A stretch of DNA of 64,000 nucleotides, taken from the sequence record NC_047754.1. One strand, 5' to 3'. The notes beneath the pieces are model-generated. The model did no database searches and had not been told where the DNA came from. It worked only from the letters and a program-made list of their open reading frames with translations. A program made the translations under genes and the position numbers. Below are positions 1 through 64,000 of this stretch, piece after piece; within the stretch, counting starts at the first letter, position 1, and the number at the start of each line of letters is the position of its first letter. Source of the DNA: Escherichia phage phiAPCEc03.

Positions 1-74
1 TAAGCCCTGTGTTTCCTGGAGAGCGCAGGGCTTTTCTGTATAATGTATTTATACAACTAACTAGGGGATCAAAT

Positions 75-593
75 ATGACTGTTGATGAACTAACAGAACA
101 TCTCTTATCTAGAGGGTTTGATACAGATAAATATCATTGCTGGTTAAGCCCGGAAGGATGGCTAACAGTCCCATTGTATGATTTCTCTGGGATGTTGAGA
201 GGTTACCAGACTTATAATCCTTCTGCTCCAAAAGGACATGGTAAATCTCCTTTTGAAGCTAAGTATTTTACTTATTCTACTACACAGTGTGTATGGGGGC
301 TGGAAACTCTCAATGGAGATGAAAAAGTAGTATTGGTTGCTGAATCTGTATTTAAGGCAGTTGCGTTACATAATGCTGGTTATACAGCCCTGGCAATGTT
401 GGGTTCTTCTCCAGGAAAAGCGCTATTAAAGCAATTGAAATTACTACCTTTTAAATTGGTAGCTGTCGGGGATAATGATCCTGCGGGTGAAAAATTTGCT
501 AGAAAATTAAACGGCTTTGTTTCTCCTGTAGACGTAGATGAGATGTCTACCGAAAACTTGAAAAATTTTCTTGCTATGAAGCTAAATTTCTAA
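75..593 (+). CDS. Toprim-domain protein (primase-like fold)
   Basis: ORF with GGGG-type RBS before ATG at 75; conserved Glu in VLVAES and DxD motif in VGDNDPAG typical of Toprim domains; ORF frame is open from 9 but 75 has the better RBS. Confidence 0.45.
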   Translation: MTVDELTEHLLSRGFDTDKYHCWLSPEGWLTVPLYDFSGMLRGYQTYNPSAPKGHGKSPFEAKYFTYSTTQCVWGLETLNGDEKVVLVAESVFKAVALHNAGYTALAMLGSSPGKALLKQLKLLPFKLVAVGDNDPAGEKFARKLNGFVSPVDVDEMSTENLKNFLAMKLNF

Positions 594-613
594 TATAATA
601 TATTTATAAATTC

Positions 614-702
614 GGAAGAATAGCATAACGGTATTGCAGCAGATTGCTAATCTGTCGGTTTGAAATATAGCCTTGTGGGTTCGATTCCCACTTCTTCCGC
701 CA
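614..702 (+). tRNA. tRNA-Ser (anticodon GCU), long variable arm, CCA encoded
   Basis: 7-bp acceptor stem GGAAGAA/TTCTTCC, anticodon loop TTGCTAA, T-loop GGTTCGATTCC, 3-prime GCCA. Confidence 0.8.
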
Positions 703-708
703 AATTCT

Positions 709-786
709 GGTTCTCAAGCTCATATGGTATGAGCACCCGGCTCATAACCGGAAGGTACGTAGGTTCGAATCCTCGGGGAGCCACCA
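709..786 (+). tRNA. tRNA-Met/Ile2-type (anticodon CAU)
   Basis: Acceptor GGTTCTC/GGGAGCC pairs with two G-U; D-arm GCTC-ATATGGTAT-GAGC; anticodon loop CTCATAA; T-stem only 3 bp, so moderate confidence. Confidence 0.55.
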
Positions 787-807
787 TCTTGATTAGAGAG
801 GTTACAA

Positions 808-996
808 GTGGAACTATACCTAGTTTGTGTTGTGTTTATTCCAGATAGGGAATACCCGGATGAATATAAAAAAGGATATAGGTTAGCTAGGGCTATCTCT
901 GAAGCTCAGGCTATGGATAAAGTGGCAGATTATATGATTATGGTAGAAAACGTACACTATATCGACTCCCTTGAAGCCTCAAAAGTAATTGAATAA
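808..996 (+). CDS. hypothetical protein (GTG start)
   Basis: 62-aa ORF with AGAGAGG RBS upstream of GTG. Confidence 0.35.
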   Translation: MELYLVCVVFIPDREYPDEYKKGYRLARAISEAQAMDKVADYMIMVENVHYIDSLEASKVIE

Positions 997-1005
997 GGAA
1001 ACTAT

Positions 1006-1191
1006 ATGTCTAAGTTTCAAGAACTCAAGCAAGAGCTAGAAGAATGTGTCTGTCCTGACTGTCTAGGAGTTGGGGAAGCCTCTGATGCAGAAGCAGGAGA
1101 TACTTTTTGCAATATCTGGGTTTGTCCTACATGCAAAGGCACAGGCATTAATCCTACCTGTGGTATTTCTCTAGATATTGAAAGAGGATAA
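1006..1191 (+). CDS. small zinc-ribbon protein
   Basis: 61-aa ORF with two CxxC pairs (CPDC, CPTC). Confidence 0.5.
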   Translation: MSKFQELKQELEECVCPDCLGVGEASDAEAGDTFCNIWVCPTCKGTGINPTCGISLDIERG

Positions 1192-1291
1192 TACCTGTGA
1201 AACTAAAAGATTATTATATTGGTTGGTTTGTGGGACTAGTAGTAGGATTTTCACTAGGCTATAATATGTATCAACTAATAAACTGATTACA

Positions 1292-1369
1292 TGGGGGTGT
1301 AATCGAATTGGCATACATACCGTCCTTAAAATTCAGGTTTTGAGGGTTCGAATCCCTTGTCACGCACCA
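1292..1369 (+). pseudogene. degenerate tRNA-like element (no pairing acceptor stem)
   Basis: Canonical T-arm GAGGG-TTCGAAT-CCCTT and 3-prime ACCA; D-arm segment AATCGAATTGGC shared with the tRNA at 1482; no complementary 5-prime acceptor strand found. Confidence 0.3.
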
Positions 1370-1379
1370 AATTTGATGG

Positions 1380-1445
1380 TCAGAGTAAACTAAACCTACT
1401 ATCTCGGTTGAGCTGTTTTAATGGGTTCGAATCCCAGCGAGGCGT
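1380..1445 (+). pseudogene. degenerate tRNA-like element
   Basis: T-arm TGGG-TTCGAAT-CCCA present but no acceptor stem and no CCA. Confidence 0.25.
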
Positions 1446-1481
1446 AACTGCCTGGTGTGATAGAGGCATCATCTTATTATT

Positions 1482-1572
1482 GGAAGAGCAAATCGAATTG
1501 GCGACGAAAACCGCTTGGAAAGTGGCTGACTGGTAAAACGGCTTGAGAGTTCAAATCTCTCCTCTTCCGCCA
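1482..1572 (+). tRNA. class II tRNA, probably tRNA-Ser (anticodon GGA)
   Basis: Perfect acceptor GGAAGAG/CTCTTCC, perfect T-arm GAGAG-TTCAAAT-CTCTC, CCA encoded; anticodon loop TTGGAAA; D-arm and variable arm parse imperfectly. Confidence 0.55.
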
Positions 1573-1579
1573 AACAAAT

Positions 1580-1669
1580 GGAAGGTAGGGCGTAGTGGTA
1601 CGCAACTAGTCTTGAAAACTAGCCCGCTGTAGTGATACGGTGATGGTTCGACTCCATTACCTTCCTCCA
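1580..1669 (+). tRNA. tRNA-Ser (anticodon UGA), long variable arm
   Basis: Acceptor GGAAGGT/ACCTTCC, anticodon stem CTAGT/ACTAG with loop CTTGAAA, T-loop GGTTCGACTCC, CCA encoded. Confidence 0.85.
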
Positions 1670-1687
1670 ACTTATAAGGAAAACCTT

Positions 1688-1891
1688 ATGAAACATATTG
1701 TTAAGTATACTGAAAGTGAACGTGGGTGGGGCGGTGAAATCTGGTATCGTGGCTTTGATTCTGAAGAAGAAGCTAGAGCTGAGGTTCATGATACTAATAA
1801 AAATCTGCCAAAAGATCATGTACCAGACTACTATATTCAGGCTAAGTATGACGGTGTTAAAGATAAGGTTCCTGAAGGCTATAAGTTTTAA
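1688..1891 (+). CDS. hypothetical protein
   Basis: ORF starting MKHIVKY with AAGGAAA RBS; the upstream part of the listed ORF overlaps the tRNA. Confidence 0.5.
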   Translation: MKHIVKYTESERGWGGEIWYRGFDSEEEARAEVHDTNKNLPKDHVPDYYIQAKYDGVKDKVPEGYKF

Positions 1892-1899
1892 ATAATTCT

Positions 1900-2030
1900 T
1901 GGAATATGCCGGAATTGGTAGACGGGACTGCCGAATAGGTTTACTAGGAACATCCACTCCTAGAAATATACCTTAAAAGCGGTTGAGTTAAATGGTCTAA
2001 CTCATGAAGGTTCAAGTCCTTCTATTCCTT
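1900..2030 (+). ncRNA. tRNA-like structured element (oversized, about 130 nt)
   Basis: D-loop-like AATTGGTAGA near the 5-prime end, perfect T-arm GAAGG-TTCAAGT-CCTTC near the 3-prime end, acceptor-like pairing GGAATA/TATTCC, but 80 nt of extra sequence with two hairpins in between and no CCA. Confidence 0.3.
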
Positions 2031-2259
2031 GATACATCAATGGCTCAAAGTGTAACGGTGCTATTTGATGCTCTTGGAAAGACTTTCCCGACAGGCGTTC
2101 GGGGGTAAGCTTCTGAGGCTAGAATAGAAGAGTTTCTGAGAGCCGCCACAATTGAAAATTCGTACTCGTCTTGAGCTGCGTGCAATAGGGGATAACTTGA
2201 TTAGTATTCTAGAACATGCTAATTGAGGATGGTTTCGCTAACCCTGCGAGTTTTCAATT

Positions 2260-2336
2260 GTGGCTATATCATAATTGGTTAATGATCCTGATTGTGAATC
2301 AGGCCTATGTGGATTCGAATTCCACTAGCCACCCCA
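2260..2336 (+). tRNA. tRNA-His (anticodon GUG)
   Basis: Acceptor GTGGCTA/TAGCCAC, D-arm TCAT-AATTGGTTA-ATGA, anticodon arm CCTGA-TTGTGAA-TCAGG, T-arm GTGGA-TTCGAAT-TCCAC, CCA encoded. Confidence 0.85.
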
Positions 2337-2361
2337 AATTAATTTAAATAGGAAATAAAAT

Positions 2362-2535
2362 ATGGCTGATTTCTGCAAACAATGCTCCATTGATATGTGG
2401 GGCAGAGATACTGGTGACTTAGCTGGTCTGATTACAGAAGCCGAAGTCAAAGAAGGTTATGGTGCAGTTGTGGTTTGCGAAGGATGCGGAGTCATTCGAG
2501 TAGATCATGAAGGTAAGCGCCTTGAAGAAGGTTAG
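2362..2535 (+). CDS. small zinc-ribbon protein (57 aa)
   Basis: ORF MADFCKQCS...CEGCG with two CxxC pairs; below the 60-aa cutoff of the ORF track. Confidence 0.4.
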   Translation: MADFCKQCSIDMWGRDTGDLAGLITEAEVKEGYGAVVVCEGCGVIRVDHEGKRLEEG

Positions 2536-2601
2536 CCAAGTCGGTTAAGGCTGGGGTCTCTGAAATCCTGATCAGTGGTTCAAATCCACTACCTTCTGCC
2601 A
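2526..2601 (+). tRNA. tRNA-Gln (anticodon CUG)
   Basis: Acceptor AGAAGGT/ACCTTCT, anticodon loop CTCTGAA, T-arm AGTGG-TTCAAAT-CCACT, CCA encoded. Confidence 0.7.
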
Positions 2602-2606
2602 AACAA

Positions 2607-2684
2607 TTGGGATTAGCTTAGCTTGGCCTAAAGCTTCGGCCTTTGAAGTCGAGATCATTGGTTCAAATCCAATATCCCCTGCCA
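2607..2684 (+). tRNA. tRNA-Gln (anticodon UUG), imperfect acceptor stem
   Basis: Anticodon arm TCGGC-CTTTGAA-GTCGA, T-arm ATTGG-TTCAAAT-CCAAT, CCA encoded; only 5 of 7 acceptor pairs form. Confidence 0.5.
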
Positions 2685-2691
2685 AATAATC

Positions 2692-2767
2692 GCGGTTAAG
2701 CACACGGGTTGTGTCGCAGGCCTTCCAAGCCTCGCTGAGTAGGGTTCGATTCCCTCTAGCCGCTCCA
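2692..2767 (+). tRNA. tRNA-Gly (anticodon UCC), tentative
   Basis: Acceptor GCGGTTA/TAGCCGC with one G-U, anticodon loop CTTCCAA, T-loop GGGTTCGATTCCC, CCA encoded. Confidence 0.6.
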
Positions 2768-2783
2768 ACTTTAAGGGAACACT

Positions 2784-3035
2784 ATGCACGTTTTTGAGTT
2801 TCGTAATAAAAGTACTGATAAGCGAGTTATCATTATTGGAGAAACATATCGAGCATATGAACAAACTGACGGCTCTGTTATCTTGAATGATGAGAAAGGA
2901 GGTTTTAGCTTTTATCCAGAAGAACCTTATGAAGAGTTTCGAAAACAATTTAACCTAGACTGGAGAAAGCATTTAAACACTGTTGCTCCATCTGTAGTAT
3001 TGCCAACTACCAGTACTGTACCCTCTAATGGCTGA
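2784..3035 (+). CDS. hypothetical protein
   Basis: 83-aa ORF with GGGAAC RBS-like sequence. Confidence 0.5.
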   Translation: MHVFEFRNKSTDKRVIIIGETYRAYEQTDGSVILNDEKGGFSFYPEEPYEEFRKQFNLDWRKHLNTVAPSVVLPTTSTVPSNG

Positions 3036-3192
3036 CAACCTAAAAGTAAAGATTGATAAACAAAAGAAACGTGTAGAAGTAGAGATTGGCGAAGAACGTG
3101 TTGCCTTTACTTTCGAGTTTCTTCAGCAGTTGGCTATGACAGTTATGACTGATAAGTCTCCTGTTATTGAAAAAGAAATCCCGTTGAAATAA
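3028..3192 (+). CDS. hypothetical small protein (54 aa)
   Basis: ATG overlaps the previous stop; ORF MADNLKVKIDKQ ends immediately before the next tRNA. Confidence 0.35.
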   Translation: MADNLKVKIDKQKKRVEVEIGEERVAFTFEFLQQLAMTVMTDKSPVIEKEIPLK

Positions 3193-3200
3193 CGGGTTCT

Positions 3201-3287
3201 GCTGGGTTGGCAGAATGGTTGAATGCACCTGATTTGTAATCAGGAGGAGTAATCCCGTTGCAGGTTCGAATCCTGTGCCCAGCACCA
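3201..3287 (+). tRNA. tRNA with anticodon UGU (Thr by anticodon) and an atypical long variable region
   Basis: Acceptor GCTGGGT/GCCCAGC, perfect anticodon arm CCTGA-TTTGTAA-TCAGG, T-arm GCAGG-TTCGAAT-CCTGT, CCA encoded; 15-nt variable region is unusual for Thr. Confidence 0.55.
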
Positions 3288-3301
3288 ATTTAAGGACTAT
3301 T

Positions 3302-3469
3302 ATGTTTAAACTGTTAGTAGTTATCTGGTATAGTCAATCAAATAGAGCGAATACCTCCCACGTTATAGACTTTAATACTAAAAATGAAGCTGAAAAAGCA
3401 TATGCTAATTTAATAGAACGCAATAAAGAATCTCGTAGTATAGTTTATGAAGTGACTAAACTTTATTAA
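3302..3469 (+). CDS. hypothetical protein
   Basis: ORF MFKLLVVIWY with AAGGA RBS; upstream part of the listed ORF overlaps the tRNA. Confidence 0.45.
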   Translation: MFKLLVVIWYSQSNRANTSHVIDFNTKNEAEKAYANLIERNKESRSIVYEVTKLY

Positions 3470-3477
3470 AAATTCAT

Positions 3478-3530
3478 TTGCTTTCTCTCTTATATTCTTG
3501 TTATAATATTTATATAAATTAATGAGAGGG
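3478..3530 (+). promoter_or_regulatory. T5-type early sigma70 promoter
   Basis: -35 TTGCTT, 18-bp spacer, -10 TATAAT, then conserved TATAAATTAATGAGAGGG box before the ATG at 3538. Confidence 0.6.
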
Positions 3531-3537
3531 AAACCAA

Positions 3538-3831
3538 ATGAAACGTTATCTTTCTGTTGTGTTCCAAACTGGTGGTCAACGCTATACCTATGAATTTCCT
3601 AGCTCTTGGAAGATCAAAGAAGGTGATCAAGTTGTTGTGTTAACACCGCGTGATGGGTACAAGGTAGTAACGGTTAAGCAAGTCTTCACAAAAGATTATG
3701 AACCGTCTAAGTCTATTAACTATAAGATGATTCATGGTGTAGTTCGTCAAGTACCACGAGCGGAAGTCGAAATCAAAGTAGATAAAGATGGTAAACTTAA
3801 ATATACCTCTTGCTTAGACGAGTTGCTATAA
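3538..3831 (+). CDS. hypothetical protein
   Basis: 97-aa ORF downstream of the promoter. Confidence 0.6.
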   Translation: MKRYLSVVFQTGGQRYTYEFPSSWKIKEGDQVVVLTPRDGYKVVTVKQVFTKDYEPSKSINYKMIHGVVRQVPRAEVEIKVDKDGKLKYTSCLDELL

Positions 3832-4037
3832 TGAGGATTACTTTCACAGAAAAGATCATGAGTAACGGTGTTATGATCATTACCGCATGGGATGGTAATC
3901 AGTGGTGTAGTGTTTCAGGTATTAAGCCTGAAGAACAAACACTAGAAAATATCTCAAAGATTAAGCGAAGAATGGCAGAACGTGCACGACTTCCAGGTGC
4001 ACCTAGAAATGGCAAACGTTCTGCTGTAAAATGTTAA
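3831..4037 (+). CDS. hypothetical protein
   Basis: ORF MRITFTEK; start overlaps the upstream stop (TAATG). Confidence 0.45.
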   Translation: MRITFTEKIMSNGVMIITAWDGNQWCSVSGIKPEEQTLENISKIKRRMAERARLPGAPRNGKRSAVKC

Positions 4038-4038
4038 T

Positions 4039-4115
4039 GCTTCGGTAGCTTAGCGATCTAAAGCACTCGGCTGATAACCGAGAGATCGGGGGTTTAAATC
4101 CCTCCCGGAGTACCA
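4039..4115 (+). tRNA. tRNA-Ile (anticodon GAU)
   Basis: Acceptor GCTTCGG/CCGGAGT with G-U pairs, perfect anticodon arm CTCGG-CTGATAA-CCGAG, T-arm GGGGG-TTTAAAT-CCCTC, CCA encoded. Confidence 0.8.
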
Positions 4116-4211
4116 AATTTAGGAATTAAGACTATGCGTCCAGGAAAGTTTAAAAAAGCTAATTGGTCTAAAGAGTATAAAGAATACTTACTTAGTCTAA
4201 TAAAACATAAT

Positions 4212-4287
4212 AGTTAGTTGGCAGAGTGGTTATGCACCTCCTTCATACGGAGCGACTACAGTGGTTCAAATCCACTACTAACTACCA
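4212..4287 (+). tRNA. tRNA-Met/Ile2-type (anticodon CAU)
   Basis: Acceptor AGTTAGT/ACTAACT, anticodon loop TTCATAC, T-arm AGTGG-TTCAAAT-CCACT, CCA encoded. Confidence 0.7.
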
Positions 4288-4324
4288 TTAAAAGAGCTAG
4301 AGATAGCTAAATATAGGAGCAATT

Positions 4325-4519
4325 ATGTTAACAGTTAAAATAATGTCCACTGATGGTGGTGAGCAGATTCATGTTGGTAAAAGCGTAGGGTTTAATCCCA
4401 GAAATAAAAGCATAGCTATTTCTGGAATAGATCAAGCAATCTTCTTAAAAGAAGATGAAGTAGCATACGTTATGAACCAAACTGGTAAGACAGTTTCTGT
4501 ATATCGTGGTAAACTATAA
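4325..4519 (+). CDS. hypothetical protein
   Basis: 64-aa ORF with GGAG RBS. Confidence 0.5.
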   Translation: MLTVKIMSTDGGEQIHVGKSVGFNPRNKSIAISGIDQAIFLKEDEVAYVMNQTGKTVSVYRGKL

Positions 4520-4561
4520 AGAATAAAGAGCTGAGCCAATTTCTAACATCGTGGAGATCTA

Positions 4562-4930
4562 ATGAAAGCATATCAAAATCTTAAATCTGGCGTAATTAAC
4601 CTTGTTCATGAAAATCAGATTATTCAGCTATACTCCGACAACGGCGAACTTAAGCAGAAAGTTCTAGTTGAAGATCTAGAAGGTATCACACCACAATTCG
4701 ATCCCGAAGCCTTCCGTGAGGTCAAAGTGGAAGTCGCCCCTCAAATCGAAGGTGGTCAACACCTAAACGTCAATGTGTTAAGCCGTGATCAGCTTTTGGA
4801 TGCGCAGAAACATCCTGAAAAATACCCTCAGTTGACCATCCGTGTCTCTGGCTACGCTGTTCGATTTAATGCACTGACTCGTGAACAACAGAACGACGTT
4901 ATTAGTCGTACATTTACTCAGGCGATGTAA
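4562..4930 (+). CDS. hypothetical protein
   Basis: 122-aa ORF with GGAGA RBS. Confidence 0.55.
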
Positions 4931-5011
4931 TGGGGTTTGGATACGATTTCTCCCAGCTACGCAAGGTAGTCGAGCAAACTCCGTTTATCTCCCAAGTTTT
5001 AGGAGAAATGT

Positions 5012-5326
5012 GTGGATCGAGCATTAAGACGTCATCACCGGCAACGTGTGAAGAACAACCGCAAGAAGTACTGGACAGCCTTTCCACATGAAGAAAGCCC
5101 TAAGCGGTTAGGTATTATCACTACTACTCCTTGCATCTGTTCTTGTTGGATGTGTGGTAACCCTCGCAAGTACTATAAGAATAGTAAAGCAGGCATGAAG
5201 ACCTCGGAGATCAGGAAAATGGAAGCGATGATTATGGGCATCTCAAATGATGAATTTGATGGCTTTGTAGGGTTCGGAGAAGGAATCAGCTCAGGCTGTT
5301 TCGAAGATGAACGCCCCGATCTGTAA
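5012..5326 (+). CDS. hypothetical basic protein with Cys cluster (GTG start)
   Basis: AGGAG RBS 6 nt before GTG; arginine-rich N-terminus and CxCxC/CxxC cysteines. Confidence 0.45.
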   Translation: MDRALRRHHRQRVKNNRKKYWTAFPHEESPKRLGIITTTPCICSCWMCGNPRKYYKNSKAGMKTSEIRKMEAMIMGISNDEFDGFVGFGEGISSGCFEDERPDL

Positions 5327-5447
5327 TTAATAACAAACCCCAGCTATTGAATAAGTAGTCTGTGGTTTTTCTGTATACAGGAAAATAGTTTATGTATAAT
5401 AAAATTCATCCACATTAGGTTAATTTAAAAGACTTAATGGAGGTAAT

Positions 5448-5795
5448 ATGAGCCGTACTTATCGTAGACAATCTGGTGATCAGTGGTGGAAGTCTAAAGA
5501 ACAATTCTCTCAAGAATATTCTTTCCTCAAAGAAAATGGCTACTGGATTCGTGTTATTTATGCCAAATCCTGGGACGACATCAAAAAAGAAATGAAGGAA
5601 GCAACCATTCGTAATGAGAAAAAGGATGGTTATAACTGGAATTCCATTAGTAAGAATGTTAAGTGGCACTCTAATAAAATGGTTCGTCAAGGGAATCGTC
5701 AAGAACTTCACCGCGTGATGAAAGATCCAGAAAATTACGACTATAATCGCGATCATGACATGCGTAAGCGTGGGTTATGGTGGTGCTATGACTAA
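5448..5795 (+). CDS. hypothetical protein
   Basis: 115-aa ORF with GGAGG RBS. Confidence 0.6.
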   Translation: MSRTYRRQSGDQWWKSKEQFSQEYSFLKENGYWIRVIYAKSWDDIKKEMKEATIRNEKKDGYNWNSISKNVKWHSNKMVRQGNRQELHRVMKDPENYDYNRDHDMRKRGLWWCYD

Positions 5796-5812
5796 ATTCT
5801 GAAATAATTCAT

Positions 5813-5865
5813 TTGCTAAACCTCTCTTTTCTTGCTATAATATATTTATAAATTGATGAGAGAGG
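5813..5865 (+). promoter_or_regulatory. T5-type early sigma70 promoter
   Basis: -35 TTGCTA, 17-bp spacer, -10 TATAAT, then ATAAATTGATGAGAGAGG box. Confidence 0.6.
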
Positions 5866-5871
5866 TTTGAA

Positions 5872-6153
5872 ATGAAAAATCGCCTAGACTGTGCCATTCA
5901 TGTTCTTGAACATGATGTTGCGGGAACCTGTATGTCTTACCACGAAGCAGGTCGTTTAATTAAAGAACGTGTGGCAGATGTGTGCGGATTGAAGATTACT
6001 GCTGAGGAAGCGGATGATCTTTTAGGTCAAGCACTGGAGAAAACCGAAATGTTCCTCTGCGATTCTTGTTCTTGGTGGTGTGAAGCTCACGAACGTTCTT
6101 TCAACGATTATGATGTATGTCGTGATTGTAGTGGGGAGGATGAAGATGAATAA
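5872..6153 (+). CDS. hypothetical Cys-rich protein
   Basis: 93-aa ORF downstream of the promoter; CDSCSWWC and CRDCS motifs. Confidence 0.55.
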   Translation: MKNRLDCAIHVLEHDVAGTCMSYHEAGRLIKERVADVCGLKITAEEADDLLGQALEKTEMFLCDSCSWWCEAHERSFNDYDVCRDCSGEDEDE

Positions 6154-6442
6154 GTTTATTATTGCACTGATGATCTCCGCAGTTAGTTTCGGTTCTCTGG
6201 CGTCTACCAAAGTTTCTATGAAAAATGGTAATGTTAAAGTCCAACAGAGCGGCATTATTACCGAGTATGGTAAAGTTCGTGATGTTAAAGAACGTAATGG
6301 TAAGGTAGAAATCTATACTAATAAAAACTTCTCTACTCCAGCCGTTACTATTAGCAAACGCGGTGAAATAACCACTCAACGTACTAATAGCTCCAGTTCT
6401 TTTACTTGTCGTTATGATTGCGACTTTGAAGGAGAAGAGTAA
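6146..6442 (+). CDS. secreted protein with signal peptide
   Basis: GGAGGA RBS; N-terminus MNKFIIALMISAVSFGSLAS is signal-peptide-like. Confidence 0.5.
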   Translation: MNKFIIALMISAVSFGSLASTKVSMKNGNVKVQQSGIITEYGKVRDVKERNGKVEIYTNKNFSTPAVTISKRGEITTQRTNSSSSFTCRYDCDFEGEE

Positions 6443-6443
6443 C

Positions 6444-6752
6444 ATGGAAAAGAACGTGAAAAGACTAAACATCAATAGCACGGTGCAGATTCCAGCAACT
6501 AAGGATGTTTTAACATTCCTACGAAGTGAAAACGCTCAGTTTTGGCATGATCATGTTGTAAAGAACGGTAGTATTCCAGATGTAGTTGCCTTTGCCAAAA
6601 AACGTATCGAAGAATATAAAGATCCAGAGATTAAAGATGGGATGATCACTATGCAATTGTGGGTAGCCATGAATACGTTTGGACCTACTATGAGTCTAGG
6701 GGTTACTCCACTATTTACTAATATTCTAATTAATGAAAAGGATCTAAAATGA
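6444..6752 (+). CDS. hypothetical protein
   Basis: ORF MEKNVKRL with GGAGAAG RBS. Confidence 0.5.
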   Translation: MEKNVKRLNINSTVQIPATKDVLTFLRSENAQFWHDHVVKNGSIPDVVAFAKKRIEEYKDPEIKDGMITMQLWVAMNTFGPTMSLGVTPLFTNILINEKDLK

Positions 6753-7033
6753 TTATCTCTCCCTTTGCTCTTTGGTTCGTCATTGGATCTATAGTAGCTA
6801 TTTACAGCTTGGTTGATGATCTGTATATTTCTAAGAATAAAGATGTAATATTATACGTTATACATAAAACTCGACCGTTAGATCTGCCTCCTCTTGATGA
6901 TAAAACATTACTCAGATGTGCTAGATCTATGATATTTATTGTGGATATTCTTCTAGGCCCAACATCTGTGTTTTTCTTTTATAGAAAGACTCGTAATATG
7001 AAAAAATTTAAAGCTGAAATGCAGAATACCTAA
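6749..7033 (+). CDS. membrane protein
   Basis: 94-aa ORF with hydrophobic segments; ATGA overlap with the upstream gene. Confidence 0.5.
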   Translation: MIISPFALWFVIGSIVAIYSLVDDLYISKNKDVILYVIHKTRPLDLPPLDDKTLLRCARSMIFIVDILLGPTSVFFFYRKTRNMKKFKAEMQNT

Positions 7034-7142
7034 AGAACTCGCGTAGGACCGAGTTGCGTCACCTGCAACTGTTACGGATAAGGGAGTCGTGCCCCTTAGT
7101 GCGGTAAGTGGTGAGGTGGCTCTAGCCCTAACTGGAGATAAT

Positions 7143-7487
7143 ATGACTATATTACTAATTCTTGTTACAACTTGGTTTTTAATCGGTGCTGTATATGCGA
7201 TAGCTATTATTAGACATTTGGACGAATACTCTGCTGAATGGTTTGTTAAGTATCTACGTATTGATGATCAAGAACATGAGTTTAAAGATGAAAGACAGAA
7301 AAAAGCAGTAAATAATATGACAGCCAAAGAATGCTTGTTCTACATGCGTATTGTAGGGTTCTTTGGACTATTAGTTGCTGGCCCAATTGGTTCTACCATT
7401 GCTCCATATAAAGAAACAGTTGCTGACATCAAATTGTGGAGAAATGCAGGGGTACTACGCAAAGCTAGAGAAACTAGTATTACATAA
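7143..7487 (+). CDS. membrane protein
   Basis: ORF MTILLILVTTWFLIGAVYAIAII with GGAGA RBS. Confidence 0.5.
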   Translation: MTILLILVTTWFLIGAVYAIAIIRHLDEYSAEWFVKYLRIDDQEHEFKDERQKKAVNNMTAKECLFYMRIVGFFGLLVAGPIGSTIAPYKETVADIKLWRNAGVLRKARETSIT

Positions 7488-7532
7488 GATTGACACTAAG
7501 TCAACTTACTAGCAAAAGCAAATAATGACAAA

Positions 7533-7568
7533 GCCCAGCCTGCACTTTTGCGACTGGGCTATTTTTAT
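7533..7568 (+). terminator. rho-independent terminator
   Basis: GC-rich hairpin GCCCAG...CTGGGC followed by a T-tract. Confidence 0.6.
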
Positions 7569-7581
7569 AATAAAATTTTAG

Positions 7582-7634
7582 TTGCTTAGATGCCCAAACT
7601 TTTATATAATATGTTTATAGATTGAGGCAAGAGG
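7582..7634 (+). promoter_or_regulatory. T5-type early sigma70 promoter
   Basis: -35 TTGCTT, 17-bp spacer, -10 TATAAT, downstream GATTGAGGCAAGAGG. Confidence 0.6.
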
Positions 7635-7641
7635 ATTAAAT

Positions 7642-8322
7642 ATGAGAATCATTTCTAAATTCGCCGATGTGTATGATTTGCAGAACAGTTTGTTCGACCC
7701 TGATCGTGTTTGGGAGCGTAAAACTGAAGAGCTAACAATAAAGGCTCCAGATGATGGCAACTACATGATTATGCAAGAACGTATAATTGCTCGTGTTGGT
7801 GAAAAGAACGGCTACTTTAAAATTCTACCGTTTTTCCTAGCAGGAGAGATTTACTGGATGTACCATATTGATGTATTGGATACTCAAGTAAAAACTTTCA
7901 ACCTAGACAAAGCATTAGAAGTTCTGAAAGAGAATGGATGGTCAACGGGGTTTTCTCTGCTAGATATAAATAGGGGGAAGCCAAAAGAATCTATCCTATC
8001 CTGGAAAGAGGAAGTTACCTCTAAAGCTGAAGAAGCCTTAGCTGAGTTAAGAGTACCCTTAGCGGTTCTAGACTCAGTAGTTCCAAATGATAAAGATAGT
8101 AATAAGTATTTCAAGGCTATAACTAACCCACGCCTACATCTATCAGGTATTCCGTGGCAGGAAGTTGAAAGCAACTTATACCGATTACACCAGAGGGTTG
8201 AGCAGTATATCTGGGGGGTGCTTGGAACTGGAGAACCAGATATTATTACCACTTCTGATAAAGACCGCCTAGCAGCACATGGATTTGATACGGTTACATC
8301 ATTTAGGAATATGAAAAGATGA
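7642..8322 (+). CDS. hypothetical protein
   Basis: 226-aa ORF downstream of the promoter. Confidence 0.6.
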   Translation: MRIISKFADVYDLQNSLFDPDRVWERKTEELTIKAPDDGNYMIMQERIIARVGEKNGYFKILPFFLAGEIYWMYHIDVLDTQVKTFNLDKALEVLKENGWSTGFSLLDINRGKPKESILSWKEEVTSKAEEALAELRVPLAVLDSVVPNDKDSNKYFKAITNPRLHLSGIPWQEVESNLYRLHQRVEQYIWGVLGTGEPDIITTSDKDRLAAHGFDTVTSFRNMKR

Positions 8323-8762
8323 TAAAAAACTTTATTAGTTCTCTATGGCACGGTAAGTGGTATATCCTGGGAGCAGGTCTAGCGATAGGCATCTGGTTCG
8401 GTGCTTATCACTTAGTAGATAAAGTGGAGACTTTAGCAGGAGATCTTGCGGTAGCTACTAAAAAGATTTCTTCTCTAGAGACTTCCCTTAATAAGGTGAA
8501 AGCTGAAAGTGAACTTCGTGAGACTAGAATGAATCAGTATTTCACAATGAATAATATTTCGCAAGCAGATCTAGACAAAAAGATTAAGCAGTTAGATAAA
8601 GCTCTTAGTCGCCAAGATATTATAGCTGCAAAACCTGGATTGGTAACATTAATTGCTAAAAAGCAGAGTAAAGAGTTCGAGGAAAGATTAGCGTGTTTAA
8701 CTGGAAGCTTGGAATACTGCTCGCAGCCGCAATCACAATCACAGGCTGCGCACAAGAAATAA
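8319..8762 (+). CDS. membrane-anchored coiled-coil protein
   Basis: N-terminal transmembrane segment then heptad-like region. Confidence 0.5.
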   Translation: MIKNFISSLWHGKWYILGAGLAIGIWFGAYHLVDKVETLAGDLAVATKKISSLETSLNKVKAESELRETRMNQYFTMNNISQADLDKKIKQLDKALSRQDIIAAKPGLVTLIAKKQSKEFEERLACLTGSLEYCSQPQSQSQAAHKK

Positions 8763-9046
8763 AGCCAGAACCTACACATGAACTACCAACAGCTCATGTG
8801 GACTGGCCTAAAGGACTTCAACCTTGTAGCTTTGACTTTAAGTTTGAAAAGAAATTAGCTACAAATGGAGAAGATGGCGTAGTAGTTGTTGTACCATATA
8901 AAGATTGGAATGCAAAAGCAAAATGTGAGGAAGCAGTTTACTCTTACATTTCACGACTGACTGGTATGGTTTGCTTCTACCGCCAAGATTTACAAGAAAA
9001 ACGTTGCTTAGTTTACTATCCACCAATTAACAATAGGAAAGATTAA
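8693..9046 (+). CDS. lipoprotein
   Basis: Signal peptide with lipobox ITGC. Confidence 0.5.
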   Translation: MFNWKLGILLAAAITITGCAQEIKPEPTHELPTAHVDWPKGLQPCSFDFKFEKKLATNGEDGVVVVVPYKDWNAKAKCEEAVYSYISRLTGMVCFYRQDLQEKRCLVYYPPINNRKD

Positions 9047-9798
9047 TGTCAGTATTAGTAGGTTTACATGGTGAAGCTGGTTCGGGAAAAGATACCGTTG
9101 CAAAATTAATTATCGATTGGTGTAATGACACGTATCCAACGTGTTTATCACGTCGTTATAGTTTTGCTAAGCCCGTTTATGAACTTGCATCCGTAATCCT
9201 CGGTGTAACTCCAGAGTTTCTAGGAGAGCGCAGAGGAAAAGAGATTGACCAATGGTTTACGGTCACACAATCTCAATTGGAGCGAGCCAGAGATGTGTGG
9301 TTTAAGTACGGTATCGATAAGTTTGAAGACTTCTCGTACGTTTGGCCTATTTTTGAGGAAAAATATCTTAATCCTCAACAACTTATCTCAGAGAATAAAG
9401 AAGACGGACTTTATAGTTTATTTATTTCTCCGAGAAAAATGTTACAGCTCGTAGGGACAGAGCTAGGAAGGCAGCTGGTGCATGAACGCATTTGGCTCAT
9501 AATTCTGGAGCAATCCATCGCTAAAGACGACCCAGATGTCGCCGTAATAACAGATGTTAGATTCCCCAATGAAGGAGAGTTACTCAGAGAAACAAACCAT
9601 TTAGATATGGATTCTTTGATAGTAAATGTAGTACCCGCTGAGCAGAAGTTCACTATTAAATCAGATCATCCATCTGAAAGTGGTATTCCTGCAAAATATA
9701 TTACTCACGAATTAGTTAATAAATTCGATGGTATCAATAACCTTAAACTAGAAGTTTATAACTTCTGTGACTTAGAGCTAGAACCACTAGTTGGATAA
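9046..9798 (+). CDS. dnk: deoxynucleoside monophosphate kinase
   Basis: P-loop GEAGSGKDT as in T4-type dNMP kinases; 250 aa matches the size I recall for T5 dNMP kinase. Confidence 0.65.
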   Translation: MSVLVGLHGEAGSGKDTVAKLIIDWCNDTYPTCLSRRYSFAKPVYELASVILGVTPEFLGERRGKEIDQWFTVTQSQLERARDVWFKYGIDKFEDFSYVWPIFEEKYLNPQQLISENKEDGLYSLFISPRKMLQLVGTELGRQLVHERIWLIILEQSIAKDDPDVAVITDVRFPNEGELLRETNHLDMDSLIVNVVPAEQKFTIKSDHPSESGIPAKYITHELVNKFDGINNLKLEVYNFCDLELEPLVG

Positions 9799-9810
9799 TC
9801 AAGGATCGCT

Positions 9811-10392
9811 ATGACTAATAAAAAAGAAGAAAAGACTAACCTGTTTCACTCCATTCGCCAATCTAACGAGTATACCTTTTTCTTTGATGAAGAACTCGGT
9901 CCGCCGGATGAATACCGTGATTTAGCAATGGTACTTATGCAGGCAAATGAGGACGATGAAATTAATCTGATGATTAATGGTCCGGGTGGTTATGTTGATA
10001 CTGCTGCACAGTTATCTAACTTAATTGCTAATTGCCGTGGAACAGTTATAGGGCATCTGATTGGTCCTAGTGCTTCTGCTTACTGCACAATTTTCCTATC
10101 TTGTCATGGATGGGTAGTACATCCACATGCTACGCTAATGGGACACACGTTCTCTGGCGGGTTCTGTGAGAAGGGTCAAGAAATTAAGAAAGCCTATGAA
10201 TCTTACAACAAGTTCGTAGAAGATATGATGCTAGATGTCTACTATCCATTCTTCTCAATAGATGAAATAGACGAGATGGTAAAAGACAACAAAAATATCT
10301 ATCTAGATAGCAAGGAAATCCATAAGCGTATTGAAATCTTGGCAAAATATCGATCTGAGCAATATAATAAAGCCCAGTTACCTCAATTCTAG
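9811..10392 (+). CDS. ClpP-like serine peptidase
   Basis: INGPGG motif, Ser in GPSASAY and His in GHTFSGG spaced as in ClpP. Confidence 0.5.
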   Translation: MTNKKEEKTNLFHSIRQSNEYTFFFDEELGPPDEYRDLAMVLMQANEDDEINLMINGPGGYVDTAAQLSNLIANCRGTVIGHLIGPSASAYCTIFLSCHGWVVHPHATLMGHTFSGGFCEKGQEIKKAYESYNKFVEDMMLDVYYPFFSIDEIDEMVKDNKNIYLDSKEIHKRIEILAKYRSEQYNKAQLPQF

Positions 10393-10419
10393 GAGCACAA
10401 CGAAGAGTAAGTAGTTTTA

Positions 10420-10452
10420 AGCCAGGGTTTAACGACCCTGGCTTTTCTTTTA
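10420..10452 (+). terminator. rho-independent terminator
   Basis: Hairpin AGCCAGGG...CCCTGGCT plus T-tract. Confidence 0.65.
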
Positions 10453-10513
10453 TCTAAAATTCTTCTTGACAACGACAAAATTTTATGCTCCAGAAGTGAT
10501 CTTTAAAAACACA

Positions 10514-10550
10514 TTGTAATTTTCCTCCAAAATTAGTATAATGGTACTGG
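10514..10550 (+). promoter_or_regulatory. sigma70-type promoter
   Basis: -35 TTGTAA, 17-bp spacer, -10 TATAAT; upstream TTGACA also present. Confidence 0.5.
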
Positions 10551-10566
10551 TTAGAGGAGGTTACAA

Positions 10567-11223
10567 TTGGAAAAGTTCTTACAATTATTAACGGTACTGC
10601 TCCAAGAAGCGAAAGATCCAGCATCGCTTCTTAAACGTCTGCTAACTATCTTAGTTGCTGTCATTATTTTCTTATTTGTTAGTAATACTAGCGAGGTGAT
10701 GTCATTCTTAAAGACTTTCTCCACGTCTGCGGTCCTACAGGATGTTCAAACTCAAAGGATAGATAACTTTCCTAATGTAGCTAGAGAAAAGAGCATGGTG
10801 CTTTTCTCCCAAACGGGTGCGGATGCTGTTTTTGTCGTCAAGTATAAACCCGATGCCGTTAATGATTATTCTAACATTATTGCATGGGAAAGCAATGCGC
10901 AATTAGATAGGGCTGACTTGGCTGATAAAGCGGTAAATAAAACGTCTGAGCTATTTAGACGTCACTTAGACGGCTTCAACTACGCATCGGATTTAAGTGT
11001 AAAAGTAAATAAATACATGGGGTTAAATATACCTGCGTTTAAGAACGTTACTTTTAATTACATATACACTTGTCCGTATTTCAATCTAAACAATATCTAT
11101 GCTGGATATATTGGTATTGCTTGGAAAGATAATCCTGTAGATGCAGCCAATTCTGAGAAATTTAACGAGTATTTAACAAAGCTCTGTTCCCCACAACAGA
11201 GATCTTTAGGTAGATCAATATGA
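10567..11223 (+). CDS. putative holin (TTG start)
   Basis: AGGAGG RBS; one hydrophobic transmembrane segment; immediately upstream of and overlapping the endolysin gene. Confidence 0.4.
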   Translation: MEKFLQLLTVLLQEAKDPASLLKRLLTILVAVIIFLFVSNTSEVMSFLKTFSTSAVLQDVQTQRIDNFPNVAREKSMVLFSQTGADAVFVVKYKPDAVNDYSNIIAWESNAQLDRADLADKAVNKTSELFRRHLDGFNYASDLSVKVNKYMGLNIPAFKNVTFNYIYTCPYFNLNNIYAGYIGIAWKDNPVDAANSEKFNEYLTKLCSPQQRSLGRSI

Positions 11224-11633
11224 GTTTTAAATTTGGTAAAAATAGCGAAAAACAATTAGCTACCGTTAAGCCAGAGCTACAAAAAGTAGCTCGTAGAGCT
11301 TTAGAATTATCTCCATATGATTTCACGATCGTACAGGGTATTCGTACAGTAGCACAAAGTGCCCAGAATATTGCTAATGGTACTTCATTTTTAAAAGATC
11401 CTAGTAAAAGCAAGCATATTACTGGGGATGCCCTTGATTTTGCTCCATACATTAATGGCAAAATTGATTGGAATGATTTAGAAGCATTTTGGGCAGTTAA
11501 AAAGGCTTTTGAACAAGCGGGTAAAGAACTAGGCATTAAACTTCGTTTTGGTGCTGATTGGAATGCTTCGGGAGATTATCACGACGAAATAAAACGTGGT
11601 ACCTATGATGGCGGTCATGTCGAACTAGTTTAA
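11220..11633 (+). CDS. lys: endolysin, L-alanyl-D-glutamate peptidase (M15-like)
   Basis: 137 aa; metal-ligand pattern HITGDALDF and GGHVE; matches size and features I recall for T5 endolysin. Confidence 0.7.
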   Translation: MSFKFGKNSEKQLATVKPELQKVARRALELSPYDFTIVQGIRTVAQSAQNIANGTSFLKDPSKSKHITGDALDFAPYINGKIDWNDLEAFWAVKKAFEQAGKELGIKLRFGADWNASGDYHDEIKRGTYDGGHVELV

Positions 11634-11644
11634 TTAATAACTAA

Positions 11645-11667
11645 GGCGGGAATATTCCCGCCTTTTT
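11645..11667 (+). terminator. rho-independent terminator
   Basis: Hairpin GGCGGGAATATTCCCGCC plus TTTTT. Confidence 0.7.
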
Positions 11668-11710
11668 AGGCAAAGGGGGCTTTAATAATTTTTGAAGATA
11701 GGAGAAAGCC

Positions 11711-12127
11711 ATGTTTGCAGAACTATTCACTATGATGCTGCTAGGTATCTGGAAAATAAATCTAGTAGTATTCGTTTTAATGATAGTCTTTACTATCCTT
11801 GCATTAACTACCCGAAATAGCTTATTAATAAAGGTTATTCACGGACTAGAGTATATAATTATGGGTTCATTCGGCGTTTGTAAATGCAATTGCCATAGAG
11901 ATACGAAATATTGTTGGTTATGGATGGAACTAGAGAATCCTATATCCATAGCTTTGGCTGTTTCATTCGGTATGATTCTTATGGCTCTTACTCTAGCATT
12001 AATACCTTTGATGTTAGCTGGGGGAGTTACAGCGTATTTCACCCTTTTCTCCCCGATACTTATGTACTCAATTTACCCAATAACTATGTATCTAGTTAGG
12101 AAAAGATTTATACATGTAGTAGATTAA
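11711..12127 (+). CDS. polytopic membrane protein
   Basis: 138-aa ORF with several hydrophobic segments, GGAGAAAG RBS. Confidence 0.5.
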   Translation: MFAELFTMMLLGIWKINLVVFVLMIVFTILALTTRNSLLIKVIHGLEYIIMGSFGVCKCNCHRDTKYCWLWMELENPISIALAVSFGMILMALTLALIPLMLAGGVTAYFTLFSPILMYSIYPITMYLVRKRFIHVVD

Positions 12128-12140
12128 GATAAAAAAGTAG

Positions 12141-12195
12141 TTGACTTTTAGCCCTAGTTATTATATAATATATACATAAATTAGTTAAGAGAGGT
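12141..12195 (+). promoter_or_regulatory. T5-type early sigma70 promoter
   Basis: -35 TTGACT, 17-bp spacer, -10 TATAAT, downstream CATAAATTAGTTAAGAGAGG. Confidence 0.6.
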
Positions 12196-12202
12196 ATATA
12201 TT

Positions 12203-12634
12203 ATGTCTGATCGTTTCTATACTCAAATGGCGGAACATTTTCGTATACCACATTACGAGCTAAACATTGCACTCCGTGATCATGACTCTCCTGAGTACAA
12301 AAAGCTCGAAAAGAAAGCGGAAAAATCTATTGATACAAAGGTAGGTGCATCTATGTCTAAGGGCAAAAAGTTAACTCGTCTTGATCTTAATAAAATTTTA
12401 ACTGAACTTTTGGGTACTGATATTGAAGGTGCTAAATTACCGCTTCTTGTACTAGAGACTATGATTAAAAAGGTCAAAAATAAAGAGTATAAAAAGGTAG
12501 AAGTCCCAGAAGGCAGATTAAAAGCTCCTTATCAGGAAGCATTAACCGAGTGTTTGGGTGTAAATCTTGATCTGAGCACCGCAACCGTAAAAACTATGAG
12601 AAACTTCTTAGAGGCCATTAATAACTATGAGTAA
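12203..12634 (+). CDS. hypothetical protein
   Basis: 143-aa ORF downstream of the promoter. Confidence 0.6.
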   Translation: MSDRFYTQMAEHFRIPHYELNIALRDHDSPEYKKLEKKAEKSIDTKVGASMSKGKKLTRLDLNKILTELLGTDIEGAKLPLLVLETMIKKVKNKEYKKVEVPEGRLKAPYQEALTECLGVNLDLSTATVKTMRNFLEAINNYE

Positions 12635-12917
12635 ATTAGTATATCTATTGAAAGGTTCCACTTGCAATCCTTGCAAAATGTTTGAGCCAGTATTTGATAA
12701 AGTAGTCAGTGACTATAATTTGGAAATCCATAAAGAGACTGATAATACAGAATTAATGCAGAAATTTGGTGTGCGCCAAGTTCCTGTAGTAGTTCTGGCG
12801 GATCGCTTACCTAATGGTCGAGTAGAAGCCAATCATATTCTGATTGGACGTCAGCTTCGTAAAGAAACTATGCACGAAGCTATTAAAAATTTCCTGGATG
12901 ATAATCCAGAGGACTAA
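12627..12917 (+). CDS. thioredoxin/glutaredoxin-fold protein
   Basis: CNPC active-site-like motif near the N-terminus, 96 aa. Confidence 0.5.
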   Translation: MSKLVYLLKGSTCNPCKMFEPVFDKVVSDYNLEIHKETDNTELMQKFGVRQVPVVVLADRLPNGRVEANHILIGRQLRKETMHEAIKNFLDDNPED

Positions 12918-12924
12918 TAAACAA

Positions 12925-12956
12925 AGCCTGATCTTAGCTGATCAGGCTTTTATTTT
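12925..12956 (+). terminator. rho-independent terminator
   Basis: Hairpin AGCCTGATC...GATCAGGCT plus T-tract. Confidence 0.7.
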
Positions 12957-12958
12957 AC

Positions 12959-13010
12959 TTGCTTTTTGCTAAAAATTTTGGTATAATACTTATATAAATT
13001 GATGAGAGAG
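12959..13010 (+). promoter_or_regulatory. T5-type early sigma70 promoter
   Basis: -35 TTGCTT, 17-bp spacer, -10 TATAAT, downstream TATAAATTGATGAGAGAG. Confidence 0.55.
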
Positions 13011-13098
13011 ACATTAATATGATTATGTCACATATCTTTGTATGGATTTTAGTCATATTAATGGCTTTCTTTGCCCTTCAAGAAACAGGAATATTACG

Positions 13099-13476
13099 AT
13101 GAACTATGCATATCTAATTATTAATAACAATGTAGTTTGTGGTACTCGCGCCGTTGAGATGGGTATTACAGAAGAAAAGTATAAGTCACTGCCAGAAAAG
13201 GAACAACAATATTATGTTGAAGAAGCTGCTTGGGAATATGCTGATGTTTATCCCGAACAACGTGAAGATCGCGTTACTATTGTTGTTTCTTTGGGGCTGG
13301 TTGGCTGTGATACCGAAGTTGATACAGACCTAGAGACTTTAGAAGAGTGGGGAGAATTGGACATTTCAGTTAAAAACTCTTTAATCCGTGAGGCTTTTTG
13401 GGAAGCAGTTGACTGCCATGTTGTCTTTGAGCCTAACGATGAGGAAGCTGAGAAGCATACTAACCACTGGAGATAA
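13099..13476 (+). CDS. hypothetical acidic protein
   Basis: ORF MNYAYLIINN with AGGAA RBS; a 27-codon hydrophobic mini-ORF lies upstream at 13019-13102. Confidence 0.5.
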   Translation: MNYAYLIINNNVVCGTRAVEMGITEEKYKSLPEKEQQYYVEEAAWEYADVYPEQREDRVTIVVSLGLVGCDTEVDTDLETLEEWGELDISVKNSLIREAFWEAVDCHVVFEPNDEEAEKHTNHWR

Positions 13477-13480
13477 TTAA

Positions 13481-13726
13481 ATGTTAGCGGAACAAGCAAA
13501 ACGTTTAGCCAGGATAAATAGAGCTACACTCCTTAAGAGTAGAAAGAAACCATATAAATACGTTAAAAAGAGAATAGTTTCTTCTGTGGAGATTGGGGGT
13601 TCTTTTGTACAGTTTAATCGTAATGAAATTAGTTATGAAGCTATAAAAGCTCTATATAAAGAAGGTTATACTCTCCAACTATCTAATGATTATGGCACAA
13701 CTATTTTAACTGTTATTTGGGAATAA
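13481..13726 (+). CDS. hypothetical protein
   Basis: 81-aa ORF. Confidence 0.45.
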   Translation: MLAEQAKRLARINRATLLKSRKKPYKYVKKRIVSSVEIGGSFVQFNRNEISYEAIKALYKEGYTLQLSNDYGTTILTVIWE

Positions 13727-13728
13727 TT

Positions 13729-14592
13729 ATGAAAAAAGAATTTAATGTACATAAAACTCTAGTAGTGCCAGATGACGCCAACCTGTTTTTCGTTGGTGAT
13801 ATTCATGGATGCAACGATTTACTAGAAGATGCGTTGAAATTAGCTGGGTATAATAGCAAAAAAGATTGTGTAGTATGTGTTGGTGACTTAATTGACCGAG
13901 GCACACAAAACTTACAAGTTTTAGCCAAATTCCTGTATAATCCACGTTTTATTAGTGTCCGTGGTAATCATGACCAATTTATGATTGCAGGAGATTGGGC
14001 TAATTGGATGTATAATGGTGGTATGTGGGCTATGAATGAACTAGATGCAGACACCATTAAAAATATTGCCGAAGATATGGCTGAAAAAATGCCAGTATTC
14101 CTAACTGTTAGACATCGTGGTAAGAAATTTGGTGTTGTTCACGGTGGTGTACCTTTTACGTACAAAGAATGTGGTAATGAAGTAGAAACCCCAGTATGGG
14201 ATAATCTTATTGCACAAATAGAAGCAGCTAAGGAAGACCCACATGATCATCCTGGATACCATGTTGAGCCATATTTATGGGATCGAGATGTAATCCAAGA
14301 AATAGGCTTCTACTTGTCCAAAAATGGTGAGGAACACCCGTATTTCCAGCGTTATGCAGGATTTAAAGAAAAATACATGGTAGAAGTGCCAGAAGTTAAA
14401 GGTGTAGATTTCGTGTTTCACGGACATACTGGGGTTCCTTACCCACTTCTTTATAAAAACCGTGTTTATCTTGATACTGGCGGTGTTTTCAACGGGCAGT
14501 TGACGGTTGCGCAAGTTAACGATGAAACAGGTAAAATCACCACATTTACTACACTCCGGGAAGATAGTTGTGGTGTACAGAGGGTTCTTTAA
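13729..14592 (+). CDS. Ser/Thr protein phosphatase (calcineurin-like)
   Basis: Motifs GDIHG, GDLIDRG and RGNHD. Confidence 0.65.
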   Translation: MKKEFNVHKTLVVPDDANLFFVGDIHGCNDLLEDALKLAGYNSKKDCVVCVGDLIDRGTQNLQVLAKFLYNPRFISVRGNHDQFMIAGDWANWMYNGGMWAMNELDADTIKNIAEDMAEKMPVFLTVRHRGKKFGVVHGGVPFTYKECGNEVETPVWDNLIAQIEAAKEDPHDHPGYHVEPYLWDRDVIQEIGFYLSKNGEEHPYFQRYAGFKEKYMVEVPEVKGVDFVFHGHTGVPYPLLYKNRVYLDTGGVFNGQLTVAQVNDETGKITTFTTLREDSCGVQRVL

Positions 14593-14879
14593 TGAATGAT
14601 TGCACAAAAGATACACAAGAACAGTTAGAATCAATGCATATTGATACCCTTCGTTGGAAGGCGTTAGTCAATGCTTTCAGTAAAGGGGATACTGGGGTAT
14701 GGTACTCTGGGATAACAGTTAACTTTTGTTTTCATTCTCCTGCTGAGATAGAGATAGAAACAAGGCTTACTACCTACCTTAATGAGGTAGACCTTAAGGA
14801 AGGAGAGACTCCCGAAGAGTTTAAAACTAGAGTATTAACTTCTTGGGTTGATAATTTAATACAAAAAAGGAGTAAGTGA
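14592..14879 (+). CDS. hypothetical protein
   Basis: ORF MNDCTKDTQ; start overlaps the previous stop. Confidence 0.45.
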   Translation: MNDCTKDTQEQLESMHIDTLRWKALVNAFSKGDTGVWYSGITVNFCFHSPAEIEIETRLTTYLNEVDLKEGETPEEFKTRVLTSWVDNLIQKRSK

Positions 14880-15469
14880 TGAAGGTTAAATTCTGGTCAG
14901 ACTTGCACCTAGACCACCCTGGAGCACTACGTTTTCGTCCGTGGTTTAAGAACATGAAAGAGCACGATGAATATATTCTAGATACTCTTTCGAAGCATAT
15001 TGGTAAACGAACAAAACTTATTTTGCTAGGAGATATTGCAGTAGGTCGTGAAGGTCTGGCCAAATTAAAGTCGGTTATCCACAATGTTCCTAATCAACTG
15101 ATTATGGGCAATCACGATGCGGAACGTCAAGGACTGAGCATCAGGGACTTAGCGGAAGTTTATGACGATATTCAGGCTCTAGGTAAACAGACTGGAGGTG
15201 GCAAAAAGTTTTGGTTATCTCACTGCCCTTTGCACCCCAATGAACTTCGTGGTAAACTAAATATTCACGGACATGTACATACTATTTCTTTACGTGACCC
15301 ACGTTATATTAATGTCTCATTTGAAATGAGTAAAACTCCAGTTCCACTAGAGGATATTGTGTCTGGTAAGTTTACTAGCTATGATAGAGTAGTTAATTGT
15401 ACTACCGGCGAAGTATTACAAATATGGGAAGATGTAGCTGCTGTATTACGTGGTGATATAAATGTCTGA
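14876..15469 (+). CDS. metallophosphoesterase
   Basis: Motifs SDLHLD, GDIAVG, GNHD and GHVH. Confidence 0.6.
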   Translation: MMKVKFWSDLHLDHPGALRFRPWFKNMKEHDEYILDTLSKHIGKRTKLILLGDIAVGREGLAKLKSVIHNVPNQLIMGNHDAERQGLSIRDLAEVYDDIQALGKQTGGGKKFWLSHCPLHPNELRGKLNIHGHVHTISLRDPRYINVSFEMSKTPVPLEDIVSGKFTSYDRVVNCTTGEVLQIWEDVAAVLRGDINV

Positions 15470-15577
15470 GTATATAGCTGAGGCTATTATTAAACGAATC
15501 ATACAAACAGTAGCAATACTTATAATCATTTGTATTGCTATTGGTACAGGATTGGGCATTTTAATTAAAAGTTTTAT

Positions 15578-15630
15578 TTGCTAAAATGCTTAAGTTTCTG
15601 TATAATTACTTTATAAATTGATGAGAAGGA
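15578..15630 (+). promoter_or_regulatory. T5-type early sigma70 promoter
   Basis: -35 TTGCTA, 17-bp spacer, -10 TATAAT, downstream TTATAAATTGATGAGAAGG. Confidence 0.6.
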
Positions 15631-15636
15631 ATCAAA

Positions 15637-16068
15637 ATGAACAAAGTTGATAAAGCTCTAGTTTTCGCAGCAGCAGATAAGTTTGAACAAGTTAAGGCAA
15701 CTTTCCGAACCTTGTTCCAGTCTTACGTTCAAGATAAGTCTAATCCTATCTCTGAACGTTTGATGGTCTGGGAATGTCATGCTTGCAATGCCCTATTAAT
15801 TGCAGATTATCGTAGCGATATAGATAAAGATCTGTGTGAAATTCTTATCGCTGAGGAGGCAGAACGTTATCAGTTAATCTCTTTCCAAGATTTGGCGGAG
15901 CATATCATTCCTGATGATCTTTGGGATAAATACTATGGCGATCCTGAAGATGAAGGAATGACTCCAGAAGCCTGTATTGAGCTAATCTGCAAAAATCATC
16001 CTGAAATTGCAGAGAAATTTGAAAAAGTTTTTGCTTCTGAGTTCTCCGGCGTTGTTAACGATTGGTAA
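15637..16068 (+). CDS. hypothetical acidic protein
   Basis: 143-aa ORF downstream of the promoter. Confidence 0.6.
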   Translation: MNKVDKALVFAAADKFEQVKATFRTLFQSYVQDKSNPISERLMVWECHACNALLIADYRSDIDKDLCEILIAEEAERYQLISFQDLAEHIIPDDLWDKYYGDPEDEGMTPEACIELICKNHPEIAEKFEKVFASEFSGVVNDW

Positions 16069-16085
16069 GTAATTAAAAAATTCAG

Positions 16086-16140
16086 TTGCTTTAAGCCTTA
16101 AAATTCTGTATAATAAGTTCATAAATTAATGAGAGAGGAA
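16086..16140 (+). promoter_or_regulatory. T5-type early sigma70 promoter
   Basis: -35 TTGCTT, 17-bp spacer, -10 TATAAT, downstream CATAAATTAATGAGAGAGG. Confidence 0.6.
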
Positions 16141-16146
16141 ATTATA

Positions 16147-16422
16147 ATGGAAAACATGACTAAAGACTTCGACGCCTCTAACCTTACCAAGACTGAAATG
16201 GCCAATGTATTAGCAATTCTCCTCGACATGCAAGGATTTGAGGGGCAACTGATGAAAATGTCCATCCCAGCAATGAAAAAGATGTACGATTCTCTTAACA
16301 AGAACGCTATGGCCTTTAACTTAGCAAAACAAGAGGCACGCTTTGCTAAGGAGCATCAAGCAGTGGCAGAACGCCGGGCAGCTAGCTTTGAGCGTGAAGT
16401 TAAGCAATTAAAGAAAAAATGA
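16147..16422 (+). CDS. hypothetical protein
   Basis: ORF MENMTKDF with GAGAGG RBS. Confidence 0.55.
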   Translation: MENMTKDFDASNLTKTEMANVLAILLDMQGFEGQLMKMSIPAMKKMYDSLNKNAMAFNLAKQEARFAKEHQAVAERRAASFEREVKQLKKK

Positions 16423-16955
16423 TAACACAAGAAAGATTAAAAGAATTATTGGAATACCGCCCGGAAACGGGCGAGTTTATTAGATTAGTAAGTATAGGTA
16501 ATCAAAAAGCTGGTAGTATTGCTGGCTGTCTAAGAAAGACTGGGTATATAGAGATAAGAGTAGATAAAGTAGGTTACAAAGCACATCGACTAGCCTTCCT
16601 CTATATGGAAGGTTATATTCCCGAAATAATAGACCACGTAAATCATATACGGAGTGATAATAGGTGGGCTAACCTTAGAGAATCTAACAACCAAGAAAAT
16701 TCTAGAAATAGAACAGCAAGGAGCAAATCAGGGTATTTGGGAATCTTTTGGCATAAACAAAAGCAAAAATGGGAAGTAAGGGTTGTAGATTCATACAAAA
16801 AGTTAGTACATGGTGGGTATTTTGATTTCTTAGATCTAGAATTAGCGGTTCAAAGAGCTAATAAACTTCGTTTAGAGCTACATGGGTCTAACGCTGTTGT
16901 AGAAACTTTTGATCATACAAAACTCTTTCCTACTTTAGAGGAACTAAATAAATGA
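16419..16955 (+). CDS. HNH homing endonuclease with AP2-like DNA-binding domain
   Basis: HNH core IDHVNH...N-RWAN; C-terminal region GYLGIFWHKQKQKWEVRV resembles an AP2 domain; paralogous to the minus-strand ORF at 31964-32461. Confidence 0.6.
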   Translation: MITQERLKELLEYRPETGEFIRLVSIGNQKAGSIAGCLRKTGYIEIRVDKVGYKAHRLAFLYMEGYIPEIIDHVNHIRSDNRWANLRESNNQENSRNRTARSKSGYLGIFWHKQKQKWEVRVVDSYKKLVHGGYFDFLDLELAVQRANKLRLELHGSNAVVETFDHTKLFPTLEELNK

Positions 16956-17233
16956 TTATAGAAATTCTTATTGGGTTACTAATTCTTACTACGCTAGTAG
17001 CGATTGGTGGAGTTATTGGGATTATAAACGCACGAAAAAACATGGAAAGTATGCTTATTACTAATGATGGACTACACCACCGTTTGCTAGAGCAAGAGCA
17101 AGATATTGAATTAGCACAAAGACGCTCGGATATTCTTAAGGAAAAATTAAATAATATAGAAGCAATAGTTGGGAATAATAAATTACCTGCTAAAGTAATG
17201 TGTACACAGATAATCACGGAGATTAAAAAATGA
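16952..17233 (+). CDS. membrane-anchored coiled-coil protein
   Basis: N-terminal transmembrane helix, 93 aa. Confidence 0.45.
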   Translation: MIIEILIGLLILTTLVAIGGVIGIINARKNMESMLITNDGLHHRLLEQEQDIELAQRRSDILKEKLNNIEAIVGNNKLPAKVMCTQIITEIKK

Positions 17234-17475
17234 TGATGTTTATTCTAGCATTTTATCTAATCGTGGTAGGGGTTCTAGTTACTAAGTACCACACATGGGC
17301 ACCAAAGAATGTAGCTAAGGTAGCATTATTTGTTATTCCAGTTCCACTTATTATCTTTTCTATGTTACTGGTGATGTTAATCGGTAAAGTAACAAAGACC
17401 GATGTTAAGCGCATTGCTGACGAATTGCAACAGTCCTGTGATATGATTGAGGATATTCTTAAAGATGAAACTTAA
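17230..17475 (+). CDS. small membrane protein
   Basis: Two hydrophobic segments, 81 aa. Confidence 0.45.
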   Translation: MMMFILAFYLIVVGVLVTKYHTWAPKNVAKVALFVIPVPLIIFSMLLVMLIGKVTKTDVKRIADELQQSCDMIEDILKDET

Positions 17476-17791
17476 TTTTAACGAATTAAATACTTTGCAT
17501 GAGCTGTTACAGTTTGTAAATAATAATATTAGTATTCCAGATGACACACTAGAAGTTCTCATGGTAATCGAGAAAAAGGTAGGAATTGAGATTGAGGACT
17601 CCTGGAAACCGCTTTCTGTATTAACACCTCTTAATATGAAAGTGATAGTTAAAAATATCGATACTGGTGAAGAATGTAAGATGATTCGTAAAGAACTAGC
17701 TGATAGTTATTCACCAAAGTCTGTAGTAATGTACCATGATGACACACCTAAGGTTCTACAGACAGCTAATTATGTATGGCGTCTCCCATGA
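17447..17791 (+). CDS. hypothetical protein
   Basis: 114-aa ORF. Confidence 0.45.
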   Translation: MRIFLKMKLNFNELNTLHELLQFVNNNISIPDDTLEVLMVIEKKVGIEIEDSWKPLSVLTPLNMKVIVKNIDTGEECKMIRKELADSYSPKSVVMYHDDTPKVLQTANYVWRLP

Positions 17792-17890
17792 TTGATTTAG
17801 TACCAATTACTGCGGGGCTAATAGCACTATTAGTGCTCGCAGTTTTCATTATTGTGGAGCAGGCCAAAGTAATAAGGAGACTTAAAAACA

Positions 17891-18091
17891 ATGATAAAAC
17901 GTCTTGTTTACCAGGCACCAAAAATTGTAACTGAGTATTTTGTATTACTACCTCAGATTGTATTTCTAACAGCATTATTTAATATACTTTTTCGACATCT
18001 AGGAATAACGGAAAATATATTCTATACTTCTGGGTTACTTCCTTTTATGTATGAAGGCATTATCATGGCAATTAACGGAGTTCGTAAATGA
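17891..18091 (+). CDS. small membrane protein
   Basis: 66-aa hydrophobic ORF. Confidence 0.4.
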   Translation: MIKRLVYQAPKIVTEYFVLLPQIVFLTALFNILFRHLGITENIFYTSGLLPFMYEGIIMAINGVRK

Positions 18092-18549
18092 CAGCACTAC
18101 AACAACTACAGAATTACTGGTTTGATAACCAATTTAACGATCTTTTCATCCAGTTGTTTGTCGAAACGAACGGACGCTTCAACTACCGATTCTTTAACAA
18201 GTTTCACGAAACAAAATTCTCGCATACAGAAATTAATGCAGCGATCCAAGACCTAACTGGTTCTAAAGTAGTTCAATATCGTGAAGTAGACTTTACACCA
18301 GAGTGTTTTGGGTTTGAATTATTTAAGAAAGCATATAAATTTGGTAAGTTTGAGGATGCTCGTCAATGGGTTCACGATTTTTGGTATAACACCGATATTG
18401 TTCCTAGTCGCGTGCTGATTCTTAACTGGATTGCTAAGCAACATCCACCTAAAACGCAATCATCCTTCTTACCGACTGACACAGGAAACCTCTACCATGA
18501 CAGAAAAGAAAAATCCATTATTGGAGCAGATGAAGGAGTGGGAGAGTAA
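18088..18549 (+). CDS. hypothetical protein
   Basis: 153-aa ORF; ATGA overlap with the upstream gene. Confidence 0.55.
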   Translation: MTALQQLQNYWFDNQFNDLFIQLFVETNGRFNYRFFNKFHETKFSHTEINAAIQDLTGSKVVQYREVDFTPECFGFELFKKAYKFGKFEDARQWVHDFWYNTDIVPSRVLILNWIAKQHPPKTQSSFLPTDTGNLYHDRKEKSIIGADEGVGE

Positions 18550-18868
18550 TATTGAAACTGGTCTAATAGACGGTGAAGATATTGTCAACTCCATACTAGA
18601 AGTAACAGTAGATAATATTAATCCTATTTTGGCTGGAGAAACCTCAGATCTTATAGGACTCTCTAGCACATTTGATTCTTTGGCTAAATTATCTTTAGAC
18701 GATGAAGAGATAACCAAAGAAGATCTCGCTACAGCTATGAATATGGCTATTAATGCTTACATCAGTAAACGTACTGATGAACTTGGTAAACAGATCAATA
18801 AGCGTGATGCTACGCTAGGTCTTATGGAAACGGCCACTATGTTAAGAAGTGGTAAACAACTTCATTAA
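18497..18868 (+). CDS. hypothetical acidic protein
   Basis: ORF MTEKKNPLLEQ; internal start chosen for RBS context. Confidence 0.45.
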   Translation: MTEKKNPLLEQMKEWESNIETGLIDGEDIVNSILEVTVDNINPILAGETSDLIGLSSTFDSLAKLSLDDEEITKEDLATAMNMAINAYISKRTDELGKQINKRDATLGLMETATMLRSGKQLH

Positions 18869-18876
18869 TTTTAGGG

Positions 18877-18910
18877 GGCCAGGACTTAATTGTTCTGGCC
18901 TTTTATGTTT
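18877..18910 (+). terminator. rho-independent terminator
   Basis: Hairpin GGCCAGGAC...GTTCTGGCC plus T-tract. Confidence 0.65.
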
Positions 18911-18924
18911 TCAAGGAACTTCAA

Positions 18925-19128
18925 ATGCAAGTATATGTCCTTACTAGAGATATAAATGAGTATAATCAGGATGGTGAGTATTTTGTAAAAGTATTCGCTG
19001 AAAAGCCAAGTAAACAACAATTATTAGATGTTGGAGTACCGGAAGACCAGGCTAAGTGTATACTACAAGATAAAGAGTTTACTGGAGATGCTTACGAATG
19101 TTTCCACCTTAGCTGTGAGACTATTTAG
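18925..19128 (+). CDS. hypothetical protein
   Basis: 67-aa ORF. Confidence 0.45.
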   Translation: MQVYVLTRDINEYNQDGEYFVKVFAEKPSKQQLLDVGVPEDQAKCILQDKEFTGDAYECFHLSCETI

Positions 19129-19129
19129 T

Positions 19130-19576
19130 ATGAGAGAAAAAGTAAATGAATTATTAATCGAGGAAGCTAACAACTTCCCTATAAATAGATTCGTAAAATC
19201 GGATGGGTCTATTAATAGAACTAAAATTAAGCAACTACATCCCGACTTTCAACAAGAAGCACTAAACCTTATATTTATCAAGAAAGCTATTGCAGCTCAC
19301 GGGGCTTTCTTTGGGTATGAGCGTGTAAATTATAAGACAATGCAACAGCAAGTCGAGATCTACTGTCCAGACCATGATGGTTATTACTGGCAAACTGCTA
19401 GATCTCATTTAGAAGGTCATGGTTGTCGACTGTGTGCACACAAGGTTGTGCAGCGTGTCACTGATTATGGAACTTATACCGTACCAGCATGTTACCATAA
19501 ATTTGTGATTGACGATAATCATATAGTTTGGTATAATAAGTTTTCAAAGCTAAGAATGGAGATAAATAGTGAGTAG
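19130..19576 (+). CDS. hypothetical Cys/His-containing protein
   Basis: ORF MREKVNELL; internal start chosen to avoid overlap with the upstream gene. Confidence 0.45.
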   Translation: MREKVNELLIEEANNFPINRFVKSDGSINRTKIKQLHPDFQQEALNLIFIKKAIAAHGAFFGYERVNYKTMQQQVEIYCPDHDGYYWQTARSHLEGHGCRLCAHKVVQRVTDYGTYTVPACYHKFVIDDNHIVWYNKFSKLRMEINSE

Positions 19577-19859
19577 CTATATTGTATGGTCAAACCCACT
19601 AGCAGCACTTAGTAACAAACTATTTAAAACAACGTGGGGATATAATGAGATAGACTTAGGTAGTCGCCCAATACCAAACAAACACCCATTAGTTCCAGAG
19701 CTGTATAGGGTAGTAATAAATGGCGCAGAGTATTTGGTTGATAAATTTGACAGAAAACGTTTATTAGAGGGTATCTACGATAATTCTACATCAATAAATG
19801 AATTAGTAGAACATGCCCAAATATATGATAAAAGCTGGATGTTAATATGGAGATCATAG
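19569..19859 (+). CDS. hypothetical protein
   Basis: 96-aa ORF. Confidence 0.45.
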   Translation: MSSYIVWSNPLAALSNKLFKTTWGYNEIDLGSRPIPNKHPLVPELYRVVINGAEYLVDKFDRKRLLEGIYDNSTSINELVEHAQIYDKSWMLIWRS

Positions 19860-20080
19860 TAATTATTTTAGCAGTTATGTTATTTATTGTAACATTTGTA
19901 TCATTTGCTATTATGCGCAGAGCTAGAGAACTAGCGGAAGATATAACAAAATTACGTGGTGAGTTGGCTGCTCTTAAATTACAGCGTGAGGCTTTAAAGT
20001 TGTTTGTGATTCAGGGTAGCGTAGAACATACAACAGAAGACTTCATCACGTATCTCAAACGTTACATGGGAATTAAATAA
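19847..20080 (+). CDS. membrane-anchored coiled-coil protein
   Basis: N-terminal transmembrane helix, 77 aa. Confidence 0.45.
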   Translation: MEIIVIILAVMLFIVTFVSFAIMRRARELAEDITKLRGELAALKLQREALKLFVIQGSVEHTTEDFITYLKRYMGIK

Positions 20081-20265
20081 TGGAAACTCTTTTTCTTTTA
20101 ATGCTCGTAGGTTCCCTGCTAGTTATACTAGCACTTCTACTAATCTGTAATATTCTTAATAATAAGAATTTAGAGTTAAAGTGTGAGAACCAAATCCTTA
20201 ACCGTGAACTTAAACAATATAACCTAGCAGCTCATAAGCTGTTAGACAAACTGGAGAATAAATAA
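20080..20265 (+). CDS. small membrane protein
   Basis: 61 aa, hydrophobic N-terminus; ATGG overlap with upstream stop. Confidence 0.4.
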   Translation: METLFLLMLVGSLLVILALLLICNILNNKNLELKCENQILNRELKQYNLAAHKLLDKLENK

Positions 20266-20825
20266 TGACTTTATATGCACAACAATCTATTCAAGTAGTA
20301 CCAGAGCATGAACTGAATACATGGGATTATAGCTTTAAAGATTTAACTGCTACTGTACAATTCAAATCTATGAAGCTAACCTTTGCACACACTAGTATTA
20401 AAGCATGTAAAGATCTTGAAGGTAAGCTCGAAGATGCTCGTAAGATTTTTGGCACGGCTCGCATCCCAGCTGATAATCTAATTAACGCATTAATCGATGC
20501 AGGGTACAAACTTGTGAAGACTGAGGTAAATCGTCCCAGTACCCCAGTGACTATTAGAGATCCCTGGCAATCAGGGACAATCTCAATGCTGAATAACTCC
20601 GATAAAAGATTAATGTCGGATATGCACAATGTTCCTTGTGGGGGTGTGATACGTAGTACGCAGTCATATAAGTTTGGGGAAGATTACGGCCCTTCTGTAC
20701 AGCTGAAACATACTCAAGAAGCTTTTGAATCTGATATGCGAAGCGTAGCACCTGCGGATGCTGGAGCTTTTAATAAGTCTGTTTATACTATTCCTATGAA
20801 CAATCCTGTAAGAGCGGAAGTCTAG
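20265..20825 (+). CDS. hypothetical protein
   Basis: 186-aa ORF. Confidence 0.55.
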   Translation: MTLYAQQSIQVVPEHELNTWDYSFKDLTATVQFKSMKLTFAHTSIKACKDLEGKLEDARKIFGTARIPADNLINALIDAGYKLVKTEVNRPSTPVTIRDPWQSGTISMLNNSDKRLMSDMHNVPCGGVIRSTQSYKFGEDYGPSVQLKHTQEAFESDMRSVAPADAGAFNKSVYTIPMNNPVRAEV

Positions 20826-20960
20826 AAGATGCAATTATGGAAGCACTAGGGGCTGTTATTAACGAAAGTAAAAAGGATTAATAATTCCTAATATATGAGC
20901 CTCTACGGAGGCTATAAAATAAAAAGAAGGTCATCCAGACCTTAAAAATGGGAGATAATA

Positions 20961-21845
20961 ATGTATAACTTTAAAGATAAACTAAGACAAAATGCTGGCA
21001 AAACAAAACCTAAAGAGAACAATAATGTTCCTAATGCCAAAGTATTACCATTTCCAGAACTATCTCAAGAAGAAAAAGATAAGTTAGCATTTATGTTTGA
21101 TGCCCTTCTAGGGCTAAATGGACGTTTATACTCCTCACTCAATATTAATGAGAAACGTCTAGTAGAGATGTTCTGTAAGCGTTATCAAGTTACTTCAAAG
21201 GGTAATTCTTATAAAGAAGGTGAGAAAGCATTTACAGTCTTAAAGATTAGCGCATATGCACATCGTTTCTTAGTTTATGGGTTACAGATGGAATACTTCA
21301 CCATCCCATCATTTAGCTCTTTCCATATCTTTGAAGATGAACGAATGAATATTGATGATCTCTATGGGGATACGTACAAATACTCAGGAAGTCCATTCCA
21401 TGATGCATTAAGGAGCTACCCAACTAACTACTTACCAGTTAGGGCATCACAAGGTAAAGCTAGCATCTTCGCTGTTTACTCAGGATCTAAAGCATCGGAT
21501 CTAGAAACTTATATATTTAAAGAGCGTAAATCTGTACTTCCAGATGAAGCATTGTATAATAATCCATTGCTTCCAGAAAAAGAACCAGAGAAGATTGATG
21601 TAACCCCACCAATCCCATCTGATTCCCAGTATTTAATTTATGAGAAACAAGTTAAGTTATCCCTAGAAATTGGGTTAGTTACACCGCTTGCTGCAGCATT
21701 CATCAATAGGTATCTAGAAATTCCTGACGAGTTCCACACACGTTATAATACGAATATTCAGATAACGGATGAACTAATAGCTATTGCAAAAAGTACGCCT
21801 ACAGATACTGAGGCGTATCAAAAAGCATACCAAGAGTTACTATAA
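20961..21845 (+). CDS. hypothetical protein
   Basis: 294-aa ORF with GGAGA RBS; last gene before the repeat-rich noncoding region. Confidence 0.6.
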   Translation: MYNFKDKLRQNAGKTKPKENNNVPNAKVLPFPELSQEEKDKLAFMFDALLGLNGRLYSSLNINEKRLVEMFCKRYQVTSKGNSYKEGEKAFTVLKISAYAHRFLVYGLQMEYFTIPSFSSFHIFEDERMNIDDLYGDTYKYSGSPFHDALRSYPTNYLPVRASQGKASIFAVYSGSKASDLETYIFKERKSVLPDEALYNNPLLPEKEPEKIDVTPPIPSDSQYLIYEKQVKLSLEIGLVTPLAAAFINRYLEIPDEFHTRYNTNIQITDELIAIAKSTPTDTEAYQKAYQELL

Positions 21846-22382
21846 TATTCTGCAAGTCTCGGTGCACAATACCTGTACCGAGACAATAATACAAACTCTC
21901 GTTGACAGATAGCTAAATGTATGTTATCATAACTCTATGAGTTAATAGAATTAACCATTTAGAGTTGCCACACAGAAGGTGTGGTGGTTCAGTAATTTAA
22001 AATTACTAACTTGTAGCGGAGGATACGGAGCGACAGGACAAGTTAATAAGTAATTTAATATAAATTGCTAGAAACATCACGAGACCTTCTGGCGGGGGCA
22101 AAGCTCTATATGAGAACCCTGGGGGATCTTATATTTAAAATAAAAGTAAAACTTTTGACCACATAATTTACATTCAAGATGATACACCTGTTGCCGCTCA
22201 TCTGCTAGGATGGCACAACACTTTCTTCTAGACTCCTAAGTTTTTATGAAAACTCTAGTCAACTCAGGCGGTTTTCATTGTTCCTAGAAACTCTAGCAAT
22301 AGGCGGTTAATACAGGGCGGTTATAGGGAGGGCGGTTATTTCTAGGAGACATTTTTTGAAAACACATTTCCAGAAATTACTA

Positions 22383-22981
22383 TCGGATTTGCACATTGTG
22401 TTTCTAGAAATTTATGGTCGGATTTGCACAAACGCCTAAGTTTTCAGGAACTCTTACTCTCCTGAAAATGGCAGCATTATTTCGGGCCGAAGGCCCGTGA
22501 TTGCCTGAGTTTTTAGAGTCACAATAATTTTCACTTGTCAAGCTATTTTGCCCCATTTAGCTAATAAAATTTTACTTTATCTGCACTTATCTCAAATTAA
22601 CCCAAATCTTCTCAACTCTTCCCCAAAATCCCCGCAAATCAGGTGCTCCGCACCAAACATGCACCTCTCCCACAGTTCCCCCAAGTTTCTCTCGCTCTCT
22701 CAACTTCTCCCCAAACTCATACAATCACACACCCTCCAATCGAAGTCACAAAAATCTTGTCGGATTCGCACAAATAAACCCCTGTCGGATTTGCACATAT
22801 TCTAGCTAATTCCACAGGATTGATGCGCAGCATCGGATTGCTGTAGTTTTTAGGAAAATTCATTGTCGGATTTGCACACTATAAAAATTTTTCGGGTCGG
22901 ATTTGCACACTACTAAAAATTGTCGGATTCGCACATACACGCCCACGCGTAACACCCGTGGAGCAATGTCGGATTTGCACA
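22383..22981 (+). repeat. iteron-like array: 8 direct copies of 13-bp TCGGATTYGCACA
   Basis: Copies start at 22383, 22428, 22759, 22785, 22866, 22897, 22923 and 22969, all in the same orientation within a noncoding region. Confidence 0.85.
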
Positions 22982-23033
22982 AAAGCGCAGGGCAATTGCC
23001 CTGCCCGCCTGAATGCAAATACAAATGAGAATC

Positions 23034-23165
23034 ATTCGCATTTAAAAAGCGGAATGAGAATGATAATGATTCGCATTTAAAAAGTGAAATGAAAATTATT
23101 CAGGAAGTGAAACGATTCTCATTTAAAAAGTGGAATGCAAATGATAGTGATTCGCATTTAAGAAC
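23034..23165 (+). repeat. 4 direct copies of ATTCGCATTTAAAAAG-containing unit
   Basis: Units at about 23034, 23069, 23115 and 23150, period about 35-45 bp. Confidence 0.75.
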
Positions 23166-23191
23166 GGAAGTGAGAAACACTGTTATTTAAG

Positions 23192-23273
23192 TTATCCACA
23201 GACTTATTAACCGCATAATTTGACTTGACAGAATCCTAGCCATTTTGAGGCGTTATTAACAGACTTATCCACA
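23192..23273 (+). promoter_or_regulatory. DnaA-box-like 9-mers (TTATCCACA), two copies
   Basis: Exact TTATCCACA at 23192-23200 and 23265-23273. Confidence 0.55.
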
Positions 23274-23442
23274 GCTTATCCTACTGTATAAATATACAGT
23301 ATTCCTACGCAGTGAATAATTCTAATATAGTCCTAAAACGTCCTAGATCGCATTCTAACGCGTTTAATTTTGGTGGGGATACTAAAACAAGGGGTTATCC
23401 GGTTGCAGGCGTGAAAAACGGGGATCTGCTCCCCGCTTGTTG

Positions 23443-23637
23443 TCAGTCCGGTAATTGATGCGTGATCTTCTCCTCCTCCCCGTAGGAATCGACCAAATGT
23501 TGATAGTAACCATCGGCATCATAAATAACGCTATCATACTCGCCACGCTCGACCGCTTGCCGGTTTTCCGGCGTATCGGGCACGTAAAAAACATCAACCA
23601 TTGTACTGGTTTTAGTCACAATAATTTTATTGCTCAT
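23443..23637 (-). CDS. hypothetical small protein (pre-early-like block)
   Basis: 64-aa ORF with AGGGG RBS-like sequence. Confidence 0.5.
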   Translation of the reverse strand: MSNKIIVTKTSTMVDVFYVPDTPENRQAVERGEYDSVIYDADGYYQHLVDSYGEEEKITHQLPD

Positions 23638-23662
23638 AATAACCCCTAGTAAATATATAATT

Positions 23663-24007
23663 TCATTGTGCTACCTTTCGAAAAGCTGTTTCAATACTTT
23701 CCGCAGTTGATTGAATATACGCGCCTTTCATGATCAGGCGCTCAGTGCATATCTTACGGAAAATATTAATAAAATCATCTTCATTTTCTGCAATTAATGC
23801 TTCACCCATAACCTGAACGTCGCAAGATGCAAAGGTCAAAAATTGAAACGCTAGTTCACGGGCAACGACCGCATTGATTTTATAATGCGCCTTGCCCTCA
23901 TAAATATTAATAACGCCCTTGTAAGCTGGGGAAAGCTGGTTTAAATAGTTTGCTAGTAATGCCGGACGGCAATTAGCAACAAAGCGGTTGCCCTCATAAA
24001 TAACCAT
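23663..24007 (-). CDS. hypothetical protein
   Basis: ORF with GGGAGG RBS before internal ATG at 24007 (MVIYEGNRF); the listed ORF extends to 24022. Confidence 0.5.
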   Translation of the reverse strand: MVIYEGNRFVANCRPALLANYLNQLSPAYKGVINIYEGKAHYKINAVVARELAFQFLTFASCDVQVMGEALIAENEDDFINIFRKICTERLIMKGAYIQSTAESIETAFRKVAQ

Positions 24008-24130
24008 TTTATAACCTCCCAATCAGGTAACCAGATAAAAGCATAAAAATCCCCAGTAAAAGGGGATCATTCTTAAATAAGGTGGCGGTAAAACCGCCAA
24101 CCATTGCAAGGAGAATAACAATAGCGCTTT

Positions 24131-24343
24131 TCATAGTACCCCACGAAACGCAGCGTAAAAGGTGGCAAAGTGTTTAACTGTTTCAGCGATCACGTTGCCG
24201 CGCTTGTCAAATTTTTTCTCGGTAACACGAAAGGCATTTTTGTTACGTGCTACATATTCGATTTTACAATCTTCCCGCTCGAACGTGTTAACATCCACCA
24301 GCTTAAAGCCTTTCGAACGTGCAAGAGAAACGTTGCGGATCAT
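24131..24343 (-). CDS. hypothetical basic protein
   Basis: 70-aa ORF. Confidence 0.5.
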   Translation of the reverse strand: MIRNVSLARSKGFKLVDVNTFEREDCKIEYVARNKNAFRVTEKKFDKRGNVIAETVKHFATFYAAFRGVL

Positions 24344-24345
24344 TT

Positions 24346-24501
24346 TTATTCTCCTTTACTAGTCATGCAGCCCAGCAGATAAGAAAATACAGCGATACCC
24401 GCGCCAATAATAACCGCGTGAACGCCGAAAGCTATGGCAAAAAGTGATAAAATAGCGCCCAAGATACCTGCCAGAATAGCTCGAAAAATAACCATTTTCA
24501 T
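24346..24501 (-). CDS. small hydrophobic membrane peptide (51 aa)
   Basis: ORF MKMVIFRAILAGILGAILSLFAIAFGVHAVIIGAGIAVF, GGAG RBS; below the ORF-track cutoff. Confidence 0.4.
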   Translation of the reverse strand: MKMVIFRAILAGILGAILSLFAIAFGVHAVIIGAGIAVFSYLLGCMTSKGE

Positions 24502-24541
24502 TCTCCTAGTTAGCGGGGCGAAAATAACGCCCCGTTATTAC

Positions 24542-24772
24542 TTACATTAAAACAATTTTAGCGGCTTGTTTTTTGGTGCAATGTTCCGCCTTCAGGGTAT
24601 CCAGCAAAAAGCCAGCCGTTTGCTGGTCAATCTTATCAGCGTTATACAATTCTTGGATGGTGTTATAAGTTTTAGCAATGCCATATTCTTGCACCATTTC
24701 GTGAATAATAACGCGGTTAGATACCCAGCCTTGAGCGGTGAACAGATGACTAGCAGAAGAATAAGCAACCAT
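24542..24772 (-). CDS. hypothetical protein
   Basis: GGAGG RBS before internal ATG (MVAYSSASH); the listed ORF extends to 24829. Confidence 0.5.
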   Translation of the reverse strand: MVAYSSASHLFTAQGWVSNRVIIHEMVQEYGIAKTYNTIQELYNADKIDQQTAGFLLDTLKAEHCTKKQAAKIVLM

Positions 24773-24889
24773 TTTAAGCCTCCAATTTTTGGGAAAATTT
24801 TCAACCGTCCTCGAACGGTGTAAGGGCATTATAACAAAAAAGGCCGCCGATTATGGCGACCTTTACAAAACTTTACATTAGATTATTTA

Positions 24890-25123
24890 TTACTCGCTTT
24901 CGGTGCTAGTGGTAAAAGTAGAAATATCAATACCTTTCACCATTTCATCAATCATCTCAGCAATGTTAAAAGATTGCACCATTTCTAACATAGCCGCTTC
25001 CATAGCTGCACCTGCTACCGCTTTCGCCTTTTGGTTACTCGGGGCGTACTGGTCAACCGCTACACTCAGCAGGTTAGCGATCACTACCCGACCAATCGGC
25101 GTATCAATATAGCCTTTAATCAT
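24890..25123 (-). CDS. hypothetical protein
   Basis: 77-aa ORF; start overlaps the upstream stop (ATGA), suggesting coupling. Confidence 0.5.
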   Translation of the reverse strand: MIKGYIDTPIGRVVIANLLSVAVDQYAPSNQKAKAVAGAAMEAAMLEMVQSFNIAEMIDEMVKGIDISTFTTSTESE

Positions 25124-25866
25124 GAAGGGCGCTTTTTAGCCGCTACTTTCGTAATTTGAGTCAGTGCAATTTTACCCGCTTCCAGTTTTGCAGCGTTTAC
25201 AACAGCGGATTTATTAGCGGCAACGATGTTAGCAATCTTGGTCATAGTATTTTTTCCTTTATTTTCAGTAGTTTGAGCGTTAGAATTTACAGCATGTTTT
25301 TCCGTGTTGTCAATAGGCTGATCTTCATCTTTCCAGAAAGAAAAACCAGCACTTTCGATGTCGCCATCATATACATATGGGTATAGCTCCCGTGGTAGCA
25401 AAAAATTGCCATCGTCATCAAAAGCCATTACAGCCGCCAGACGATACCCGTCACCAATTGACCGATTCCAGCCAACTGATAAATAACGCCAAAATGAATC
25501 GAGAAAATTTTCAACGTCATAAAGATCATTGGGGTTGGCCCCATAGTTTTCTATTGAAAAAACTTCTAAGCCCGCCCCAGTATCATAGGCTTTTACTATA
25601 CTACCTTTTACAATTATGAAATCGGTATCCGGCCCCCTGCTAGTAAGCAGGTGATTATCTCGATTATATAAAACAAGCGTTGCCCCTTGCTTATACAGTT
25701 GCAAAAAACTACTCATATCATAGGCATCGAAATCATCAAAAAAATTTTGGTGAATATCTTCGGACTTGTTAACAAAGTGTTTAATGCTGGTTGTTCTGCT
25801 ACCATCCAGCAGGTTACGCAGCGCACCTTTTAAGACGGTTGCGTTATCTGGTTTATATAGCCTCAT
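25120..25866 (-). CDS. hypothetical protein with Ala/Lys-rich C-terminal tail
   Basis: 248-aa ORF, first gene of the minus-strand block. Confidence 0.6.
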   Translation of the reverse strand: MRLYKPDNATVLKGALRNLLDGSRTTSIKHFVNKSEDIHQNFFDDFDAYDMSSFLQLYKQGATLVLYNRDNHLLTSRGPDTDFIIVKGSIVKAYDTGAGLEVFSIENYGANPNDLYDVENFLDSFWRYLSVGWNRSIGDGYRLAAVMAFDDDGNFLLPRELYPYVYDGDIESAGFSFWKDEDQPIDNTEKHAVNSNAQTTENKGKNTMTKIANIVAANKSAVVNAAKLEAGKIALTQITKVAAKKRPS

Positions 25867-26158
25867 TTGTTCGGCCCCCTCGTTAATCGGTGAGTGAATG
25901 ATAAGGGTAATTTTCTAGCATAGGCAAAGATTATTTTACTTTTTTATTTTCCTTGCCTAACGCCTATTTTTATGCTAACCGCGCAGCGGTGTACTAAAGA
26001 GCAAAACACGGCGAAGCCACCAGGCCGTCGCATTGAGGCTTTACTTTAATATTACCTTGTAGCGTTCAGCTCGTTAGAAAGCGTTTTAGGCCGCTTAAAA
26101 TTGATTGCAGTCGTTAACACTACCTTTTTACCCTGTGTATTTATACAGTAGAATAACC

Positions 26159-26540
26159 TGTGGATAAGTCTGTGCAAAAGTCCCTATATCGCCGCCTATC
26201 GTGTCAAATTATTTTGTGCTGTGGATAACGTTGTGGATAACTTAAATGATAGTGGTTCTCACTTAGGCCGATAGTTTCTTATAGTTATTATTTCTTATAA
26301 TTATTATTTCTCATTAATTTATAAGTATATTATATATCATGAAATAGTTAGTTGGCTAATGAGATTTTCCGTGATTAATAGTCTGCTAATAATTTAAGCC
26401 GTTACAATCCACCAGCATGATTATCATCCTAGCAATTATTAGTCTGCTATCTTTCCGATGCATACTAACAGATAAAAGTCAATTAATTTATTTTATAAAA
26501 TAAGTAGTTATCCACTGGAAAATAGAAGTCAAGTGGATAA
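26159..26540 (+). promoter_or_regulatory. DnaA-box-like 9-mer cluster, mostly in reverse orientation
   Basis: TGTGGATAA at 26159-26167, 26220-26228 and 26232-26240; TTATCCACT at 26507-26515 and AGTGGATAA at 26531-26539. Confidence 0.55.
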
Positions 26541-26987
26541 CTAGGAAAATTTCATTTTTGCTTCTGGGGATAAGTTATCAACAAGGCTAGAATGCGCCTA
26601 AAACGCCCTAGAACGCGATGAAGTTTTTAGCCATCTCATCATAAAGGGATAAGCCGTTTATCGCTGTCACGAGCTTTTTAGGTTTTGTCAAGTAGGGCAA
26701 AGTAAATATAAATGAAAAAATTACTTGCCTATTTGCTATGTTTTGTGGTATTCGCGCGCCCGTTTCTTTCAATTTTAGGCCGTCGCCGCACGCCGTCCGG
26801 TGGATCGTGTCTTTACGTTTCTTTACAAAAATAAGGTTGCGCCATTTTCGGGAATCCCCTATTATTTATCTCGTAGGGCGGCAATGACGAACTACACGGC
26901 GGGAAGTTTACCACCACGCTCTTTAAAAATTGGGTACATCTTAAAGCCTATCGGCGGTAAACTTATTCATTATAAGGAATCGACGAT

Positions 26988-27191
26988 ATGAAACAAACGC
27001 TTTTGATCACTGGCAAGCCTATTAAGGCACTAGATATCAAAACAAAAAACTTGTTGACAGTAGCACAAAGATCAGTAAAATATAGATTCACGCAGTACAA
27101 GAAAGGTCGCCAGCAAGGTTTAGAAATGATCTGGCGAAATATTATGATTGACTTGAAAGAAAATCATAAAAAACTGCAAAAAACCGCTTGA
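26988..27191 (+). CDS. hypothetical basic protein
   Basis: 67-aa ORF with AAGGA RBS. Confidence 0.4.
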   Translation: MKQTLLITGKPIKALDIKTKNLLTVAQRSVKYRFTQYKKGRQQGLEMIWRNIMIDLKENHKKLQKTA

Positions 27192-27216
27192 CAACCTAGC
27201 CGATAGGTTTTAAGAT
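27188..27216 (+). promoter_or_regulatory. sigma70-like promoter
   Basis: -35 TTGACA, 17-bp spacer, -10 TAAGAT. Confidence 0.4.
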
Positions 27217-27420
27217 GTACCCAGTTCGATAAGAGCGATAACTTGATAAAATTTGACGGTCGGTGCTTACCATAATGCATCCCGCCCCCCTAACTGGGAT
27301 ATAGCGGCCTACGTGGAGTTCTTTAAATCGATTATACTGGCGAGCGGATTGTTACTTATTACCTGCTACTTTCTAGCAGGTAATGCGGAACAATCCACCA
27401 AATAACTCGGAGTTTATATT

Positions 27421-27672
27421 ATGCAAAACGTTATTACCGCGCCTAAAATTGGTCAATCCGTCTTCATTCCTTTCGTTACTAAAACGGATGAATTAACCGG
27501 AAAGGCTGAACGCATTAAAGGTGCGGCGCTTATGCCGTTCGATACAATCGACGCGGTATATGCTGAAAATGAACGTAGTAACAACGGCAAACCTGTTTTT
27601 AACGTTCGCGTTAAATCCGGCGACGTTGTAAAGGTTGTTCAACGTAACGAAAAATGGGAAGCTGTTCTGTAA
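27421..27672 (+). CDS. hypothetical protein
   Basis: 83-aa ORF with GGAG RBS. Confidence 0.6.
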   Translation: MQNVITAPKIGQSVFIPFVTKTDELTGKAERIKGAALMPFDTIDAVYAENERSNNGKPVFNVRVKSGDVVKVVQRNEKWEAVL

Positions 27673-27770
27673 TTTAGTGTTAACTTTATATCCCCCTTAT
27701 TTCAGGGGGATATAACGATTAACATTAAGTTAATCTAATCCCTTAAATTAAACTAATAGGAGTTTATATC

Positions 27771-28178
27771 ATGACTAACGTTAAAACCGCAAAATTCGCA
27801 TGGAATGAAGAAAACACTCAGAAAGCTGTTTCCATGTATCAGCAGTTAATTAATGAAAACGGTTTAGATTTCGCAAATAGAGACGGTTTAAAAGAGATTG
27901 CAAAAGCAGTTGGCGCGGCTTCCCCTGTATCCGTTCGCTCAAAATTGACCAGTGCAAAAGCCTATCAAAAAAGCGATAAGCCGCGTAAAGTTGGTGGCGG
28001 TAGCTCTGTGCGTAAAGCTCACTATGTGCGCGTTATCGCTAAACATGCTATTGATTCCGGCATTATCAAAGACGCCGACGATCTGGCAAGTCTGGAAAGT
28101 GCAAAACTTGAAACGCTGGACGCAGTAGCGCAACTGTTAGGCGTTGCCGATGAAGTAAAACAAGCCGCAGGCGAATAA
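27771..28178 (+). CDS. A2: A2-like pre-early protein (tentative)
   Basis: 135-aa ORF next to the A1-like gene; size matches what I recall for T5 A2; assignment rests on size and synteny only. Confidence 0.4.
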   Translation: MTNVKTAKFAWNEENTQKAVSMYQQLINENGLDFANRDGLKEIAKAVGAASPVSVRSKLTSAKAYQKSDKPRKVGGGSSVRKAHYVRVIAKHAIDSGIIKDADDLASLESAKLETLDAVAQLLGVADEVKQAAGE

Positions 28179-28269
28179 TAGTTATACCTTGCCCCCTTTT
28201 AGTGAGGGGGCAATAATATAACTGTTTAGCGATAGTTATTTTCTTCCCTTAAATCAGGAGTTTTAAAAA

Positions 28270-28467
28270 ATGATTTTCTTTCCTACTGAATCATTAATTC
28301 TAGGCTTGTTTATTATGGCGGCCTCATTATTATTTGCTTATTTTCAAAATGATTTAGATTCATATTATTTTAAACGTAAATCTAAGTTAGCAAAACGTTT
28401 GGGCTTGCTTTGTTTTATCGCTGCCGTTGCTTGTGGTGTTAGTTCTAGCCTAATGCCTTTAAATTAA
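28270..28467 (+). CDS. small membrane protein
   Basis: 65-aa ORF with two hydrophobic segments. Confidence 0.5.
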   Translation: MIFFPTESLILGLFIMAASLLFAYFQNDLDSYYFKRKSKLAKRLGLLCFIAAVACGVSSSLMPLN

Positions 28468-28557
28468 TGTTGCAAATTATAACGCCTATTATTCGAGGCG
28501 TTATATTTGGCAATATTGCCGTTATTAATCTAATCCCTTTAATGGAGTTTTATTACT

Positions 28558-30228
28558 ATGATTATTTCCGCAGAAAAACAAACCGTTATCCTGAAAATGG
28601 CCGCTGACTTTAATTTCTATGGTAAACGTCTGCGCGCTACTAAACTGGAAGTCTGCGACGATATATCAAAAGCGGTCTACGATACAACGAAGCATTCAAC
28701 CGCTATCTGCGACTGGCTGGAAGCAAATAAACCAGCTAAACCGAAAGCGGCAAAAGTAGCAAAAGCCATTAAAAACGATGAGCGCCCAGAAGCGGCGGGG
28801 ATTGTTTCTAGTACGGTTGAGCAATGGGAAGTAAAACAGGGTAAACGCTTTATTATTACGTCGATTCAGAATAATACTTTCCCACATAAAAACTTTTTAG
28901 CAAGTCTGGAAAAATTCGCTGAATATATCGGTGCTGATTTGCTTGTTTCTAAGTATATTTATAATAAAAACGGCTTCCAGAATGGAGAAGGTGCAGACGG
29001 TATCAAATACGATCCCGCATTTGATAAATATATTTGCAGCAAAAACGTGTTTTTAAATAACCGCCGTTTTGCTTTCATGGCTGAAATTAATGTTTTGCCT
29101 ACCGCAGACTATCCGCTTTCAGGATTTGCAGAAACTGCAACGGCTTTAAATATTGAAGGGCTGGCAATTGGTCACGCTAAAATTACCGCTGAAAGCGTGC
29201 CAGCTTTAAAAGGTGAAGTAGTGCGCCGTATGTATTCAACCGGAACGGCAACGCTCAAAAACTACATTCAGCAGAAAGCAGGACAAAAAGCCGAGGCGCT
29301 GCATAACTTCGGTGCGCTTATAGTTGAGTTCGACGACGACGGGGAATTTTTTGTTCGCCAGCTTGAAACAATGGACGAAAGCGGGGTGTTTTATGATCTG
29401 AACGTTTGCGCTACTCCTGCCGGATGCTATGAGACATCGGGGCATGTTTTAGGCTTGCAGTATGGCGATATTCACGCCGAAAAATTAGATGAGGAGTGCG
29501 CCGCCGCATCTTGGGGGCATGGTGATACTTATGGGCTAGTAGATATTCTTAAACCAAAATATCAGTTTGTGCATGACGTTCACGATTTTACATCCCGCAA
29601 TCATCATAACCGCGCATCCGGTGTATTCCTAGCTAAACAATACGCCGCCGGACGTGATAAAGTTCTGGATGATCTTATCGATACGGGGCGCGTGCTGGAA
29701 TCAATGGAACGTGATTTTAGTCAAACAATCATTGTTGAATCTAATCACGATTTGGCGCTATCCCGTTGGCTTGATGATCGTAATGCTAACATCAAAGACG
29801 ATCCAGCAAACGCCGAGTTATATCACCGCCTGAATGCTGCAATTTACGCGGCAATCGGTGAACACGACGAAACGTTTAACGTGCTAGATTATGCGTTGCG
29901 CAAGGTTGCAGGTTGTGAATTTAACGCCATTTTCCTGACCACTGATCAATCTTTCAAGATTGCAGGCATTGAATGCGGCGTACACGGTCACAATGGCATT
30001 AACGGCAGTCGTGGCAATCCTAAACAATTTAAAAAATTGGGCAAGTTAAACACGGGGCATACCCATACCGCCAGCATTTATGGCGGCGTATATACCGCTG
30101 GCGTTGCTGGTAGTCTGGATATGGGTTACAACGTTGGCGCGTCAAGCTGGACGCAAACGCATTTAATTACCTATGCAAATGGTCAACGCACTTTGATTGA
30201 CTTTAAAAACGGTAAATTCTTTGCATAA
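28558..30228 (+). CDS. A1: A1-like pre-early protein, metallophosphoesterase-family nuclease
   Basis: 556 aa; calcineurin-like motifs GDIH, SNHD, GVHGHNG and GHTHT in canonical order; size matches T5 A1. Confidence 0.7.
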   Translation: MIISAEKQTVILKMAADFNFYGKRLRATKLEVCDDISKAVYDTTKHSTAICDWLEANKPAKPKAAKVAKAIKNDERPEAAGIVSSTVEQWEVKQGKRFIITSIQNNTFPHKNFLASLEKFAEYIGADLLVSKYIYNKNGFQNGEGADGIKYDPAFDKYICSKNVFLNNRRFAFMAEINVLPTADYPLSGFAETATALNIEGLAIGHAKITAESVPALKGEVVRRMYSTGTATLKNYIQQKAGQKAEALHNFGALIVEFDDDGEFFVRQLETMDESGVFYDLNVCATPAGCYETSGHVLGLQYGDIHAEKLDEECAAASWGHGDTYGLVDILKPKYQFVHDVHDFTSRNHHNRASGVFLAKQYAAGRDKVLDDLIDTGRVLESMERDFSQTIIVESNHDLALSRWLDDRNANIKDDPANAELYHRLNAAIYAAIGEHDETFNVLDYALRKVAGCEFNAIFLTTDQSFKIAGIECGVHGHNGINGSRGNPKQFKKLGKLNTGHTHTASIYGGVYTAGVAGSLDMGYNVGASSWTQTHLITYANGQRTLIDFKNGKFFA

Positions 30229-30284
30229 TTAAATTATTCCCCTAGCGGCTTGAAATATAGTCGCTATTACAGGAGTCACAAAAA

Positions 30285-30542
30285 ATGAAAGTTACATTAC
30301 CCAAAACATTGGACGAAAAAGTATTCATTTCACCGGATGAAATGGAATCCGATAAAGTTTACAGCTTCGGGCCTATCCTAGCCGCCAAAACTAATACTGA
30401 TGGTATTATTTCCGTCGATTCCCGTGATAATGATGTTGTTCCTTTTGATGACTATGGCGCTTTTTATGAATGGCTAAGTGATAATAATCTACCCGTAAAC
30501 GGTGAATTAACGCCGTACCAAATGCAGATTATTATCAAATAA
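30285..30542 (+). CDS. hypothetical acidic protein
   Basis: 85-aa ORF with AGGAG RBS. Confidence 0.55.
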   Translation: MKVTLPKTLDEKVFISPDEMESDKVYSFGPILAAKTNTDGIISVDSRDNDVVPFDDYGAFYEWLSDNNLPVNGELTPYQMQIIIK

Positions 30543-30580
30543 ATTAAATTCCTTATTAAACTAACTGGAGTTTTATAAAT

Positions 30581-30973
30581 ATGAAAAAGCAAAATATTCC
30601 ATTTGATCGCGCTCAGTCTTCCATTGTTCTGGTTTATTCTAATGGCGAACGTTACCACGTCGAGGCGGGGCACGTTATTGATGATCTATTAGATTTCAAT
30701 GACGCTTTACAGGTTACAACATTCGCATATACGCAGGGCAAACTAACCAGCCATATTAAAGCAAAAGGCGTTTATGTTGATACGGTGAAGCAAGAAACGA
30801 TTATCATCGACGCCGTAAAATCCGGCCTTGCCTTTGCAGTTGTCGCGCCTTGCCCCGCTTGCCTTGATGATCAATTGATTTCTGCAAAAGTATATACTTG
30901 TGCTGGTATTCGTTCCAGCGTATCAGGTGAGGATGTTAGTTTTATTGCCGATGCGTTGGCTTATGGTCTTTAA
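30581..30973 (+). CDS. hypothetical protein
   Basis: 130-aa ORF with GGAG RBS. Confidence 0.6.
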   Translation: MKKQNIPFDRAQSSIVLVYSNGERYHVEAGHVIDDLLDFNDALQVTTFAYTQGKLTSHIKAKGVYVDTVKQETIIIDAVKSGLAFAVVAPCPACLDDQLISAKVYTCAGIRSSVSGEDVSFIADALAYGL

Positions 30974-31053
30974 TAGTTAATTTATTATTACCCGCTTATA
31001 AATAGCGGGTAATGCTGAAATAACTAAATCCCTTTAATGGAGAACGTAACAAA

Positions 31054-31788
31054 ATGAATCAAGTTAAAACGAATATTACCCGTAATTTCCCGCATATTTC
31101 CCGCGTCATGATTTGGGATCTGGACGGCACTATCATTAATTCTTTCCATCGTGTAGCGCTTTGCTTTGATAGTGAGGGCAATTTAGATTTAAATAAGTAT
31201 AAAAATGAAGCCTGCAAACATCATTTAATAATGCAAGATACTTTATTGCCATTAGTTGAATACATGCGCCAGTGCATGAATGACGCAAATACTTTAAACA
31301 TTATTTGCACCGCTCGACTAATGAGCAAGTCGGACTATTATTATTTGCGCAAACAAGGCTTGCGCGGTCGTGGTAATAGTAATATCCGCGTGTTTTCCCG
31401 TGATACACTGCATAAATATTTTGAGGCTGATAAAGTTAGCGAAATATACCACAGCAAGGACGCAGTATATAAATCTTATTATTTTGAATTATTCAAACAA
31501 CTATACCCAAACGCTGATTTTACAATGATTGACGATCATAAAGGCGTACTATCAGCGGCGGCATCATACGGATTTAAAACGCTGGACGCGCAAGCCGTTA
31601 ACGATATTCTATCAATCGGCGTGACATTGATAGGTGAAACCTTTATTGATGAATCCCTCGATGATGATAATGATTATCAATTCCTAGCTGACCGTTTAAA
31701 ATTATGCTGGGAAGGTATGACCGAGGAAGAACGCGCAGAATATAGTTGCAGCCCGCAACAATATATTGAGAAATTAAAAGTTGCGTAA
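31054..31788 (+). CDS. dmp: HAD-family 5-prime-deoxyribonucleotidase
   Basis: 244 aa with HAD motif I (WDLDGTI) near the N-terminus; size and position match T5 dmp. Confidence 0.6.
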   Translation: MNQVKTNITRNFPHISRVMIWDLDGTIINSFHRVALCFDSEGNLDLNKYKNEACKHHLIMQDTLLPLVEYMRQCMNDANTLNIICTARLMSKSDYYYLRKQGLRGRGNSNIRVFSRDTLHKYFEADKVSEIYHSKDAVYKSYYFELFKQLYPNADFTMIDDHKGVLSAAASYGFKTLDAQAVNDILSIGVTLIGETFIDESLDDDNDYQFLADRLKLCWEGMTEEERAEYSCSPQQYIEKLKVA

Positions 31789-31963
31789 TAATTAAAGTTG
31801 AAATAGTTTCATCCTGCAATTAAAATGGTTGCAGGATGAAACAGTTACCCTGCTAATAGTAACGGGGGTGGCGGTTAGCAGACTAAGTATTTCCGCCGGA
31901 GGCAGTGAGCACATCTTCATGTGTAATCTTAGGAAATTTGGCAAAAAGGTTAATTAGCGCTAA

Positions 31964-32461
31964 TTAATTATGGTTTGCAAACTCACCGTGGTAATGCTCC
32001 CTGGCTTTTCTAAGTTCTTTTTCAGCCTGCTCAAGAGTTTTAAAAGTTCCTATGGTAATTCTATTACCATTTACACGTAGTTTTGCTTCGAACTTTCCCT
32101 CCCCGCGTTTATATACTCCCTTAACCCCTGTAGACTCATTCTTCCATCCCGAAGAGTTTTTTCCATTCTCTGCATTTGTTGCTTTACGTAAGTTATTCCA
32201 CCTATTGTTGAAGGGGTCTTGATCTTTGTGATCAATGAGAAATTCACCTGGGTCTTCTCCTGTCATGTATAGATACGCTACCCGATGGGCCTTATATAAC
32301 CCATTATTACCCATTGATAGGGATATTCCTGAACTATTTCTACTACCTGCTGGTTTACCTTTACGACTCCCTGAATTCCAAGTAAATATACCTGCCTCTG
32401 GATCATAGTCATATTTTTTCTTATATTCTTCTAATGATAGAAGAGGTTTATGATTTGCCAT
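31964..32461 (-). CDS. HNH homing endonuclease with AP2-like domain
   Basis: Core AHRVAYLY...IDHKD...NNRWNNL, C-terminal GVYKRGEGKFEAKLRV; paralog of 16419-16955. Confidence 0.6.
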   Translation of the reverse strand: MANHKPLLSLEEYKKKYDYDPEAGIFTWNSGSRKGKPAGSRNSSGISLSMGNNGLYKAHRVAYLYMTGEDPGEFLIDHKDQDPFNNRWNNLRKATNAENGKNSSGWKNESTGVKGVYKRGEGKFEAKLRVNGNRITIGTFKTLEQAEKELRKAREHYHGEFANHN

Positions 32462-32666
32462 TTATCTTGAATCTCCTCCGAGAACTTCTTGAGCCATCAT
32501 TCCACTCCCGCTCAAACTCCGCACGTTTCTCTTCAAACTTCCGCTCCCTTTCCGCAATCTCCCGCGATACTTCCGCAATATATTTACGATGGCTGTCGAT
32601 AGCCGCAGTCATTCCGAAAATTCCCGCAAGTATCCCGATAATAAAAGCAATTATAATACTAAACAT
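32448..32666 (-). CDS. small membrane protein
   Basis: 72 aa, N-terminal transmembrane helix then charged tail. Confidence 0.45.
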   Translation of the reverse strand: MFSIIIAFIIGILAGIFGMTAAIDSHRKYIAEVSREIAERERKFEEKRAEFEREWNDGSRSSRRRFKINGKS

Positions 32667-32853
32667 CTAATTCCCTCTCAATTTGCAGAATACGGGTACT
32701 ATCACAACGTTGCAGTTCTACTAATTTTTCTATAGCAAATTGTTGCTGCTTTACCTGGGCCTCTAGAGTTTTTAGGCGAACATACGCGTTATAAGAAACA
32801 ATGAAAGTTGCCCAGACTAGTATTACTATTAGTGTAGCTACTACTTCCATCAT
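32659..32853 (-). CDS. small membrane protein
   Basis: 64 aa, N-terminal transmembrane helix. Confidence 0.45.
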   Translation of the reverse strand: MMEVVATLIVILVWATFIVSYNAYVRLKTLEAQVKQQQFAIEKLVELQRCDSTRILQIERELDV

Positions 32854-33261
32854 TTACGTTTCTCCAGTAATAAAATTTCAACTCTAGCCAAGTGATTATC
32901 TAAAATACATTGTCCGATAATAACAACCCCTAGTAATGCAATAATTACCCATTCCATTAAATCCACCCCGCCATAGCTGCTAACCAAAAACCTACGAAAA
33001 TAAAGAATAGGATAGTTCCGAACCCAAAACTATTTATCCAACTCTCATACACCTCTCCGCGTCTATTCTTTCTTTTGTTTGACATATCTTTCGTGCTCCC
33101 ATAAATGTGATATTTAAAATATTTTATAGTTTGTGTATAACCGACCGTGCTTGTGAACTCCTAGAAGGACTCCTATTTTTCTTACCTAGTGGTTTCTGCC
33201 AATATACCATCCAAGAAATAAAAAATTTAGTTTACTTGGATGTCTTTTTGTTTTATACTAA

Positions 33262-33528
33262 TTACAGGTAATTAGATTGCTCTAGTTTAAATTTACAATC
33301 ACCATATTTAAGGTCAAACTGACTGAGATCCCACCACCCAAATTTAGTACGGAGCTGTACTACTGGAAAGCGATCTCCCTTAATACGAACTTTTTGAACC
33401 TTGAGACCGTAATGTTCTTCTCCCGCACCACCAAAAGATTTTACAAATCCCGTACAAAATGGTTTGGGAGCAGGTGCACAACCAGATAACATAACTACGG
33501 CAACTAGTGCAATTACAAACTTTTTCAT
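33262..33528 (-). CDS. llp: lipoprotein, Llp-like (receptor-blocking lytic conversion lipoprotein)
   Basis: Signal peptide with lipobox LSGC; divergent from the adjacent receptor-binding protein gene as in T5 llp/oad. Confidence 0.6.
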   Translation of the reverse strand: MKKFVIALVAVVMLSGCAPAPKPFCTGFVKSFGGAGEEHYGLKVQKVRIKGDRFPVVQLRTKFGWWDLSQFDLKYGDCKFKLEQSNYL

Positions 33529-33613
33529 ATTTATCTCTCCATTTCTAATTTATGAATCTATTATAGCAAAATAGAGGGATGAAAGCAAATACATTTTTAT
33601 AATAGGAGATTAT

Positions 33614-35371
33614 ATGGGTTTTTTCGCTGGAAAGTATAGCGATGGTAAGACCGTACTATCTTTAAATACTGAATCTGGGGGTGACATTAATCGTCACTAT
33701 AGTCCAAATAATAATAGTATTTTTCATAGTGATATGCCATTTGTCCTAGTTGATGGTACTTACGAGGCTGGGTTAGGTGATGCCGGAAATGGGTTTTTCG
33801 TATGTCAGATGCCTCCTGATATAGTAAATATTAAATCTAATGATCCTGGTAGAGTTATACTAACTGCTATTGAAATTAACGGCACTCACAGAGCTTTTCT
33901 TAATGGTACTCAGAGTAAGGTTGGTCAAACTATAGTTGCCACTCAAGCTGATCCCTTTAGATCTTTTGCTAGTGTTTCTCAAACTAGTGGATTTGCATTT
34001 GGTAATAGTCTAGCATCTGGAACTTATAATTATAATTCATCGATAGGGCACGAAGAATCTATCTCTAGGAGTGGCACAGGGGGTACTACATTACATAGTA
34101 CCTACCATGGGATAGTTAGGCCCGGTGCGGGAGCTCCTGTAGGTGTTACTGTTGCAGAAGCTTTTGCACAATTAGGGTTTCCTACTAACAGTAGCACAGT
34201 ACCTGTAGATGGGAATAACCCGTACTATTGGGATCCTGGATGGATGTCGCCTCTAGGAGCAGCACATAGAGGGCATGATTGGTTTTATGTTTGCAATTCT
34301 AATATACGTGGGTACGGTGGGGTTAGGCAAGGGCTCCCAGGTAATGTAAATACTATGTACCACGACGGCGGGAACAGATTTGTTTGTAGGGGATCTACTA
34401 CTAATCTAGCTAACCAGTCGGGTGACTCTACAATACTACAGGATTGGTATAATATAACTCCTACTAAGGTTATTTGGTATGTTCTTAACTTAAGGTACTC
34501 AAATGGCGGTATGAGTATTTCCGGCAATCCCTTTACTGGTTCTGATATTCTTATATCTCCTTCTAATTTCATAATTAAAGGGGTAAGTCTCCCGAATACT
34601 GGATATAAATTTATAAATCAGAATGCTTTTGGTAACCTAGGTTACCGTCCTGATATGGAGTATATAGGGAATAACGCAGCGTATACTGGGGTTTTTGGGG
34701 ATACCACGGCAAGGTGTGAACTTGTAGGGTCTAGTAATGGAGGATTATGGTCTCCTGTAGACTATGGTGGAGCTAAATCACAGATTAGCATTTATAGGTT
34801 CGGAGTAGGTAAACAGTGGTATGTAAACTCTAACGATAATACTATTGGTAACGAGCATGGAGTTGTTTGGGGACCATCAGCAGTTCCACTGCGACTTTTT
34901 GGTGGAAATGTAGGTAGTTCTTATATGGGAGATGATATTACTCCTAGCTACCCAGGAACGGGTGATAGATACGTTGGTTTATCAACTATTGGGCTAGGTA
35001 TACCAGGCGGAAATGCTACAGTAATTCTTACTACTGAAGTTATATCAGGTAATCTTAATTGTGCGGGTGTTCCAGCTAATACATGGAATAACGGTGTGTT
35101 TCAAGTGCAAGGAAGAAGAGCATATAGCTATAGCGGCGGGGATGCAATATTCCACCAGATTTTAACGCTACCTGTGGGCTATCTAGTACCTTTTCATACT
35201 ACATCTGCTTTTAGATATACACCTAACAATGCTCTAAGTAGAAACAGTTTTATATATACAGTTAAAAATCTAGGAAATGGAAATGTGGAGTTAGGGGTAG
35301 TTATGCACGTGAGTTTGGGTAGTGCAGTTTTCCTACCTAGATTAAGAGTAACAGTTCAACGCCTTACCTAA
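33614..35371 (+). CDS. receptor-binding tail protein (pb5/Hrs-like)
   Basis: 585-aa Gly/Asn-rich protein adjacent and divergent to llp; call by synteny. Confidence 0.55.
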
Positions 35372-35381
35372 AGGAGGAAAT

Positions 35382-35864
35382 ATGGCAAATGATGTATTAG
35401 TACCAGATCTTATGTCCCCTGAAGGGATGGATGTGATTGAAGCTTATTTACAGTGCGGCAGCGATGTGCCTTCTGCCGCACGTAGTCTTGGAATGTCCGA
35501 AATTGCTTTCCGAGATATTATGAATCGTAGTGAAGTTAAGAACTACTTAAATGATATTTTTATGGAAAGTGGATTCCGTAACAGGGATCGTTTGTTTGGT
35601 GTTCTAGATGAAGTTATTAAACGTAAACTAGAGGAACTGGAAGAAACTGGCATGGGTTCTGACCAGGATATTATGGATATTCTCTGGAAAGCACACAAGA
35701 TGAAGATGGAAGAGATGAAAATGATGGTAGAGTTAGAAAAAGCTAAAGCTGCCGTTCGAGCTCCTGCTAATCAGACCAATATCCAGAATAACATTATTGC
35801 TGGAGCTGGGGATCAAAACTACATGGACTTAATTACTTCCCTGGCTACTGGAGGTAAGAAATAA
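35382..35864 (+). CDS. putative terminase small subunit
   Basis: 160 aa, immediately upstream of and abutting the large terminase gene. Confidence 0.4.
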
Positions 35865-37180
35865 TGGAAGTATCAAGACCCTACGTTAACACAGTAGATG
35901 TTATTGATTTCGGAATAGACAAACGTTTCTTTCGTTTACCTGTTTCAGGAATACTAGCACAAGAAGGTATTACACCTAATGGTCCTCAAATAGCGATTAT
36001 CAATGCGCTAGAAGACCCTAGACATCGTTTTGTAACGGCGTGTGTATCGCGCCGTGTGGGCAAGTCCTTTATAGCATATACACTTGGATTCCTAAAATTG
36101 CTGGAACCCAATGTGAAGGTACTAGTAGTTGCTCCTAACTACTCACTGGCCAACATCGGATGGTCTCAGATTCGTGGTCTTATTAAGAAGTATGGCCTAC
36201 AAACTGAACGTGAGAACGCTAAAGATAAAGAGATTGAGTTAGCTAATGGTTCTCTGTTTAAACTAGCTTCCGCGGCTCAGGCTGACTCCGCAGTTGGACG
36301 TTCATATGATTTTATCATTTTCGATGAGGCGGCAATTTCCGATGTGGGTGGTGATGCCTTTAGGGTTCAGTTACGTCCTACTCTAGATAAACCTAATTCT
36401 AAAGCTCTATTTATTTCCACCCCTCGTGGAGGTAACTGGTTTAAAGAGTTTTACGCCTATGGATTTGATGATACGTTACCTAACTGGGTGTCTATTCATG
36501 GTACATACCGTGATAACCCTCGTGCTGACCTGAATGACATTGAGGAAGCACGTCGTACAGTTAGTAAAAACTACTTCCGCCAGGAATACGAGGCCGACTT
36601 CTCTGTATTCGAAGGCCAGATCTTTGATACCTTTAATGCTATCGATCATGTTAAAGACCTCAAAGGTATGCGTCACTTCTTTAAAGATGATGAAGCATTC
36701 GAAACATTGCTTGGTATTGACGTTGGTTATCGTGATCCTACAGCAGTTCTTACTATTAAGTACCACTATGATACAGATACCTACTATGTATTAGAAGAGT
36801 ACCAGCAGGCAGAGAAAACTACAGCGCAACATGCTGCGTATATTCAGCACTGTATAGATCGTTATAACGTAGATCGTATCTTCGTTGACTCCGCGGCTGC
36901 CCAGTTCCGTCAGGACTTAGCTTATGAACATGAAATTGCATCAGCTCCAGCTAAAAAATCTGTCCTAGACGGTCTAGCATGCTTGCAAGCGCTATTCCAG
37001 CAAGGCAAGATTATTGTAGATGCTTCATGTTCCTCATTAATCCATGCGTTGCAGAACTATAAATGGGACTTCCAAGAAGGTGAAGAAAAATTATCACGTG
37101 AAAAACCACGTCATGATGCTAACTCTCACCTCTGTGATGCGCTGCGCTATGGAATTTACTCTATTTCCCGTGGTAAATAA
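35864..37180 (+). CDS. terminase large subunit
   Basis: 438 aa; Walker A VSRRVGKS and Walker B DFIIFDEAA. Confidence 0.8.
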   Translation: MEVSRPYVNTVDVIDFGIDKRFFRLPVSGILAQEGITPNGPQIAIINALEDPRHRFVTACVSRRVGKSFIAYTLGFLKLLEPNVKVLVVAPNYSLANIGWSQIRGLIKKYGLQTERENAKDKEIELANGSLFKLASAAQADSAVGRSYDFIIFDEAAISDVGGDAFRVQLRPTLDKPNSKALFISTPRGGNWFKEFYAYGFDDTLPNWVSIHGTYRDNPRADLNDIEEARRTVSKNYFRQEYEADFSVFEGQIFDTFNAIDHVKDLKGMRHFFKDDEAFETLLGIDVGYRDPTAVLTIKYHYDTDTYYVLEEYQQAEKTTAQHAAYIQHCIDRYNVDRIFVDSAAAQFRQDLAYEHEIASAPAKKSVLDGLACLQALFQQGKIIVDASCSSLIHALQNYKWDFQEGEEKLSREKPRHDANSHLCDALRYGIYSISRGK

Positions 37181-37294
37181 ATAAATATAGGAAGGGATAC
37201 TACTCAGTTGGTATCCCATTCCTGCATTTTAAAATCCCCTTTACAAATTCGATACGATTATGTATACTATATTCATACAGTTGAGGAGAACACT

Positions 37295-37732
37295 ATGGCA
37301 AGCAATATAAAATATAAACGCGATGCTATATCCCTTATGAGAGACGGAATAAAAAGTCAATATAAAAAAGACTCTCAATGTGCTATCTGCGGTTGTGCTG
37401 AAGAATTAGAGCTTCATCATTACCATACGGTGTCTCTACTAGTTAAAAAATTTGCTAAAGAACTCCAATTGGATTTCACTGACGAAGAAACAGTCCTTTC
37501 AAATAGGACGGCATTCTATGATCGATATAGGCATGAGCTAGTAGAAGACACTGTTACCCTTTGTGTACACCATCACCAATTATTACATAAGGTTTACACA
37601 AAAGAACCTCCTTTATTTTCTGCTAATAAGCAAAAAGTGTGGGTTCAAAAGCAGAAAGACAAATTACAGAATCCTCAAGAAAAGACACAAGTCAAGACTG
37701 AAACAAAATCAGGATTCGCAAGGTTCTTATAA
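37295..37732 (+). CDS. HNH endonuclease (terminase-associated type)
   Basis: CAICGC...HHYH...CVHHHQLLH motifs; GAGGAG RBS before ATG at 37295. Confidence 0.6.
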   Translation: MASNIKYKRDAISLMRDGIKSQYKKDSQCAICGCAEELELHHYHTVSLLVKKFAKELQLDFTDEETVLSNRTAFYDRYRHELVEDTVTLCVHHHQLLHKVYTKEPPLFSANKQKVWVQKQKDKLQNPQEKTQVKTETKSGFARFL

Positions 37733-38949
37733 TGGGTTTTAAAAGCTGGATTACTGAAAAGCTAAATCCGGGTCAACGTATTATAAGAGACATGGAACCA
37801 GTTAGTCATCGCACTAACCGTAAGCCTTTTACCACTGGACAAGCCTACAGTAAAATTGAGATTCTCAATAGAACTGCTAATATGGTTATAGATAGTGCGG
37901 CGGAGTGTTCTTATACTGTCGGAGATAAATATAATATTGTCACGTATGCCAATGGTATCAAGACAAAGACTCTAGACACTCTCTTAAATGTACGACCTAA
38001 TCCATTCATGGATATAAGCACATTCCGTAGACTTGTAGTCACTGACCTACTTTTTGAAGGTTGTGCATACATCTATTGGGATGGCACAGCACTTTACCAT
38101 GTCCCTGCTGCACTAATGCAAGTAGAGGCAGATGCCAATAAGTTTATCAAAAAATTTATATTTAATAATCAGATAGACTATCGCGTAGATGAGATTATCT
38201 TTATAAAGGATAACAGTTACATGCGCGGCACAAATTCTCAAATTTCTGGACAATCTCGTGTTGCTACTGTTATTGATTCTCTTGAGAAGCGTTCTAAGAT
38301 GCTTAACTTTAAAGAGAAATTCCTCGATAACGGAACCGTGATTGGTCTTATTCTTGAGACGGATGAAATCCTGAACAAGAAATTGCGTGAGCGTAAACAA
38401 GAAGAATTACAACTAGATTATAATCCTAGTACTGGTCAGTCCTCTGTCCTGATTCTAGATGGTGGTATGAAAGCTAAACCGTACTCCCAAATATCCTCTT
38501 TTAAAGATCTAGACTTTAAGGAAGACATTGAAGGATTTAATAAATCTATCTGTCTAGCCTTTGGTGTTCCGCAAGTACTGATTGATGGTGGTAATAATGC
38601 GAACATTCGACCAAACATCGAATTGTTCTACTATATGACTATCATCCCTATGCTGAACAAACTGACTAGTTCTCTTACTTTCTTTTTTGGTTATAAGATT
38701 ACTCCTAATACTAAGGAAGTAGCTGCATTAACACCAGATAAAGAATCTGAGGCTAAACATTTAACCTCATTGGTTAATAATGGTATTATAACTGGTAACG
38801 AAGCTCGTTTAGAGCTGAACCTTGAACCTTTAGATGATGAGCAGATGAATAAGATTCGTATTCCTGCTAACGTTGCTGGTTCTGCAACAGGCGTATCTGG
38901 TCAAGAAGGTGGTAGACCTCAAGGTTCCACCGAGGGAGATAAAGAATGA
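37732..38949 (+). CDS. portal protein
   Basis: 405-aa ORF between terminase and protease/capsid genes; call by synteny and size. Confidence 0.7.
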   Translation: MGFKSWITEKLNPGQRIIRDMEPVSHRTNRKPFTTGQAYSKIEILNRTANMVIDSAAECSYTVGDKYNIVTYANGIKTKTLDTLLNVRPNPFMDISTFRRLVVTDLLFEGCAYIYWDGTALYHVPAALMQVEADANKFIKKFIFNNQIDYRVDEIIFIKDNSYMRGTNSQISGQSRVATVIDSLEKRSKMLNFKEKFLDNGTVIGLILETDEILNKKLRERKQEELQLDYNPSTGQSSVLILDGGMKAKPYSQISSFKDLDFKEDIEGFNKSICLAFGVPQVLIDGGNNANIRPNIELFYYMTIIPMLNKLTSSLTFFFGYKITPNTKEVAALTPDKESEAKHLTSLVNNGIITGNEARLELNLEPLDDEQMNKIRIPANVAGSATGVSGQEGGRPQGSTEGDKE

Positions 38950-39431
38950 TTGATTATAGTGGTCTAAAGACCATTTTTGGTGAAAAACTGCCAGAATCTC
39001 ATATCTTCTTTGCTACGGTTGCTGCGCATAAATATGTTCCTAGCTACGCTTTTCTGCGTAGAGAACTAGGACTTTCATCTGCGCATACTAACCGTAAAGT
39101 ATGGAAGAAATTTGTAGAGACCTATGGTAAAGCAGTTCCTCCTGCTCCACCATTAACTCTTTCTAAGGATTTAACTGCTAGCATGTCCGTTGAAGAGGGA
39201 GCAGCGTTAACCCTTTCTGTTACTGCAACCGGTGGTATTGGTCCATATACTTATGCATGGACTAAAGATGGTTCTCCTATTCATGGTGCTTCAGGAGCTA
39301 CCTATACTAAGCCTGCAGCAGCTACAAAGTATTCTGGAGCCTATAAAGTAACTGTAACAGATAGTAAGCAAGTAAGCAAGGACTCTGCTACATGTGCTGT
39401 GACAGTTAATCCTACTGTTCCTGGAGGCTAA
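38946..39431 (+). CDS. Ig-like domain capsid decoration protein (pb10-like)
   Basis: 161 aa; C-terminal Ig-like segment TATGGIGPYTYAWTKDGSPI...TVTD. Confidence 0.55.
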   Translation: MIDYSGLKTIFGEKLPESHIFFATVAAHKYVPSYAFLRRELGLSSAHTNRKVWKKFVETYGKAVPPAPPLTLSKDLTASMSVEEGAALTLSVTATGGIGPYTYAWTKDGSPIHGASGATYTKPAAATKYSGAYKVTVTDSKQVSKDSATCAVTVNPTVPGG

Positions 39432-39434
39432 TAA

Positions 39435-40067
39435 ATGACACAAGCTGCTATTGACTATAACAAGTTAAAATCAGCACACGTTCATTTAGATGCCTATATT
39501 AAATCTATTGATAGCGAATCCAAAGAGGGCGTTGTAAAAATCCGTGGATTCGCTAATACAATTAGTAAAGATCGCGCTGGTGATGTAATTCCTGCTTCTG
39601 CGTGGAAAACATCTAATGCACTTACTAACTATATGAAAAACCCGATTATTCTTTTCGGACACGATCATCGTCGTCCAATCGGTAAGTGTATTGATCTTAA
39701 CCCTACTGAAATGGGTCTCGAAATCGAATGCGAGATCTATGAAAGTTCTGACCCGGCTATCTTTTCACTAATTAAAAACGGTGTACTGAAAACTTTTAGT
39801 ATCGGATTCCGCTGCCTAGATGCAGAGTGGGATGAAGCTACTGATATATTTATTATTAAAGATTTAGAACTATACGAAGTTTCGGTAGTTTCTGTACCTT
39901 GTAATCAGGACTCAACGTTCAATCTCGCTAAGAGCATGAATGGTCATGATTATACTGAATGGCGTAAATCTTTTACTGCAATAAGTTCTAAAGCTGTCCC
40001 AGCTCAAGAACGTAATCTTTCTGAACTAGAAAAACTTGCGATAGCTTTAGGCTACGTTAAAGAATAA
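39435..40067 (+). CDS. prohead protease (HK97-type)
   Basis: 210 aa, immediately upstream of the major capsid gene. Confidence 0.7.
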   Translation: MTQAAIDYNKLKSAHVHLDAYIKSIDSESKEGVVKIRGFANTISKDRAGDVIPASAWKTSNALTNYMKNPIILFGHDHRRPIGKCIDLNPTEMGLEIECEIYESSDPAIFSLIKNGVLKTFSIGFRCLDAEWDEATDIFIIKDLELYEVSVVSVPCNQDSTFNLAKSMNGHDYTEWRKSFTAISSKAVPAQERNLSELEKLAIALGYVKE

Positions 40068-40084
40068 CGGAGAATTATTTAAAA

Positions 40085-41458
40085 ATGACTATTGATATTA
40101 ATAAGCTGAAAGAAGAACTTGGTCTGGGTGATCTGGCTAAATCTCTGGAAGGTCTGACCGCTGCTCAGAAAGCTCAGGAAGCTGAACGTATGCGTAAAGA
40201 GCAGGAAGAAAAAGAACTGGCTCGTATGAATGACCTGGTTTCTAAAGCTGTTGGTGAAGACCGTAAGCGTCTGGAAGAGGCTCTGGATCTGGTTAAGTCT
40301 CTGGATGAGAAATCTAAGAAGAGCGCAGAACTGTTTGCACAAACTGTAGAAAAACAACAGGAAACTATTGTTGGTCTTCAGGACGAAATTAAATCTCTGC
40401 TAACAGCTCGTGAAGGTCGTTCCTTTGTTGGTGATAGTGTTGCTAAAGCACTGTACGGTACTCAGGAAAACTTTGAAGACGAAGTAGAAAAACTGGTTCT
40501 GTTGTCTTATGTAATGGAAAAAGGTGTATTCGAAACCGAACACGGTCAAAAACACCTGAAAGCAGTGAATCAGTCCTATTCTGTAGAAGTTTCTAGTGAA
40601 AGCTATGAAACTATTTTCTCCCAGCGTATTATCCGTGACCTGCAGAAAGAGCTGGTAGTTGGCGCACTGTTCGAAGAACTGCCGATGTCTAGTAAAATTC
40701 TTACTATGTTGGTTGAGCCAGACGCTGGTAAAGCTACTTGGGTTGCTGCTTCTACTTATGGTACTGATGCAACTACTGGTAATGAAGTTAAAGGTGCTCT
40801 TAAAGAAATCCACTTCAGTACTTACAAACTGGCTGCTAAGTCCTTCATTACTGATGAAACTGAAGAAGATGCAATCTTCTCTCTGCTGCCTCTGCTGCGT
40901 AAACGCCTGATTGAAGCACACGCTGTTTCTATCGAAGAAGCGTTTATGACTGGTGATGGTTCTGGTAAGCCGAAAGGCCTGTTGACTCTTGCTAGAGAAG
41001 ATGATGCTAAAGTTGCTACTGAAGCTAAAGCTGATGGTACTGTTCTGGTAACTGCTAAAACTATCTCTAAACTGCGTCGTAAACTGGGTCGTCATGGTCT
41101 GAAACTGAGCAAACTGGTACTTATCGTATCTATGGATGCTTACTACGATCTTCTGGAAGATGAAGAATGGCAGGATGTTGCACAGGTTGGTAACGATGCT
41201 GTTAAACTGCAAGGTCAGGTTGGTCGTATTTACGGTCTGCCGGTTGTAGTTTCTGAGTACTTCCCAGCTAAAGCTGCTTCCGCAGAGTTCGCAGTTATTG
41301 TTTATAAAGATAACTTCGTAATGCCGCGTCAGCGTGCTGTTACTGTTGAGCGTGAGCGCCAAGCTGGTAAACAGCGTGACGCATACTACGTTACCCAGCG
41401 TGTTAACCTGCAACGTTACTTTGCAAATGGCGTTGTATCTGGTACTTACGATGCTTAA
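40085..41458 (+). CDS. major capsid protein precursor with N-terminal scaffold-like delta domain
   Basis: 457 aa; N-terminal about 150 aa is a charged coiled coil; size matches T5 pb8 precursor. Confidence 0.8.
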   Translation: MTIDINKLKEELGLGDLAKSLEGLTAAQKAQEAERMRKEQEEKELARMNDLVSKAVGEDRKRLEEALDLVKSLDEKSKKSAELFAQTVEKQQETIVGLQDEIKSLLTAREGRSFVGDSVAKALYGTQENFEDEVEKLVLLSYVMEKGVFETEHGQKHLKAVNQSYSVEVSSESYETIFSQRIIRDLQKELVVGALFEELPMSSKILTMLVEPDAGKATWVAASTYGTDATTGNEVKGALKEIHFSTYKLAAKSFITDETEEDAIFSLLPLLRKRLIEAHAVSIEEAFMTGDGSGKPKGLLTLAREDDAKVATEAKADGTVLVTAKTISKLRRKLGRHGLKLSKLVLIVSMDAYYDLLEDEEWQDVAQVGNDAVKLQGQVGRIYGLPVVVSEYFPAKAASAEFAVIVYKDNFVMPRQRAVTVERERQAGKQRDAYYVTQRVNLQRYFANGVVSGTYDA

Positions 41459-41477
41459 TACAGGCTTTTCAGCCGAT

Positions 41478-41504
41478 AAGGAGAGCTTCGGCTCTCCTTT
41501 TTTA
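41478..41504 (+). terminator. rho-independent terminator
   Basis: Hairpin GGAGAGC-TTCG-GCTCTCC plus T-tract. Confidence 0.75.
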
Positions 41505-41517
41505 TTGGGAAAAATAA

Positions 41518-42030
41518 ATGCAAATAATCACAGCTGAAGATTATAGATTATATGGCGGGTTAAAACGACCTGAACTAGAATCTGGAGTAGAGATGATGAT
41601 TACTGCTGCCAATGCGCTGATTACTAGCCTTTTAGGTATGGATGATGCTGATGCGGTAGACCAGTTAATCAATACAAAACCTACTCGTAAAAAATACTTT
41701 TTAAGTTCTCCCTCAGCTACTTCAGTAACCAAAATGACTATTAATGATAAGGAGATAGATCCCGAACAGTATAAGTTGTACTCTGATGGGGTTATACTTC
41801 TTAAATTTAATCCTCCGGAAGGTTATATGGATGTAGAGTACACACAAGGTGGATTTAATCCAATACCTGAGGATCTCAAACTTGCAGCATGTATGCTAGT
41901 AGATCATTGGCATAAACAGGATTACCGTCAAGCTAAAACAATTGGTGGAGAAACAGTTACTTTTAATAATACTAAGTCTGGTATTCCAGAGCATATTCGT
42001 ACTATTATTGAAGTTTACAGGAGAGTATAA
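41518..42030 (+). CDS. head completion / connector protein (putative)
   Basis: 170-aa ORF after the capsid gene. Confidence 0.45.
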   Translation: MQIITAEDYRLYGGLKRPELESGVEMMITAANALITSLLGMDDADAVDQLINTKPTRKKYFLSSPSATSVTKMTINDKEIDPEQYKLYSDGVILLKFNPPEGYMDVEYTQGGFNPIPEDLKLAACMLVDHWHKQDYRQAKTIGGETVTFNNTKSGIPEHIRTIIEVYRRV

Positions 42031-42797
42031 TGTCTCTTTCTGATTTAGCTACACAAATTATTAAGGAGCAACTAGATACTGTCGGACGTTCCGAGAACAA
42101 TAAAAATACTGTTGTATACTCTGTTGAAACAGGATTAAAAGATCCTACTAGGGACGGTACTGTTGCTCAAGTATCTTTTAAGTTTTCAAAACCTGTATCA
42201 CAAGATCTTCTTAATATTAGAACCGCTTCTATATTAAAAGCTGTATCCTCTAGTTTAGATCTTTCTGGAGATTTAGGTGCTCTAGAGAACTTAATACAAG
42301 CAACCGCTGGTAAAAAATCCTCAGTAGGTAAAAAACGTTCTACTGGTAGAGTGCAGGTAAATTTTGGGGATCCTAGAGACGTAGAAGATGGATATTCTGG
42401 TGCAGTAACAGGTGCTTCAGGACGTTTTGTATCAAATAGCAATATGAAGGTTATTCTGGAGTTGGTTGCTAAAGAATACTTAATAAAGGATATGAAAAAA
42501 GCAGGAGCGCCATTAAAATTTAGAACTGGTCGCTTTGCAAACTCTTTAAAAATTAAAGATGTTATGCTTAGAGACGCAGAGACTAGTAAAGGTGCCCCAG
42601 AACTAAACGTAACATATAACTATATGACTCGTCCATATTCTGTATTCAACCCCGCAGTATCTACATACAGAAGATTATCTCTACGACCTTATCCTGGCGC
42701 TAGAAACCCACAAAAACTTATTGGTGAGGCTATAGCAAAAGCTGCAAGAGACCTGATTCACTCCAGATATAAAATTAAGGTTAATCAAGGAACCTAA
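42030..42797 (+). CDS. structural protein (putative head-tail joining)
   Basis: 255-aa ORF in the head-tail junction block. Confidence 0.45.
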   Translation: MSLSDLATQIIKEQLDTVGRSENNKNTVVYSVETGLKDPTRDGTVAQVSFKFSKPVSQDLLNIRTASILKAVSSSLDLSGDLGALENLIQATAGKKSSVGKKRSTGRVQVNFGDPRDVEDGYSGAVTGASGRFVSNSNMKVILELVAKEYLIKDMKKAGAPLKFRTGRFANSLKIKDVMLRDAETSKGAPELNVTYNYMTRPYSVFNPAVSTYRRLSLRPYPGARNPQKLIGEAIAKAARDLIHSRYKIKVNQGT

Positions 42798-42800
42798 TAA

Positions 42801-43286
42801 ATGGACCATAGAACAAGTATTGCACAAGCTATGGTTGACCGAATCTCTAAACAAATGGATGGTTCTCAACCTGACGAATATTTTAATAACCTATACGGAA
42901 ACGTTTCTCGTCAAACTTATAAATTTGAGGAAATACGAGAGTTTCCTTATGTGGCAGTTCATATCGGAACTGAAACTGGGCAGTATCTTCCTTCGGGCCA
43001 ACAGTGGATGTTTTTAGAACTTCCAATCCTGGTGTACGATAAAGAGAAAACAGACATTCAAGAGCAACTTGAAAAACTCGTAGCGGATATAAAAACCGTT
43101 ATTGACACAGGTGGAAATTTAGAATATACTGTTAGTAAACCTAATGGATCGACCTTCCCATGTGAGGCAACTGATATGATCATTACATCAGTTAGTACAG
43201 ATGAGGGTCTACTGGCCCCATATGGTTTAGCAGAAATAAATGTAACAGTGAGGTATCAGCCTCCACGTAGGTCACTTCGCAGATAA
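42801..43286 (+). CDS. tail terminator protein (p142-like, putative)
   Basis: 161 aa, immediately upstream of the tail tube gene. Confidence 0.45.
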   Translation: MDHRTSIAQAMVDRISKQMDGSQPDEYFNNLYGNVSRQTYKFEEIREFPYVAVHIGTETGQYLPSGQQWMFLELPILVYDKEKTDIQEQLEKLVADIKTVIDTGGNLEYTVSKPNGSTFPCEATDMIITSVSTDEGLLAPYGLAEINVTVRYQPPRRSLRR

Positions 43287-43312
43287 GTTACAGATTAGGA
43301 GAAAATAATTAA

Positions 43313-44707
43313 ATGTCTTTACAACTATTACGTAATACTCGAATCTTCGTGTCTACGGTTAAGACCGGTCACAATAAGACCAACACGCAAGAGATTCTAG
43401 TTCAGGATGATATTTCTTGGGGTCAGGACAGTAACTCAACAGATATTACTGTTAATGAAGCTGGTCCGCGTCCAACTCGTGGTTCTAAACGTTTTAATGA
43501 CTCTTTAAACGCAGCTGAGTGGAGTTTCTCTACTTATATCCTGCCGTATAAAGATAAAAATACTAACAAACAAATTGTTCCTGACTATATGTTATGGCAT
43601 GCACTTTCTAGTGGTAAAGCCCTTAACCTGGAAGGTGATACAGGGGCACACAATAACGAAGCTAACTTTATGGTTAACTTCAAAGATAACTCCTATCATG
43701 AGTTAGCAATGTTACATATTTATATTCTGACTGATAAAGCATGGAGTTATATCGATTCCTGTCAGATTAATCAGGCAGAAGTTAACGTTGATATCGAAGA
43801 TATTGGCCGTGTAACTTGGTCTGGTAATGGTAATCAGCTTATTCCTCTGGATAAGCAACCATTTGACCCAGATAAATTAGGTATTGATGATGAAACTTAT
43901 ATGACTATCCAGAGTTCTTATATTAAGAACAAACTTACTATCCTGAAAATTAAGGATATGGATTCTGGTAAAGCATATGATATTCCTATTACTGGTGGTA
44001 CTTTCACTATTAATAACAACATCACGTACCTAACCCCGAATATTATGTCCCGTGTAAATATTCCGATCGGTTCATTTACTGGTGCATTTGAACTAACTGG
44101 TTCATTAACTGCTTATCTGAATGATAAATTTCTTGGTTCTATGGAGCTGTACAAAGATCTTATCAAAACTCTGAAGGTAGTTAACCGCTTCGAAATTGCT
44201 CTAGTACTTGGTGGTGAATACAAGGAAGAACGTCCTGCGGCTATTCTGGTAGCTAAACAAGCACACGTTAATATTCCTACTATTGAAACTGATGATGTAC
44301 TTGGTACTTCAGTAGAGTTTAAAGCTATTCCATCTGATCTGGATGCTGGTGATGAAGGTTACTTAGGCTTCTCTAGTAAATATACCAAAACAACTATTAA
44401 TAACTTGATTGTTAATGGTGATGGTGCTACTAATGCTGTAACCGCAATTACTGTTAAATCTGCTGGTGATGCTACTACAGTAAACAACTCGGCTACTCTT
44501 CAAATGAGTGTTGAAGTTACTCCTTCTCCCGCAAAGAATAAGGAAGTTACTTGGGCTATCACTGCCGGTGATGCAGCTACTATCAGTGCAACCGGACTGT
44601 TGACAGCAGATGCTAGTAAAACTGGTGCAGTTACTGTGAAAGCTACTGCTAAAGATGGTTCTGGAGTTAAAGGTACTAAACAGATTACTGTAACAGCAGG
44701 TGGCTAA
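43313..44707 (+). CDS. tail tube protein (pb6-like) with C-terminal Ig-like domain
   Basis: 464 aa, same as T5 pb6; C-terminal Ig-like segment. Confidence 0.75.
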   Translation: MSLQLLRNTRIFVSTVKTGHNKTNTQEILVQDDISWGQDSNSTDITVNEAGPRPTRGSKRFNDSLNAAEWSFSTYILPYKDKNTNKQIVPDYMLWHALSSGKALNLEGDTGAHNNEANFMVNFKDNSYHELAMLHIYILTDKAWSYIDSCQINQAEVNVDIEDIGRVTWSGNGNQLIPLDKQPFDPDKLGIDDETYMTIQSSYIKNKLTILKIKDMDSGKAYDIPITGGTFTINNNITYLTPNIMSRVNIPIGSFTGAFELTGSLTAYLNDKFLGSMELYKDLIKTLKVVNRFEIALVLGGEYKEERPAAILVAKQAHVNIPTIETDDVLGTSVEFKAIPSDLDAGDEGYLGFSSKYTKTTINNLIVNGDGATNAVTAITVKSAGDATTVNNSATLQMSVEVTPSPAKNKEVTWAITAGDAATISATGLLTADASKTGAVTVKATAKDGSGVKGTKQITVTAGG

Positions 44708-44711
44708 TTAA

Positions 44712-45611
44712 ATGTACTACTCTCTAATGAGAGAGTCAAAAGTTATAGTTGAGTATGATGGTAGGGCATTTCATTTTGATGCCCTATCAAACTATGATAT
44801 ACAGACTTCCTACGAGGAATTCAAGACTCTTCGTAGGACTGTTCATCGTAGAACTAACTATGCAGACTCTATTATAAATGCTCAAACTCCCTCTTCTATC
44901 TCTCTAGCAGTAAATTTCAGCAATACTCTTACTGAGGCTAACTTCTTTGAATGGTTAGGTTTTGATAGAAAAGGTAATACTTTCTTACTCCCACTATATA
45001 GTAATAATATTGAACCTATTATGTTCAATATCTATATAGTAAACAAAGATAATAACTGTGTATATTTTGAAAACTGCTATGTATCTACAGTAGATTTTTC
45101 TTTAGATAAGAATATACCAATTCTTAATGTTGGTATTGAGTCTGGGAAATTCTCAGAAGTATCTACCTATAGAGAAGCCGCTTCTATTATACAGGGTGAA
45201 GTAATGTCTTACAGCCCAGTAATAGCTTCTACTAATGGCAGCATCTTACCCGGTCTTATTTCTGCCTCTTTATCTTTCCAACAGCAGTGCTCCTGGAGAG
45301 AGGATAAGAGTGTTTTTGATATAAATAAAATTTATAATAATAAAAGAGCCTATGTAACTGAAATGAATGCTTCGGCAACCCTTTCTCTGTATTACTTAAA
45401 ACGTTTTGCAGGAGATATGGTTTATAATATAGAACCGGAGATAGATGTACCTTTAACGATAAGAAATAATAATATTTCTATAGATTTTCCTTCAGCACGT
45501 ATTACAAAACGCCTAGATTTCTCAGATGTGTATAGAGTTGAGTGGGATATTATACCTACTGCCTCCTCAGACCCAGTGAGAATAGATTTCTTTGGAGAAA
45601 TTAAAAAATGA
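44712..45611 (+). CDS. tail protein (p140-like, putative)
   Basis: 299-aa ORF between tail tube and chaperone genes. Confidence 0.4.
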   Translation: MYYSLMRESKVIVEYDGRAFHFDALSNYDIQTSYEEFKTLRRTVHRRTNYADSIINAQTPSSISLAVNFSNTLTEANFFEWLGFDRKGNTFLLPLYSNNIEPIMFNIYIVNKDNNCVYFENCYVSTVDFSLDKNIPILNVGIESGKFSEVSTYREAASIIQGEVMSYSPVIASTNGSILPGLISASLSFQQQCSWREDKSVFDINKIYNNKRAYVTEMNASATLSLYYLKRFAGDMVYNIEPEIDVPLTIRNNNISIDFPSARITKRLDFSDVYRVEWDIIPTASSDPVRIDFFGEIKK

Positions 45612-46012
45612 TTAATTTAAAAGATATTACTCTTGATACTCGTACTATTACTCTTTCCTACCCAGGTATGCCGAACTTTAAACTAGAACTTAACTATATG
45701 TCTCGTGCTACCTCTAAACGTGTTATTTCTTCTGCTAAACGCGATGAATGGGTTAACGGTACTTTGGTTCAGGTACAGGATGATGATAAGTTCATTGAAG
45801 CCTTCGTTGATGCTGCGATTAAAGGTTGGACTGGTTTGACTGTTGGTGACGTTGAAAAACTGATGCTGATTGAAACAGATGCTGATCCTGAGACTGAAGT
45901 TCCTTTTAGTCGCGATAATGCTGTAATGCTTATGCAGAACTCTTCTGCGTTTGATTCCTGGATCAACCAGACAGTGTTCCACTTAGACACTTTTCGTAGC
46001 TCAAAAGCGTAA
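45608..46012 (+). CDS. tail assembly chaperone (putative)
   Basis: 134-aa acidic protein upstream of the tape measure gene. Confidence 0.45.
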   Translation: MINLKDITLDTRTITLSYPGMPNFKLELNYMSRATSKRVISSAKRDEWVNGTLVQVQDDDKFIEAFVDAAIKGWTGLTVGDVEKLMLIETDADPETEVPFSRDNAVMLMQNSSAFDSWINQTVFHLDTFRSSKA

Positions 46013-46073
46013 AGAGTTACTAGATGCTGTTGCTGATTTTGCAGACAAATGTATTAAAAGCTCAGCATCTAAA

Positions 46074-46442
46074 ATGACTAAACAACAATATTTAATACTT
46101 TGCGAGTCAATGGGTATAGAGCCTGATCCTAAGGCTATGCCCGTTGAACTTGAGGATTTTCCACCTATTGTAGCTATTAGTATGAATATTTATAATAGTC
46201 TAGTTGACTGTTTCATACCTGGTGACTTCCCTATCTTTATAGGTAAAGACAAAGCTGCTTTAGGTGTTTTATTTGATATTTATGGGATTACTGATCCTAT
46301 AGAAAAAGAATTTGTTCTACACATTATCAATATATTTGATGCTAAAGCTGTAGACGCTGCACGTAAACGTGCTGAGAAGCATAAGCCGCAAAACGGTAGA
46401 ATACCTAACGTTAAGCCGCACGCCAGATCTCGAGCACGGTAA
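46074..46442 (+). CDS. tail assembly chaperone second ORF (possible frameshift product)
   Basis: 122-aa ORF with no obvious RBS; its frame is open back to 45987 and overlaps the end of the upstream ORF. Confidence 0.4.
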   Translation: MTKQQYLILCESMGIEPDPKAMPVELEDFPPIVAISMNIYNSLVDCFIPGDFPIFIGKDKAALGVLFDIYGITDPIEKEFVLHIINIFDAKAVDAARKRAEKHKPQNGRIPNVKPHARSRAR

Positions 46443-46477
46443 AAGTTTCCTCCAATGGGCGTTCCACGATGAGGCTT

Positions 46478-46509
46478 GGCTCTGGGTGATTTGCCCAGAG
46501 CCTTTTTTA
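46478..46509 (+). terminator. rho-independent terminator
   Basis: Hairpin GGCTCTGGG...CCCAGAGCC plus TTTTTT. Confidence 0.75.
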
Positions 46510-46525
46510 TTGGGAAAAATAAAAT

Positions 46526-49500
46526 ATGACTGATAAGCTAATACGAGAATTACTAATAGACGTTAAACAGAAGGGGGCAACCCGTACTGCAAAGTCTATT
46601 GAAAACGTATCTGATGCATTAGAAAATGCTGCTGCTGCTTCCGAACTGACAAATGAACAGTTAGGTAAAATGCCCAAAACTCTATATTCCATTGAGAGGG
46701 CAGCAGATAGAGCAGCGAAAAGTCTTACTAAAATGCAAGCTAGCAGAGGTATGCTTAGTATTACTAAATCTATTAATGATATAGGAGCTAAGTTAGATGA
46801 TCTCGCTATTACAATGATTGAAGTAGCAGATAAATTAGAAGTCGGATTTGATGGAGTTTCTAGATCTGTTAAAACAATGGGCAATGATGTTGCAGCTGCA
46901 ACAGAGAAGGTTCAAGATAGGTTATATGATACTAATAGGGCTTTAGGAGGTACGGCTAAAGGCTTTAATGATACTACTGGTGCTGCTGGTAGAGCTTCTA
47001 GAGCTATTGGTAATACTTCTGGTTCAGCACGTGGTGCAACTCGTGATTTTGCAGCAATGGCTAAAATTGGTGGTAGTTTACCTATTATGTACGCAGCTCT
47101 TGCTTCCAATATCTTCGTTCTGCAATCCGCGTTCGAACAACTTAAACTAGGTGATCAGTTAAATCGTCTAGAAAAATTTGGTGTTATAGTAGGTACTCAG
47201 ACTGGTACTCCTGTTCAGTCTCTTGCTAGATCACTACAAGAAGCTGCCGGGTATGCTATCTCCTTTGAAGAAGCAATGAGACAAGCATCCTCAGCGTCCG
47301 CTTATGGCTTTGATGCCGAACAACTTAATAAATTTGGTTTAGTAGCTCGTCGTGCTGCTGCTGTTCTTGGTGTTGATATGACTGATGCACTTAACCGTGT
47401 AATTAGGGGCGTATCTAAACAAGAAATCGAACTTCTGGATGAACTTGGTGTCACCATCCGTCTTAATGACGCATACGCTGATTATGTTAAACAGTTAAAT
47501 GCTGCAAACACAGGTATAACATATAATGTTAATAGTCTTACCACTTTCCAGAAACAACAAGCATACGCTAACGCGGTAATTGCTGAATCTACTAAGCGGT
47601 TTGGCTACCTAGATGAAGTACTACGTGCAACTCCATGGGAGCAATTTGCTGCTAATGCAGATGCTGCACTAAGAAAAATACAACAAGCTGCTGCTAAGTA
47701 TTTAGGGCCAGTAATTGATGCTATCAACACAGTATTTTATACATCTCAGGCTTCTATATCTGCTGAGGCAGCTAGAGCTCAAGAAAAAACTAATAGACAG
47801 ATAGACCCTACCAACGTTGGTGCTGTTGCTTTAAGTTTAGCTGCTTCTGAAGAAGGCTATAATAAAGCTCTAGATATGTATAAGGAATCTCTTGATAAGC
47901 GTAATAAGCTAAAATCTGAGTTCGATAAACGAATGGAACAAGCAGATTTCTATACAAAACTAGCTATACGTCAAGTTGGTGAAGGTATTCCTGTTGGTCT
48001 TGCAGCAGCAGGTGCTTCGGAGGCCAATAAGCAATTTGTAGCAGAAACTGCAGCTATGGGTTTACAAGTAACTAGACTTGGTAAAGAAGTAGAGGATTCT
48101 ACTGAAAACCTCAATGCTTGGAAATCAGCGTATCAAGCTGCTGGAGCTGCTGCTGCAAAAGCTAACCCCGAGTTTCAGAAGCAAATTAATCTACAGAGAG
48201 ATACTACTGATCCTGATGCTGTATACGATTTTAACTCTACTGTATTAAAAGGACTAACTGAGCAGCAGAAAGCGTACAATCAGACTAAGAAAACTGCTAG
48301 TGACTTAGCTAATGATATACAGAACGTTGCTCAGAATACAGATACTGCTGCTAAAACTAGTACTACGTTAGCAGATGCTATAAAAAACATAGAATCTCTA
48401 TCTCTAGGTACGGGTAAAAGTGCAGATGAGTATGTTAAAAATCTTAATTTAGGCTATAATACGTTATCTGAGATGAAAACTGCTTCTCAGGCCTTGTCCG
48501 AGTATGTTAAACTAACTGGTAATGAAACTAAAAATCAGTTAGCAGTTCAACAGAAAATAGCCGATGTGTATAATCAAACTAAGGATAAGGAAAAGGCTCA
48601 GGAAGCTGGTAGACGTTTAGAGTTGCAACAGTTAGAAGAGCAAGAAGCTGCTTTACGCCGTGTTCTTCAAACAAACCAGGGAAATAAAGCTGTTGAGAAA
48701 GAAATTGAAAAAATTCAGCTGGAGAAACTTAAACTTACCAATCAGGGTATGGAGGCCCAGAAGAAGATTAAGGATTATACAGATAAAATCCTGGGTGTAG
48801 ATCGTGAGATAGCTCTTCTGAATGACCGCACTATGACTACTACTCAATATAGATTAGCTCAGCTAAAACTAGAACTAACTATAGAGAAAGAGAAGTACGA
48901 ATGGTATACAAAACAAGCGGACAAACAGAAAGAGGCAGAACAGTCTAGACGTGCTCAAGCACAAATAAGCAGAGAAATATGGGAAGCGGAGAAACAGGCA
49001 ACTGCCTCACATGTATCAGCTCTCATGGATGCGCTAGAGGTCAGCCAAACGCAGAGGAATGTTACTGGTCAATCTCAAATTCTTACTGAAAGATTATCCA
49101 TTCTGCAGCAACAGCTGGAGCTGTCTAAGGGCAATACTGAGGAAGAAATTAAATATCGTAATGAGATTTATAAAACTTCGGCGGCCTTAGAGCAGCTTAG
49201 AAAACAGAGAGATATCCAGATGCAGCAACAGGTGGGATCTTCTGTAGGTGCTGTATATACTCCTACAACTGGACTATCTGGGGAGGATAAAGATTTTGCT
49301 GATATGCAAAATAGAATGGCTTCTTATGATCAGGCAATCTCTAAACTATCTGAATTAAATTCTGAAGCAACCGCTGTGGCTCAAAGTATGGGTAACTTAA
49401 CTAACGCTATGATTCAGTTCTCTCAGGGATCCCTAGATACTACCTCCTTGATTGCTTCTGGCATGCAAACTGTATCTTCTATGATTCAGTATAGTACTAG

Positions 49501-50206
49501 TCAACAGGTTAGTGCAATTGATCAGGCTATTGCAGCAGAACAGAAACGTGATGGTAAATCAGAAGCATCTAAAGCTAAGTTGAAGAAGTTGGAAGCTGAA
49601 AAGCTGAAGATTCAACAAGACGCAGCTAAGAAGCAGATTATCATCCAAACTGCAGTAGCTGTAATGCAAGCGGCAACAGCTGTACCATACCCGTTCTCTA
49701 TTCCTTTAATGGTTGCGGCAGGTTTAGCGGGTGCATTGGCGTTAGCACAAGCATCTTCTGCATCTGGTATGTCAAGTATTGCTGATTCTGGGGCGGATAC
49801 AACTAGTTACTTAACCTTAGGAGAGCGTCAGAAGAATATAGATGTGTCCATGTCTGCTAATGCAGGTGAACTATCTTATATTCGTGGCGATCAAGGTATA
49901 GGTAGTGCCAACTCTTTCGTTCCTCGTGCTGAGGGTGGTAATATGTATCCAGGGGTTAGCTATCAAATGGGTGAGCATGGTACAGAAGTAGTTACCCCTA
50001 TGGTTCCTATGAAAGCTACACCTAATGATGAGCTAAAAACCTCGTCTAACTCAACTTCAGGAAGACCTATCATCCTGAATATTAGTGCTATGGATGCTGC
50101 AAGTTTTAGAGAGTTTGCTTCTAGTAATAGTGGTGCTCTAAGAGACGCGGTAGAATTAGCTCTGAATGAGAACGGTGCTAGTCTGAAAACATTAGGAAAT
50201 TCTTAA
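46526..50206 (+). CDS. tape measure protein (pb2-like)
   Basis: 1226-aa Ala/Gln-rich coiled-coil protein with hydrophobic segment near the C-terminus. Confidence 0.85.
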   Translation: MTDKLIRELLIDVKQKGATRTAKSIENVSDALENAAAASELTNEQLGKMPKTLYSIERAADRAAKSLTKMQASRGMLSITKSINDIGAKLDDLAITMIEVADKLEVGFDGVSRSVKTMGNDVAAATEKVQDRLYDTNRALGGTAKGFNDTTGAAGRASRAIGNTSGSARGATRDFAAMAKIGGSLPIMYAALASNIFVLQSAFEQLKLGDQLNRLEKFGVIVGTQTGTPVQSLARSLQEAAGYAISFEEAMRQASSASAYGFDAEQLNKFGLVARRAAAVLGVDMTDALNRVIRGVSKQEIELLDELGVTIRLNDAYADYVKQLNAANTGITYNVNSLTTFQKQQAYANAVIAESTKRFGYLDEVLRATPWEQFAANADAALRKIQQAAAKYLGPVIDAINTVFYTSQASISAEAARAQEKTNRQIDPTNVGAVALSLAASEEGYNKALDMYKESLDKRNKLKSEFDKRMEQADFYTKLAIRQVGEGIPVGLAAAGASEANKQFVAETAAMGLQVTRLGKEVEDSTENLNAWKSAYQAAGAAAAKANPEFQKQINLQRDTTDPDAVYDFNSTVLKGLTEQQKAYNQTKKTASDLANDIQNVAQNTDTAAKTSTTLADAIKNIESLSLGTGKSADEYVKNLNLGYNTLSEMKTASQALSEYVKLTGNETKNQLAVQQKIADVYNQTKDKEKAQEAGRRLELQQLEEQEAALRRVLQTNQGNKAVEKEIEKIQLEKLKLTNQGMEAQKKIKDYTDKILGVDREIALLNDRTMTTTQYRLAQLKLELTIEKEKYEWYTKQADKQKEAEQSRRAQAQISREIWEAEKQATASHVSALMDALEVSQTQRNVTGQSQILTERLSILQQQLELSKGNTEEEIKYRNEIYKTSAALEQLRKQRDIQMQQQVGSSVGAVYTPTTGLSGEDKDFADMQNRMASYDQAISKLSELNSEATAVAQSMGNLTNAMIQFSQGSLDTTSLIASGMQTVSSMIQYSTSQQVSAIDQAIAAEQKRDGKSEASKAKLKKLEAEKLKIQQDAAKKQIIIQTAVAVMQAATAVPYPFSIPLMVAAGLAGALALAQASSASGMSSIADSGADTTSYLTLGERQKNIDVSMSANAGELSYIRGDQGIGSANSFVPRAEGGNMYPGVSYQMGEHGTEVVTPMVPMKATPNDELKTSSNSTSGRPIILNISAMDAASFREFASSNSGALRDAVELALNENGASLKTLGNS

Positions 50207-50210
50207 AACT

Positions 50211-50240
50211 GGAGGAGGACTTTGAGTCCTCCTTTTCTTT
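50211..50240 (+). terminator. rho-independent terminator
   Basis: Hairpin GGAGGAGGAC...GTCCTCC plus T-tract. Confidence 0.7.
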
Positions 50241-50259
50241 ATGGAAAAATAAAAATTTC

Positions 50260-50300
50260 TTGATAAAATTTTCTAATACTATTATAATAATTGTATCTAA
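50260..50300 (+). promoter_or_regulatory. sigma70-type promoter upstream of distal tail genes
   Basis: -35 TTGATA, 17-bp spacer, -10 TATAAT, followed by strong RBS AAGAGGAGAAATTAACTATG. Confidence 0.5.
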
Positions 50301-50315
50301 GAGGAGAAATTAACT

Positions 50316-50930
50316 ATGAGATTACCAGACCCATACACGAATCCAGAACTTTCAGGATTAGGATTCGAAAGTGTTAACCTGATTGATAATGACCCAGTAA
50401 TTCGTGATGAGTTACCAAATGGTAAAGTTAACGAAGTTAAGGTATCTGCTCAATACTGGGGTATAAATATTTCTTATCCAGAATTATTTCCAGATGAATA
50501 TAATGTTCTAGATGCTTTTATTCTAGAATACAAAAGGACTGGTAGTTATATAGATGTTATATTACCCCAATACGAAGCTTTTAGAGTTAGAGGTAATACT
50601 AACTTAGTAAATATACCAGCAGGACAAAAAGGTTCCAATATTACTATGGATACAAAAGGTGTTCTTACCGGTATCCCTAAACCAGGTGATTTATTTAAAT
50701 TATCCAATCACCCAAAAGTTTATAAAATAACATCATTTAATAGATCTGGTAATTCATGGTCTATTAACGTATACCCTGATTTATTTGTAACGACTACTGG
50801 AGCTGAAAAACCAGTATTTAATGGGATACTGTTTAGAACAAAACTCATGAATGGTGATGCTTTCGGATCTACATTAAATAATAACGGAACGTATTCCGGC
50901 ATCTCATTAAATTTACGGGAAAGTTTATGA
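50316..50930 (+). CDS. distal tail protein (pb9-like)
   Basis: 204 aa, same as T5 pb9; follows the tape measure gene. Confidence 0.7.
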   Translation: MRLPDPYTNPELSGLGFESVNLIDNDPVIRDELPNGKVNEVKVSAQYWGINISYPELFPDEYNVLDAFILEYKRTGSYIDVILPQYEAFRVRGNTNLVNIPAGQKGSNITMDTKGVLTGIPKPGDLFKLSNHPKVYKITSFNRSGNSWSINVYPDLFVTTTGAEKPVFNGILFRTKLMNGDAFGSTLNNNGTYSGISLNLRESL

Positions 50931-53776
50931 AAAAAATACTAGATAGTGCTAGAAACTACTTAAAAAATAATAGCAGAATAAAAACTGCTAGTCTAATTTC
51001 CCTAGAATTACCTGGCTCTACTGGTACTAGTACTGCTTTTATTTATTTAACTGATTATTTTAGAGATGTACTATATAATGGTATTTTGTACCAGGCCGGT
51101 AAGGTTAAGTCCATTAGCACACATAAACAAAATAGAGATTTATCTATTGGCAGTCTATCTTTTACTATTACAGGTACAGCGCAGGATGAAGTACTAAAAC
51201 TAGTGCAAAATGGTGTATCCTTCTTAGATAGAACCGTATCAATTCATCAAGCAATTATTACTGAAGATGGTTCTATTCTACCAGTAGACCCCGATACAAA
51301 TGGTCCTTTACTATATTTTAGAGGGAGGATTACTGGAGGGGGTATTAAAGATAACATTAGTACCTCTGGAGTAGGAACCTCTACAATTACCTGGAATTGT
51401 TCTAACCAATTCTATGACTTTGATAGAGTTAATGGTAGATATACTGATGACGCTTCCCATAGGGGGCTTGAAGTTGTAGCTGGACAGTTAGTACCATCTA
51501 ATGGTGCTAAAAGACCAGAGTATCAAGAAGACTACGGCTTCTTCCACTCTAATAAAAGTATCTCTATCCTAGCAAAATATCAGGTTCAAGAAGAAAGATA
51601 CAAGCTAAAATCAAAGAAAAAATTATTTGGTTTATCTAGAAGCTACAGCCTTAAAAAATACTATGAAACTGTCACTAAGGAAGTGGATATAGATTTTAAC
51701 CTTGCTGCTAAATACATACCGGTGGTTTATGGAGTTCAAAAAATTCCTGGAATACCCATTTTTGCTGATACAGAACTACACAATCCCAACATAGTTTATG
51801 TCGTATACGCCTTTGCTGAGGGGGAGATTGATGGTTTTCTTGATTTCTCCTTTGGTGATAACCCTATGATCTGCGTAGATGCTAATGACAGCTCCGCTAG
51901 AACCTGCTTTGGTACTAAAAAAATAGCAGGAGATACAATGCAGAGGATAGCATCTGGAACCTCTTCTAGTAGTCCATCCGTCCATGGTCAAGAGTATAAG
52001 TATAATGATGGAAATGGTGACATAAGGATTTGGACTTATCACGGAAAATCTGATCAAACAGCCTCTGAAGTACTAGTAGATATAGCTAAAGAACGTGGAT
52101 TCTACCTTCAGAATATGAATGGCAATGGGCCGGAGTACTGGGATGCTAGATATAAGCTACTAGATACTGCATACGCAGTGGTGCGCTTCACTATTAATGA
52201 AAATAGGACTGAGATTCCAGAAGTTAGTGCTGAAATTCAAGGTAAAAAAGTAAAAGTCTATCATTCTGATGGTAGAGTAACTGCTAATAGTACTAGTTTA
52301 AATGGTATTTGGCAAACACTTGATTACTTAACCTCTGATAGATATGGCGCTAATATTACCATTGATCAGTTCCCCCTTCAGCAATTAATACAGGAAGCAT
52401 CTATTTTAGATATTATAGATGAATCCTATCAGGTATCTTGGCAGCCATATTGGAGATACGTTGGGTGGACTGATCCACTAGCAGAAAATAGACAAATAGT
52501 ACAAATGAATACTATTCTGGATACATCTGAATCAGTATTTAAAAATGTGCAAGGTTTGTTAGAGTCCTATGGTGGGGCTATTAACAATTTATCTGGCCAG
52601 TATAGGGTTACTGTAGAAAAATACTCTAATACTCCCTTAGAGATTAATTTTCTAGATACTTACGGTGATTTGGAGCTATCAGATACTACTGGTAGAAATA
52701 AATTCAACTCAGTTCAAGCATCTATCGTAGATCCCGCCCTTAGCTGGAAAACTAATTCTATTACATTCTATAATTCCAAGTATAAGGAACAGGACAAGAA
52801 CCTAGATAAAAAATTACAACTATCTTTTGCTAATATTACTAACTACTATACTGCAAGAAGTTTTGCGGATAGAGAACTTAAGAAATCCAGATACTCAAGA
52901 ACACTTTCTTTCTCATTACCATACCAGTTCATAGGGATTGAACCCAATGATGCTATTGCATTCACGTATGACCGTTACGGGTGGAACAGAAAGTATTTCC
53001 TAGTTGATGAGGTTGAAAACTCTAGAGAGGGTAAGATAAATGTTACCTTACAGGAGTATGGAGAGGATGTATTCATCAACTCTGAGCAGGTTGATAATAG
53101 CGGTAATGATATTCCTGATATTAGTAACAATGTCCTTCCTCCTAGAGACTTTAAATATACTCCTACTCCTGGCGGTTTAGTAGGCTCTATAGGTAAAAAT
53201 GGTGAGTTATCCTGGCTTCCGAGTCTAACCAATAATGTAGTTTACTACTCTATTGTGCACTCAGGCCATGCCGAACCTTACATAATACAACAGTTAGAGA
53301 CCAATCCTAACGAACGTATGATCCAAGAAATAATTGGGGAACCAGCAGGTCTGGCTATATTTGAGATAAGGGCAGTAGATATTAATGGTAGAAGAAGTTC
53401 CCCGGTGACTCTGTCTATAGAACTTAACTCTGCTAAAAACCTTAGTGTAGTATCTAATTTTAGGGTAACTAATACGGCCTCTGGGGATGTAACTGAGTTT
53501 GTCGGCCCAGATGTAAAACTAGCTTGGGATAGGATACCGGAAGAAGATATAATAGAGAGTATATTTTATACCCTTGAAATACACGATTCACAAAATAGGA
53601 TGTTAAGAAGTGTACGTATTGAAAATCAGTATACTTATGACTATTTATTAACGTATAATAAGGCAGATTTTGCTCTCCAGAACAGCGGTGCTCTAGGTAT
53701 AAATAGAAAATTGTATTTTCGTATTAGGGCTGAGGGGAATGATGGAGAACAGTCTGTGGAGTGGGCATCCATTTAA
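50927..53776 (+). CDS. baseplate hub protein (pb3-like)
   Basis: 949 aa, same as T5 pb3. Confidence 0.75.
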   Translation: MKKILDSARNYLKNNSRIKTASLISLELPGSTGTSTAFIYLTDYFRDVLYNGILYQAGKVKSISTHKQNRDLSIGSLSFTITGTAQDEVLKLVQNGVSFLDRTVSIHQAIITEDGSILPVDPDTNGPLLYFRGRITGGGIKDNISTSGVGTSTITWNCSNQFYDFDRVNGRYTDDASHRGLEVVAGQLVPSNGAKRPEYQEDYGFFHSNKSISILAKYQVQEERYKLKSKKKLFGLSRSYSLKKYYETVTKEVDIDFNLAAKYIPVVYGVQKIPGIPIFADTELHNPNIVYVVYAFAEGEIDGFLDFSFGDNPMICVDANDSSARTCFGTKKIAGDTMQRIASGTSSSSPSVHGQEYKYNDGNGDIRIWTYHGKSDQTASEVLVDIAKERGFYLQNMNGNGPEYWDARYKLLDTAYAVVRFTINENRTEIPEVSAEIQGKKVKVYHSDGRVTANSTSLNGIWQTLDYLTSDRYGANITIDQFPLQQLIQEASILDIIDESYQVSWQPYWRYVGWTDPLAENRQIVQMNTILDTSESVFKNVQGLLESYGGAINNLSGQYRVTVEKYSNTPLEINFLDTYGDLELSDTTGRNKFNSVQASIVDPALSWKTNSITFYNSKYKEQDKNLDKKLQLSFANITNYYTARSFADRELKKSRYSRTLSFSLPYQFIGIEPNDAIAFTYDRYGWNRKYFLVDEVENSREGKINVTLQEYGEDVFINSEQVDNSGNDIPDISNNVLPPRDFKYTPTPGGLVGSIGKNGELSWLPSLTNNVVYYSIVHSGHAEPYIIQQLETNPNERMIQEIIGEPAGLAIFEIRAVDINGRRSSPVTLSIELNSAKNLSVVSNFRVTNTASGDVTEFVGPDVKLAWDRIPEEDIIESIFYTLEIHDSQNRMLRSVRIENQYTYDYLLTYNKADFALQNSGALGINRKLYFRIRAEGNDGEQSVEWASI

Positions 53777-55833
53777 TGATTTCAAATAATGCACCAGCCA
53801 AAATGGTCTTAAATAGTATAATGACTGGATATACTTTGGCTTATGTCCAGCACTCCATTTATACTGATTATGATGTTATTGGTAGATCTTTTTGGTTAAA
53901 AATAGGAGAAAGTATAGATAGACGTGATTACACCGGTATAGATACTTTCTTCGTAATGATTAATAATCTAACCCCCTCTACCTCCTATGAGATTCAGGGG
54001 GCTTTCTATGACTCAATTATTGACTCAGAGTTACTGGAAGCTAAGATTGGTATCAACCTCTCTAATGAAACTAATTTTAGAACAAAGGAAAAGCCAATAA
54101 TTGTTGCAGCAAGATCTGAATCAGAACCCGTCGACGTTGGTGTTGGTGCTCCAATAGTTGTTGTAGAGACTGCTGGTGAAGCTAGTTACTGCACTATTGA
54201 ATTAAAAAGTACTGCATCAGAAGACAGTGAATGGGTTAAGTATTATATAGGTGCGCTGGGACCTACTATCAAATTTGGTGGTGTTCCTGTTGGAGACTAT
54301 AAGATCAGAATATCTGGTCAAGTTACGATGCCAGATGGTGTTACAGTTGACTCATCTGGCTATTATGAATATCCTAGCGTTTTCACTGTAGCTTATAATT
54401 TCGTACCACCTACTGCACCTACTAACATTGCCTTTAAAACTGCACGAATCGCAGACGGTAAGGAACGATATGATGTTAGAATAGAATGGGACTGGGAACG
54501 TGGTGCTGGTGCTAATGTCCGTGAATTTCTGGTTACTTATATAAACTCTGAAGAATACGCTAAGACTGGTTGGGCTAAAGCTCAAAAGATAAACGTTGGG
54601 GCTGCTAGAGCTGCAACAATTATATCATTCCCATGGAAAGTTGAGCATACTTTTAAGGTATCATCAATTGCCTGGGGACCAAATAAGCAAGATATAACAG
54701 AATCAGCTCCTGTAACATTTATATTGAATGAAGATACTCCTCTAGACAACAGCTTTGTCAATGAGACGGGTATTGATGTTAATTATGCCTTTATTAAGGG
54801 CAGCATGAAAGATGGAGAAATCTGGAGACAGACATTCTTAATCGATGCAGCTACTGGTGCTATTAACATTGGTCTGCTAGATGAAGAAGGAAAAGCACCT
54901 ATTTCTTTTGACCCTATAAACCGTGTTGTTAACGTTGATGGTAAAGTAATTACTAGAGATATTAATGCTGCGAACTTTATCATGACTAACTTATCTGGTA
55001 AGGATAACCCAGCAATTTACACTCAAGGTAAATCTTGGGGGGATAATAACTCCGGTATTTGGATGGGTATGGATAATACCTCTGCCAAAGCTAAGTTAGA
55101 CATTGGTAATGCCACACAGTGGATTCGTTATGATGGTGATGTGCTACGTATTTCTAGTGGAGTAGTTATTGGAACTCCTAATGGCGATGTAGATCTTGGT
55201 ACTGGTATGCAAGGTAAGCAAACAGTATTTGTTTATAAGTTAGCAACATCTCTACCTGCTAAACCACTAGAACAAGATTATCCGCCTCCTGGTTGGTCAA
55301 AAACTCCACCTAACCGTACAGATATGACACAAAATATCTATGCCACTACAGGTACACTTGATCCCGTTACTAACAAACTTCTTGAAGGTACTAGCTGGTC
55401 TGATGTAGTTCAGTGGAGTGGTACTGAGGGTACTATAGGACATGATGGACAACGTGGTCCTGGGATGTACTCCTTAGGTATTCCTGGTCTTGGAGGCTGG
55501 GATGATGGACAAGCTAATGCCTTCTTCCAGAATAACTTTGGTAGTCCTCCTGTTAGATATGATGTATTAACCGAATTTAATAGTAATGCTCCACAATCAG
55601 CATTTACCAGACAATGGAATGGATCTGGGTGGGTGAACCCTGCAATGGTTCTTCATGGGAACATGATTGTTAATGGAACAGTGACGGCAGATAAAATTGT
55701 AGCAGGAAATGCTTTCTTGTCTCAAATTGGTGTTAATATCATTTATGATAGAAATGCTGCGTTATCCTGGAATCCTGAGGCATACTACAAGATGAAGATA
55801 GACCTAAATAGTGGGTATATCCATATAAGGTAA
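53761..55833 (+). CDS. central tail fiber / baseplate protein (pb4-like)
   Basis: 690 aa, about T5 pb4 size. Confidence 0.7.
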   Translation: MGIHLMISNNAPAKMVLNSIMTGYTLAYVQHSIYTDYDVIGRSFWLKIGESIDRRDYTGIDTFFVMINNLTPSTSYEIQGAFYDSIIDSELLEAKIGINLSNETNFRTKEKPIIVAARSESEPVDVGVGAPIVVVETAGEASYCTIELKSTASEDSEWVKYYIGALGPTIKFGGVPVGDYKIRISGQVTMPDGVTVDSSGYYEYPSVFTVAYNFVPPTAPTNIAFKTARIADGKERYDVRIEWDWERGAGANVREFLVTYINSEEYAKTGWAKAQKINVGAARAATIISFPWKVEHTFKVSSIAWGPNKQDITESAPVTFILNEDTPLDNSFVNETGIDVNYAFIKGSMKDGEIWRQTFLIDAATGAINIGLLDEEGKAPISFDPINRVVNVDGKVITRDINAANFIMTNLSGKDNPAIYTQGKSWGDNNSGIWMGMDNTSAKAKLDIGNATQWIRYDGDVLRISSGVVIGTPNGDVDLGTGMQGKQTVFVYKLATSLPAKPLEQDYPPPGWSKTPPNRTDMTQNIYATTGTLDPVTNKLLEGTSWSDVVQWSGTEGTIGHDGQRGPGMYSLGIPGLGGWDDGQANAFFQNNFGSPPVRYDVLTEFNSNAPQSAFTRQWNGSGWVNPAMVLHGNMIVNGTVTADKIVAGNAFLSQIGVNIIYDRNAALSWNPEAYYKMKIDLNSGYIHIR

Positions 55834-55839
55834 TAAATA

Positions 55840-56262
55840 ATGAGTACTGAAAATAGAGTTATAGACTTAGTAATAGATGAGAAAGTACCTTATGGTCTAA
55901 TGATGCAATTCTTAGATGTTGATGATAGTACTTATCCCCCTACAAACACCCCTGTTAACTTAACAGGGTATTCTCTAAAGGGTACTATAAAGAATAGCCT
56001 TGATGAGAATGCGGAAACTTTGGCATCTTTTACTACTAAAATTATTGATGCTGCTCAAGGTGCTATAGCTATAAGTTTACCTGTAGAGGCGGTAGATAAT
56101 ATTGGTGAAAAAGCCACCAAAGAGAGAGATAAGTATAACCCTCGCCAACGTTTTGCAGGATACTATGATATAATTATGACACGAGATGTCATAGGATCAG
56201 CTATTAGCTCTTTTCGTATAATGGAGGGTAAAGTATTTATCAGTGATGGGGTAACTAGATAA
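55840..56262 (+). CDS. collar protein (p132-like)
   Basis: 140 aa, immediately upstream of the tail fiber genes. Confidence 0.55.
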
Positions 56263-58709
56263 TGGCAATAACTACTAAGATTATTGTACAACAAATATTA
56301 AATATTGATGATACTAAAGCTACTGCTAGTAAATTTCCTAGATACACAGTAACTCTTGGAAACTCTATTAGCTCTATTACTGCTATAGAGTTAGTATCCT
56401 CTATAGAGGCCGCTGCTAAATCTGCTGCGGCTGCAAAAGATTCTGAAATAGCTGCTAAAACCTCAGAACTTAATGCTAAGAACTCTGAACAGGAAGCTGC
56501 TATTTCTGCTGGAGCTTCAGAAGCTTCTGCTAATCAGTCTGCTACCTCTGCTACTCAGTCCGCAGCGTCAGCCAATAAGTCTGCAGAATCCGCTGCCGCA
56601 GCTAAAATATCCGAGACTAATGCGAAGACTAGTGAAACTAATGCGAAGACTAGTGAAACTAACGCGAAGACTAGTGAAACTAATGCTGACGCATCAGCTG
56701 CTGCTGCAAAAATTAGTGAGACTAATGCAAAGGCAAGTGAGACTAATGCAGCTCAATCAGCTGCTGATGCAAAACTTAGCGAGGGTAACGCAAAGGTCAG
56801 TGAGACTAATGCAGCTCAATCAGCAGCTGATTCTAGCGGTTTTAGGAATGAGGCGGAAATATTTTCTGGGCAAGCTGCTGCATCGGCATCTGCGGCAAAA
56901 ATCTCTGAAACCAATGCAAAAACCTCGGAAACAAAAGCTAAGGCTAGTGAAACTAATGCTGCGGGATCTGCAACTTCTGCTAGCCAATCTGTAGCTACTA
57001 TTCAAGGACTTAAATCAGATGTCGAACAGTTAAAATCTGATACCCAGGACATTAAAAATAGTGCTATAACAGAGACAACAGCTTTAAAAGCGGATGTCGA
57101 ACAGTTAAAATCTGATACCCAGGCCATTAAAAATAGCGCTATAACAGAGACAACAGCTTTAAAAGCGGATGTTGAGCAACTAAAAACAGATACACAAGGT
57201 ATTAAGGATAGCGCGGTATCTGAGACAACAACTTTAAAAGATCAAGCTGCTGCTTCTGCTGCACAAGCAGGTAATAGTGCTGTTGAGGCCGGGCAACAAG
57301 CTAGCAATGCTGCTGGTAGTGCAAATAGCTCTAAAGTAGAAGCAGACCGTGCAAAGGCAGAAGCAGACCGTGCGGAAGTTGCAGCTAATAGGGATCCTGA
57401 TCTTCAACCATTCCCTGACGTATGGATTCCATTTAATGACTCGCTTGATATGCTCGCAGGTTATTCACCCGGCTATAAGAAAATAACAGTTGGTGAAGAT
57501 GTTATTACAATGCCTTCTGATAAGGTTGTTAGTTTCACGCGTGCGTCAAATGCAACATACATAAATAAGCATGGTGAATTTTGTATTGCTAATATCGATG
57601 AACCCAGATTTGAAAAGCAAGGACTCTTGATTGAAGGCCAGAGGACAAATCACATTACTTTCAGTAATGACCCCGCTTCACTAAATACAGATAAGCACCG
57701 TAGTGATGTTACTTATAATGTTGATAAGTATGGTTTTGCATATGCAACGGCTACAGCTAACGAAAATTCACATGGTGAGTACCCTTCATTATTTTATTGT
57801 AAAACCGTGAATGCAATCAACTGTCAGCAAAATGAATATGTTTCTTTATCTATACGAGTAAAGGCAAACTCGGATATCTATATCACCCCACAATTTTATT
57901 TAGTAGGTAAGGATGGAGGTCTTATTCTCGGTGCTAGATCTTTCATAAGTTGCGAAACCGGCGAAGTTTCTTCTGTAGTAGAAGGGAGGGGGACTATAGC
58001 ACATAGAATATATAGAGAAGACAACGGATGGTTGAAAGTTGAAGCTATGTGTAAATTTGTAGAACGTGGAGGTAGTTCTATTGGATCTGTAAATTATTGT
58101 CGGAATAATGATCAACCTTCGCAAGTTGGGGATACAATATCATTTTGTACTCCGCAATTTGAAAAGGGTTTTTGTGCATCCTCCTTCATTATTACGGGAA
58201 GCACTCCTGCAACAAGGGCTCTGGATTATGTTACTATACCTGCAAGAAATAATTTCTCAGGGACGAATATTTCATTCCTTGCTGAGGTAAGTATCAACTG
58301 GAATAGCTTTCAATTAGATAATATATACCCAATGATAGTGGATAACAACCACTACTTCGTAAGAGGAAAAGCATTTGTTGCGGAATTTGACAGAACCTCC
58401 GTTACACCTTACACGTATGTGGTAACTGAGGATGGATCAACTATTCTGTCCAGAGGTTATTCATTTGAAAAACAATTTTCTCCACATGTATTTGGTTTTA
58501 TTCTCAGTGGCGATGTAGAGGTCACCTCGTTTGTTAATGGTAATAGTGGTGAGACCTCACACGGTTCTACCTGGAAAGGAACGGACTCGGACGCACTAGT
58601 AGAAATAGGCGGTAGACTTTCAGATTCAACTAAATTGTATGGTCATATTCGTAACCTTAGAATATGGAATAGAGTATTAACAGATAGTCAAATGCGGGAG
58701 AAAGTTTAA
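56262..58709 (+). CDS. L-shaped tail fiber proximal subunit (LtfA-like) with tandem coding repeats
   Basis: 815 aa; Ala-rich SETNAKT-type repeats and three 27-aa repeats (DVEQLKSDTQ.IKNSAITETTALKA). Confidence 0.6.
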   Translation: MAITTKIIVQQILNIDDTKATASKFPRYTVTLGNSISSITAIELVSSIEAAAKSAAAAKDSEIAAKTSELNAKNSEQEAAISAGASEASANQSATSATQSAASANKSAESAAAAKISETNAKTSETNAKTSETNAKTSETNADASAAAAKISETNAKASETNAAQSAADAKLSEGNAKVSETNAAQSAADSSGFRNEAEIFSGQAAASASAAKISETNAKTSETKAKASETNAAGSATSASQSVATIQGLKSDVEQLKSDTQDIKNSAITETTALKADVEQLKSDTQAIKNSAITETTALKADVEQLKTDTQGIKDSAVSETTTLKDQAAASAAQAGNSAVEAGQQASNAAGSANSSKVEADRAKAEADRAEVAANRDPDLQPFPDVWIPFNDSLDMLAGYSPGYKKITVGEDVITMPSDKVVSFTRASNATYINKHGEFCIANIDEPRFEKQGLLIEGQRTNHITFSNDPASLNTDKHRSDVTYNVDKYGFAYATATANENSHGEYPSLFYCKTVNAINCQQNEYVSLSIRVKANSDIYITPQFYLVGKDGGLILGARSFISCETGEVSSVVEGRGTIAHRIYREDNGWLKVEAMCKFVERGGSSIGSVNYCRNNDQPSQVGDTISFCTPQFEKGFCASSFIITGSTPATRALDYVTIPARNNFSGTNISFLAEVSINWNSFQLDNIYPMIVDNNHYFVRGKAFVAEFDRTSVTPYTYVVTEDGSTILSRGYSFEKQFSPHVFGFILSGDVEVTSFVNGNSGETSHGSTWKGTDSDALVEIGGRLSDSTKLYGHIRNLRIWNRVLTDSQMREKV

Positions 58710-58973
58710 GTGAAAGATATTAATTTACAATTCAAGGATGAAAAACATTATCTGGATGTTGTCGTTGATAGTGGGTGGCTTAAGACAAACTACGGTAACG
58801 TGTTTATAGATGAAATTGGTTTTATCCCTGTGGTAGACGACCCTAAAAGTAAAACCCCTGCTATTATTGGTAAAGAAGGTTATTACATAAATATAAGGGT
58901 AGGAGATAATATAGACTTGTCAGACATCGAACAATTCATTATTAAGAATCCCGATGTACGCAAATGGGCATAA
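58710..58973 (+). CDS. hypothetical small protein between tail fiber genes (GTG start)
   Basis: 87-aa ORF starting right after the LtfA stop. Confidence 0.35.
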   Translation: MKDINLQFKDEKHYLDVVVDSGWLKTNYGNVFIDEIGFIPVVDDPKSKTPAIIGKEGYYINIRVGDNIDLSDIEQFIIKNPDVRKWA

Positions 58974-58983
58974 GAGGTGATCA

Positions 58984-60726
58984 ATGACTACTTATACTAA
59001 TATCCCCCAGGATATTACAAAACTTAAAGACGAAAAGATGGATAAAAACAACAATTTATCCGATCTTGCAGACCGTGCAGCAGCATGGTTAAATGTGCGT
59101 CCTATTGGGTCCACCCCTCTTGCGGGGGATCCTGTTGGGGACTATGATGCCGCAACTAAACGTTGGGTAGAGAATAAGATTAACACCGGTACAGTCGGTC
59201 CCACTATGAATGGTGTTATGAATTACGGTGTTGGTGATTTCCACCTTCGAGATAGTCGTGCGTATATCCAGCCGTACGAGGTGGTTTCTGATGGTCAGCT
59301 TCTTAACAGGGCTGACTGGCCGGAGCTTTGGGCATACGCTCAAAGGGTTGGTGTTATAGAGGATTCGGTATGGTTAGCTTATAAATTCCAGCGTGGAAAA
59401 TACTCTAATGGTGACGGAGCAACAACTTTTCGTGTTCCAGATAAGAATGGGGTGCAGGAGGGATCAATACGTGCTCTTTATGGCCGTGGAGATGGCGGGA
59501 ATAGTGGTGCAAATGGGCAACTGTTCGAATCCGCTGCGCCTAATATTACAGGCTTTTTCACCACATATTCCGCTCAAACTTACGGCCAGGTATTAGGTAT
59601 GACAGGTGGTTCTTTTACCACAAGTAATAAAATATTTCCGGAAGGAAAAGGAGACGGTATACCCCCAGGCACAGCGCCGCTCGCTGGGCGTTATAATACC
59701 TGCGACTTCAATGCCTCAATGTCAAGTCCGATTTACGGGGCATCAACTGATGAGATTCTTACACGAAACTTTGTCGGCGTGTGGGTAATACGGGCGTCCG
59801 GTGGTTTCGTTGCGGCAAATACATCATGGAGTGTAATAAACGCTGATGCTGCCAAACCTCCTACTGGTACAGTTGTAAGGGGTGGTAGTGTGAAGTCAGA
59901 ATACAAGATTGGCACAACTACTACGCATCAAGCATATCTGCAATCTTACGGAAAGATTGATGGATTGACGTCTGAACAAGGTGCAGTTATATCAAACGGG
60001 GTTCAAGAGTGGTCATTTAATCAAGCTGGGACTTTGTACTTCCCAAGCGCAGAAACTCAAATTGGCACGCTAAGGTCTGATGGCGCGCTACAGGTTAACG
60101 CATACGTACGAGCAAAAGACTTCGTTGCACAGCCATTAAACTCTGTTGGAGTTGCCGCTATAGAAAGAAACGCCATCAGAATGATTAACTACGCGAATGT
60201 GTCAGAAGGGTATTATGTAAACACTATAAGCGGCGATTGGTACGATGGAAGCTGGATATTTGGTGGTATTCGCTCCGGTAATAGGTTGTTAGATAGGGTA
60301 CAGCTTAATGTCTATAACGGAATCGGAGGAGCTGCATCTTATATTTTTGGGACGGATGGTATAGCAAAAGGTCAAGAATGGAGAAACTTATCCGACAAAC
60401 GCATTAAAAGTAATATTGAGCGTATAAACGATCCACTATCTAAGATGCGAAACATTAAAGGGGTTAAATGGGTACTAGAAACAAACGGCTCAGTTGGGTA
60501 TGGATTTATTGCTCAGGATGTAGAGAAAGACTTTCCTGAAGCAGTATCTGAAACTCAGTCATCACCTGTTACTCTGCGCGACGGTTCGACGTTGGATAAC
60601 ATAAAATCTGTTAATATGCCAGGTGTAGCAGCTGCACTGCACCACGAGGCGATACTTGCTTTGATGGAAAAGGTGGAGAACCTAGAAGCAGAATTAGCTG
60701 CATTAAAAGAAGCGAATGGTTCCTAA
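58984..60726 (+). CDS. tail fiber distal subunit (LtfB-like) with C-terminal intramolecular chaperone domain
   Basis: 580 aa; C-terminal segment SDKRIKSNIERI...GYGFIAQDVEKDFPEAV resembles the autoproteolytic chaperone domain of phage fibers. Confidence 0.6.
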   Translation: MTTYTNIPQDITKLKDEKMDKNNNLSDLADRAAAWLNVRPIGSTPLAGDPVGDYDAATKRWVENKINTGTVGPTMNGVMNYGVGDFHLRDSRAYIQPYEVVSDGQLLNRADWPELWAYAQRVGVIEDSVWLAYKFQRGKYSNGDGATTFRVPDKNGVQEGSIRALYGRGDGGNSGANGQLFESAAPNITGFFTTYSAQTYGQVLGMTGGSFTTSNKIFPEGKGDGIPPGTAPLAGRYNTCDFNASMSSPIYGASTDEILTRNFVGVWVIRASGGFVAANTSWSVINADAAKPPTGTVVRGGSVKSEYKIGTTTTHQAYLQSYGKIDGLTSEQGAVISNGVQEWSFNQAGTLYFPSAETQIGTLRSDGALQVNAYVRAKDFVAQPLNSVGVAAIERNAIRMINYANVSEGYYVNTISGDWYDGSWIFGGIRSGNRLLDRVQLNVYNGIGGAASYIFGTDGIAKGQEWRNLSDKRIKSNIERINDPLSKMRNIKGVKWVLETNGSVGYGFIAQDVEKDFPEAVSETQSSPVTLRDGSTLDNIKSVNMPGVAAALHHEAILALMEKVENLEAELAALKEANGS

Positions 60727-60810
60727 CAAATTTGAGCAAGAATTAATCGAACTGAAAAACTTGTGAACCAGCTCAATAATCCAGATAGATAATTATATAC
60801 GCATAGTAAA

Positions 60811-60846
60811 AAGAAACCCCAGTGGACAAAATCCGCTGGGGTTTTT
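60811..60846. terminator. bidirectional rho-independent terminator
   Basis: Hairpin CCCCAG...CTGGGG flanked by A-run upstream and T-run downstream, between convergent gene blocks. Confidence 0.7.
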
Positions 60847-60849
60847 ATA

Positions 60850-61113
60850 TTACTTGCTTCTACAACCTTCTATAATACCAAGATTATAGATAGTTAATAG
60901 TATTTTTAAATGCTCATTATCAGTATTAGTACAAAATTCTACAAAACCTTCAGGATCCCAGAAAGTAACATTACCTTCTTTATCTGTTTTTAGCACAAAC
61001 GTTTCTGGTTTAGTAGTTTTAATCTGATAAGCTGACATACTAGTATCAATACCTACCATATTAGGATCACTAAAATTATTTGCTTCCTGAGCTTCCAAAC
61101 CCGCCTTCCCCAC
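60850..61113 (-). CDS. hypothetical protein
   Basis: 87-aa ORF. Confidence 0.45.
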   Translation of the reverse strand: MGKAGLEAQEANNFSDPNMVGIDTSMSAYQIKTTKPETFVLKTDKEGNVTFWDPEGFVEFCTNTDNEHLKILLTIYNLGIIEGCRSK

Positions 61114-61522
61114 GATCAGTTTCCCCTAGTTCATCAACAATTTCAAAATTATGTGTTGAGTAGTGTGGTACTACTACCAACTGGCAAAGTCTTTCAAAAT
61201 TTTCCAGAGTTTGAATTTCAGAACCGTAGTTATAAAGGTTCATCTTAATAGTTCCACGATAGTCTGAGTCGATCACTCCTGCGGTATTTGCGATCATCAG
61301 ATGACGCTTACCTAAAGAGCTGCGAGGAACTACCAAACCGAACCAACCTCGCGGAATTTCCACCGCGACACCGGTGTCAATCATTAGGGATTTGCCTGGT
61401 GCAATAGCGCGTAAATCTGCAGCAGGGTTAGTACCAAAGAATGCTCGCAGGTCCATACCTGCGGCATCTTTGGAACCAATCTTAGGCATACAATCTGGAT
61501 GAGTTAATTTAATTTTAATCAT
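61076..61522 (-). CDS. dut: dUTPase
   Basis: 148 aa; dUTPase motifs PRSS and GVIDSDYRG. Confidence 0.85.
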   Translation of the reverse strand: MIKIKLTHPDCMPKIGSKDAAGMDLRAFFGTNPAADLRAIAPGKSLMIDTGVAVEIPRGWFGLVVPRSSLGKRHLMIANTAGVIDSDYRGTIKMNLYNYGSEIQTLENFERLCQLVVVPHYSTHNFEIVDELGETDRGEGGFGSSGSK

Positions 61523-62394
61523 TGTTCTGCAATCTCCAAAATATCTTTTGTAAACTTATCTAATACATCTTGACCTACAGCAGCAATAGCATCCACACAG
61601 TAGGTAGGTAAATCAACCAGAATTAGGTTTCGATAAAGCAATTCTTCCGAAGCGTTTAAATTCTGTATATATTTCTGTTTTCCAGGTAGTGGAAGCTGAT
61701 CAATAATATCCAGAACATTACCAAATTCACGAATAATGTTATATCCTCGTTTCGCTCCAATACCTTCAACGCCACGGATATTATCCCCTAAATCACCCAT
61801 AATTGCTTTCAGAGAGATAAACTGCTCTACATCGTCAACATTATGGTGCTCATACATATCACGAAGATGATATTCACGACGTGTTGTGAAAGAGAAGCGA
61901 GAAACTTTATCAGTTAATAAAGTATCCCAGTCACCGTCAGTAGAAATCAACCAAACGTGGTCATATAGATGCCCGATGAGCTTAACAATATAAGCTGCCA
62001 TATCATCTGCTTCTACACCACGAATAGTGAAAGTTGGAAATGTAGTTTCGCATAACTCGAAAGCATCTCTCAGATATTCGAAGAATTGTTCATCTAATGC
62101 TTTCTCCTCTTCCGTACGCTGTGAGTATTTCTCATCTCGATTCCCTTTATACTCGGGGAGATGCTCTAAGCGGAATGCAGACTTCCCTTTATCTCCTAAA
62201 ACTATTGTAGTTCTAGCGGAATAAGATTTTGCTAGAGACTGAATAGTGGAAACATAACTTGAGGCAAAGGGTTTTTTACTGTTATTATGTTTGAAGCGAA
62301 AGCCTAAGTTAGTTCCATCGACAATCATTAGGTTACGACGGGAAGCCATTTCAGCTTCCTCTTCTTCAATAAATTTTCCCCAGGATTTACTCAT
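61519..62394 (-). CDS. D15: flap endonuclease / 5-prime to 3-prime exonuclease (D15)
   Basis: 291 aa; N-terminus MSKSWGKFIEEEEAEMASRRNLMIVDGTNLGFR and acidic clusters match the T5 D15 exonuclease I recall. Confidence 0.9.
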   Translation of the reverse strand: MSKSWGKFIEEEEAEMASRRNLMIVDGTNLGFRFKHNNSKKPFASSYVSTIQSLAKSYSARTTIVLGDKGKSAFRLEHLPEYKGNRDEKYSQRTEEEKALDEQFFEYLRDAFELCETTFPTFTIRGVEADDMAAYIVKLIGHLYDHVWLISTDGDWDTLLTDKVSRFSFTTRREYHLRDMYEHHNVDDVEQFISLKAIMGDLGDNIRGVEGIGAKRGYNIIREFGNVLDIIDQLPLPGKQKYIQNLNASEELLYRNLILVDLPTYCVDAIAAVGQDVLDKFTKDILEIAEQ

Positions 62395-62876
62395 TATTTA
62401 ATTAAGTCCTCAACAGATGCATGATGTAGCCACGGCTCAAATAAACCAATTACGATTTCCATGTCTTTCTTATTTAACACCATATGGGTACGACTCATTA
62501 AGTTGTCAACCATCGGGTCTGAGCTATCCAAAGCTATTAACCACTGTCCTCTGTCTTTTTTGAATATTAATGCAGGTTTGGAGTTCATCTGCTCACCTTC
62601 ACGTGAGCACTGCTGCCACCACTTCTCTAGAGTGGATTCACCAACATTAAATAAATTACTTGATATATTATCATCTTTATACCACTTAACTTCGAAGCAG
62701 TATTTACTAATGTGTCCGCTTTGTGGTGGAAGGTAGATGTCACCTTTCAGTCCGTGGCTCTGGCCAAAAGCACCAGAGCCAGGAACACGTTCCCACTCAA
62801 GACCTGTACGCTCACGTAGAATATCTCTTACCTGATATTCACCACGTTTACCTTTCTCTCTACTATCTACAGCCAT
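62394..62876 (-). CDS. hypothetical protein (D14 position)
   Basis: 160-aa ORF between SbcC-like and D15 genes. Confidence 0.5.
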   Translation of the reverse strand: MAVDSREKGKRGEYQVRDILRERTGLEWERVPGSGAFGQSHGLKGDIYLPPQSGHISKYCFEVKWYKDDNISSNLFNVGESTLEKWWQQCSREGEQMNSKPALIFKKDRGQWLIALDSSDPMVDNLMSRTHMVLNKKDMEIVIGLFEPWLHHASVEDLIK

Positions 62877-62879
62877 GTT

Positions 62880-64000
62880 TTATTCTAAGTAGGAAAATCC
62901 TTCTGCATCTTTTTTGACAGTAATCTTATGAGCTAATGGATGCGTATGCCCATGAGAAACAATGATAGAATTTAGACTTTCTTCCCCATTTAATAGTTCA
63001 ACGAGAGTATCAAGTCCTTTCGTATCAATAAAGCTAATTACTTCATCAAGGAATAGAAGATTAATATTAACTTTACTAATAGATGTTAACAGCATCCGAA
63101 TAGCTAACAGGGTTGCTAGATTAATTCGACTTTGCTGACCAGTAGAGCAGTTCTCCATACTGGTACGATTTCCATCATTGAAGATTACTACTTGTAATTT
63201 TGTTTCATCAAGTTCAAATCCAAGTGCGAATTTACCTCCAGTCATAATAGAAAGGTATTTATTAATTAATTCTTCGAATACTTTCACACTATGCTCTAGT
63301 TTATATCCTACTAGATTCTTCAATGCAGCAATCAGAATATCGAGATCAGCAACAGCTTCAGATACTCCATCCAGTTTGGAAGTAATCTCAGTCATTTCTG
63401 CTTCTGCTTTCTCAATCTGTTCTAACTTTGCTTTATATTTTGCATTGGCTAATTCGACATTTGCATTATGCTCTTTGGCAATTGCAACCTTAGAGCGGCC
63501 ATCAGCGATTTCCTGTTCTAATTGTCGGATTTGCACCTGTAGGATTTGCACATTGAGTTCTTCAAAAGAAGCATCACTCATTGAATTTTTGAACTCGTCT
63601 CTAGCTACCACTGCTTTATCCAAAGCATCCTTTGCTTTAGTATACGCAACGTACTCAAGTTGTTCTTTCTTCAACTGTTCTAGCTTAGCTTCAAGAGATT
63701 GCTTCTCTTTGAACAGAGGATCATATTCTATTCTAGCCATATCCATTGCTTTTTGAGCAGCAGTTGTATCCAGATGAGTACCACAAGTAGGGCATTCAGT
63801 ATTTGAAGCCTCTTGCTTAAACTTCTGATAACGTTTCTTAACTTCGCTCGCACGTGAGGTCACAATCGTTAGGTCACGCGTAACACTCGAGATCTCTTCA
63901 TTTTGGTCGGTGGGCGCGGGCAGATTTTTGAAAGGTTCGAAAGATTGTTCGGCAACTTGTACAGCTTTGTCCAAATTACGCAACTTAGTAATATTAGCCT
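62880..64000 (-). CDS. SbcC/Rad50-like ATPase, C-terminal part (partial; N-terminus beyond window end)
   Basis: Zinc hook CPTCG, coiled coil, ABC signature STGQQSRINLA, Walker B LLFLDE and H-loop VSHGH; frame stays open to the window edge. Confidence 0.7.
   Translation of the reverse strand, partial: ANITKLRNLDKAVQVAEQSFEPFKNLPAPTDQNEEISSVTRDLTIVTSRASEVKKRYQKFKQEASNTECPTCGTHLDTTAAQKAMDMARIEYDPLFKEKQSLEAKLEQLKKEQLEYVAYTKAKDALDKAVVARDEFKNSMSDASFEELNVQILQVQIRQLEQEIADGRSKVAIAKEHNANVELANAKYKAKLEQIEKAEAEMTEITSKLDGVSEAVADLDILIAALKNLVGYKLEHSVKVFEELINKYLSIMTGGKFALGFELDETKLQVVIFNDGNRTSMENCSTGQQSRINLATLLAIRMLLTSISKVNINLLFLDEVISFIDTKGLDTLVELLNGEESLNSIIVSHGHTHPLAHKITVKKDAEGFSYLE

Follow-up and report, generated by a model that had tools for sequence, protein, structure and literature searches.

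Candidate operators for the host Fur repressor in the repeat array of the T5-like injection-stop region

How phage T5 halts once 8% of its genome is injected has been asked since the 1960s, and the injection-stop (iss) region was sequenced in 1987. The T5 repeats, the DRE repeats among them, were reportedly described by Heusterspreute (1987), Wang (2005) and Davison (2015 and 2020). In the T5 literature, the region that holds these repeats is treated as a candidate injection-stop signal. In the Davison preprint, the array is named Repeat Region 3 and the function of its repeats is said to be such that it 'cannot be guessed', while the shear point calculated there for first-step transfer in T5, at about 9618, falls inside the block homologous to the array described here. 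According to a 2023 paper on phage BF23, experimental studies of iss sites are lacking (PMC10644984).

The array analysed in this work lies in a 64,000-nucleotide stretch of a T5-like phage (the window, meaning the whole of that stretch), which runs in reverse complement to the standard T5 map. The array aligns with T5 AY587007 9468-9637, annotated as 'direct repeat C copies 1-4' together with palindromes E-I, and an alignment to T5 9319-9699 gives a mean column identity of 87% with a single 23-bp indel. The alignment thus shows that the array is homologous to the T5 'direct repeat C / palindromes E-I' block. It resembles the T5 DRC/DRE array (Repeat Region 3) in its homologous sequence, in its neighbours and in its place in the terminal repeat, and differs in being one 23-bp unit shorter, within a family whose members have 2 to 8 units. 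Since the T5 annotation covers the homologous block, we count the array as an already described element, known and named in T5-like phages; the reading of its units as Fur-binding sites appears to be new.

Organization and conservation of the array

The earlier note had described four copies of a repeat, one of them with a G-to-T change, and this was borne out, as the 16-mer ATTCGCATTTAAAAAG with up to two mismatches matches exactly four times in the 64-kb window, always on the + strand, against a chance expectation of 0.15 on average and with none of 100 dinucleotide shuffles giving four matches. Repeat finders recover the same four copies, with periods of 35 and 23 bp. Successive copies are spaced by 35, 46 and 35 bp (a period of about 35-45 bp in the earlier note), but the true modules are 35 and 23 bp long. 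Two further details had to be corrected: the fourth copy, given as AAAAAG, reads ATTCGCATTTAAGAAC, and the array begins at about 23010 and not at 23034. From there it extends to 23165 and comprises five modules, three of them long, one a short 23-bp unit and one a degenerate 23-bp unit (Table 1). The 16-mers are right arms only, each belonging to an imperfect palindrome, AATGNGAAT ... ATTCNCATT, and U0 carries a 9-1-9 palindrome, AATGAGAAT-C-ATTCGCATT. The 46-bp gap between copies 2 and 3 arises because the extra degenerate unit U2 sits there, and a degenerate unit of this type is also found in other T5-like arrays. At its right-hand side, the array ends in a conserved junction that leads into the DnaA-box inverted repeat and recurs in 28 of 29 T5-like arrays; it was used there as the right-hand anchor.

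Table 1. Features of the array and its flanks (window coordinates; Fur scores in bits)
Feature	Position	Strand	Sequence	Remarks
T5 direct repeat D series	22374..22981	+	GTCGGATT(T/C)GCACA	the 'iteron array' of the earlier note
GC-rich terminator-like hairpin	22985..23004	-	GCAGGGCAATTGCCCTGC, then T-run	T5 palindrome J
Long unit U0	23010..23049		TGAATGCAAATACAAATGAGAATCATTCGCATTTAAAAAG	includes copy 1
U0 Fur-matrix hits	23015 (11.5), 23021 (15.8), 23027 (14.4)			6 bp apart
Copy 1 of 16-mer	23034-23049	+		0 mismatches
Long 35-bp unit U1	23050..23084		CGGAATGAGAATGATAATGATTCGCATTTAAAAAG	F-F-x-R-R hexamers; includes copy 2
U1 Fur-matrix hits	23050 (10.0), 23056 (13.8), 23062 (17.2)			6 bp apart
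Copy 2 of 16-mer	23069-23084	+		0 mismatches
Degenerate short 23-bp unit U2	23085..23107		TGAAATGAAAATTATTCAGGAAG	TRF period 23 over 23068-23132
Short 23-bp unit U3	23108..23130		TGAAACGATTCTCATTTAAAAAG	holds copy 3
Copy 3 of 16-mer	23115-23130	+		1 mismatch (G-to-T variant)
Long 35-bp unit U4	23131..23165		TGGAATGCAAATGATAGTGATTCGCATTTAAGAAC	holds copy 4
U4 Fur-matrix hits	23137 (12.7), 23143 (15.1)			6 bp apart
Copy 4 of 16-mer	23150-23165	+		2 mismatches
Conserved junction, partial unit	23166..23181		GAAGTGAGAAACACTG	
DnaA / DnaA-like boxes, two pairs	23192..23273	+	TTATCCACA (consensus DnaA) at 23192 and 23265; TTATTAACC at 23205; TTATTAACA at 23253	T5 IRD'-spacer-IRC' (Davison preprint)
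Near-perfect LexA (SOS) box	23282..23301		TACTGTATAAATATACAGTA	T5 palindrome D

The array occupies non-coding DNA between convergent transcription units, at the terminal repeat's inner end, with the DnaA-box inverted repeat on one side and the 7.9% nick hairpin on the other. In T5 orientation, the order is the pre-early genes with their terminators, palindrome D, the DnaA-box inverted repeat (IRD'-spacer-IRC'), the array, the palindrome J hairpin with the major 7.9% nick, and the direct repeat D (DRD) series. The hairpin at palindrome J lies 6 bp away from the first unit of the array and overlaps the sequence homologous to major nick 1 (7.9%) of T5, CCCTGCGC. The placement given earlier, between the GTCGGATTTGCACA repeats and the first DnaA boxes, was correct. 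As a side observation, the DRD series in the window contains at least 8 copies, and its TTTGCAC core also occurs in the corresponding repeats of Vibrio phage Ceto.

With 80-93% identity, the kilobase around the array matches 454 records of T5-like phages, and in 374 of them the match spans at least 80% of the query. A 191-bp core of the array is recognisable in 523 records, including phages of Klebsiella (Sugarlandvirus) and Pectobacterium (Myunavirus), and 476 of the 523 cover at least 80% of this core, so that the separate repeat family seen by the earlier note is also a conserved one. A BLAST search of the array against 5,426 E. coli genomes gave no match.

Bending, folding and architectural proteins

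The proposal made in the earlier note was that phased A/T-rich repeats of this kind can bend the DNA or bind architectural proteins such as IHF, Fis or H-NS. It gains some appeal from the base composition, with 29.5% G+C in the array region as compared to 38.7% window-wide, and from the neighbouring DnaA boxes, which recall oriC, where IHF and Fis act. However, searches with the patterns WATCAANNNNTTR for IHF, GNNYRNNWNNYRNNC and GNNNAWWWWWTNNNC for Fis and TCGWTWAATT for H-NS found no match anywhere in 22300-23400, and the repeats are out of helical phase, which makes this proposal highly improbable. The A5 tracts lie 23, 35, 46 and 58 bp apart, corresponding to 2.19, 3.33, 4.38 and 5.52 turns; with none of these spacings in helical phase, their bends should not add up in one plane. 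Scans with the CRP and ArgR consensus sequences likewise gave no match within the array. In a comparison with oriC-type assemblies and plasmid iterons, the array shares with them a dense set of putative host-protein sites in non-coding DNA beside DnaA boxes, but it lacks IHF and Fis sites and its units are palindromic, unlike direct iterons of the Rep type. No rep gene was found adjacent to the array. According to the Davison preprint, the replication origins of T5 are located close to mid-genome, and the first-step DNA carries no replication genes.

The DNA might also act through its own structure, with the palindromes and A-tracts giving rise to hairpins, cruciforms or intrinsic bends that physically stall the DNA in the tail or the channel. 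Such a mechanism would suit the many imperfect palindromes (T5 palindromes E-I), the A5 tract found in most units and the nearness of the 7.9% nick, and single-strand folding is modestly better than in shuffled sequences (z = -2.3 and -3.1). Nevertheless, the stems are short and A/T-rich, with about -19 kcal/mol over 176 nt and no dominant structure, and the A-tracts are never spaced by whole helical turns. Furthermore, viable phages have anywhere from 2 to 8 units while a Fur-like core stays constant, and we regard this structural explanation as quite unlikely. An Rfam search of 21800-23700 returned nothing credible.

Resemblance of the units to Fur operators

For a 19-bp Fur matrix, 12 Fur-regulated promoters of E. 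coli K-12 (fepA-fes, fepD-entS, fepB-entC, fhuA, fur, tonB, cirA, fecA, fecI, fhuF, ryhB and exbB) each contributed their best site, and GATAATGATAATCATTATC served as the Fur box consensus for comparison. The 12 sites used match this consensus at 12-17 of 19 positions and obtain leave-one-out scores of 9.6-19.7 bits. The aerobactin iucA operator, employed as a held-out control, scores 20.4 bits; its sequence was confirmed 21 bp upstream of iucA on IncF plasmids. When the window was scanned with this matrix, 20 positions reached at least 10 bits and eight of them were located within 23015-23161, where they form three clusters with scores of 10-17.2 bits and within-cluster offsets of exactly 6 bp. 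Overlapping sites set 6 bp apart are what characterises clusters of Fur sites (Chen et al., PMC2189734). The units of the array match the consensus at 13-15 of 19 positions, with U1 at 15, and U0 shares the 13-mer AATGAGAATCATT with the iucA operator. The short units as a whole obtain only 6-8 bits, U2 being weak with 6.8 bits and U3 scoring 7.2 bits. Not one of 3000 dinucleotide shuffles of the array reached eight positions at or above 10 bits (mean 0.08), and three of 3000 reached the 17.2-bit maximum; these match statistics cover Fur alone, which was the first candidate recognised, and are uncorrected for multiple testing.

Compared with the Fur operator clusters of E. coli (iucA, fhuF, fepA-fes and ryhB), the array shares GATAAT-type hexamers in the order F-F-x-R(-R), overlapping 19-bp boxes offset by 6 bp, and scores within or above the range of real sites. 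Two features used to recognise a Fur operator are hence present, namely at least three GATAAT-type hexamers or a 19-bp match in the footprinted range, and clusters offset by 6 or 3 bp. A third, overlap with a Fur-repressed promoter, was not found, as a sigma-70 scan gave only weak 9/12 matches. In contrast to the E. coli operators, the array does not lie over a recognisable promoter, its clusters recur every 23-46 bp, and it carries GCGAAT/ATTCGC outer hexamers and a conserved TTTAARAAG tail. Because it is placed between convergent units without a convincing promoter, the use of Fur boxes here would be atypical. The best consensus match in the window is found elsewhere, at 31660-31684 (17 of 19 positions; 17.6 and 18.9 bits), and is probably a codon by-product, since it lies inside a 244-aa ORF (31054-31788) and encodes DDDNDY with its Asp and Asn codons.

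Among other members of the Fur family, Zur was also considered, with the Zur box taken to be GAAATGTTATANTATAACATTTC. This box shares with the units of the array the 21-bp length of the palindrome and the AAATG...CATTT outer arms, but the inner five bases of the two differ (AGAAT against TTATA). By a hand count over the 9-1-9 core, each half-site agrees with Fur at 8 of 9 positions and with Zur at only 5 of 9.

A wider sample was obtained by scanning IMG/VR for the neighbouring DRD motif, which yielded 64 loci, and at every T5-like locus among them the densest cluster of Fur hits lies 45-255 bp from a DRD copy. One locus, on a contig of a giant-virus MAG (L018), was set aside, as its cluster of Fur hits is merely A/T-rich low-complexity DNA. 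The 29 distinct T5-like arrays are 163-351 bp long with 2 to 8 units, and every one of the 29 contains three to seven Fur-like clusters with maxima of 17.2-22.9 bits; across them, 138 of 141 within-cluster gaps are exactly 6 bp. The family is built from modules of 23 bp and of 35 bp (23 + 12, two added hexamers), and the commonest unit spacings are 35, 46, 23 and 58 bp. The long-unit consensus, GTGGAATGCGAATGATAATGATTCTCATTTAAAAAG, shows its hexamers in F-F-x-R-R order, and the short-unit consensus is GTGGAATGATTCTCATTTAAAAAG. Between the Fur matrix and a profile built from 76 distinct long units, the correlation was r=0.73 in the + orientation (offset -13) and r=0.71 in the - orientation (offset -7), the main peaks being 6 bp apart with minor peaks at 3-bp steps, and none of 5000 column permutations matched the observed value. 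Per-column information in the long units also follows that of the Fur matrix (Spearman 0.61, p=0.006), and the positions that are invariant in the phage units correspond to the Fur-informative AAT and ATT triplets. T5 itself carries TGATAATGAGAATCA, in which 15 nt are identical with the iucA operator. Beyond the hexamers, TTTAARAAG and GTGG are conserved as well, which points to some further constraint on the units.

Taken from the sequence comparisons, the most likely explanation of the units is that they are operators for the host Fur repressor, a reading to which we give about an even chance. Within each 35-bp long unit, 25 bp would consist of consecutive Fur hexamers arranged as F-F-x-R-R, (GCGAAT)(GATAAT)-G-(ATTCGC)(ATTTAA). 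Such a run would amount to two overlapping 19-bp Fur boxes, 6 bp apart, and could offer room for two Fe2+-Fur dimers bound to the helix from opposite sides, with the 23-bp short units presumably acting as weaker three-hexamer sites.

Host and phage factors at the transfer boundary

A different candidate for the protein that recognises the units, and the main rival to Fur, is encoded by the phage itself. The T5 A2 protein binds DNA and is needed, along with A1, for second-step transfer. In the window, the PHROG family matched by A2 (27771-28178) carries the annotation DNA-binding protein, and that matched by A1 (28558-30228) the annotation DNA transfer protein. The units could hence be binding sites for a pre-early protein, with A2 as the prime candidate, which would detect the paused DNA and then free or cleave it. 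The location of the calculated shear point at the array would suit such a function, the palindromic half-sites would suit a dimer, and the bases conserved beyond the Fur hexamers count in its favour as well. Further support comes from Ceto, a T5-like phage of Vibrio in which A2 has only about 42% identity: this phage keeps DRD-like ATTTGCACCTAT repeats, DnaA boxes and two LexA-like boxes, and at the position of the array (L084 12325-12420) it has a different repeat, GTCCAGATGGCTAGAAGTC, with 8-bp periodicity. No homologous Fur-like array was found at the equivalent place in Ceto or in D17, another Vibrio T5-like phage. Vibrio Fur recognises the same Fur box, and for this reason the replacement of the array in Ceto fits a phage protein that co-evolves with its site more readily than it fits Fur.

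Other phages, however, speak against A2 as the binding factor. In phages of Klebsiella, the motif is unchanged although A2 is only about 65% identical. A palindrome of the same kind, GAATGATAATCATTCTCATTT, occurs in one to three copies, with up to 21.2 bits, in non-coding DNA of unrelated large myoviruses, namely Phapecoctavirus anhysbys, a Vequintavirus, Seunavirus PVP-SE1 and Mydovirus KB57. The A2 homologues among the matches listed come exclusively from records with the size and hosts of T5-like phages, and none of those listed is from an rV5-like or phAPEC8-like phage. In addition, a tblastn search with the terminal-repeat ORFs of the window against the first 50 kb of anhysbys gave no protein match, only the repeats themselves. 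The presence of the motif in unrelated myoviruses without an A2 match thus favours a factor shared by the hosts, and suggests that Fur boxes are recurrent among enterobacterial phages. Were A2 the binding protein, the fit to an independently derived Fur matrix and the 6-bp phasing would also have to be coincidental, and we consider the A2 explanation possible but doubtful.

On the Fur-operator reading, the array would not be the only set of host-protein sites at the boundary, as two pairs of DnaA or DnaA-like boxes and a near-perfect LexA box lie next to it (Table 1), the LexA box being present in 22 of the 29 T5-like arrays. The text of the Davison preprint contains no mention of Fur or LexA, and literature searches for Fur or LexA linked to T5 found nothing. 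Once the first-step DNA is in the cytoplasm, Fur could coat the last 150-350 bp to enter, and the Fur array could assemble, with the LexA box and the two DnaA-box pairs, a complex of host proteins where first-step DNA borders on second-step DNA. This complex may take part in the pause, and as a matter of speculation it could be a roadblock or an anchor that defines or holds the pause; it might equally protect or mark the boundary, or couple the restart of transfer to the amounts of free Fur, LexA and DnaA. Any contribution of the array to the pause in DNA transfer would agree with the published hypothesis on this region. Since Fur is a cytoplasmic protein, an extra assumption is needed if it is to act directly in halting DNA not yet out of the tail.

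A broader version of this scheme regards the T5 injection-stop region as a landing pad for host LexA, DnaA and Fur, with these host proteins, and not a phage protein or a structure of the DNA, holding or marking the paused DNA. T5 degrades the host chromosome during the pause, and the freed Fur, LexA and DnaA could then load onto the sole remaining DNA. This idea is rather unlikely as it stands; if it were true, the restart of transfer or the protection of the boundary would be tied to the completion of host takeover or to iron status. The reading as Fur operators with a LexA box and DnaA boxes at their flank would turn a 'complicated repeat region' into a matter of named, purchasable proteins and simple host mutants, and, if true, would mean that a lytic phage employs host regulators as structural parts of its DNA-delivery programme.

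Several minor observations were made on related sites. A second LexA-like box, CCCTGTGTATTTATACAGTA, lies at 26131-26150 beside an inverted copy of the DnaA-box module, about 3 kb off. In Ceto, an isolated strong Fur-like site, CGAAATGATAACTATTCTCATTTGC, with 18-19 bits, is found at L082 769-793 (the same as L084 12710-12734) in an intergenic gap of the pre-early operon. The rV5-like and phAPEC8-like myoviruses contain one to three Fur-like palindromes at L004 1500-1800, L079 1225-1470, L080 1190-1440 and L081 1220-1470. Here the palindrome and a promoter-like TTGAAT-N17/18-CAGAAT overlap, and about 200 nt of conserved GC-rich sequence without an Rfam match follow the palindrome; this region could be that of a Fur-repressed phage small RNA. 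Elsewhere in the window, on the - strand, a gene of the DUF7566 / phrog_4263 family (profile of about 336 aa) is split between 24890-25123 and 25120-25866 into overlapping ORFs of 248 and 77 aa, which suggests a frameshift, a pseudogene or a sequencing error.

Follow-up and report, generated by a model that had tools for sequence, protein, structure and literature searches.

Paired DnaA boxes and a LexA-type palindrome in the T5-type inverted repeats that bracket an accessory cassette of Escherichia phage phiAPCEc03

A T5-type repeat pair on the first-injected DNA

Why phage T5 stops injecting its DNA after 8% of the genome has entered the cell has been a puzzle for about sixty years. The pause in DNA entry is known from shear experiments in T5 and BF23 only. 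It is independent of phage protein synthesis (Davison), and both A1 and A2 are required for transfer to restart. The T5 element as published consists of 131-bp inverted repeats with eight DnaA boxes, paired 3 bp apart; one copy lies beside the DRE and DRD repeats and the second in the divergent-promoter region upstream of a rightward cassette. The repeats and their boxes have been described for T5 and BF23 (Heusterspreute 1987; Wang 2005; Davison 2015, 2020, bioRxiv 10.1101/866236), and it was proposed that membrane-bound DnaA stops injection at these boxes (Davison, bioRxiv 10.1101/866236). Membrane-bound DnaA catching the boxes is so far the only molecular proposal for the T5 stop.

We analyzed a window of 64,000 nucleotides from Escherichia phage phiAPCEc03 (NC_047754.1), in which a first-pass annotation had noticed DnaA-box-like 9-mers and a 15-bp inverted repeat on both sides of a block of minus-strand open reading frames. 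This region shares 90% identity with the left terminal repeat of BF23 (4598-9445), and A1, A2 and dmp are its neighbours. The terminal-repeat (first-step-transfer) region of this dmp/A1/A2-encoding phage contains two copies of about 131 bp in inverted orientation; the left one abuts the DRE and DRD repeats, and the right one separates the cassette from the A2-side genes (Table 1). Together they harbor four DnaA-box pairs, two per copy, all with 3-bp spacing and at a fixed offset. Judged by sequence and surroundings, the DnaA-box clusters and the inverted repeat are the T5-type IRD'-spacer-IRC' / IRC-spacer-IRD repeat pair, that is, the orthologue of an already described element bracketing an accessory cassette on the first-injected DNA. 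Position, length, orientation, 3-bp pairing of the boxes, DRE/DRD neighbours and linkage to A1, A2 and dmp are all as in T5 and BF23. There was no structural difference: the eight boxes of phiAPCEc03 match the consensus at 7/9 positions or better, six of them fully; T5 has seven.

Our analysis thus leaves the identity of the element unchanged. What it adds is a conserved LexA-type site in each arm, a cassette flipped long ago in some relatives, the double-box layout and the mapping of a T5 mutant. This narrows the targets to the paired boxes, the LexA-type site found in every arm and the iss-proximal arm, and T5 genome engineering is now available.

Table 1. Features of the phiAPCEc03 repeat pair and its surroundings (positions in the window)
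Feature	Position	Strand	Description
DRD-type injection-stop repeats	22382..22981	+	eight copies of GTCGGATT(T/C)GCACA (GTCGGATTTGCACA); Davison's Repeat Region 3
DRE-type repeats	23020..23167	+	…TGAGAAT…ATTCGCATTTAAAAAG…; abut outer end of left arm
iss-proximal (left) arm	23168..23301	+	T5 IRD'-spacer-IRC' (Davison naming); outer to inner end; 132-nt repeat
Double DnaA box L1	23192..23212	+	TTATCCACA gac TTATTAACC; 9/9 and 7/9, 3-bp spacing
TTGACA block, left-arm spacer	23225..23230	+	conserved in both arms (arm alignment); no usable -10 hexamer after it
Double DnaA box L2	23253..23273	+	TTATTAACA gac TTATCCACA; 8/9 and 9/9; 92.9% identical in relatives
LexA-type operator, left	23282..23301		TACTGTATAAATATACAGTA; one mismatch from 20-bp consensus (0.00 expected); 8 bp inside L2
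Cassette intrinsic terminator	23414..23435	-	CGGGGA-GCAGA-TCCCCG, then TTTTT (hairpin list and minus-strand T-run)
Variable accessory pre-early cassette	23443..25866	-	seven or eight small ORFs (ORF list)
Candidate cassette promoter	25898..25927	-	A-rich tract, TTGCCT, 18 nt, TATCAT (promoter-like match)
LexA-type operator, right	26131..26150		CCCTGTGTATTTATACAGTA; core CTGT-N8-ACAG; 92.4% identical in relatives
A2-proximal (right) arm	26131..26264	-	T5 IRC-spacer-IRD; outer to inner end; 132-nt repeat
Double DnaA box R2	26159..26179	-	TTTTGCACA gac TTATCCACA; 9/9 and 9/9
TTGACA block, right arm	26203..26208	-	conserved run in arm alignment
Double DnaA box R1	26220..26240	-	TTATCCACA acg TTATCCACA; 9/9 and 9/9
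Palindrome	26505..26543		contains TTATCCACT and AGTGGATAA
A2	27771-28178		
A1	28558-30228		

The inverted repeat spans 132 nt (23168-23299 and 26133-26264); its arms are 74% complementary and separated by 2833 nt. The 15-bp repeat of the first-pass annotation, CAGACTTATCCACAG at 23260-23274, recurs as an exact reverse complement at 26158-26172 (2 matches, 0.08 expected) and is the best-preserved core of these longer arms. The left arm was found in 39 of 40 loci and is 92.8% identical over 27 close relatives, in which the right arm is 89.3% identical. Both arms are present in all 27 of these genomes and recognisable as far as the phages of Proteus and Vibrio. In the same relatives, the essential gene A2 is 89% identical and the cassette 75%. 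Arms that are always present and 89-93% identical, compared to 89% for A2 and 75% for the cassette, imply by their conservation that they have a function.

DnaA boxes and a LexA-type palindrome in the arms

As listed in the first-pass annotation, exact copies of TTATCCACA occur at 23192 and 23265 on the plus strand and at 26159, 26220 and 26232 on the minus strand; an isolated copy lies at 15075. These six matches represent a tenfold excess over the 0.60 expected, and no shuffle reached six. The relaxed consensus TTWTNCACA, in contrast, was not enriched over the window (10 matches against 7.5 expected), and six of its ten matches sit in the two arms. Hence, in the comparison with background frequency that the annotation had called for, the DnaA signal is the strict 9-mer together with its clustering and pairing, and not the frequency of the relaxed consensus. 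Indeed, the four tandem pairs with 3-bp spacing compare to 0.48 pairs per random window, with a maximum of 2 in 60 such windows. The starts of the two pairs are 61 bp apart in each arm of phiAPCEc03 and of BF23, and likewise in the only T5 arm for which both pairs were scored. Conservation of the boxes in relatives had been named as the second test, and double boxes were also found in T5, BF23, Sugarland, AAS21, Proteus phage 1, My1, PVo5 and Achelous. Neither of the outcomes that the annotation had named as refuting was thus seen. As a point against DnaA binding, about half of the relatives' boxes depart from the consensus at position 6 or 7.

In E. coli, DnaA occupancy in vivo requires double boxes, in the same orientation and 2-3 bp apart (Stringer, Fitzgerald and Wade 2024, PMC11317965). 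The boxes of each pair in the arms have the same orientation, lie 3 bp apart and include at least one near-consensus box. They resemble the double boxes of purH, polA and DARS2, in which one box is consensus and the other may be 7/9 (PMC11317965). Unlike these, the phage arms carry two pairs each, at a fixed 61-bp offset and on phage DNA. Recruitment of host DnaA, suggested in the first-pass annotation and already published as an idea, is thus the reading best supported by the strict, tandem and family-wide boxes, and DnaA would be expected to bind the arms. In the literature, we found no experiment placing DnaA or LexA on T5-type arm DNA or linking either protein to first-step transfer.

Clustered high-affinity DnaA boxes, together with a tract of 21-22% GC (26250-26400) directly beside the right arm, could also indicate a DnaA-dependent replication origin or a DnaA-titrating sink, which we consider very improbable. 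The AT-rich tract adjoins the right arm only and also contains a promoter-like site, and the right arm can be deleted (see below). As for a sink, the cellular DnaA pool is too large to be titrated by four double boxes per repeat. In Bacillus subtilis and Helicobacter pylori, bipartite clusters of DnaA boxes flank dnaA at the origin; here, likewise, two clusters lie a few kilobases apart, and DnaA oligomers could bridge them and form a loop. Unlike in these origins, the second cluster of T5 is dispensable and the clusters are mutually inverted copies. Furthermore, T5 origins have been mapped near the genome centre, and the replication genes are not on the first-step DNA (Davison, bioRxiv 10.1101/866236).

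Each arm also harbors a LexA-type palindrome, which had been missed in the first-pass annotation. Both copies are close to TACTG(TA)5CAGTA and keep its core; the left one is 95.7% identical in relatives. Using a scoring matrix rebuilt from operator sequences, which yields approximate heterology indices only, we obtained 0.8 for the left site and 4.4 for the right site, compared to 1.5-9.2 for E. coli operators. In nine divergent loci of 14-20 kb, sites with an index of about 6 or less were confined to the arms: seven loci have two such sites, PVo5 has one, and Achelous, with a locus truncated at the start of its record, has none. The site was present in every lineage examined and is the most conserved element of the arms, from T5 to the Vibrio phages. 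Its per-position conservation follows the information profile of the E. coli LexA site (rho 0.87, p 0.001, ten independent positions). We found no description of a LexA-type site in T5-family arms in the literature; the palindrome at the inner arm edge, and the reading of Types 2 and 3 as inversions, are absent from the accessible published descriptions.

Like the LexA (SOS) operators of Gammaproteobacteria, such as those of recA, sulA and umuDC, the arm sites consist of CTGT-N8-ACAG with an AT-rich centre and TA flanks; the left site is one mismatch from consensus and follows the LexA profile in its conservation. Unlike SOS operators, they lie over no demonstrable promoter and belong to a strictly lytic phage, where they occur as two inverted copies, always 8 bp from a DnaA pair. 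Without exception their centre reads AA or TT; AT and TA, which would make it fully palindromic, do not occur. The promoter-like hexamers that overlap the site are weak (TTTACC-16-TAGAAT, in the right arm), and the candidate cassette promoter is about 200 bp away. Since T5-like phages have been isolated on recA1 hosts such as DH5alpha, any role of LexA cannot depend on RecA-mediated cleavage.

The motifs might instead be bound by phage proteins, A2 or an A1-A2 complex, to release second-step transfer, the likeness to DnaA and LexA sites being coincidence or mimicry. A1 and A2 are indeed needed for the restart, A2 is annotated as DNA-binding in several relatives, and both proteins act near the arm region in a proposal by Davison. 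We nevertheless regard this as unlikely, because the stop itself takes place without phage protein synthesis and because a 19/20 match to the LexA consensus combined with a profile correlation of 0.87 would hardly arise by chance. In addition, the motifs hold the host consensus while A2 drops to 65% and A1 to 34-42% identity. Such constancy fits ligands whose specificity is fixed, as with DnaA and LexA.

The cassette between the arms and its orientation

The minus-strand gene block proposed in the first-pass annotation is real. Its first gene encodes a DUF7566 protein, split in phiAPCEc03 into 248 and 77 aa, and its content is highly variable, only 85% of the cassette being alignable in close relatives. 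In BF23, too, a terminator is predicted at the position of the cassette terminator. The candidate cassette promoter is likely the counterpart of T5 P11; in T5, experiments have demonstrated a promoter upstream of gene 011.

The first-pass annotation had compared the layout to an invertible segment. The geometry held, since the cassette is inverted in the Klebsiella phages Sugarland and IME260 and in the Pectobacterium phage My1. A programmed switch that flips the cassette would likewise account for inverted repeats around a gene block and for both orientations across the phage family, as in the Hin, Gin, Cin and fimS segments, which also occur in both orientations in nature. However, the inverted junction was found in none of 448 related phage records (the native junction in 159 of 450), and the orientation does not vary among the 36 close loci. 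A Pfam scan of A2 and five cassette proteins (the smallest ORFs, of 41 and 51 aa, not among them) detected DUF7566 only and no recombinase domain. Unlike the sites of those segments, the T5-type arms are long and diverged, being only 74% alike and four to five times the length of a typical invertase site, and there is no polymorphism within a lineage. A switch is thus extremely improbable and, at the level of sequence, refuted. The lack of inverted junctions and of a recombinase domain in these searches indicates that the cassette flipped rarely in evolution and that the flip does not serve as a regulatory switch; the orientations seen across the family would go back to a single ancient inversion or a few of them.

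The cassette has been inverted with the arms as boundaries, and highly variable content lies between highly conserved arms. Both would be expected if the arms were conserved linkers whose homology promotes exchange or inversion of the cassette between co-infecting relatives. We consider this explanation quite improbable, as it does not account for conserved bases that are exact host-factor consensus motifs at fixed spacing, nor for the two arms within one genome being only 74-80% alike and not homogenised.

The two arms and the injection stop

A long-range DNA structure controlling the genes had also been put forward in the first-pass annotation. By our own primer mapping, a viable published T5 mutant with a deletion from hegG to 017 lacks the A2-proximal arm and retains the other one, and some relatives are naturally without the A2-proximal arm (Davison, bioRxiv 10.1101/866236). 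A long-range structure that needs both arms therefore cannot be essential, and an essential role is possible only for the arm adjoining the injection-stop repeats. The shear point calculated for first-step DNA falls just past the outer end of this iss-proximal arm; a minor first-step band reported in 1979, of about 5.8 kb, lies near the A2-proximal arm.

We thus hypothesize, at roughly even odds (about 0.5), that arrays of host-protein sites may form a static block at the cassette borders, and that the iss-proximal copy may be part of the injection-stop region. Each arm is a fixed array of two double DnaA boxes starting 61 bp apart, followed 8 bp inward by a near-consensus LexA-type operator, with all sites pointing toward the variable cassette, which has its own candidate promoter and terminator. 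DnaA and LexA would bind the arms, and the block would assemble without phage protein synthesis. The outcome would be a static protein-DNA block at both borders, and this block would act on DNA entry. The copy beside the DRE and DRD repeats would be the one that matters and would belong to the injection-stop region, the A2-proximal copy being a dispensable auxiliary duplicate. The geometry of the inverted arms is not a switch but has permitted rare inversion of the cassette in evolution. Proteins bound to DNA inside the cell are not obviously able to halt capsid-pressurised DNA, and the stop may thus arise elsewhere, for instance at the DRD repeats or in the virion.

More tentatively, we suggest that the virulent T5 family could use LexA and DnaA, both ubiquitous in its hosts, as ready-made structural parts, forming a block on the first-entering DNA that helps to set the boundary of two-step transfer. 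The palindrome, the most conserved element of the arms, would be a LexA operator of high affinity. LexA would then be architectural, or a roadblock, rather than an SOS sensor, and the pair of palindromes would mark the ends of the cassette, which has flipped at least once in evolution. Should LexA be involved, a virulent phage would be putting the SOS repressor to an unusual use.

A possible but doubtful alternative is that the arms are transcription insulators or operators, with bound DnaA and LexA as roadblocks or repressors. They might confine polymerase to the cassette, or keep out polymerases from the strong neighbouring pre-early promoters; at the iss-proximal arm, polymerase would be barred from reading across, and perhaps pulling in, un-injected DNA. 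In agreement with this, the arms lie just outside the cassette terminator and the candidate promoter, and symmetric bookends would account for the tolerated inversion. Moreover, a strong promoter-like site on the minus strand (TAGCCA-18-TATAAT, 26358-26329) points directly into the right arm; around its -10 and start, this site resembles T5 P_H207. The LexA core of the right arm exactly fills the 16-nt spacer of TTTACC-16-TAGAAT. The left arm has not kept the -35-like hexamer (arm alignment). DnaA bound to its boxes is reported to block polymerase in an orientation-dependent manner (Schaefer and Messer 1988, 1989, as cited in PMC10950094). In the asnC roadblock (Schaefer and Messer 1988, 1989), the boxes likewise lie just past a terminator that ends a transcription unit; the phage arms differ from it in having multiple paired boxes and a LexA-type site. 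What argues against insulation is that the iss-proximal arm is retained in relatives without the partner arm and in the cassette-less T5 mutant.

The first-pass annotation had further counted TTATCCACT and its complement, placed at 26507 and 26531, among the DnaA-box-like 9-mers. Their true starts are 26508 and 26532, and this 9-mer is not enriched (3 matches against 0.77 expected; 6 of 100 shuffles reach 3). Both lie in the palindrome at 26505..26543, which is weakly conserved, being aligned in 70% of relatives and 55% identical over 27 relatives, and is probably a feature separate from the arms.

Inverted repeats flanking the pre-early cassette

The first-pass annotation had reported DnaA-box-like 9-mers and a 15-bp inverted repeat on either side of the minus-strand pre-early gene block. 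This observation was confirmed, and its interpretation in terms of DnaA recruitment or long-range structure was partly supported. The strict DnaA 9-mer TTATCCACA occurs six times in the window (0.6 expected), with five of the six copies within 23192-26240, and the 15-mer CAGACTTATCCACAG at 23260 has its exact reverse complement at 26158. The 15-bp repeat, while real, forms only the central part of a longer inverted repeat of 132 nt (23168-23299 and 26133-26264), whose arms are 74% complementary and 2833 nt apart.

The region shares approximately 90% identity with the left terminal repeat of phage BF23 (4598-9445, in reverse orientation), and 472 records of T5-like phages match it; the A1 protein of the window (28558-30228) has a 100% identical counterpart in Salmonella phage PS3-1. 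The conventional T5 map is oriented opposite to the + strand of the window. Since the DRE-type and GTCGGATTTGCACA direct repeats found at the left arm are those of the published injection-stop (iss) region, the left arm corresponds to IRD'-spacer-IRC' and the right, A2-proximal arm to IRC-spacer-IRD. We consider this assignment to the T5-type repeats nearly certain (probability of about 0.97). As the element matches inverted repeats published by Davison, it was already known. Davison (bioRxiv 10.1101/866236) described 131-bp inverted repeats with eight boxes, either DnaA or DnaA-like, grouped in pairs with 3-bp spacing, and proposed that membrane-bound DnaA catches these boxes, upon which injection stops. 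One DnaA box had been noted as early as 1987. In a 2026 PNAS paper, the mechanism of the injection stop is still called poorly understood.

Features of the pre-early region and of related loci (window positions unless a locus is named; L012, T5; L038, Sugarland; L039 and L040, IME260; L042, Proteus phage 1; L043, My1)
Feature	Position	Strand	Remark
GTCGGATTTGCACA repeats	22382-22981		eight copies, beside left arm
DRE-type repeats	23020-23167		adjoin left arm
CTGT-N8-ACAG palindromes	23282-23301, 26131-26150; also in L012, L001, L038-L046		8 bp inside inner double DnaA box
Repeated motif CCTAAAACGnCCTAGAaCGC	23333-23351, 26595-26616, 26065-26091	+, +, inverted	
Split DUF7566 ORFs	25120-25866, 24890-25123	minus	overlap as ATGA
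Strong promoter-like site TAGCCA-18-TATAAT	26358-26329	minus	within AT-rich tract
39-nt inverted repeat	26917-26955, 27199-27237		85% complementary; brackets 67-aa ORF 26988-27191
A2	27771-28178		
Inverted cassettes	L038 4866-8011, L039 and L040, L043 8019-10487		compared with window 23443-25866

The analysis covered 39 loci anchored on A2 and nine others. Both arms were present in 39 of 40 loci (BF23 and the 39 A2-anchored ones), the exception being a locus cut 1.9 kb upstream of A2. From the outer to the inner end, the arms share a common order, namely, GTGAGAAnCACT…ATTTAAG, a double DnaA box (tandem 9-mers 2 or 3 bp apart), a spacer with a conserved TTGACA, a second double box, TTATCC, and a palindrome. 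The conservation in relatives on which the first-pass annotation had made its proposal depend was indeed found: the arms could be aligned in all 27 close genomes with 89 to 93% identity, at least that of the essential gene A2 (89%), while only 85% of the cassette between them could be aligned, at 75% identity. The arms of any one genome are only 74 to 80% alike, indicating that no homogenisation is under way, and the bases common to both are the motifs. The TTGACA of the spacer was rejected as a -35 element because neither arm has an acceptable -10 element downstream, and inspection by eye revealed no suitably spaced IHF consensus. Copies of the motif CCTAAAACGnCCTAGAaCGC are found inward of each arm and once more in non-coding DNA on the A2 side; they are probably Davison's IRB and IRB'.

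Paired DnaA boxes and a LexA-type palindrome

A 2024 ChIP-seq study (PMC11317965) found E. coli DnaA in vivo almost exclusively on tandem boxes 2 or 3 bp apart; one box of the pair may match at just 7 of 9 positions, and changing the spacing or either box abolished binding. Exactly four double boxes of this kind are present in the arms of the window; each arm has two, 61 bp from one another, and the spacing within every pair is 3 bp. Elsewhere in the 64 kb, there is one further, weak instance (random-sequence mean, 0.48). Double boxes are also present in the arms of T5, BF23, Sugarland, AAS21, Proteus phage 1 (with 2-bp spacing), My1, PVo5, and Achelous. With this layout, the case for DnaA binding is considerably stronger than it would be with single-box matches, and judging from the sequence, DnaA probably binds the arms. 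Enrichment over the window background holds for the strict 9-mer and for the way in which its copies cluster and pair but not for the relaxed motif TTWTNCACA (10 matches versus 7.5 expected). The additional motifs TTATCCACT and AGTGGATAA do exist, starting at 26508 and 26532, but they are not statistically enriched and are poorly conserved, and the palindrome that they form (26505-26543) was rejected as a part of the system for these reasons. One isolated consensus box TTATCCACA (15075-15083) lies outside the arms and has no partner.

The left palindrome, TACTGTATAAATATACAGTA, differs at a single position from the 20-bp E. coli LexA consensus, for which 0.00 matches are expected even when three mismatches are allowed. 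On an approximate heterology index built from 26 SOS boxes, the two palindromes of the window score 0.8 and 4.4 (operators of the training set, 1.5 to 9.2; median, 5.8). In nine divergent loci (14 to 20 kb), all sites with an approximate index of up to about 6 are located at the arms: seven loci have two each, PVo5 has one, and Achelous, where the record begins within the locus, has none. The window and My1 each have one weaker match (index 8.5) away from the arms. The set includes Proteus phage 1 and Vibrio phage D51, whose A1 proteins are 42% and 34% identical, respectively. Since the A2-side arm of Proteus phage 1 has lost its DnaA-box array and kept the palindrome (L042 9911-9930), the palindromes on either side of the cassette outlast the DnaA boxes. 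Furthermore, per-position conservation tracks the LexA information profile (rho 0.87, p 0.001, ten independent positions), and the natural variants (CTGG, CCAG, and centre changes) are of LexA-tolerated types. These sequence features suggest that LexA, too, may well bind the arms.

Alternatively, the phage's own A1 and A2 proteins could bind the arms. We consider this less likely: despite strong divergence of A2 and A1, the motifs have kept the host consensus, as would be expected if their ligands were host proteins with unchanging specificity rather than a phage protein evolving along with them. In Dinoroseobacter phage R5C and Rhizobium phage RHEph09, which infect Alphaproteobacteria and have A1 homologues, A1 lies in unrelated contexts; within 20 to 25 kb, neither had more than a single DnaA consensus box, and CTGT-N8-ACAG and any similar module were absent, so that a motif-switch test for LexA could not be applied.

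Two roles for LexA were rejected. Its cleavage cannot be a timer restarting transfer: recA1 DH5alpha serves as a host for isolating and growing T5-like phages, and RecA-dependent cleavage therefore cannot be required. The palindrome is also unlikely to be an operator of the cassette promoter, the best candidate for which is about 200 bp away. Davison's paper (bioRxiv 10.1101/866236) mentions neither LexA nor SOS, and we found no literature linking LexA to T5-like phages, with papers of 1987, 2005, and 2015, which may hold such a link, falling outside the search. The accessible T5 literature makes no mention of this near-consensus LexA-type operator, which is conserved beside a double DnaA box from T5 to Proteus and Vibrio phages.

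Among the 59 unique arm sequences, the palindrome always has AA or TT at its centre. AT or TA, with which it would be perfect, was never seen. AA and TT are mutually reverse-complementary, and even very close relatives differ in which of them they carry, suggesting that the centre is flipped through a hairpin or that a perfect palindrome of 20 bp is selected against.

Possible roles of the arms

The injection stop is independent of phage protein synthesis, its calculated shear point lies just past the outer end of the iss-proximal arm, and a minor first-step band of about 5.8 kb, reported in 1979, falls near the A2-proximal arm (Davison, bioRxiv 10.1101/866236). Both arms are located on the DNA that enters first. 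We propose that each arm could recruit one LexA dimer and two dimers of DnaA, which would form a static block at the cassette border, the iss-proximal arm being part of the injection-stop region. A direct role of the arms in stopping DNA entry nevertheless appears doubtful; cytoplasmic proteins are not obviously able to restrain DNA driven by capsid pressure.

As for the long-range structure suggested by the first-pass annotation, an essential form requiring both arms is ruled out. A T5 mutant deleting hegG to 017 is viable, with small plaques (2026 preprint); mapping of its primers placed the deletion at approximately 4975 to 8741 of the T5 locus, so that the cassette and its promoter are lost together with the A2-proximal arm (7905-8037), whereas the iss-proximal arm (4593-4726) is retained. 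Likewise, Type 4 phages lack the A2-proximal arm (Davison, bioRxiv 10.1101/866236). The functional core would be the iss-proximal arm.

The main rival to a role in injection is that the arms provide transcriptional insulation. They lie directly outside the cassette terminator and a candidate promoter, and the strong promoter-like site (Table) reads into the right arm. DnaA-box complexes are also reported to block polymerase (Schaefer and Messer 1988 and 1989, as cited in PMC10950094). An origin-like element, to which the 21 to 22% GC tract adjoining the right arm would lend itself, is less likely. This tract (26250-26400) lies directly outside the arm and contains repeated TTATTATTTCT units. 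The LexA-type operator, the double-box layout, and the inequality of the arms make a long-standing question accessible to a few direct experiments.

Several promoter-like sequences were also noted. The -10 and start region of the site reading into the right arm resemble what we take to be the T5 P_H207 sequence. Near-consensus sites lie between the arms of the 39-nt inverted repeat (27054-27081) and over its right arm (27188-27216); this repeat may be T5 IRA and IRA'. Far from the pre-early region, the presumed sequence of the classical T5 promoter P_J5 matches 43087-43136 (100% over all 50 nt) and that of the classical T5 promoter P_D/E20, a label that is possibly wrong, matches 50244-50289 (93% over 46 nt). 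P_D/E20 has been placed at the hdi gene (2026 preprint).

Inversion of the cassette

The cassette has the orientation seen in the window in 36 close loci. In the Klebsiella phages Sugarland and IME260, every gene between the arms is on the A2 strand. The large cassette gene (DUF7566, 316 to 330 aa) is a true orthologue across BF23, AAS21, Sugarland, and My1; three phages, Sugarland, IME260, and My1, have it in flipped orientation and closer to the iss-side arm. The order along the direction of transcription is maintained in the flipped cassettes, the second gene pair being a weak match (E = 6e-5). The inner flanks are swapped at matching offsets (window left versus Sugarland right, 76% over 67 nt, E = 1.6e-8); this was rejected as proof of the crossover point and gives partial support, because both inner flanks also carry the CCTAAAACGnCCTAGAaCGC motif. 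Davison (bioRxiv 10.1101/866236) described a replacement by oppositely read genes and never termed it an inversion.

The invertible-segment geometry raised by the first-pass annotation is borne out by inverted cassettes in three phages, but as far as the sequences show, the segment is not a programmed switch. At a coverage of at least 80%, a synthetic inverted junction matched 0 of 448 records, compared to 159 of 450 for the native junction, and no recombinase domain was found in the scanned cassette proteins, which indicates that inversion across the arms was a rare event in evolution. A function of the arms as recombination linkers is also among the less likely readings.

The DUF7566 gene, which encodes 330 aa in BF23, is split near 25133 in the window into ORFs of 248 and 77 aa, because an A-run is 1 nt shorter (A5 instead of A6); this deletion may be a genuine frameshift or an error in sequencing the homopolymer.

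Follow-up and report, generated by a model that had tools for sequence, protein, structure and literature searches.

The eight minus-strand open reading frames (ORFs) at 23443-25866 of the phiAPCEc03 window (the whole 64,000-nucleotide stretch that was analyzed) very probably constitute the rightward arm of a T5-like pre-early (first-step-transfer) region, orthologous to T5.011-T5.017, arranged in two transcription units and encoding accessory takeover effectors rather than essential functions. A first-pass annotation had placed seven or eight genes in exactly this span and likened the region to the pre-early DNA of T5-like phages. The likeness was borne out by synteny with T5, Bf23, and AKFV33 and by repeats downstream of the block, while the eight ORFs proved to represent seven genes, one of which is frameshifted:

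24890..25866, minus strand: T5.011 orthologue (DUF7566) with a repaired length of 325 codons; present as a 248-aa ORF (25866-25120) and a 77-aa ORF (25123-24890)
24542..24772, minus strand: T5.012 orthologue, 76 aa; 83% identity to T5.012; dN/dS 0.14
24346..24495, minus strand: T5.013 orthologue, 49-aa hydrophobic two-segment membrane protein; 68% identity to T5.013; dN/dS 0.20
24131..24343, minus strand: T5.014 orthologue, 70 aa, basic (pI 10); 100% identity to T5.014; dN/dS 0.07
24009..24134, minus strand: 41-aa hydrophobic ORF with two short hydrophobic segments; phrog_19184, E 2e-25; dN/dS 0.25
23663..24007, minus strand: T5.015 orthologue, 114 aa, putative Ung-dependent abasic-site nickase by homology; 94% identity over 114/114 residues, E 7e-78; dN/dS 0.06
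23443..23637, minus strand: T5.017 orthologue, 64 aa, acidic (pI 4.4); 94% identity to T5.017; phrog_6973; dN/dS 0.14

Each ORF of the block matched a phage protein family in a profile search (E 1e-25 to 1e-106), and pairwise dN/dS over the block genes was 0.06-0.25, with no internal stops, among 16-29 distinct relatives. All seven genes are under purifying selection, and the family homology and dN/dS values together ruled out the possibility that the ORFs are chance or antisense artifacts.

In Bf23, AKFV33, EASG3, and T5, the syntenic stretch at 4-10 kb of the terminal repeat is approximately 90% identical to the block in nucleotide sequence. Flanking landmark genes were located in the window by tblastn, and comparison with T5, Bf23, and AKFV33 placed dmp, 002, A1, 005, A2, 007, hdi, and 009 on the other side of the block, while injection-stop-like repeats in a repeat-rich region lie downstream of it. 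The block is flanked by the divergent A2-A1-dmp arm and, on the other side, by the putative injection-stop region. It is present once in the 64-kb window, and the assembly appears to be circularly permuted with the terminal repeat collapsed. The suggestion that the block is less AT-rich than the adjacent early region holds (41.3% versus 37.1% GC), but the contrast is small: the late region, at 39.2%, and the window as a whole, averaging 38.7%, are close to the block.

The T5 region (NC_005859, left terminal repeat 6495-9157) has the same gene order, strands, promoters, terminators, and flanks. The phiAPCEc03 block differs in having a frameshifted 011, a loop in the 013 protein that is 10 aa shorter, and an additional 41-aa membrane ORF that separates 014 from 015, and in lacking both T5.016 and the upstream hegG (T5.010). 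The closest likeness overall is to the right arms of the tequintaviruses Bf23, AKFV33, VAH1, ESCO40, and HdH2 (approximately 90-94% nucleotide identity), which, like phiAPCEc03, carry the 41-aa ORF along with the short form of 013 and, unlike it, have an intact 011. Several of these phages carry a further 31-aa ORF between 015 and 017, Bf23 has an additional 164-aa gene after 011, and an HNH endonuclease is encoded upstream in VAH1 and HdH2. The block is mostly ordinary: it closely copies a T5 region for which sequence, annotation, deletion, and single-gene expression are already on record.

Two probable transcription units

The block had been described as tightly packed and translationally coupled throughout. 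Tight packing was found for 013, 014, the 41-aa ORF, and 015 (gaps of 2, -4, and 1 nt), but not between 012 and 013 (46 nt), between 015 and 017 (25 nt), or between 011 and 012, where 117 nt contain a terminator and an extended -10 promoter that divide the block into two transcription units. The regulatory features are:

25898..25927, minus strand: sigma-70 promoter of 011, TTGCCT-18-TATCAT, preceded by an A-rich tract (promoter scan); corresponds to 'T5P4' of T5
24839..24864, minus strand: Rho-independent terminator after 011, 10-bp stem AAAGGTCGCC/GGCGGCCTTT followed by a T-run (terminator scan)
24828..24836, minus strand: extended -10 promoter TGTTATAAT of the 012-017 unit (sequence); 'T5P5' of T5
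24515..24533, minus strand: hairpin GGGGCG-TTATTTT-CGCCCC between 012 and 013, with no T-run (read from sequence)
23414..23435, minus strand: terminator after 017, CGGGG-AGCAGAT-CCCCG followed by TTTTT (sequence; hairpin from scan)

The first unit would thus comprise a promoter, 011, and a terminator, and the second the extended -10 promoter, 012, 013, 014, the 41-aa ORF, 015, 017, and a terminator. The 011 promoter is nearly invariant relative to T5 AY587007, Bf23, and VAH1, a pre-early promoter is annotated there in T5, and the promoter upstream of 011 has been characterized experimentally (Annor et al.). The terminator that follows 011 is conserved and annotated as such in T5, Bf23, VAH1, and HdH2, and its T-tract is overlapped by the extended -10 promoter, which is invariant in four phages and is a putative pre-early promoter in the annotations of AY587007 and Bf23. 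The annotation of Bf23 also has a terminator at the same place after 017.

Host sigma-70 RNA polymerase would transcribe the block in the first minutes of infection. Pre-early expression before second-step transfer has been shown in the literature for T5 and for the tequintavirus Bas33, in which pre-early products were detected as transcripts and protein, and by analogy with these two phages the same timing may be expected in phiAPCEc03.

Gene 011: a frameshifted, two-part protein

The 248-aa protein with an Ala/Lys-rich tail, previously taken as a separate product, is the N-terminal part of the 325-aa T5.011 gene, and the next ORF, of 77 aa, is the rest. The two ORFs match consecutive positions of DUF7566 (PF24450), namely 5-258 (E 1e-57) and 260-336 (E 2e-42), and likewise consecutive positions of the PHROG profile, whereas an intact homologue with 97% identity to the repaired protein (P0002) matches DUF7566 positions 5-336. 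In blastp against T5.011, the N-terminal part showed 70% and the C-terminal part 97% identity. Instead of a single uninterrupted frame of approximately 325-340 codons, the gene has a 1-nt deletion that ends the frame after codon 248, while full-length homologues are 324-340 aa and the ORF is continuous in 27 of 27 relatives carrying the gene. Three sites within 011 are of interest:

25133..25137, minus strand: frameshift site, A5 run GCTAAAAAGCG, A6 in relatives (alignment with VAH1, ESCO40, HdH2, and Bf23)
25284..25313, minus strand: promoter-like site TTGACA-18-TAAATT, a hypothetical internal promoter (promoter scan, 10/12 matches), in codons of the predicted disordered linker
25243..25245, minus strand: in-frame ATG (Met208), a hypothetical internal start, with AAGGA 9 nt before it

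Because the 1-nt deletion in the A-run splits one gene, the ATGA overlap of the 248-aa and 77-aa ORFs is a by-product. The A5 allele was absent from all 27 relatives and had no counterpart among the IMG/VR contigs (0 matches for the A5 context, 25 for A6). Either the base was lost through an error in sequencing or assembly, or the phage carries a private mutation that inactivates a toxic gene it can do without.

A biologically meaningful split, through ATGA termination-reinitiation or through a programmed -1 frameshift at AAA_AAG that keeps the level of full-length protein low and so limits a toxic dose, was weighed against this and is very unlikely. A -1 slip on GCT_AAA_AAG would restore the exact ancestral reading (...AAKKAPFMIKGY), and the stop of the 248-aa ORF overlaps an ATG that encodes a conserved Met of full-length 011; the heptamer T_AAA_AAG, however, is not a canonical X_XXY_YYZ site. 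T5 011 is toxic and its wild-type gene unclonable, and the same 77-aa ORF also arises in an independent T5 sequence, AY587007, where one A is missing 45 nt upstream. The simplest account of this difference from AY543070, a sequence of the same phage, is an error in sequencing or an artifact of clone selection, and homopolymer indels are the most common sequencing error. Furthermore, the in-frame version is found in all 27 relatives, in 238 database homologues among the matches listed, and in the 25 IMG/VR contigs, with the A5 allele nowhere else. The frameshift should be checked ahead of any annotation of the genome or use of the phage, as automated pipelines would call two genes.

An AlphaFold2 (AF2) model of 011 (pLDDT 86) predicts two domains joined by a disordered linker: the N-terminal one is an alpha/beta domain that is variable and evolves fast, the C-terminal one a helical module that is strongly conserved. 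Along the gene, codon-wise dN/dS falls from 0.3-0.4 in the middle to 0.02-0.05 in the C-terminal third. The module, approximately 120 aa in length and always C-terminal in the protein, is all that 684 clusters have in common with 011; at least 51 unrelated N-terminal groups are joined to it, and HIRAN is present in 23 of 148. These proteins of other phages, including HIRAN-DUF7566 fusions, share the helical module with 011 but have N-terminal domains unrelated to its own, and on two longer contigs the neighbors of the module gene are small early-type phage ORFs. The module may serve as a shared part for targeting or assembly, with the N-terminal domain of 011 as the variable working part. A two-part protein whose C-terminal module is common to hundreds of phage protein clusters, often with the DNA-end-binding HIRAN, offers a concrete experimental handle.

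Expression of T5 011 is toxic in E. coli (bioRxiv 10.64898/2026.04.02.716235), with nucleoid disorganization published for the T5 protein, and the phiAPCEc03 protein, by extension from T5, would disturb nucleoid organization. The latest T5 study states that 011 'resists functional predictions'. A Foldseek search of the PDB with the confident 011 model gave no informative match (best E 0.09), and a search of BFVD returned uncharacterized phage proteins only. A cryptic HIRAN fold in the N-terminal domain was ruled out (hhalign probability 0.1 against the HIRAN group). Epseptimavirus 011 alleles carry the UniRef name 'DNA N-6-adenine methyltransferase', which was likewise rejected as a propagated misannotation, because those proteins match DUF7566 only.

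The promoter-like site inside 011 is largely conserved over 011 alleles, the Met208 ATG is invariant in 25 of them, and three stand-alone C-module proteins (P0245, P0305, and P0309) start at the position equivalent to Met208. The recoded T5 011, which can be cloned, should no longer contain the promoter-like site.

The small genes and the question of anti-defense

Judged from sequence, the 95-aa ORF of gene 012 is in reality 76 aa: its upstream ATG falls within the -10 hexamer of the conserved promoter, phrog_5145 aligns from residue 20, and a GGAGG ribosome-binding site lies 7 nt upstream of the shorter frame. Gene 013 reads as 51 aa from an upstream ATG at 24501 but is probably 49 aa, and phrog_5607 (E 5e-32) aligns from residue 3. 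The claim of two tiny hydrophobic proteins was confirmed by computed hydrophobicity (49/51 aa and 41 aa). The 013 protein has a GRAVY of 1.7, with residues 1-45 hydrophobic and broken only by G-V-H, and it combines the homology with the two hydrophobic segments in approximately 50-60 aa that define the T5.013 family. T5 013 is toxic in E. coli and damages the envelope, its expression leading to lysis (bioRxiv 10.64898/2026.04.02.716235), and the phiAPCEc03 protein would do the same. The 41-aa ORF, whose start overlaps the 014 stop (ATGA), has no T5 counterpart and is present in 17 of 30 relatives. Together with 012, 014, and 017, it would belong to the conserved proteins among the accessory takeover products; T5.012 was not toxic in T5 studies.

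The statement that no product carries an assignable motif is true of sequence motifs, and the remote homology searches that had been proposed yielded no family beyond DUF7566 and phage families that lack a function when all products were scanned against Pfam, PHROGs, NCBIfam, and PADLOC, with nothing under E 0.09 in PDB sequence searches with 011, 012, 014, 015, and 017. The genes nevertheless have close homologues among the named genes of T5, on which data have been published. Those data give a mixed answer to the refuting condition proposed in the first-pass annotation, a lack of phenotype on deletion and expression. There are expression phenotypes for three genes, while deletion shows the region not to be essential in a laboratory host: T5 with hegG-017 deleted is viable and degrades host DNA normally (bioRxiv 10.64898/2026.04.02.716235).

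The first-pass annotation favored novel anti-defense or host-shutoff factors. That the block is a novel anti-defense or anti-restriction set, in which at least one of 012, 014, the 41-aa ORF, 017, and 011 inhibits a host immune system, for example as the factor behind the insensitivity of T5-like phages to restriction after expression of the pre-early genes, is possible but rather unlikely. The pre-early position would suit such a role, and T5-like phages resist type I, II, and III restriction when the sites lie outside the terminal repeat. The conservation of 012, 014, the 41-aa ORF, and 017, which in the profile scans matched function-less phage families at most, is also compatible with it. 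Both 017 (pI 4.4) and 011 (pI 4.9) are acidic, like DNA-mimic inhibitors, but no Pfam anti-restriction family (ArdA, Ocr, or others) was matched at E up to 1, where searches for known anti-restriction and DNA-mimic families gave only DUF7566 and noise, with no NCBIfam or PDB sequence match; 011 also had no structural match. Several alleles of the fast-evolving 011 N-terminal domain and varying gene content among relatives are usual for arms-race genes. The published activities of 015, 013, and 011, however, damage the host and do not inhibit defense, and the hegG-017 deletion leaves T5 able to grow and to degrade host DNA. The genes may, according to Annor et al., matter in hosts with other defense systems; no published experiment on defense-carrying hosts was found, and the HIDEN-SEQ preprint holds no T5-like data.

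A broader proposal joins this idea to the structure of 011. The C-module would be a widespread phage 'adaptor' that brings exchangeable N-terminal effectors (the 011 N-terminal domain, HIRAN, ExoX-like, and dozens more) to one conserved nucleoid or replisome target, and that is perhaps also made alone from 25313-25284 and Met208, while at least one of 012, 014, the 41-aa ORF, and 017 would be the pre-early restriction-insensitivity factor. Taken whole, this proposal is speculative and improbable.

The putative 015 nickase and a misplaced database label

Most products of the block, as first described, are without a molecular function, but the 114-aa member is the orthologue of the nickase T5.015. 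An ORF of 119 aa can be read from a TTG, but going by sequence the protein is in reality 114 aa. It has seven substitutions relative to T5.015, and its upstream neighbor is the 41-aa ORF rather than 014. Genes 014 and 015 occur together in 26 of 26 genomes. T5.015 is an Ung-dependent AP-site nickase whose toxicity and growth inhibition are abolished by joint K85A/K94A/K111A substitution (Mahata et al., 2021, PMC8201957), and T5 015 was toxic in E. coli in a further study (bioRxiv 10.64898/2026.04.02.716235). All three lysines are present in both T5.015 and the phiAPCEc03 protein, although K111 is substituted in 3 of 17 aligned sequences of the family. From the 94% identity and the three conserved lysines, we infer that the phiAPCEc03 protein would bind host uracil-DNA glycosylase and nick its abasic sites in dUMP-containing host DNA, as shown for T5.015; such nicking would arrest replication and division. 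An AF2 model of the orthologue, built from a 17-sequence alignment in which all sequences were at least 75% identical, reached a pLDDT of 61.7, which is too low to support conclusions on structure or mechanism.

Databases point to a different gene. The label 'endonuclease nicking abasic sites...' stands on phrog_4227 and on the RefSeq records NC_005859 (T5.014) and NC_017969, and the numbering of AY587007 calls the 70-aa gene 'ORF015', so that the 70-aa T5.014 orthologue, rather than the 114-aa protein, might be taken as the Ung-dependent abasic-site endonuclease. This is almost certainly wrong. The paper uses T5.0xx locus tags, and substitutions at K85, K94, and K111 are impossible in a protein of only 70 residues, while the 114-aa T5.015 has lysine at all three positions. 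In addition, T5.014 was reported to be non-toxic, and UniRef puts the name 'DNA-(apurinic or apyrimidinic site)...' on the 114-aa family, in which PF26847 was found on 17 of 17 database clusters. The nickase label on the 70-aa gene in RefSeq and PHROGs is an off-by-one error from the shifted ORF numbering of AY587007. This misplaced label on the T5.014 family is spreading to many phage genomes, while PHROGs lists the true 114-aa nickase family (phrog_4379) as 'unknown function'.

The block and its T5 counterparts

The block at window positions 23443-25866 is closely orthologous to a region already described in the literature, T5.011-T5.017; what the analysis usefully adds is a frameshift flag, a correction to the label of the nickase and a modular view of one gene, 011. 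Eight minus-strand ORFs (248, 77, 95, 51, 70, 41, 119 and 64 aa) tile the block in an ORF list of 22000-27500, each matching a phage protein family (E 1e-25 to 1e-106). Among 16-29 distinct orthologues drawn from 30 related loci, pairwise dN/dS was 0.06-0.25 and internal stops were absent for every block gene, including the hydrophobic 41-aa and 49/51-aa ORFs. These are not chance ORFs. The first-pass annotation correctly described them, where they lie and the hydrophobic peptides among them, but its gene count was wrong. The 95-, 51- and 119-aa lengths were rejected as artefacts of mechanical ORF definition: PHROG profiles start at residues 20, 3 and 6, respectively, the internal ATGs are preceded by good ribosome-binding sites, and in the 95-aa ORF the ATG is part of a conserved promoter, falling within its -10 hexamer.

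Correspondence of block ORFs with T5 genes (blastp)
248-aa and 77-aa ORFs: T5.011, 70% and 97% identity; one gene, split
76-aa ORF (internal ATG at 24772): T5.012, 83% identity
49/51-aa ORF: T5.013, 68% identity; window loop 10 aa shorter
70-aa ORF: T5.014, 100% identity
41-aa ORF: no T5 counterpart; phrog_19184, found in 17/30 relatives
114-aa ORF (ATG at 24007): T5.015, 94% identity
64-aa ORF: T5.017, 94% identity

The description of the block as uncharacterised is outdated, as published T5 data exist for 011, 013 and 015. When T5.002-T5.017 were cloned, 008, 011 and 015 were toxic (Mahata et al., PMC8201957), and 015 was shown to bind Ung and to nick the abasic sites that Ung generates, leading to replication and division arrest (PMC8201957). 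Toxicity in E. coli was also reported for dmp, A1, hdi, hegG, 011, 013 and 015, with expression causing uneven nucleoid staining (011), lysis (013) or elongated cells with trapped nucleoids (015); wild-type 011, which "resists functional predictions", was unclonable while a synonymously recoded copy was clonable, and T5 lacking hegG-017, plus left-arm deletions, was viable with small plaques (Annor et al., bioRxiv 10.64898/2026.04.02.716235). In Tequintavirus Bas33, pre-early transcripts and ten pre-early proteins were detected by transcriptomics and proteomics, and CRISPRi-ART identified A1 and A2 as the fitness-critical pre-early genes. BF23 and its relatives withstand restriction. The first-pass interpretation is partly supported: its pre-early placement is right, and an anti-defence role of the block is hypothetical.

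No paper was found that gives a function to 012 (76 aa, neutral), 014 (70 aa, pI 10, dN/dS 0.07, identical to that of T5) or 017 (64 aa, pI 4.4), and these proteins and the 41-aa membrane ORF were matchless in Pfam, NCBIfam, PADLOC and PDB sequences. Whichever served as query, 014 and 015 were recovered in the same 26 IMG/VR genomes, a co-occurrence that would fit a functional link but could equally stem from shared ancestry in a narrow clade. The poor structure prediction for 015 (pLDDT 61.7) is explained by its very narrow family, in which 17 clusters share at least 75% identity. In one relative, IMGVR_UViG_2974620381 (~4545-4760), tblastn recovered the T5.014 homologue as two fragments (residues 1-29 and 27-70), suggesting that this record contains a frameshift.

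Genomic setting and transcription layout

Megablast of 22000-27500 matched 477 phage records, T5-like with few exceptions. The best of them (~90% identity) align at 4-10 kb of the Bf23, AKFV33, EASG3 and HASG4 records, which begin at the left terminal repeat. In the Bf23, AKFV33 and T5 annotations, the counterparts of the block are T5.011-T5.017, in the terminal repeat or first-step-transfer DNA. By tblastn with T5 proteins, the other pre-early arm lies on the plus strand; T5.003, hegG and T5.016 had no counterpart in the pre-early region.

Pre-early genes of the other arm (tblastn with T5 proteins)
31054-31785, plus strand: dmp
30584-30961, plus strand: 002
28558-30225, plus strand: A1
28270-28464, plus strand: 005
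27771-28175, plus strand: A2
27421-27666, plus strand: 007
26988-27182, plus strand: hdi
26884-26988, plus strand: 009

Downstream of 017 lies a repeat-rich non-coding tract (22374-23280) that corresponds to the T5 injection stop signal; within it, GTCGGATTYGCACA occurs at least seven times, a ~62-nt unit (ATTCGCATTTAAAAAG...) occurs three times, and DnaA-box-like TTATCCACA motifs occur in pairs. Because of this counterpart and the synteny with the T5 arms, the pre-early-like placement made in the first-pass annotation is correct. The block was also said to be less AT-rich than the early region, which is true, but the contrast is minor (41.3% GC versus 37.1% in the adjacent early region, with 39.2% in the late region and 38.7% in the window). 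The GC skew switches sign across 21-26 kb, as expected for minus-strand genes.

The pre-early region is single-copy in the window, flanked by early and late genes. Because late/structural genes (~31.8-33.6 kb) directly follow dmp, the end of a T5-type left terminus, and tRNA and early genes stand before the pre-early region, the assembly appears to be circularly permuted, its terminal repeat being collapsed into a single copy. A non-coding stretch of ~1 kb (25867-26883), without hegG (T5.010), separates the 011 promoter from the T5.009 homologue; it includes DnaA-box-like TGTGGATAA repeats (26158-26240) plus a palindromic pair (26505-26543).

Transcription signals and intergenic gaps of the block
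25927-25898, minus strand: conserved promoter upstream of 011, TTGCCT-18-TATCAT
24864-24839, minus strand: terminator after 011, 10-bp stem and T-run (terminator scan)
23435-23414, minus strand: hairpin and TTTTT after 017
011 / 012: 117 nt
012 / 013: 46 nt, with a hairpin without T-run
013 / 014: 2 nt
014 / 41-aa ORF: -4 nt (ATGA overlap)
41-aa ORF / 015: 1 nt
015 / 017: 25 nt

An extended -10 element, TGTTATAAT, follows directly on the T-tract of the 011 terminator. Terminator and -10 element are invariant across T5, Bf23 and VAH1, and in T5 AY587007 the former is annotated as such and the latter as promoter T5P5. In T5, the promoter that precedes 011 is reported to have been characterised experimentally (Annor et al., bioRxiv 10.64898/2026.04.02.716235). 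From the terminator and promoter after 011 and the intergenic gaps, the block is predicted to form two transcription units, with tight packing, and hence plausible translational coupling, only in 013-014-41-aa ORF-015; the earlier view that the whole block is coupled was wrong. Between its promoter and ribosome-binding site, 012 has a 5' leader that contains a small hairpin (ACCGT-TCGAGG-ACGGT, 24782-24800), and at this site Bf23 has a different sequence in which pairing is also possible (CACC-AAAACG-GTGG).

The split of 011 and the nickase label

The 248-aa and 77-aa ORFs belong to a single broken gene. The former aligns with positions 5-258 of Pfam DUF7566 and phrog_4263 and the latter with positions 260-336, and 011 measures 977 nt in the window versus 978 nt in-frame in the closest relatives. 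In the alignment, the window reads GCTAAAAAGCG at 25133-25137 where VAH1, ESCO40, HdH2 and Bf23 read GCTAAAAAAGCG. The gene is split in none of 27 relatives carrying it, and the 238 database homologues listed are all 324-340 aa except two shorter entries. Given intact 011 elsewhere and the one-nucleotide loss in the window, the Ala/Lys-rich tail ascribed to the 248-aa protein is therefore an internal helix of the full protein plus three out-of-frame residues, and the ATGA overlap of the two ORFs, taken as coupling, is a by-product of the frameshift.

The five-A run of the window may be a sequencing error or a true mutation; in IMG/VR, the six-A context had 25 matches and the five-A context none. 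Programmed frameshifting at AAA_AAG could also be considered, as a -1 slip there would give back the ancestral reading, although it is unlikely that full-length 011 is produced in this way. Within 011, two T5 genome records show a one-A difference in GGGCAAAATT: A3 in AY587007.1 (6417-7426), A4 in NC_005859 (6495-7505). AY587007, with A3, annotates the gene as ORF011 (245 aa) and ORF012 (77 aa); its deletion is a different, independent split, 45 nt upstream of the site in the window.

The 70-aa family (24131-24343) carries the label [quoted passage not shown] in phrog_4227 (PHROGs) and in RefSeq NC_005859 T5.014, NC_017969 orf013 and others. The inactive nickase mutant is K85A, K94A, K111A (PMC8201957), positions impossible in 70 aa, and the T5.014 family was rejected as the nickase. 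Lysines occupy positions 85, 94 and 111 in T5.015 (114 aa) and in the 114-aa protein of the window, whose family is represented separately in Pfam (PF26847) and named "DNA-(apurinic or apyrimidinic site)..." by UniRef. Because the 011 split shifts the AY587007 numbering, in which the 70-aa gene becomes ORF015 and the 114-aa gene ORF016, it was concluded that the label is an off-by-one error. The predicted nickase orthologue in the window is 23663-24007.

Modular architecture of 011

At E <= 1e-3, an exhaustive search with a full-length 011 homologue returned 684 clusters defined at 50% identity, but only 18 at E <= 1e-30. Most matches cover query residues ~195-320 alone, always C-terminal, in proteins of 84-544 aa, and all 148 representatives examined matched DUF7566 via its C-terminal part (C-module). 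An N-terminal HIRAN domain was present in 23 of the 148 and an ExoX-like C-terminal domain in one; the N-terminal regions fell into at least 51 groups mutually unrelated by BLASTP, and ~19 proteins consist of the module alone. T5-like alleles are 54-59% identical overall, with the C-terminal ~115 residues nearly identical, and dN/dS is 0.3-0.4 at codons ~90-210 versus 0.02-0.05 at codons ~240-330. We infer a division of labour in which the shared C-module serves targeting or assembly and the variable N-domains do the work. In view of the HIRAN partners and of the nucleoid phenotype seen with T5 011, DNA or the replisome is a candidate target.

Putative internal signals in 011
25313-25284, minus strand: promoter-like site, TTGACA-18-TAAATT (promoter scan)
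25245-25243, minus strand: ATG (Met208) of AAGGA-N9-ATG, 3' of that site, at the start of the conserved C-module

The promoter-like site falls in codons of the disordered linker of 011, both elements are conserved across 011 alleles, and the residue equivalent to Met208 is the start of stand-alone module proteins. The C-module might be expressed alone from this site which, if true, would explain why wild-type T5 011 was unclonable and the recoded copy clonable.

Many UniRef/GenBank entries for Epseptimavirus 011 alleles and JLBYU40 are named "DNA N-6-adenine methyltransferase"; their sole match is DUF7566, and the name is probably an annotation error passed on from record to record. In Bf23, an additional 164-aa gene (7283-7777) lies between 011 and the terminator, and in two short metagenomic contigs a stand-alone DUF7566 C-module (121 aa) is followed by a 164-aa ORF.
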